14,221 nt of DNA, from assembly GCA_052168235.1 (NCBI GenBank), contig JBQLZK010000110.1, forward strand, positions 1-14,221, in the 5' to 3' direction. The notes under the pieces are model-generated. The model was not told the origin of the DNA, searched no databases, and saw only the letters and a program-made list of their open reading frames with translations. The translations under genes were made by a program, and so were the position numbers. This DNA comes from Thainema sp. GTDB taxonomy: Bacteria; Cyanobacteriota; Cyanobacteriia; Phormidesmidales; Phormidesmidaceae. This document shows positions 1 to 14,221 of the stretch, in pieces. Within the stretch, counting starts at the first letter, position 1. Every line of letters begins with the position of its first letter.

Positions 1-54
1 AGAGGTGTTTTTCTTACTTTAGCTGGCCGTCATCTATTTGTTGACGCACCACTA
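1..54 (-). mobile_element. End of an IS/MITE-like element (left copy; element body lies outside the window)
   Basis: Positions 1-54 are the exact reverse complement of 14167-14220. The match ends at TA (53-54), and identity stops immediately inside it. No transposase is in the window, so the family is unresolved; a TA boundary would fit IS630/Tc1-like elements. Confidence 0.75.
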
Positions 55-99
55 CATAGAATAGTACCTAAGCTGGCAGATTGATGAGGGTTAGCCCAA

Positions 100-663
100 A
101 TGGTACAAGTCCCATCGAAAGCACTGACCTTAGCGGAGTTTTTGCAATTACCAAAAACAAAGCCGGCGAGTGAATACATTGATGGTCAAGTCATTCAGAA
201 ACCGATGCCGCAAGGGAAGCACAGTGTCATTCAAGACGAACTGACGCCTGCCATCAATCGTGTTGTTAAGCCGCAGCGGATTGCACGCGCGTTTCCTGAG
301 CTACGCTGTACCTTTGGAGACCGTTCAACGGTTCCTGATATTGCCGTCTTTCTCTGGAACCGAATTTCTCGCGATCAGAATGGGGAAGTGGCAAACGTGT
401 TTCCATCTGGGCCCGATTGGACAATTGAAATCTTGTCTCCCGATCAAAGCCAAACCAAAGTCACCAAAAACATTCTCCACTGCCTGAAGCATGAAACTCA
501 GATGGGTTGGCTCATTGATCCAGATGAGCAAACGGTGTTTATCTATCGTTCGAAGCAAGAACCCGAAGTATTGGATACACCAACGGACGTTATCCTTGTG
601 CCATCGTTTGCAAGTCATCTACAGCTTACGATTCAAGATCTATTTGCTTGGTTGTTGGAGTGA
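100..663 (+). CDS. Uma2/DUF820 family PD-(D/E)xK-like endonuclease
   Basis: 187 aa. LTLAEFLQLP..KPASEYIDG, PMPQGKHS, VPDIAVF, PDWTIEILSP and GWLIDP are the typical cyanobacterial Uma2 motifs. Confidence 0.93.
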   Translation: MVQVPSKALTLAEFLQLPKTKPASEYIDGQVIQKPMPQGKHSVIQDELTPAINRVVKPQRIARAFPELRCTFGDRSTVPDIAVFLWNRISRDQNGEVANVFPSGPDWTIEILSPDQSQTKVTKNILHCLKHETQMGWLIDPDEQTVFIYRSKQEPEVLDTPTDVILVPSFASHLQLTIQDLFAWLLE

Positions 664-878
664 GTATTTCTCGCGTAGGTCACATGGGGTGTAAATGTAA
701 CGTTAGCTGTATTTCAAGAACTAATGCATTACAGCTTATGCTTTATAAAAAGAGCTGAGATTCCGCTAGGTCAGATTCATACACTTCAACATGACAAGCT
801 TTTCTGTAAATGTTGAAAGTCAGGCTGATTTGATAGAAATTTGACAAAATAGAAAAGTCAAAAAATTACATTTCAACT

Positions 879-2699
879 ATGTCATCGCTGAATTCATCCC
901 CCACCAAGGAAGATTTTGATAATACCTGCTGGCAAAGCGTGATAAACAGTAGTGAGCGCAAAGATTGTTTAATATATGATCGTGCTTTCTGGAAGAAATC
1001 AAAAGAAGCGCAGGAAGCTGGAAATGTTACAGAACAAACTGTTTTTGAGATTCTGGCAGTTATAACTGGCGCTGCAATCAAACCGGAGTCAACAGACGAA
1101 CATTTTGCTGAATGTTTCAAAAACCTTACAGACGAGCAGCTAAATTTTCTCGCTGAGATCGTGTTCAACATTTCAGATGCTGAACTTCAAGCACGAATAG
1201 CAGACATTCTTTGGGTTAGGCAGCGTGATTATCGCATGGCTCAGTTGGCTATTCCCGCTTACTTACAATCTGCAAGCATCCTGGAAAATCCTGATCATTG
1301 GACTGATTGTATTCAGCGAATAGAACGGGCGCTACGATTAGCACACAAAATCAAACACCAGCCTGAACTCGTTTTTGCTCATATAGAATCAGTTCTTGAT
1401 CGCTACCAAGGAGAAGACTCTCGATGGCTATCTGTAAAGCTGATGGAGCTATTACAGAAGCATCGATTTGGAAAACCAACCAAATATACAGCCCTTTCTG
1501 AAAAAGCAGCAACCCTAGCTCAATCAAACTCCAACTGGCGTAGGGCAAGAGCACTCTGGGACATTAAAGCTAAATGGCATCGTATGGAGCAAAATTACGA
1601 AGAGGAGCTAGCTGCTTCAACGTTGGCTGCCGAGACTTATGTCAAAGAGGCTGAAGAAGCCCTTATGAGAGCCTCTCCGAGTTATTTAGTGGCATCAGAT
1701 TTTCTACAAAGAGCGGTAGAGGCTTTCAAAAGTATTCGAGGAACAAGAGAGCAAACTATCCATGCGAAAGCAAGAGCAGAGGAGATTCATACACTTCTTT
1801 TGCAGTATCAGGAGGAAGCCCGAAATGAGATGATTACCAACTCTCACGAGATAGATATTAGTGATTTAGTAGAAAAGGCTAAAGATCATATAAGAGGAAA
1901 AGGCTTCCGAGAAGCACTATTTGCCTTGGTTCTTTTGGGTGCTCCTACTAATACTTCTCAACTGAGACAACAAGTACAACAACAAGCTAACGAGTTCATT
2001 GCATCTCAACTTTTTCCTGTTGTGATGATGAATCAAATGGGCAAAGTTGTTGCTCGTCAACCAGGTTCTGTACTTTCCAATAATCCTGAAGAAGCAGAAG
2101 CGGCAACTCGCTTTGAGATGTGTCGGAACGCCATTTTTCACTACAGCGTACAAGCTCAAGCGTATATTGAACCTGCCAGATATCAATTTAATCTAGAACA
2201 TGGGGCACAACTTGATGATTTTCTTCCAATCGTTTCGCATACCCCTTTCGTTCCACCTGACCGTAGATACCTCTTTGTAAAGGGGCTGTATGCCGGACTG
2301 ACTGGAGATTTCTTTACATCTACCCATATTCTGATTCCCCAGATCGAAAATTCTGTTCGCTACATCATGTGGCGCAGAGGCATAATTACTTCTGGATTGG
2401 ATGATAGCGGGATTCAAAATGAGCATGATTTGAACCGTACTCTCTATCGTTCAGAAATAACTTCCATTTTCGATGAAGACACGTTGTTTGATTTGAAATG
2501 CTTACTGGTTGAACATGCAGGTAGTAATTTAAGAAACCGTATGGCTCATGGTCTAATTAGCGACGGTGAGTTCATGAGTCCACTAATGTCATATCTCTGG
2601 TGGTTCACATTAAGACTTTGTTGCTTGCCTATTTTGATGCCTCAGCAGCCAGTTGAGCAATCCGATACAGATCCTGATACAGGTAACGATGGTGAATGA
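879..2699 (+). CDS. DUF4209-like protein with helical N-terminus and C-terminal HEPN motif (putative RNase, conflict-system candidate)
   Basis: 606 aa. The C-terminal region has HILIPQIENSVR and GSNLRNRMAHG (R-x4-H). The N-terminus has LQARIADILW, typical of the large DUF4209 proteins. The gene is AT-richer than panB and has no HIP1. Confidence 0.8.
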   Translation: MSSLNSSPTKEDFDNTCWQSVINSSERKDCLIYDRAFWKKSKEAQEAGNVTEQTVFEILAVITGAAIKPESTDEHFAECFKNLTDEQLNFLAEIVFNISDAELQARIADILWVRQRDYRMAQLAIPAYLQSASILENPDHWTDCIQRIERALRLAHKIKHQPELVFAHIESVLDRYQGEDSRWLSVKLMELLQKHRFGKPTKYTALSEKAATLAQSNSNWRRARALWDIKAKWHRMEQNYEEELAASTLAAETYVKEAEEALMRASPSYLVASDFLQRAVEAFKSIRGTREQTIHAKARAEEIHTLLLQYQEEARNEMITNSHEIDISDLVEKAKDHIRGKGFREALFALVLLGAPTNTSQLRQQVQQQANEFIASQLFPVVMMNQMGKVVARQPGSVLSNNPEEAEAATRFEMCRNAIFHYSVQAQAYIEPARYQFNLEHGAQLDDFLPIVSHTPFVPPDRRYLFVKGLYAGLTGDFFTSTHILIPQIENSVRYIMWRRGIITSGLDDSGIQNEHDLNRTLYRSEITSIFDEDTLFDLKCLLVEHAGSNLRNRMAHGLISDGEFMSPLMSYLWWFTLRLCCLPILMPQQPVEQSDTDPDTGNDGE

Positions 2700-2715
2700 A
2701 GTGCGATCGCACTTC
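2698..2715. repeat. Extended HIP1 palindrome GAAGTGCGATCGCACTTC (18-bp perfect)
   Basis: Read directly. It overlaps the TGA stop of 879..2699; the HIP1 core is at 2703-2710. Confidence 0.95.
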
Positions 2716-2741
2716 CCACACTTTCCCTACCTGCCCATTCG

Positions 2742-2818
2742 GTTTCCCTATCGCATTCCATTCAAGCGATTCATGTCGTCTCAGGGATCGGTTTGATACG
2801 ATCAAGACGGAGGGAAAC
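2742..2818 (+). promoter_or_regulatory. Structured panB leader (candidate cis-regulatory RNA, possibly pan-motif-like)
   Basis: Nested pairings: GTTTCCCT(2742-2749)/AGGGAAAC(2811-2818), CGTCT(2777-2781)/AGACG(2805-2809) and GATCG(2786-2790)/CGATC(2799-2803). They cover the SD-like GGAGGG (2809-2814) before ATG 2824. Confidence 0.45.
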
Positions 2819-2823
2819 AAGCC

Positions 2824-3645
2824 ATGAGAGACGCAGCATTTTTACAGGCCAAGAAGCAGCGCGGCGAGAAAATTACGGCGCTGACCTGCTACGACTATCC
2901 CACTGCCGTGTTAGAAGAGCAGGCCGGGATTGACGTTCTGTTTGTCGGCGACAGCGTTGGCACCAACATTCTGGGCTACGACGATGAAACCCAGGTCACG
3001 CTGGACGACATTACTCATCATCTGAAAGCCGTTCGACGCGGCGCACCGGAATCCTACATTCTGGCCGACTTGCCCTACGCCACCTACGAAACGCCGGAGC
3101 AAGCCCTGACCAACGCTCAGCATTTGATGCAGAATGGGGCAGATATCATCAAGTTTGAGGGCAATCGCACCGACATCGCGACGCATTTGATCCAGAACGG
3201 CATTCCAGTCTGCGGGCATTTGGGACTACAGCCCCAAACCCATTTGAAGAAGGCAGTGCAGGGCAAGACCTTCGAACAGGCGAAGGCCATCGTTGAAGAT
3301 GCTCAGCGGCTAGAGCAAACAGGTATTCAGTTACTTGTTCTAGAGCTAGTGCCCGAAGAAGTGGCCAAGCTGATCACTGAAACGCTACAGATTCCCACGA
3401 TTGGCATCGGAGCCGGACGCTACACGGATGGCCAAGTGCTGATTGTGAATGACATTCTGGGCATTACGCCGAGGAAGCTACGTCTCGCTAAGCGCTACCT
3501 CAGCTATGGTGAAACAACCCTAGCCGCCATGCAGCGCTATCAGAAAGATGTGGCTGAACAGTGGTTTCCGTCCGAAGACAACACGCGCCACATGCCCACC
3601 GAGGAGCTAGAGCTGTTCATCAACTGGGTGCGATCGCACTTCTGA
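2824..3645 (+). CDS. panB: 3-methyl-2-oxobutanoate hydroxymethyltransferase
   Basis: 273 aa with PanB motifs LTCYDY, VGDS, DLPY, KFEG, GHLGLQPQ, LELVP and IPTIGIGAG..TDGQVL. Confidence 0.96.
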   Translation: MRDAAFLQAKKQRGEKITALTCYDYPTAVLEEQAGIDVLFVGDSVGTNILGYDDETQVTLDDITHHLKAVRRGAPESYILADLPYATYETPEQALTNAQHLMQNGADIIKFEGNRTDIATHLIQNGIPVCGHLGLQPQTHLKKAVQGKTFEQAKAIVEDAQRLEQTGIQLLVLELVPEEVAKLITETLQIPTIGIGAGRYTDGQVLIVNDILGITPRKLRLAKRYLSYGETTLAAMQRYQKDVAEQWFPSEDNTRHMPTEELELFINWVRSHF

Positions 3646-3918
3646 ATACTCGCGTAGATACTCACGCATCAGGCGCGGCCAAATCAGCAGAAAGAAGCCC
3701 ATCCAGACGCCGACGGGCAGTGCTACCAGCAGCGTCAGCCAGCGCCAATGGAACACCCACCAGCTCCCGCTAATCAGCGTTACGCCCGTCAGCGCAATTG
3801 ACCAGGGCTGACACCACCAAGGCTTATAGTGCCAGGGATTCAGCGAGTCAATCTCTGGCGCAAGTTCTTCTGGCATGAGTTCGGGTGGTTGTGAATCGGG
3901 TGAAGGAGTAACGGCCAT
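3607..3918 (-). CDS. Small cyanobacterial membrane protein (DUF6737-like)
   Basis: PWHYKPWWCQPWSIALTG followed by two hydrophobic segments. It overlaps the panB 3' end convergently by 39 nt. Confidence 0.8.
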   Translation of the reverse strand: MAVTPSPDSQPPELMPEELAPEIDSLNPWHYKPWWCQPWSIALTGVTLISGSWWVFHWRWLTLLVALPVGVWMGFFLLIWPRLMREYLREYSEVRSHPVDEQL

Positions 3919-3925
3919 TCGCGAC

Positions 3926-4180
3926 CTACACCTGCCACTTCAGGACGGATGCCTCGACGCCTTGTTCGCGCTTGATTTTGGCGTCGTTTTCAAACCAGGC
4001 AATGATCTGCTCGGTCGTCAGTTCTTCCACGGGCGTATCCAGGTCGTTGGCGATGTACTTAAGCAGCTTGTGCGTAGACAGGGTCAAGCGGGTTAAAAAT
4101 TTTTCAGGCGAGGCCATCAGCGCAGCGTCAACTTGCGCGGATTCTTCGGGAGTCAGAAATTGAGCAGTTTGATCTAACAT
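3926..4180 (-). CDS. Conserved cyanobacterial hypothetical protein (84 aa)
   Basis: FLTPEESAQVDAALM.SPEKFLTRLT...IIAWFE.D.K..REQG....LKW is recognisable as a cyanobacterial family. ATG at 4180 is preferred over the longer ORF start at 4204. It ends 7 nt before the DUF6737-like gene, so the two are probably an operon. Confidence 0.75.
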   Translation of the reverse strand: MLDQTAQFLTPEESAQVDAALMASPEKFLTRLTLSTHKLLKYIANDLDTPVEELTTEQIIAWFENDAKIKREQGVEASVLKWQV

Positions 4181-4262
4181 CGTACGGTTAAGGGTACAAC
4201 TCAAGCTTCATTTCTATGATAAAGGAGGCGAAGGAGCAGGGGAGAGGGGAAGAAAGGGGAAT

Positions 4263-4300
4263 AGTGCGATCGCACTTTTGATTTCCCAAAGCGCGATCAC
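4263..4300. repeat. HIP1 doublet (AGTGCGATCGCACT plus degenerate GCGATCAC)
   Basis: Exact core at 4266-4273; one-mismatch copy at 4293-4300. Confidence 0.85.
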
Positions 4301-4318
4301 AGTTCTAGTTTCCAACCA

Positions 4319-4588
4319 TCACGACACAACGTAGCGGGTTAGAATTCGCAGGACTTCGCCTTCGACGGGTGAGGGCAGGGGCGGACTCCATTCGTGGATT
4401 TCGGCAAAGCCGAGCCGATGCAGCCGCAGGACGATGTCTTCAACACCTTGGGGGATGCCGCAGACGAGCAGACGGACGGGCTGTTTGCCTGTGGGGGCGT
4501 TGGGAATGGGTGTTTTGAGCAGTTCTGGCACGGAAATCGGCGCAGCAGAACTAGCGGGAGGGTGTTCCCGCAGCAAAGTGGCTATCAT
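4319..4588 (-). CDS. Small conserved cyanobacterial hypothetical protein (start at 4588 or 4618)
   Basis: PVRLLVCG.PQGV...V..LH.LGFAE..EWSPPLP....GEV..IL is the pattern of a family often multicopy in filamentous cyanobacteria. Function unknown. Confidence 0.75.
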   Translation of the reverse strand: MIATLLREHPPASSAAPISVPELLKTPIPNAPTGKQPVRLLVCGIPQGVEDIVLRLHRLGFAEIHEWSPPLPSPVEGEVLRILTRYVVS

Positions 4589-4618
4589 AATAGTTACCAA
4601 ACGAATAAATGAACTCAT

Positions 4619-4659
4619 CGCGATCGCACTTTAGGTTTGGAAACGGAAGTGCGATCGCG
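4619..4659 (-). promoter_or_regulatory. HIP1-armed hairpin in the 5' leader of the 4319..4588 gene
   Basis: 13-bp inverted arms CGCGATCGCACTT (4619-4631) / AAGTGCGATCGCG (4647-4659). The 15-nt centre contains GTTT-GG-AAAC. A minus-strand TATACT (-10-like) lies at 4678-4683. Confidence 0.55.
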
Positions 4660-4806
4660 TTTTTGTTGATGACGTTGAGTATAAACCGAATTTACTATTT
4701 GCGCTACCGCAGCAGTCTATTTAACTATCGCACCAGTCCATTCAGGCGCAGCGAAGTAATCTGAGTGATAGCATCTGCCTTACAGTCTGGTGGTTAGGCA
4801 GTTTTT

Positions 4807-5019
4807 GTGGTGATCCAGTGGCGATTGGCAGTCGTAATGGCTGAGCGCAACATTAGTAATAAAGAGTTAGCCGCTCTAACTGGAATGAATCCTCGCTCGA
4901 TTTCCAGACTAAAAGTGCGTCGCCAATTTACCCGCATTGATGAAGCAACACTCAACGCTCTCTGCAAAGCACTGAACTGCCAGCCAGGAGATCTAATGGT
5001 GTACGAAGCGGATAAGTGA
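4807..5019 (+). CDS. XRE/Cro-C1 family HTH transcriptional regulator (HTH_26-like)
   Basis: 70 aa: WRLAVVMAERNISNKELAALTG....SISRL...ID..TL..LCKALNCQPGDL. GTG start. Confidence 0.92.
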   Translation: MVIQWRLAVVMAERNISNKELAALTGMNPRSISRLKVRRQFTRIDEATLNALCKALNCQPGDLMVYEADK

Positions 5020-5103
5020 AAAAGCTAGAAGATATTAAGATCTCAAGGGACAAACTTAAGATAATTCTCAGTATTGTTTTCTAAATACCACCAGCAGTCA
5101 TCA

Positions 5104-5834
5104 TTAAGGATTGAGCTGATTTACAATCGGGTTTATATTAATCACTGCTGCAATCAGCTTAAAACAATATTGTTGCTCACATCCAGTTGGAGTAAACGGC
5201 TCTCCCAAACTGATGGTGAATCGAAATCTATAAGATTTAGTTCACTAATAACCTCATCTGAAGAATAGCTTCCCGCTGGCAATTGAGCCTGATCCATTTG
5301 CGATTTCCATTTGGGATCAGTAATGCTGAAATTATATTGGATATTATTGAATGTAAAGATAGATCTATATGTTTTTCTGCTCAAATATTCTTGAACTACC
5401 CAATTGATATCTTGAGGTTTCAGATAAAGAAGTGAGCATTGAGCAGGATTTTGCTGTAATAATTTATATTCAATTCGATCTGATGAATTACCCAAGATTT
5501 CACGTAGAGCCATACTTCTATCAAGTTCTGGTTTGAGAACCTTCTTCAACATTGGAAAATCTGAATGGCCAACAAACTGCCACTTCTTCCGTACAATAAT
5601 CCAATTTTCTGGCTGATGGCACCTTGGTCTATGCTCCGAACACTCAATTTCCAAAATATCAAAGAGTTGGGGTTCAGCACCAGTGTCAAGAATGTAGTCG
5701 TTTGGATGTAGCGTACCGCTAGAGTCAGTAGATACAGGTCTTAACCAACCTGATCCATCCGTTTTGAGTCCTGCAATACAACGACCGTTATTTTTATAAG
5801 AATTAGCAAGACAAATAATTTCAAAAGTCGGCAT
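5104..5834 (-). pseudogene. Dual OB-fold (DuOB-like) protein, frameshifted near its C-terminus
   Basis: The N-terminus IICLANSYK..GRCIAG...WLRPVS...HQPENW...ITDP is in the 5154..5834 frame. The expected C-terminus FTISLGEPF...YCFKLIAAVI is in another frame (5220 down to TAA at 5104-5106). Confidence 0.78.
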
Positions 5835-5873
5835 GTTCAGCTTTCCAGCTATTAGCGGAAGTAAACTGATTAG

Positions 5874-6323
5874 TTAAAGGTGATGAACTTTAATTGCCGT
5901 GTCAAGCTTTTGCTGCAAATATTCGGCAACTAAACGACGATGACAATGATGGGGCTTTGCTTCACTACATAACAGACACCCACCATCTAAAAAATCAGGA
6001 GAAACCTTGTTTTCAATTTTTCGATCTACAATCAAAGTATTAAACTTATTTTCGTAATCCTCCCAGCTAATTCTCTTTTTCTTGTAGTCATCCAAAATAT
6101 CTTTGGTTGGAGCTAAGTCTAAAATATGAATATAGTCAATATTATCAATAGCCTTCAGGAAATACTCTAAATCAGCTCTTTTTGCAAATCCTGATAATTG
6201 GGATACGTTATTTAGGCGAGTATCAATAATCCGTTTAACACCTGCTTTTTTAAGAGTTTCAAAGAACTTTTGAGCGCTCTTTTGAGTGAAGCCTATTGTG
6301 AACAAATTGATCTGACTCTTCAT
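5874..6323 (-). CDS. DUF488 family protein
   Basis: LFTIGFTQKSA..FF, IDTRLNN.SQL.GFAK..DL and LLCSE..PHHCHR. Start at ATG 6323 or 6329 after AAGGAAG; the ORF-track start at 6359 is probably too long. Confidence 0.92.
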   Translation of the reverse strand: MKSQINLFTIGFTQKSAQKFFETLKKAGVKRIIDTRLNNVSQLSGFAKRADLEYFLKAIDNIDYIHILDLAPTKDILDDYKKKRISWEDYENKFNTLIVDRKIENKVSPDFLDGGCLLCSEAKPHHCHRRLVAEYLQQKLDTAIKVHHL

Positions 6324-6960
6324 GTTCATTACTTCCTTTTTCCACATAAGCAATCTCATTACCCTGAAGTTTATACGCTTTTCTCAGGCATTCTTCCCGT
6401 GTTGGCAAACCATCTTGGGAAAATAGAGAAAGTTGAGCTTGCTGAGCCTCTGAAAACTCTGTAAAACCATGCTTGAGAAGCATTCTTTCTTCCAAATGCT
6501 CATGAGATTCTAAATCGCCATTTTTTAATATGTGGTGTATGGATATGTCAAGATGGCGTAAATGCTGGCAAACCAAAATTGCTCTGTGACAGGTCAATGG
6601 ATCTTTTTCTGCACACATTAGCGAAATCTTATGTTTTTTCAAACCTGTTTGAACTCGCTGAATTCCTTCATGAAACGCATCGGTAGCAGCAATTCTCTCA
6701 TATACTGCTTTGCCACCGATATAGCAATCTTGGTTGCTAGGTCTTGCGCCTAGCTCCCGTCCCAAAAAAACATATTGAATTTTTTCTTGGGCAAGAAGTT
6801 TCTGTAGGGATGTTTGATTGAACTGTGACAGGAATCGGCTGTAGGGATGTGAACGTACATCAGCAACAGCAGTTACTCCATACTTCTGAAGAAGAGAGAT
6901 AAAATCATTTATATCGTGATTAGAGTGACCAATACTGAACAACTCTATACTGCTCCTCAT
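6259..6960 (-). CDS. DUF488 family protein (long type)
   Basis: LFSIGHSNH, ADVRSHPYSR, YVFLGRELGARP and LMCAEKDPLTCHR. Confidence 0.92.
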   Translation of the reverse strand: MRSSIELFSIGHSNHDINDFISLLQKYGVTAVADVRSHPYSRFLSQFNQTSLQKLLAQEKIQYVFLGRELGARPSNQDCYIGGKAVYERIAATDAFHEGIQRVQTGLKKHKISLMCAEKDPLTCHRAILVCQHLRHLDISIHHILKNGDLESHEHLEERMLLKHGFTEFSEAQQAQLSLFSQDGLPTREECLRKAYKLQGNEIAYVEKGSNEHEESDQFVHNRLHSKERSKVL

Positions 6961-7069
6961 CTTTGACCTCGTAATGCAATTTTATCTTGCCTTTCACTTT
7001 CTATTGTAGTAGACATGAACTATTTGCACGAGTCGAATCTAGCCCCCGGATGCGATTGTGAGGTTGCTG

Positions 7070-7285
7070 TAGCGTAATCGGATGCGCCTCAGACACCAAC
7101 GCCAACCCACTGAGCAAACTGCGGAGATAGTTGCTCACCTTACGAATTCGCGACGCATGAACTGGCCCTTCTGGACTCACTTCGACAATATCTCCCGCTA
7201 GCAGCTCCACCCGACGATTTTGCAAGATTCCTGCTGCAATCATCTGGTGATAATCATCAACTGACCATTTTATGAGCGTAGTCAT
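7070..7285 (-). pseudogene. Truncated Uma2/DUF820 family gene (N-terminal 72 codons)
   Basis: KWSVDDYHQMI.AGIL..RRVELL.GDIVE.SPEGP.H...EAHPITL is a Uma2 N-terminus. The expected SEPEPD/EV catalytic part is absent, and the frame runs into unrelated sequence to a stop at 7001. Confidence 0.85.
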
Positions 7286-7378
7286 CTTGAGAACTCCTCA
7301 CGGCCTGCTGCATCACTATTTTACTGAACTGAATGGCTGTAGCTTGTGCAGAACCTCATCATCCTAATGTGGCAGAAA

Positions 7379-7759
7379 TCAACGTACAGTCACCAAGACA
7401 GCCGTGCCGAAGCCGCTGTTGTGAGCATCCATATAGGGAACAGCCTCCGACCATTCATATTCAATTTCGAGCGTATTGTGCTTATACGTGACTGTGCCCT
7501 CACCGCTGATTACCGCATCTGAACTTGCGTCCGGAATATTGAGCACCCGAACAAGCGCATCTTTGAGTTGATGATGCAGCTGGGTGTCAGCCAGGGGACG
7601 GTGATCCAGATAGAACTGGATCAACCGTCCACCCCCAATCCAATCTGGGCCAATCTGACACCGCACAACCCACTTGACCCACAAGTCTGAAGACTCAATC
7701 TGGTCTAACAGCGATTGGAGATCAGCAATAACAACAGCGTCAGACTTAGAATCTTTCAT
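7379..7759 (-). CDS. Hypothetical protein (126 aa)
   Basis: Clean ORF with AAGGAA upstream on the minus strand. No motif recognised. Confidence 0.7.
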   Translation of the reverse strand: MKDSKSDAVVIADLQSLLDQIESSDLWVKWVVRCQIGPDWIGGGRLIQFYLDHRPLADTQLHHQLKDALVRVLNIPDASSDAVISGEGTVTYKHNTLEIEYEWSEAVPYMDAHNSGFGTAVLVTVR

Positions 7760-7786
7760 CAGTTCCTTACAAAGTTTGTTAGAAGC

Positions 7787-7828
7787 GCGATCGCACGTTT
7801 AGTGAGTAGTTGAGAATGAGATCGCACT
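7787..7828. repeat. HIP1 doublet
   Basis: GCGATCGC at 7787-7794 and degenerate GAGATCGC(ACT) at 7818-7825. Confidence 0.85.
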
Positions 7829-7861
7829 ATGAAGAACGTGAGTAGTAGGTTTTGGCTACAT

Positions 7862-8728
7862 TTACAAAATAGACTTTCTATATCTTTCTGTCGTCCATAA
7901 ATCTATATTCCAAAACTCCTCGACTTCGTATTTGCCATCGACCCATCGTATTCCCCAGTGATAATACTGCACAGGTTCTACTGCATCGTTGAGTCCAATC
8001 GCTATGCAGCGACCAACGATATCAGCCTTTTCTCCTCTCTTATAGTATTTTTCAGCATTACATGCACTTGCAGACGGTATTCTGAAGCCCATATCTTGTT
8101 TAACTACTTGTATGAATGAATTAGCTAATTGCTCAAGCTTCTCGCTGACTTCCCATTTATATGTGTACTCTAGCTCTTCCATAGCACAACCAAGCATCAT
8201 GGCAGTATATAGCGCTGCCGTTTCTCTGAGAGCAGCAACTACATAGGGCGAACCAAAAGCACAGGCCATACCAACAAGGGAGCAGTCATCATCGGAACAC
8301 AGAGCTTTGGCCTCTTCTATCACCTTATTGAGGTTCCAATCTGGCGCAAGCTTCTCCAAAGATTTTGCAACTACATCTTTGCGTCTTGGCAATAGGCCAG
8401 ATCTATCTTTATCGGGCTGTCCAAAAACTTTTGATCCACAGACTCTTGATAAACGTTCTAAGTTATTCTTGGATCTAATAACTTTGCTTTTACTGCTGCT
8501 ATCAATATCTTGCAATCTCCTCACAAGCTTAAAATATTCTGTCAACTCTGGCGTTTCATGATAATATCCCTCTACGGGACAGTCTTTTGGTTCGATGCCC
8601 AATTCTGATGCAATATTTCTAGCGCATTCTAATAGCTCATTGGACTCAATAAATTTCATTTTATCTCTGAAAAAGTCATCCAGAGCAAGCAGAAAGATAT
8701 CGTCCGTAACAACGCAAATATCAACCAT
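7862..8728 (-). CDS. Hypothetical protein (start at 8728 or 8659), weak DUF3160-like motifs
   Basis: Long, AT-rich ORF with no HIP1. Segments EGYYHETPELTEYF and ALRETAALY stand out. Confidence 0.72.
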   Translation of the reverse strand: MVDICVVTDDIFLLALDDFFRDKMKFIESNELLECARNIASELGIEPKDCPVEGYYHETPELTEYFKLVRRLQDIDSSSKSKVIRSKNNLERLSRVCGSKVFGQPDKDRSGLLPRRKDVVAKSLEKLAPDWNLNKVIEEAKALCSDDDCSLVGMACAFGSPYVVAALRETAALYTAMMLGCAMEELEYTYKWEVSEKLEQLANSFIQVVKQDMGFRIPSASACNAEKYYKRGEKADIVGRCIAIGLNDAVEPVQYYHWGIRWVDGKYEVEEFWNIDLWTTERYRKSIL

Positions 8729-8754
8729 ACTGTCACCTATTCATAAGTAGTGAG

Positions 8755-8803
8755 AAAAGCGCGATCGCACTTTTAATGAACAGTTGATGAATGTGCGATC
8801 GCA
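8755..8803. repeat. HIP1 doublet
   Basis: AAAAGCGCGATCGCACTTTT (core 8761-8768) and GTGCGATCGCA (core 8795-8802). The radical SAM stop codon (8773-8775) lies between the two cores. Confidence 0.9.
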
Positions 8804-10161
8804 TCTACTGCATCAACTGTTTCGCGAATCGATGAATAGCGATCGGTTCCCTCAAAGCTCATCGGTTCATTCTTGCTCAGCGCTTTCCAGCCGTAGAACA
8901 GATTCATGATGCCGCACATCATCATCGCTCCTCCGCGTAAGGTGAAGAGAGAGCGGCCAATTCTCCGCAAGACTGAGCGCAAACTAAACGCCGATCGCCA
9001 CAAGTCCCGATGGGCCTGCAACAGCTCGGCGGCGGTCATGTGATTGGGCAGGAACGTCACGTTATAGCCGTTGTAAAACTCCCAGCCGAGATGCGATCGC
9101 AACCGACCCGCATCCTGCATCTTTGCATAGGAGCGCGTGCCTTTGAAGGGCGTAAGAATGCTCAAAAACGGTACATCAACGCCAATTTCCTCCAGTTGAT
9201 TTGCCATATCCCGAATGCTCTCCGGCGTATCACCATCCAAACCAGAGATGAACCCAGCCATTACGCCAATGCCGCGATCGTGCAGCTTTTGAATTTTGCT
9301 GCGGTACTCATTCACTTTATTTTGCCGCTTCCCCGCGTCGATTAGCGACTCCAGACCAAAGGACTCAATGCCAAAGAAAATGCCGATGCAGCCCGAATCC
9401 CGCATCAGATCCAGCAGTTCGTCATCCAGGGTGATATCCATACTGGCTTGGGTCAACCACCACTTCCGCAGGGGAATCATCTGGCGCAGCAGTTCCTTGA
9501 TATAGGGTCGATTGGCCGTTAGGTTATCATCCCAAAACCAGACCAACTTGCGCTGCCACCACCACTTGAAATCGTTGTAGCGGATGTCGTTGAGCACCGC
9601 TTCAATCGGACGAGTACGAAAGCCTGGATTCAGGGTGGGAACGGTGCAAAAGGAGCAGGAAAACGGACAGCCGCGCGTCGCTTGCACCACTCGCCGCACA
9701 GCGTATTTAGGCGAGAGCAGGTCGTAGCGCGGTGTGGGAATATCGGTCAGCGGCAGGGCTTCGCCAACGTAGCGGGGCTGCAACCGATTCTGTTCAATAT
9801 CCTGAAACATCTGCGCCCAGACCGACTCGCCTTCGCCAATCACAACGCTATCGACAAACCGCAGCGCTTCCTCTGGCGCAAAGGTGACGTGTGGGCCACC
9901 CGCAATGGTGATCTTGCCGCGATCGCGATATTCAGTCGCCAAACGATAGGCTTCTGGAGCAAAGCCACTGAAGAACGAGAGCACGACTACATCCGCATCG
10001 CTATCGAGGTTTACGGGCTCAACCTGCTGGTGAATCACTCGAACGGTATGCTGAGCCGGGGTGAGTGCTGCCAGGTGAATCCCGGTCAGCGGCGGCACAA
10101 AATCAGCCTCATGGCCATTGCGATAGCGCTGAATATAGACGATGACAATATCAATTTTCAT
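8773..10161 (-). CDS. B12-binding-domain radical SAM protein (462 aa)
   Basis: [11 protein letters not shown] (CxxxCxxC), N-terminal GGPHVT..PEEA and VVIGEGE, plus DDNL, GIES and GLDGDT. The likely start is ATG 10161 (MKIDIVIV) after GGTGGAAAG, not 10350. Confidence 0.92.
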
Positions 10162-10429
10162 AAGCTTTCCACCAACCGCACAGTATGCGTTGCTGGTTTT
10201 AAGTATGAATTGAGATCCACAATCCCGAACCGTAATGGATACAGTTCTTAGTTCTTTAAAGGCTGGCGGTAGAGAAAGTGCGGAGAGGTGCGATCGCAAC
10301 CGACTTGCGAAAAGATTTCTTACTGTAGTTTGTTCAACATTTCGCATCACCTACAAAAAATAGGGTTGGAAGCGGACGGTATTTTTTGCTTACCAAGTAC
10401 ATACGATTTTTTTGGCTTTATATTGAATC

Positions 10430-11440
10430 TTAACTCGTTGATATATAGTTGTCGCCAAATTCAAAATCTAATAGCTTCGTTGAATCTGAACCTTCAAAGC
10501 AAGACTCAATAAATGATATGAAGGTATTAGACGGTGTCGCTATACCGTAGCCAATTAAATCAGCCCGACCTTCAGCTCCTGCTGGTATTTGTGCAACAAC
10601 ACCTAACGCGAAACCGTCCTTTCCGACTATTGGTCCACCACTGTTACCACCCTTTATTCTTGCTGTAAACAAAAAATAAGTTTGTTTATCTAGATAAGAC
10701 TGCTCTAAACCCGTTAGCTGTCCAACTGTAGAACTCAAATAGCCAGATATATGTGCTTTTTCGGCAACTAATACGCTTTCAAATCCAGGAATTGGAGGAT
10801 AACCCATCGTAATGATATCTTCTAAAATATTTCCTTCTCTAAATAAGAAACCAGGAACACCATCGAAAGGGTTTTTCGTGTTAAATTTCAAAAAAGCAAG
10901 ATCTACGTTTTCTTCCAACGAAACATGAATGGCTGCCAAATTCTCTTCATCGAAACTCCAGCCTGGTATATATATTTTTCTCATTCCTTTTATACAATGT
11001 GCTGCTGTCGTAAAACCGCGAGTTGTAAAACTGCGATCAGACACTAGAAAGCCAGTTCCAATATCTTCTGTGCCATCTTCTCTTTCAACAATGATTGGAA
11101 AAACAGATTTTGAAAAGTAGTTGCGAATATAAGGAAATCCAAAGCAAAGAAATTCATAAGTTCCATATTCAGCAAGGTTATCATCAAATCTATAGCAATA
11201 ATAGTTATTGTTCAAAGGAGGAGCACCTCTCAACTCTGAACCAGCAGGAACTAAAATATTTTCCGCTTCCAATCTCCTGCATATCTGGTACACATCAAAA
11301 AGGCATTGAATTTTTTGATTATCATTTCCGATGAAGTCTCCAATCGATTTTGGACGTATGATTCCCTGAGCATCTCTTTTTCCATTGGCTATGAGAAAGT
11401 ATCTTGCAATATCAGTTGCAGTTAATTGCAAATTTTCCAT
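10430..11440 (-). CDS. Trypsin-like (S1) serine protease with an uncharacterised ~100-aa N-terminal domain
   Basis: GTGFLV, TAAHC (His), VDLAFL (Asp), GYP and GGNSGGP (Ser). No signal peptide or PDZ domain is visible. AT-rich, no HIP1. Confidence 0.9.
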   Translation of the reverse strand: MENLQLTATDIARYFLIANGKRDAQGIIRPKSIGDFIGNDNQKIQCLFDVYQICRRLEAENILVPAGSELRGAPPLNNNYYCYRFDDNLAEYGTYEFLCFGFPYIRNYFSKSVFPIIVEREDGTEDIGTGFLVSDRSFTTRGFTTAAHCIKGMRKIYIPGWSFDEENLAAIHVSLEENVDLAFLKFNTKNPFDGVPGFLFREGNILEDIITMGYPPIPGFESVLVAEKAHISGYLSSTVGQLTGLEQSYLDKQTYFLFTARIKGGNSGGPIVGKDGFALGVVAQIPAGAEGRADLIGYGIATPSNTFISFIESCFEGSDSTKLLDFEFGDNYISTS

Positions 11441-11682
11441 GATTTGTTATTCAAACACACATGCAAAGCTACATTGAACAAGTAATACCCTTATATTTTG
11501 CAAGTATAGGACAAAAATCATAGGCCAAACATAATAAGCTAGATCCCAATTTTCAGAAATTAGGCAGATTTTTTGCTGTTTAGCTCTCCATTTTCAGGAT
11601 GTTATTCATCAAAAATGCTAGATAGCATTCCAGATGCCGGAGTCATCCGACATTTTTCACGGTGTTGATAAGCAGATGGTGG

Positions 11683-11762
11683 AGGTACGATCGCAGGAGG
11701 TTTGTGAAATGAGAGTGCGATCGCATTTTTGATGAGTCGGTGGGAAAAGTGCGATCGTACCT
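11683..11762. repeat. HIP1 triplet with mutually inverted outer copies
   Basis: ACGATCGC at 11687-11694, GCGATCGC at 11717-11724 and GCGATCGT at 11751-11758. AGGTACGATCGCA (11683-11695) is the exact reverse complement of TGCGATCGTACCT (11750-11762). Confidence 0.9.
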
Positions 11763-11789
11763 AGCTCGTTAACCATCGAAGGAGTTACT

Positions 11790-12995
11790 GTGAATGGCAT
11801 GTTACTCCCCGATTTGATTCTTGCTGCCAGAGATCAGTCGTATCGTCGCGATCGGCTGCTGCTGCTTGCGTTTGAGCCTCAATCGCAATACTACGTCGAG
11901 CTTGAGTCAATCCGTTTGCTCAATACCGAGAAATCTGCAGAACTGCAAATCCTGAAAATTGTCCGAGCACCAGAATCTATCATTGTTGCGACTCAGCCCC
12001 TGCCCGGCACTGACGGAGACAAGAGCTGCTACCTGATTCAGCTTGATTTAACCCTGGCTGAAATCAAACGCATCGCGTTCAATAGCCTCACCGCATTAGA
12101 AACCGATGGAGAACACATTTTCATATCGGCAGAAGGCGATTTTATTGTCCTGAGCCTTGATTTAACAATTTTGAGCCGAGTTGAACTACAGGTTACAGGA
12201 CTGGCCAAAAAAGATGCCCACGGTATAGTTGTCCATCAAAAAATTGCCTATCTTCTGGATAACATTTTTGTCCCTGTGTTTATTTTCAAATTTGATTGCT
12301 CCGATCCCAAAAACATTTACCTTTTGGATAAGCAAGAGTTTGATGCTAGCCAGCCACACCTGGATGCTCAGTGGATTGATGCCGCTGCCCAGCGCTGGTA
12401 CGTTTTAGTTGACAACAGCAACCGATTCATCTCTGGACAGCACCTTTACATCACTGAAGCGGCGAACCCGCTGGCTGAGATCAAATTTCACATGGTTCGT
12501 CAGGACACCGTGGAAATCTGGAACTATCTCAGCGATCGCACAGGTAATAAAATATTGGCCTCCACTCAGATGGTGCCACCGTGGGTTGTGGTTAAAGAAG
12601 GCACGGCGGCAAACCGATATCTTCCTGAAAAGCTTTACCTTGCTAAAGTGATCTGCGATCGCGAATTTGTCCGGATTGAGCCGTGGTTAGATTTGTATCC
12701 GCTCATTCTGGAAGGGGCAGCGGATGAAGCGCCAGTTTGGCATGACGACTTCAACAAGTTTCTAATTCACGCAGCAGGCAACCGTCTGATTCTAATTGCG
12801 TCCCGTCGCAATCGGCTAATCACGAAAGAAGAGTGGACTACCGCGACCCGTCGAGAAGAACAGATTACAGAATGGCTCAACGTTGATGAAGCCGTTCTGT
12901 TGGTCATCGACACTCAGAATCAGCCCCAAATTCTCCTGAACCAGCGTTTTGAAATTGATAATCAGACTATCCAAACATTTGCACTCAGGGCATGA
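11790..12995 (+). CDS. Hypothetical beta-rich protein, possibly a beta-propeller (LVIVD-like blade)
   Basis: 401 aa, with AGGAG before the GTG start. AHGIVVHQKIAYLLD...IFKFDCSDPKNI resembles an LVIVD-type repeat. The fold call is inference. Confidence 0.7.
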   Translation: MNGMLLPDLILAARDQSYRRDRLLLLAFEPQSQYYVELESIRLLNTEKSAELQILKIVRAPESIIVATQPLPGTDGDKSCYLIQLDLTLAEIKRIAFNSLTALETDGEHIFISAEGDFIVLSLDLTILSRVELQVTGLAKKDAHGIVVHQKIAYLLDNIFVPVFIFKFDCSDPKNIYLLDKQEFDASQPHLDAQWIDAAAQRWYVLVDNSNRFISGQHLYITEAANPLAEIKFHMVRQDTVEIWNYLSDRTGNKILASTQMVPPWVVVKEGTAANRYLPEKLYLAKVICDREFVRIEPWLDLYPLILEGAADEAPVWHDDFNKFLIHAAGNRLILIASRRNRLITKEEWTTATRREEQITEWLNVDEAVLLVIDTQNQPQILLNQRFEIDNQTIQTFALRA

Positions 12996-13023
12996 TGAAT
13001 GTACTCATATTTTCTATTAACCC

Positions 13024-13072
13024 CCGAACAGATAATTTGCCGCCGTATCGCGGCGGCAAATTATCTGTTCGG
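13024..13072. repeat. Perfect palindrome with 22-bp arms and 5-nt loop (REP/MITE-like, may act as a terminator)
   Basis: CCGAACAGATAATTTGCCGCCG-TATCG-CGGCGGCAAATTATCTGTTCGG, starting 28 nt after the stop at 12995. Confidence 0.92.
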
Positions 13073-13251
13073 ATTTAGTCTGGGTAGTGGTATTCAGGTG
13101 ATGATTTTGAGAACTGCCTTAGTCTGCAAGGTAGCAACAGATGCAAAATGTGGGTGTGCGAACTTGATGTAAAATTTACAGCTATCTCTTCCTGAAACGA
13201 ATAGTCTAAATAGTCATAATCTATCAACGCTAGCTGTGGATTCCGAGGGAT

Positions 13252-13872
13252 ATGTCCAAGGGTAAGGATTGGCTTGTTACAGAAACTGGGCAGTGCCAGC
13301 CCTGCCCGACTGCCCGCGAATGGGATCTGCTGGAAACACCCTACCGTTTCCATCGCTTCTTGACAGAGGTCGAAGATACCCTCAATCAAGCCACTACGGA
13401 GCATCAGTGTGATTGTTTTCCTGAACTACGCCGACTCGTGCGAAAACTGGTGCTGAATTCCTACTGGTTGCACACTCAACGCCCCGAACCTTCTCCCGGA
13501 ACGGGAACAGCTATCCTTAACCTCTACGATGAAATTGGCTATCCCTTAACCGTTCAAGTTGAAACTCATAAACCCGGTACCCAATCATCCATTCACAATC
13601 ATGGAACCTGGGGCATTGTGGCGATTTTGCAAGGGCAGGAACATAACAGGCTGTGGCAACGAACCCCCGAGCCTGAATGTCCTGACAAGGTCAGTCCAGT
13701 TGAAGAAAAAATTTTGGCAGTCGGAGATGTGATTAGTTTTACACCAGCCGCCATTCATTCAGTACAGGCAATCGGCGAAGAATGGTTGGTCACGTTCAAC
13801 CTATACGGCGAAACCCACAGCCAACAGCGATTTGAATTCGATCCAATAACCTACCGAGCAAAGCATTACTGA
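13252..13872 (+). CDS. Cupin, cysteine-dioxygenase-like metal-dependent enzyme
   Basis: SSIHNHGTWG (HxH), GD...FTP.AIHSV (third His) and TFNLYG. Confidence 0.88.
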   Translation: MSKGKDWLVTETGQCQPCPTAREWDLLETPYRFHRFLTEVEDTLNQATTEHQCDCFPELRRLVRKLVLNSYWLHTQRPEPSPGTGTAILNLYDEIGYPLTVQVETHKPGTQSSIHNHGTWGIVAILQGQEHNRLWQRTPEPECPDKVSPVEEKILAVGDVISFTPAAIHSVQAIGEEWLVTFNLYGETHSQQRFEFDPITYRAKHY

Positions 13873-13881
13873 ATTGAATTT

Positions 13882-14169
13882 ATGATGCTGTATTGTCCTG
13901 GAGACGAGTGCCCACTGCGCCGCGATTGCTATCGTCATACTCAACCCTCACCGGGGCGGGACAGCTTTGCGTCTGTGCCTTACGATCCTGTGACCCAAAC
14001 CTGCGAATGGTTCACGTCCAATATTCCCAGTGCAGCGTTAATTCGTGAGACAGCCTATTATATTTGGCTACATCGTGGCCGTCCAGACAACTGCGCTGAG
14101 GAGCATTGGCAAGACGCGTATTTGAGTTTATGCCAGAACATGGGGCGAAATATCCTGGAACAGGACTAG
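13882..14169 (+). CDS. Cys-rich N-terminal domain fused to a DUF2934-like domain
   Basis: Cys at positions 5, 10, 16 and 41 (CPGDECPLRRDCYR...TCEWF), followed by IRETAYYIW..RGRP...AEEHW.DA. It starts 9 nt after the cupin stop. Confidence 0.78.
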   Translation: MMLYCPGDECPLRRDCYRHTQPSPGRDSFASVPYDPVTQTCEWFTSNIPSAALIRETAYYIWLHRGRPDNCAEEHWQDAYLSLCQNMGRNILEQD

Positions 14170-14221
14170 TGGTGCGTCAACAAATAGATGACGGCCAGCT
14201 AAAGTAAGAAAAACACCTCTT
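14167..14221 (+). mobile_element. End of an IS/MITE-like element (right copy)
   Basis: TAGTGGTGCGTCAACAAATAGATGACGGCCAGCTAAAG... is the reverse complement of 1-54. It begins at TA and has an internal CGTCA-N9-TGACG dyad. Confidence 0.75.

Follow-up and report, generated by a model that had tools for sequence, protein, structure and literature searches.

The 14,221-nt window analysed here, the whole of one contig of Thainema sp. (JBQLZK010000110.1), is a strain-variable, flexible stretch of chromosome, rich in candidate defence genes and atypical in composition. On balance, we favour the view that it is a flexible defence-gene-rich island in a HIP1-rich cyanobacterium, with imported modules that were probably assembled by ordinary recombination with an occasional crossover at HIP1 (GCGATCGC). 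The locus is a fresh example of known phenomena, a modest HIP1 hot-spot effect without a dedicated cassette array; foreign genes that lack HIP1 have been published before, and so has recombination between its copies.

A conserved backbone (panB, a DUF6737 gene, small ORFs, an XRE regulator and ORF 7379-7759) is interrupted by the PDC-S39 and PDC-M45 candidates, an insert of 3.9 kb with three genes, and a segment of 2.3 kb; relatives lack each of these or have other DNA in its place. The features of the window are as follows, where G001, X1, X3 and X5 denote relatives used in the comparison.

100..663, + strand: Uma2-family putative endonuclease gene (Pfam PF05685, E 1.7e-37), PADLOC candidate PDC-S03, one of 41 Uma2 matches in this genome
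879..2699, + strand: DUF7380 and DUF4209 gene, GC 0.42, HIP1-free, single-gene defence candidate PDC-S39 (Pfam; PADLOC, E 1.1e-255)
2699..2714, no strand: perfect palindrome of 16 nt that encloses HIP1 2703-2710; homology ends here, at the left edge of the conserved panB block
2824..4204, mixed strands: backbone block of panB, the DUF6737 gene and ORF 3926-4204 (Pfam; G001 alignment)
2824..3645, + strand: panB (Pfam)
3607..3918, − strand: DUF6737 gene (Pfam)
3926..4204, − strand: backbone ORF
4266..4273, no strand: exact HIP1 where X5/X3 homology ends, at 4274 (alignment, records 24 and 18; loose ends at 4274 and 4278)
4319..5019, mixed strands: backbone, comprising ORF 4319-4618, a divergent spacer with HIP1 4620 and 4651, and an HTH gene (synteny)
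4319..4618, − strand: backbone ORF
4807..5019, + strand: Cro/C1-type HTH (XRE regulator) gene (Pfam HTH_26, E 3e-19)
5154..6960, − strand: AT-rich, HIP1-free three-gene module DuOB, DUF488, DUF488, candidate PDC-M45 A, C, B (Pfam; PADLOC)
5154..5834, 5874..6359 and 6259..6960, − strand: PDC-M45 parts A, C and B (PADLOC, E 1.7e-33, 4.3e-67 and 2.5e-73)
7001..7285, − strand: truncated Uma2-like ORF within the segment replaced in X5 (Pfam, E 1e-5, under the curated cut-off)
7379..7813, − strand: backbone ORF 7379-7759, which has no family match, and its upstream spacer with HIP1 7787, common to X5 and X3 (records 24 and 20)
7814..11682, − strand: 3869-bp three-gene indel missing from X5 (alignment)
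7862..8728, − strand: ORF with its closest relatives in Planctomycetota (homology)
8773..10161, − strand: B12-binding radical SAM gene, GC 0.54, with three internal HIP1 and flanking HIP1 8761 and 10290 (homology)
10430..11440, − strand: trypsin-like protease gene, GC 0.37 (Pfam)
11683..11757, no strand: 75-nt backbone linker retained in X5/X3 with a large gap on either side; ACGATCGC (11687) lies 4 nt in from its left end, exact HIP1 11717 is within it, and GCGATCGT (11751-11758) is at its right end
11790..14040, + strand: segment replaced in X5/X3, with ORF 11790-12995 (two HIP1), ORF 13252-13872 and the start of a DUF2934 gene (Pfam; alignment)

The PADLOC assignments (PDC-S39, PDC-M45A/B/C and PDC-S03), which are candidates only, cluster in the window, and the three PDC-M45 components adjoin one another. 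The PDC-S39 gene has no DNA-level match in G001 and stands beside panB in none of the relatives examined. ORF 7862-8728 was found in none of 200 other cyanobacterial genomes, and its best relatives, at 56% identity, are Planctomycetota. No integrase, transposase or recombinase family was found by Pfam among the 17 ORFs of this 14-kb whole-contig window, and the window has no tRNA genes.

Exact HIP1 occurs 14 times in the window, against 0.25 expected from shuffles. The earlier note had placed HIP1 at 14 junction positions, of which ten are exact copies (2703, 3630, 4266, 4620, 4651, 7787, 8761, 8795, 10290 and 11717) and four have one mismatch (4293, 7818, 11687 and 11751); four further exact copies (9093, 9919, 12532 and 12655) were missing from it. 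Its description of the sites as mostly extended was overstated, as the full AGTGCGATCGCACT is present at two (2703 and 4266), GTGCGATCGCAC at three, and a one-sided extension (...ACTT or AAGT...) at six. The form A..TGCGATCGCA..T is the HIP1 consensus throughout the genome, in genic and intergenic sites alike, with T at −1 in 0.68–0.82 and A at +1 in 0.69–0.80 of sites, so a lineage-specific extension of the octamer is present; extensions of this kind are listed in the available part of PMC4390886. The note was right that the AT-rich modules lack exact HIP1 (none in 879-2699, 5154-6960, 7862-8728 or 10430-11440) and that GC content alternates along the window (~0.35–0.42 versus 0.52–0.59). The genes of 7379-11440 are indeed co-oriented, with HIP1 7787, 8761 and 10290 between them, 10290 counting as intergenic on condition that 10161 is the start of the radical SAM gene, which homology supports. 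The supposed four cassettes, though, are one backbone gene and one 3.9-kb three-gene indel.

Across the 7.54-Mb genome there are 8979 HIP1 (1.19 per kb), and the window, at 0.98 per kb, is not HIP1-rich. In the range covered by the earlier note, 7 of 11 intergenic spacers carry HIP1 versus 1.53 expected from length-matched genome frequencies (P ~1e-4); runs of 11 consecutive spacers that reach seven number 21 of 3891 genome-wide. With crude gene calls from ORFs and codon scores (5876 genes, 80% coding), HIP1 density is 0.06 per kb in genes below 40% GC versus 1.2–1.6 in typical genes. Distances between sites are under-dispersed (CV 0.95; 7.2% below 100 bp versus 11.6% expected), and spacer density drops from 1.49 to 0.28 per kb as the HIP1 density of the adjoining genes rises (rate ratio 0.84 per flanking site, z −8.4). 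The local excess in spacers is therefore due in part to even spacing. After correction for GC and spacing, spacers between AT-rich and typical genes still hold 1.4–1.5 times more HIP1 (z 4.4), a surplus that sits uneasily with the preferred view. Extended forms are 2.6–4.2 times denser in spacers adjoining AT-rich genes, partly because their flanks are AT-rich. The 150 bp 3′ of the stops of AT-rich genes carry 1.65 HIP1 per kb versus ~0.65 before starts, and typical genes show no excess 3′ of their stops. Spacer orientation makes no difference to plain HIP1 (1.10 per kb in convergent, 1.01 in tandem and 1.01 in divergent spacers). Extended forms reach about double the density in convergent spacers that they have in divergent ones.

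Comparison with relatives located the breakpoints of the locus; joints in metagenome contigs are positioned as reported by the alignment tool. Synteny with G001 is limited to 2719-4225 (89% nucleotide identity, G001:C120) and 4556-4680, and HIP1 2703, 3630 (in the convergent panB/DUF6737 overlap), 4620 and 4651 are kept there. A metagenome contig of ~93% identity (X5, record 24) is collinear with the window except at 4275-4317, 5014-7378, 7814-11682 and 11758-14040, which are absent or replaced. HIP1 4266, 7787 and 11717 lie in pieces common to both, as do ORF 4319-4618 and the HTH gene, two genes whose synteny is kept in two other genera. Most junction HIP1 sites are thus backbone DNA common to relatives. 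In X5/X3, 4275-4317 is represented by 710 other bases, and the joint from 11757 to 14041 contains 59 bases in place of the window segment. In X5, 5014-7378 is replaced by 1559 other bases, with neither PDC-M45 joint (5013/7379) near HIP1; 7814-11682 is absent, the ends joined without filler or target-site duplication, and a one-mismatch HIP1 copy lies 4 nt to the right of each end (7818 and 11687).

G001 and three metagenome relatives lose homology to the window at the 2703 palindrome. Four genomes, including G001, X5/X3 and X1, have four different left flanks that all end at this HIP1, and the X1 contig, 98% identical, loses all similarity there. These four flanks resemble a repeatedly used site more than an occasional accident, an observation that runs against the preferred view. 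At 11687 the left side is common to G001 (11595-11695, ending on an exact HIP1 there) and the right side to X5. An X1 contig joins 4630 to 4276 inside a 13-nt repeat (HIP1 plus ACTTT) that bounds a 354-bp unit, at a depth of 2 and with 38 nt on one side. Altogether, of 14 distinct local breakpoints, five are no more than 8 nt from an exact (2703 and 4266) or one-mismatch (7818, 11687 and 11751) HIP1, such positions making up 14% of the intergenic bases of the window. The expectation that breakpoints in relatives fall on HIP1 was borne out by these five and not by the PDC-M45 swap or a 330-bp deletion in G001, both of which lie elsewhere.

Genome-wide, in comparison with one genome of the same genus, HIP1 lies in the last 12 nt of homology at 19 of 465 rearrangement ends versus 7.2 expected (2.6 times, P 2e-4), an excess repeated in two independent samples, while more than 95% of such ends are away from HIP1. 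Non-structural alignment breaks show no excess (8/502 versus 8.8 expected). HIP1 is near either end of 6 of 60 clean insertions or deletions, about chance, and at both ends of one; for replacements it is near 13 of 232 ends versus 10.3 expected, and at both ends in 1/116. One of ten cleanly abutting non-collinear junctions has HIP1 in its overlap. When spacers are matched for length, HIP1 is about as frequent in syntenic ones as in those at breakpoints, an outcome that the earlier note itself had named as counting against its idea. Junction spacers are not a repeat family. The broader proposal that genes were gained or swapped by recombination at HIP1 is partly supported: the five local breakpoints and the rearrangement ends speak for it, and the indels, replacements and syntenic spacers against it. 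An integron-like HIP1 cassette array was rejected, given the single clean indel with HIP1 at both ends and the lack of an integrase in the window. Local clustering (5/14) exceeds the genome-wide rate (~4% of rearrangement ends), which counts against the preferred view.

Extended HIP1 could be a true preferred exchange site, possibly methylated, at which a nuclease or recombination pathway acts, so that flanks assort independently and modules are gained or swapped, a hot-spot version of what the earlier note proposed. The pivots at 2703, with its four left partners, and at 11687 would fit this, as would the end of X5 homology right after 4266, the low-depth X1 join, the 2.6-fold excess at rearrangement ends and the density of extended forms beside AT-rich genes; HIP1 is also reported, in the available part of bioRxiv 10.1101/2024.09.10.611283, to raise integration efficiency in transformation in a Chi-like manner. 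We nevertheless regard it as unlikely, because nearly all rearrangement ends are off HIP1, it is at both ends of only one clean indel and one replacement and in the overlap of one abutting junction in ten, replacement ends near it are little above expectation, the biggest local swap (PDC-M45) lacks it at both joints, the 3.9-kb indel left no duplication and has its ends 4 nt away from degenerate copies, not inside them, and AT-rich flanks account for part of the extended-form excess. A stronger form, in which extended HIP1 are crossover hot spots delimiting exchangeable modules in cyanobacterial flexible islands, the pivots at 2703, 4266, 7818, 11687 and 11751 having been re-assorted several times independently and the 2.6-fold excess being a diluted trace, is quite improbable.

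HIP1 may instead have no role in recombination: mutation bias and selection for even spacing would let it accrue fastest in unconstrained spacers beside HIP1-free genes, where it would remain as the last conserved island of a diverging spacer, so that homology would only seem to end at HIP1. Even spacing and the negative dependence on flanking HIP1 agree with this, as do the HIP1 sites of the radical SAM gene, which are missing from a 79%-identical copy (G035) and therefore arose or were lost in place; selection for and conservation of HIP1 are also published (PMC5861425, available part). Such an account is doubtful in the face of an excess at true rearrangement ends with none at non-structural breaks, the loss of similarity at 2703 even in the 98%-identical X1 contig, and the age of most junction sites, which predate the inserts because insert-free relatives share them. 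A role for the extended HIP1 hairpins as insulators, or as weak terminators of transcription in both directions, placed behind imported genes, is very improbable. Folded as RNA, the hairpins at 2703 and 4266 (−13.4 and −9.9 kcal/mol) and at 8761 (−8.0 kcal/mol, followed by a U-run just past the radical SAM stop) would suit such a role, together with the HIP1 density 3′ of AT-rich gene stops and of extended forms in convergent spacers, but those at 7787 and 10290 are negligible, HIP1 4620, 4651 and 11717 lie in promoter-side spacers, plain HIP1 is equally dense in all spacer types, typical gene stops have no excess, and terminator-like matches in the window number 14 versus 13.3 in shuffles.

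Under the preferred reading, of an island of imported modules turned over by ordinary recombination, a conserved backbone would carry the usual HIP1 load of the organism, ~1 site per 800 bp, evenly spaced and with the 10-nt core TGCGATCGCA. Strain-specific modules would lie between its pieces, several of them AT-rich and probably recent imports from outside the phylum, in which HIP1 has yet to accrue. As the modules sit between HIP1-bearing backbone pieces, most junction HIP1 would be backbone sites that adjoin places of gain, loss or replacement. Ordinary illegitimate or short-homology recombination, probably in the course of natural transformation, would drive the turnover. The commonest short repeat of the genome is HIP1 with its 10–16-nt palindromic extension, and for this reason the crossover may fall on a HIP1 copy at a minority of joints, as in the smtB excision described in the literature. 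The variable content, foreign composition, HIP1 and breakpoint positions and genome-wide rates are direct observations, from which we infer the recombination route and the part of HIP1 as microhomology; whether each event was a gain or a loss is inferred solely from composition.

Elhai et al. 2012 are said to have read HIP1-poor, compositionally odd genes as recent imports. Low HIP1 content as a sign of recent transfer was published by Delaye et al. 2011 (PMC3025956), whose islands likewise set AT-rich, HIP1-free genes beside HIP1-bearing native DNA; in the available part of that paper HIP1 scarcity served as a detector and HIP1 was not placed at island borders, whereas here some joints fall on HIP1. 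Recombination between HIP1 copies is known from smtB in Synechococcus PCC 6301, a HIP1-flanked 352-bp excision as retold in PMC13756078, and from plasmid recombination in PCC 7002, and references to site-specific and illegitimate recombination at HIP1 are given in PMC4390886. In the cases so described, GCGATCGC copies lie at the ends of the lost or gained segment; their likeness here is the homology that ends on HIP1 at 2703 and 4266 and the possible joint in the 13-nt repeat. Those cases are single laboratory events, whereas here most joints are outside HIP1 and the clearest large indel lies beside degenerate copies. The window shares with defence islands that carry PADLOC phage-defence candidates a full-length PDC-S39 match, three adjacent and co-oriented PDC-M45 parts and strain-variable content, but these are database-named candidate systems, and in this sequence no integrase, transposase or tRNA gene appears to mark the island. 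Integron arrays (IntI, attI, attC) also have co-oriented unrelated genes with a palindromic site after each. Their attC sites are imperfect inverted repeats of ~55–140 nt at the 3′ end of each cassette, unlike the 8–16-nt sites here, and the integron signature of one site when empty and two when filled was not seen: at the 3.9-kb indel the copies are all degenerate and stand 4 nt off the ends. Like Chi sites and DNA uptake sequences, HIP1 is an abundant 'self' word that could bias the recombination of incoming DNA, which would fit its modest excess at joints. For HIP1 both roles are proposals, and the accessible evidence comes from plasmid transformation of model strains (bioRxiv 10.1101/2024.09.10.611283; PMC13756078).

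For thirty years HIP1 has lacked an agreed function, and whether it takes part in recombination or DNA uptake is actively debated. No paper measuring HIP1 at synteny breakpoints was found in the full-text literature, subscription journals being outside the scope of the search. For one genus there is now a measured answer: HIP1 is evenly spaced and separates native from imported DNA very sharply, and it coincides with rearrangement breakpoints ~2.6 times as often as expected, yet at only a few per cent of them and without the signature of an insertion site. This modest share bounds the part of cyanobacterial genome flux that can be credited to HIP1.

The genes of the window were as follows.

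100-663, gene for a Uma2 endonuclease-like protein, among 41 such matches genome-wide
879-2699, DUF7380+DUF4209 gene, full-length PADLOC match (1e-255) to the candidate defence system PDC-S39
2824-3645, panB
3607-3918, DUF6737 gene
4807-5019, Cro/C1 HTH gene
5154-6960, DuOB and two DUF488 genes, all three parts of the candidate defence system PDC-M45 (PADLOC)
7001-7285, Uma2 fragment
8773-10161, B12-binding radical SAM enzyme, no equivalog family
10430-11440, trypsin-like protease gene

A further ORF (7862-8728) has no match in any of 200 other sampled cyanobacterial genomes, and its best relatives are Planctomycetota proteins (56% identity); a scan of genome contigs with this ORF for closer relatives gave no match. 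No tRNA gene, Rfam match or recombinase family was found within the window. The Uma2 gene at 100-663 shows 77-80% DNA identity to genes in genomes of other families, a level that most of the window does not reach. For the radical SAM gene, DNA matches of 79-82% lie on three short contigs or contig ends (C107, C118 and C102) of G035, a genome of another family, where the gene is therefore multi-copy or assembly-breaking; the copy on C107 (L003) is without the HIP1 sites that the gene has in the window.

The genome (7.54 Mb in 205 contigs, 50.0% GC) carries 8979 exact copies of the palindrome GCGATCGC (HIP1), or 1.19 per kb, and the window, which is contig C110 in full (14,221 bp, 45.4% GC), carries 14, or 0.98 per kb. 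This HIP1 load, with the Uma2 and DUF6737 genes, points to a cyanobacterium. The earlier note had listed 14 HIP1 positions at junctions between unrelated genes, 10 of which are exact, while those at 4293, 7818, 11687 and 11751 are one letter off. Nor are the sites mostly extended: the full extended form occurs at 2703 and 4266 only, with one-sided extension at six sites. The extension (T before, A after, then A/T-rich arms) follows the same consensus inside genes and spacers genome-wide, and is therefore no mark of junctions as such. Site counts confirmed that the AT-rich genes of the window lack exact HIP1, and base composition confirmed the alternation of GC content along it.

By crude gene calls made for this analysis (5876 genes, 80% coding), HIP1 occurs at 1.00 per kb in intergenic DNA and 1.24 per kb in genes, so that spacers are not enriched. 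Between 2698 and 11762, HIP1 is present in 7 of 11 spacers against 1.53 expected at matched lengths; of the 3891 runs of 11 consecutive spacers genome-wide, only 21 match or exceed this. This puts the local placement among the top 0.5% of the genome, an unusual position; in a scan of many windows, similar ones will turn up often. Palindrome arms of at least 6 nt beyond HIP1 on each side are found at 42 of 1478 intergenic sites and 24 of 7501 sites in genes, and a perfect 30-nt palindrome centred on HIP1 lies on contig C14 (~13881-13912). Terminator function of HIP1 hairpins was rejected as a general role.

Genome-wide, the 142 kb of genes below 40% GC contain 9 sites (0.06 HIP1 per kb), against 1.2-1.6 per kb in typical genes; passages of PMC3025956 describe HIP1 scarcity as a signature of recent transfer. 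The spacing of sites is even across the genome (CV 0.95; gaps under 100 bp 7.2%, 11.6% expected), and HIP1 in spacers between normal-GC neighbours stands at 1.49 per kb where the neighbours themselves are poorest in HIP1 and at 0.28 per kb where they are richest. The sites repel one another, with a five-fold fall in spacer density and a depletion of short inter-site distances, which fits published quasi-periodicity. With spacer GC and flanking HIP1 taken into account as covariates of a Poisson model, a 1.4-1.5-fold HIP1 excess (z ~4.4) persisted in spacers that separate an AT-rich from a typical gene, and none was seen where both neighbours are AT-rich. On the 3′ side of AT-rich genes the density is 1.65 per kb in the 150 bp past the stop, compared with ~0.65 before the start, and extended forms are 2.6-4.2 times denser adjoining such genes. 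AT-rich flanks account for part of this extended-form excess; the boundary excess at AT-rich/typical spacers is a residual beyond the covariates.

The same-genus genome G001 (89% identity) is syntenic with the window over 2719-4225 and 4556-4680 only. Homology begins exactly at the HIP1 at 2703, which is kept in both genomes with unrelated sequences to its left, and stops about 27 nt past the HIP1 at 4651. The intervening 4225-4555 is absent from G001, the ends of the gap lying 41 and 64 nt off the nearest HIP1. About 100 nt (11595-11695) are common to another G001 contig (C127), and the piece there ends on an exact HIP1, the counterpart of ACGATCGC at 11687 in the window.

No sequencing run contained more than 7% of the sampled words. 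Four public metagenome runs were aligned to the window, and parts of it that a run did not cover were not counted as evidence. A 6556-bp contig from run X5 (record 24), from a relative about 93% identical, is collinear with the window, and contigs of run X3 agree with it.

State of window segments in the X5 relative
2719-4274, present
4275-4317, replaced by 710 other bases
4318-5013, present
5014-7378 (PDC-M45 and Uma2 fragment), replaced by 1559 other bases
7379-7813, present
7814-11682 (3869 bp, three genes), missing, with a direct join to 11683
11683-11757, present
11758-14040, replaced by 59 bases
14041-14149, present

From this layout, the four co-oriented genes that had been taken for successive cassettes are therefore one backbone gene (7379-7759), shared with relatives, and a single three-gene indel. 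The ends of this 3.9-kb indel show no duplication and lie 4 nt to the left of degenerate HIP1 copies, not within them. In the letters of contig loose ends, HIP1 abuts 2719 directly in X5/X3 and in a 98%-identical contig of run X1, the sequence to its left being different in each; the left flank at the 2703 HIP1 has four different partners in four genomes, G001 included.

Fourteen distinct breakpoints were collected (2703/2719, 4225, 4274, 4318, 4556, 4685, 5013, 7379, 7813, 11595, 11683/11695, 11757, 14041 and 14149), those at metagenome joints being alignment output and not read from the contig letters themselves. Five are no more than 8 nt from a HIP1, which is exact for two of them (2703 and 4266) and a one-mismatch copy for three (7818, 11687 and 11751). 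Positions this close to either kind make up 13.8% of the intergenic bases of the window (binomial P ~0.02-0.04).

An X1 loose end behind 2729, considered as a second partner of PDC-S39, was rejected, as it belongs to another locus (on C14) with a 32-nt look-alike palindrome; pieces of 19-54 nt around 8755-8808 and 11713-11742 were therefore given no weight. A PanB search of the metagenome contigs reached 65% amino-acid identity at best, and none of the 80 loci was used. Another X1 contig (depth 2) joins 4630 back to 4276, its shorter side being just 38 nt; such a join would mean that a 354-bp unit with ORF 4319-4618, bounded by two copies of the 13-nt word HIP1+ACTTT, exists as a tandem copy or a circle.

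Genome-wide, 2.4 Mb of G001 were compared with the genome as two independent samples (C1-C20 and then C21-C40, each contig by its first 60 kb), counting HIP1 centred within the last 12 nt of homology. Rearrangement ends had HIP1 in 19 of 465 cases (9/219, then 10/246) against 7.2 expected (P 2e-4), and indel-type ends in 18 of 699 against 11.0 (P 0.03); non-structural alignment breaks, the control, gave 8 of 502 with 8.8 expected. Counting HIP1 in either genome gave 15 of 219 rearrangement ends (6.6 expected), a fragile measure since 15 was also reached in one of 17 control windows. Among the first 576 block ends, HIP1 lay within 15 bp in 25 (4.3%), compared with 3.5% at shifted positions. HIP1 came within 20 bp of one or other end in six of 60 clean indels, about chance level, and one of them had it at both; for replacements the figures were 13 of 232 ends (10.3 expected) and one of 116 with both. 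Cleanly abutting non-collinear block pairs (a "pivot" signature), few in number, had HIP1 in the overlap in 1 of 10. Breakpoint spacers and length-matched syntenic ones, compared in view of one of the refuting conditions set by the earlier note, gave about equal HIP1 frequencies. The rearrangement excess and the indel and replacement counts thus indicate a hot-spot effect at rearrangements that is real but small, and no cassette-type insertion signature at HIP1 in the G001 comparison.

Other repeats were also seen. That junction spacers form a family of dispersed repeats or MITEs was rejected: the most frequent 10-mers after HIP1 reach 7 copies at most, and the only genomic BLAST hits of the window's spacers, all of which were queried, were palindrome matches of 20-32 nt. 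The window ends (1-54 and 14167-14220) are exact inverted copies of each other, and the ~50-nt word also terminates C195, C117 and C163 and is internal in C83 and C7. Assembly breaks at this short dispersed repeat, and the entire contig is thus flanked by an inverted pair of it. A near-perfect 47-nt hairpin (13025-13071; -44.4 kcal/mol, z -10) follows ORF 11790-12995. At least six other contigs carry the core of this hairpin (13036-13060) at 96%, and five carry a nearby 27-31-nt word (13081-13111), a pattern suggestive of dispersed REP-like palindromes that have no relation to HIP1. The segment at 11595-11695 is non-coding and upstream of the protease gene, single-copy in the genome and without Rfam match; its 75%-identical counterpart in G001 (L161 on C127, 10242-10341) sits upstream of an unrelated 169-aa ORF. 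A portable promoter, a leader or a small RNA would be a possible identity for it.

The proposal that HIP1 copies recombine with each other goes back to the smtB excision, according to the account in PMC13756078. Parts of PMC4390886 refer to extended HIPs and to site-specific and illegitimate recombination, parts of PMC5861425 treat HIP1 selection and periodicity, and a preprint (bioRxiv 10.1101/2024.09.10.611283) derives a Chi-like or uptake role from transformation experiments. The observation that gene junctions here coincide with HIP1 was right in large part. Its reading as an integron-like, integrase-free cassette array found no support in the G001 indel and replacement tests or in the X5 layout; the weaker reading, HIP1 as an occasional crossover point, is supported. 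The locus is an unusually clear example of such occasional crossover and, as a further case of phenomena already known, has some quantitative value.
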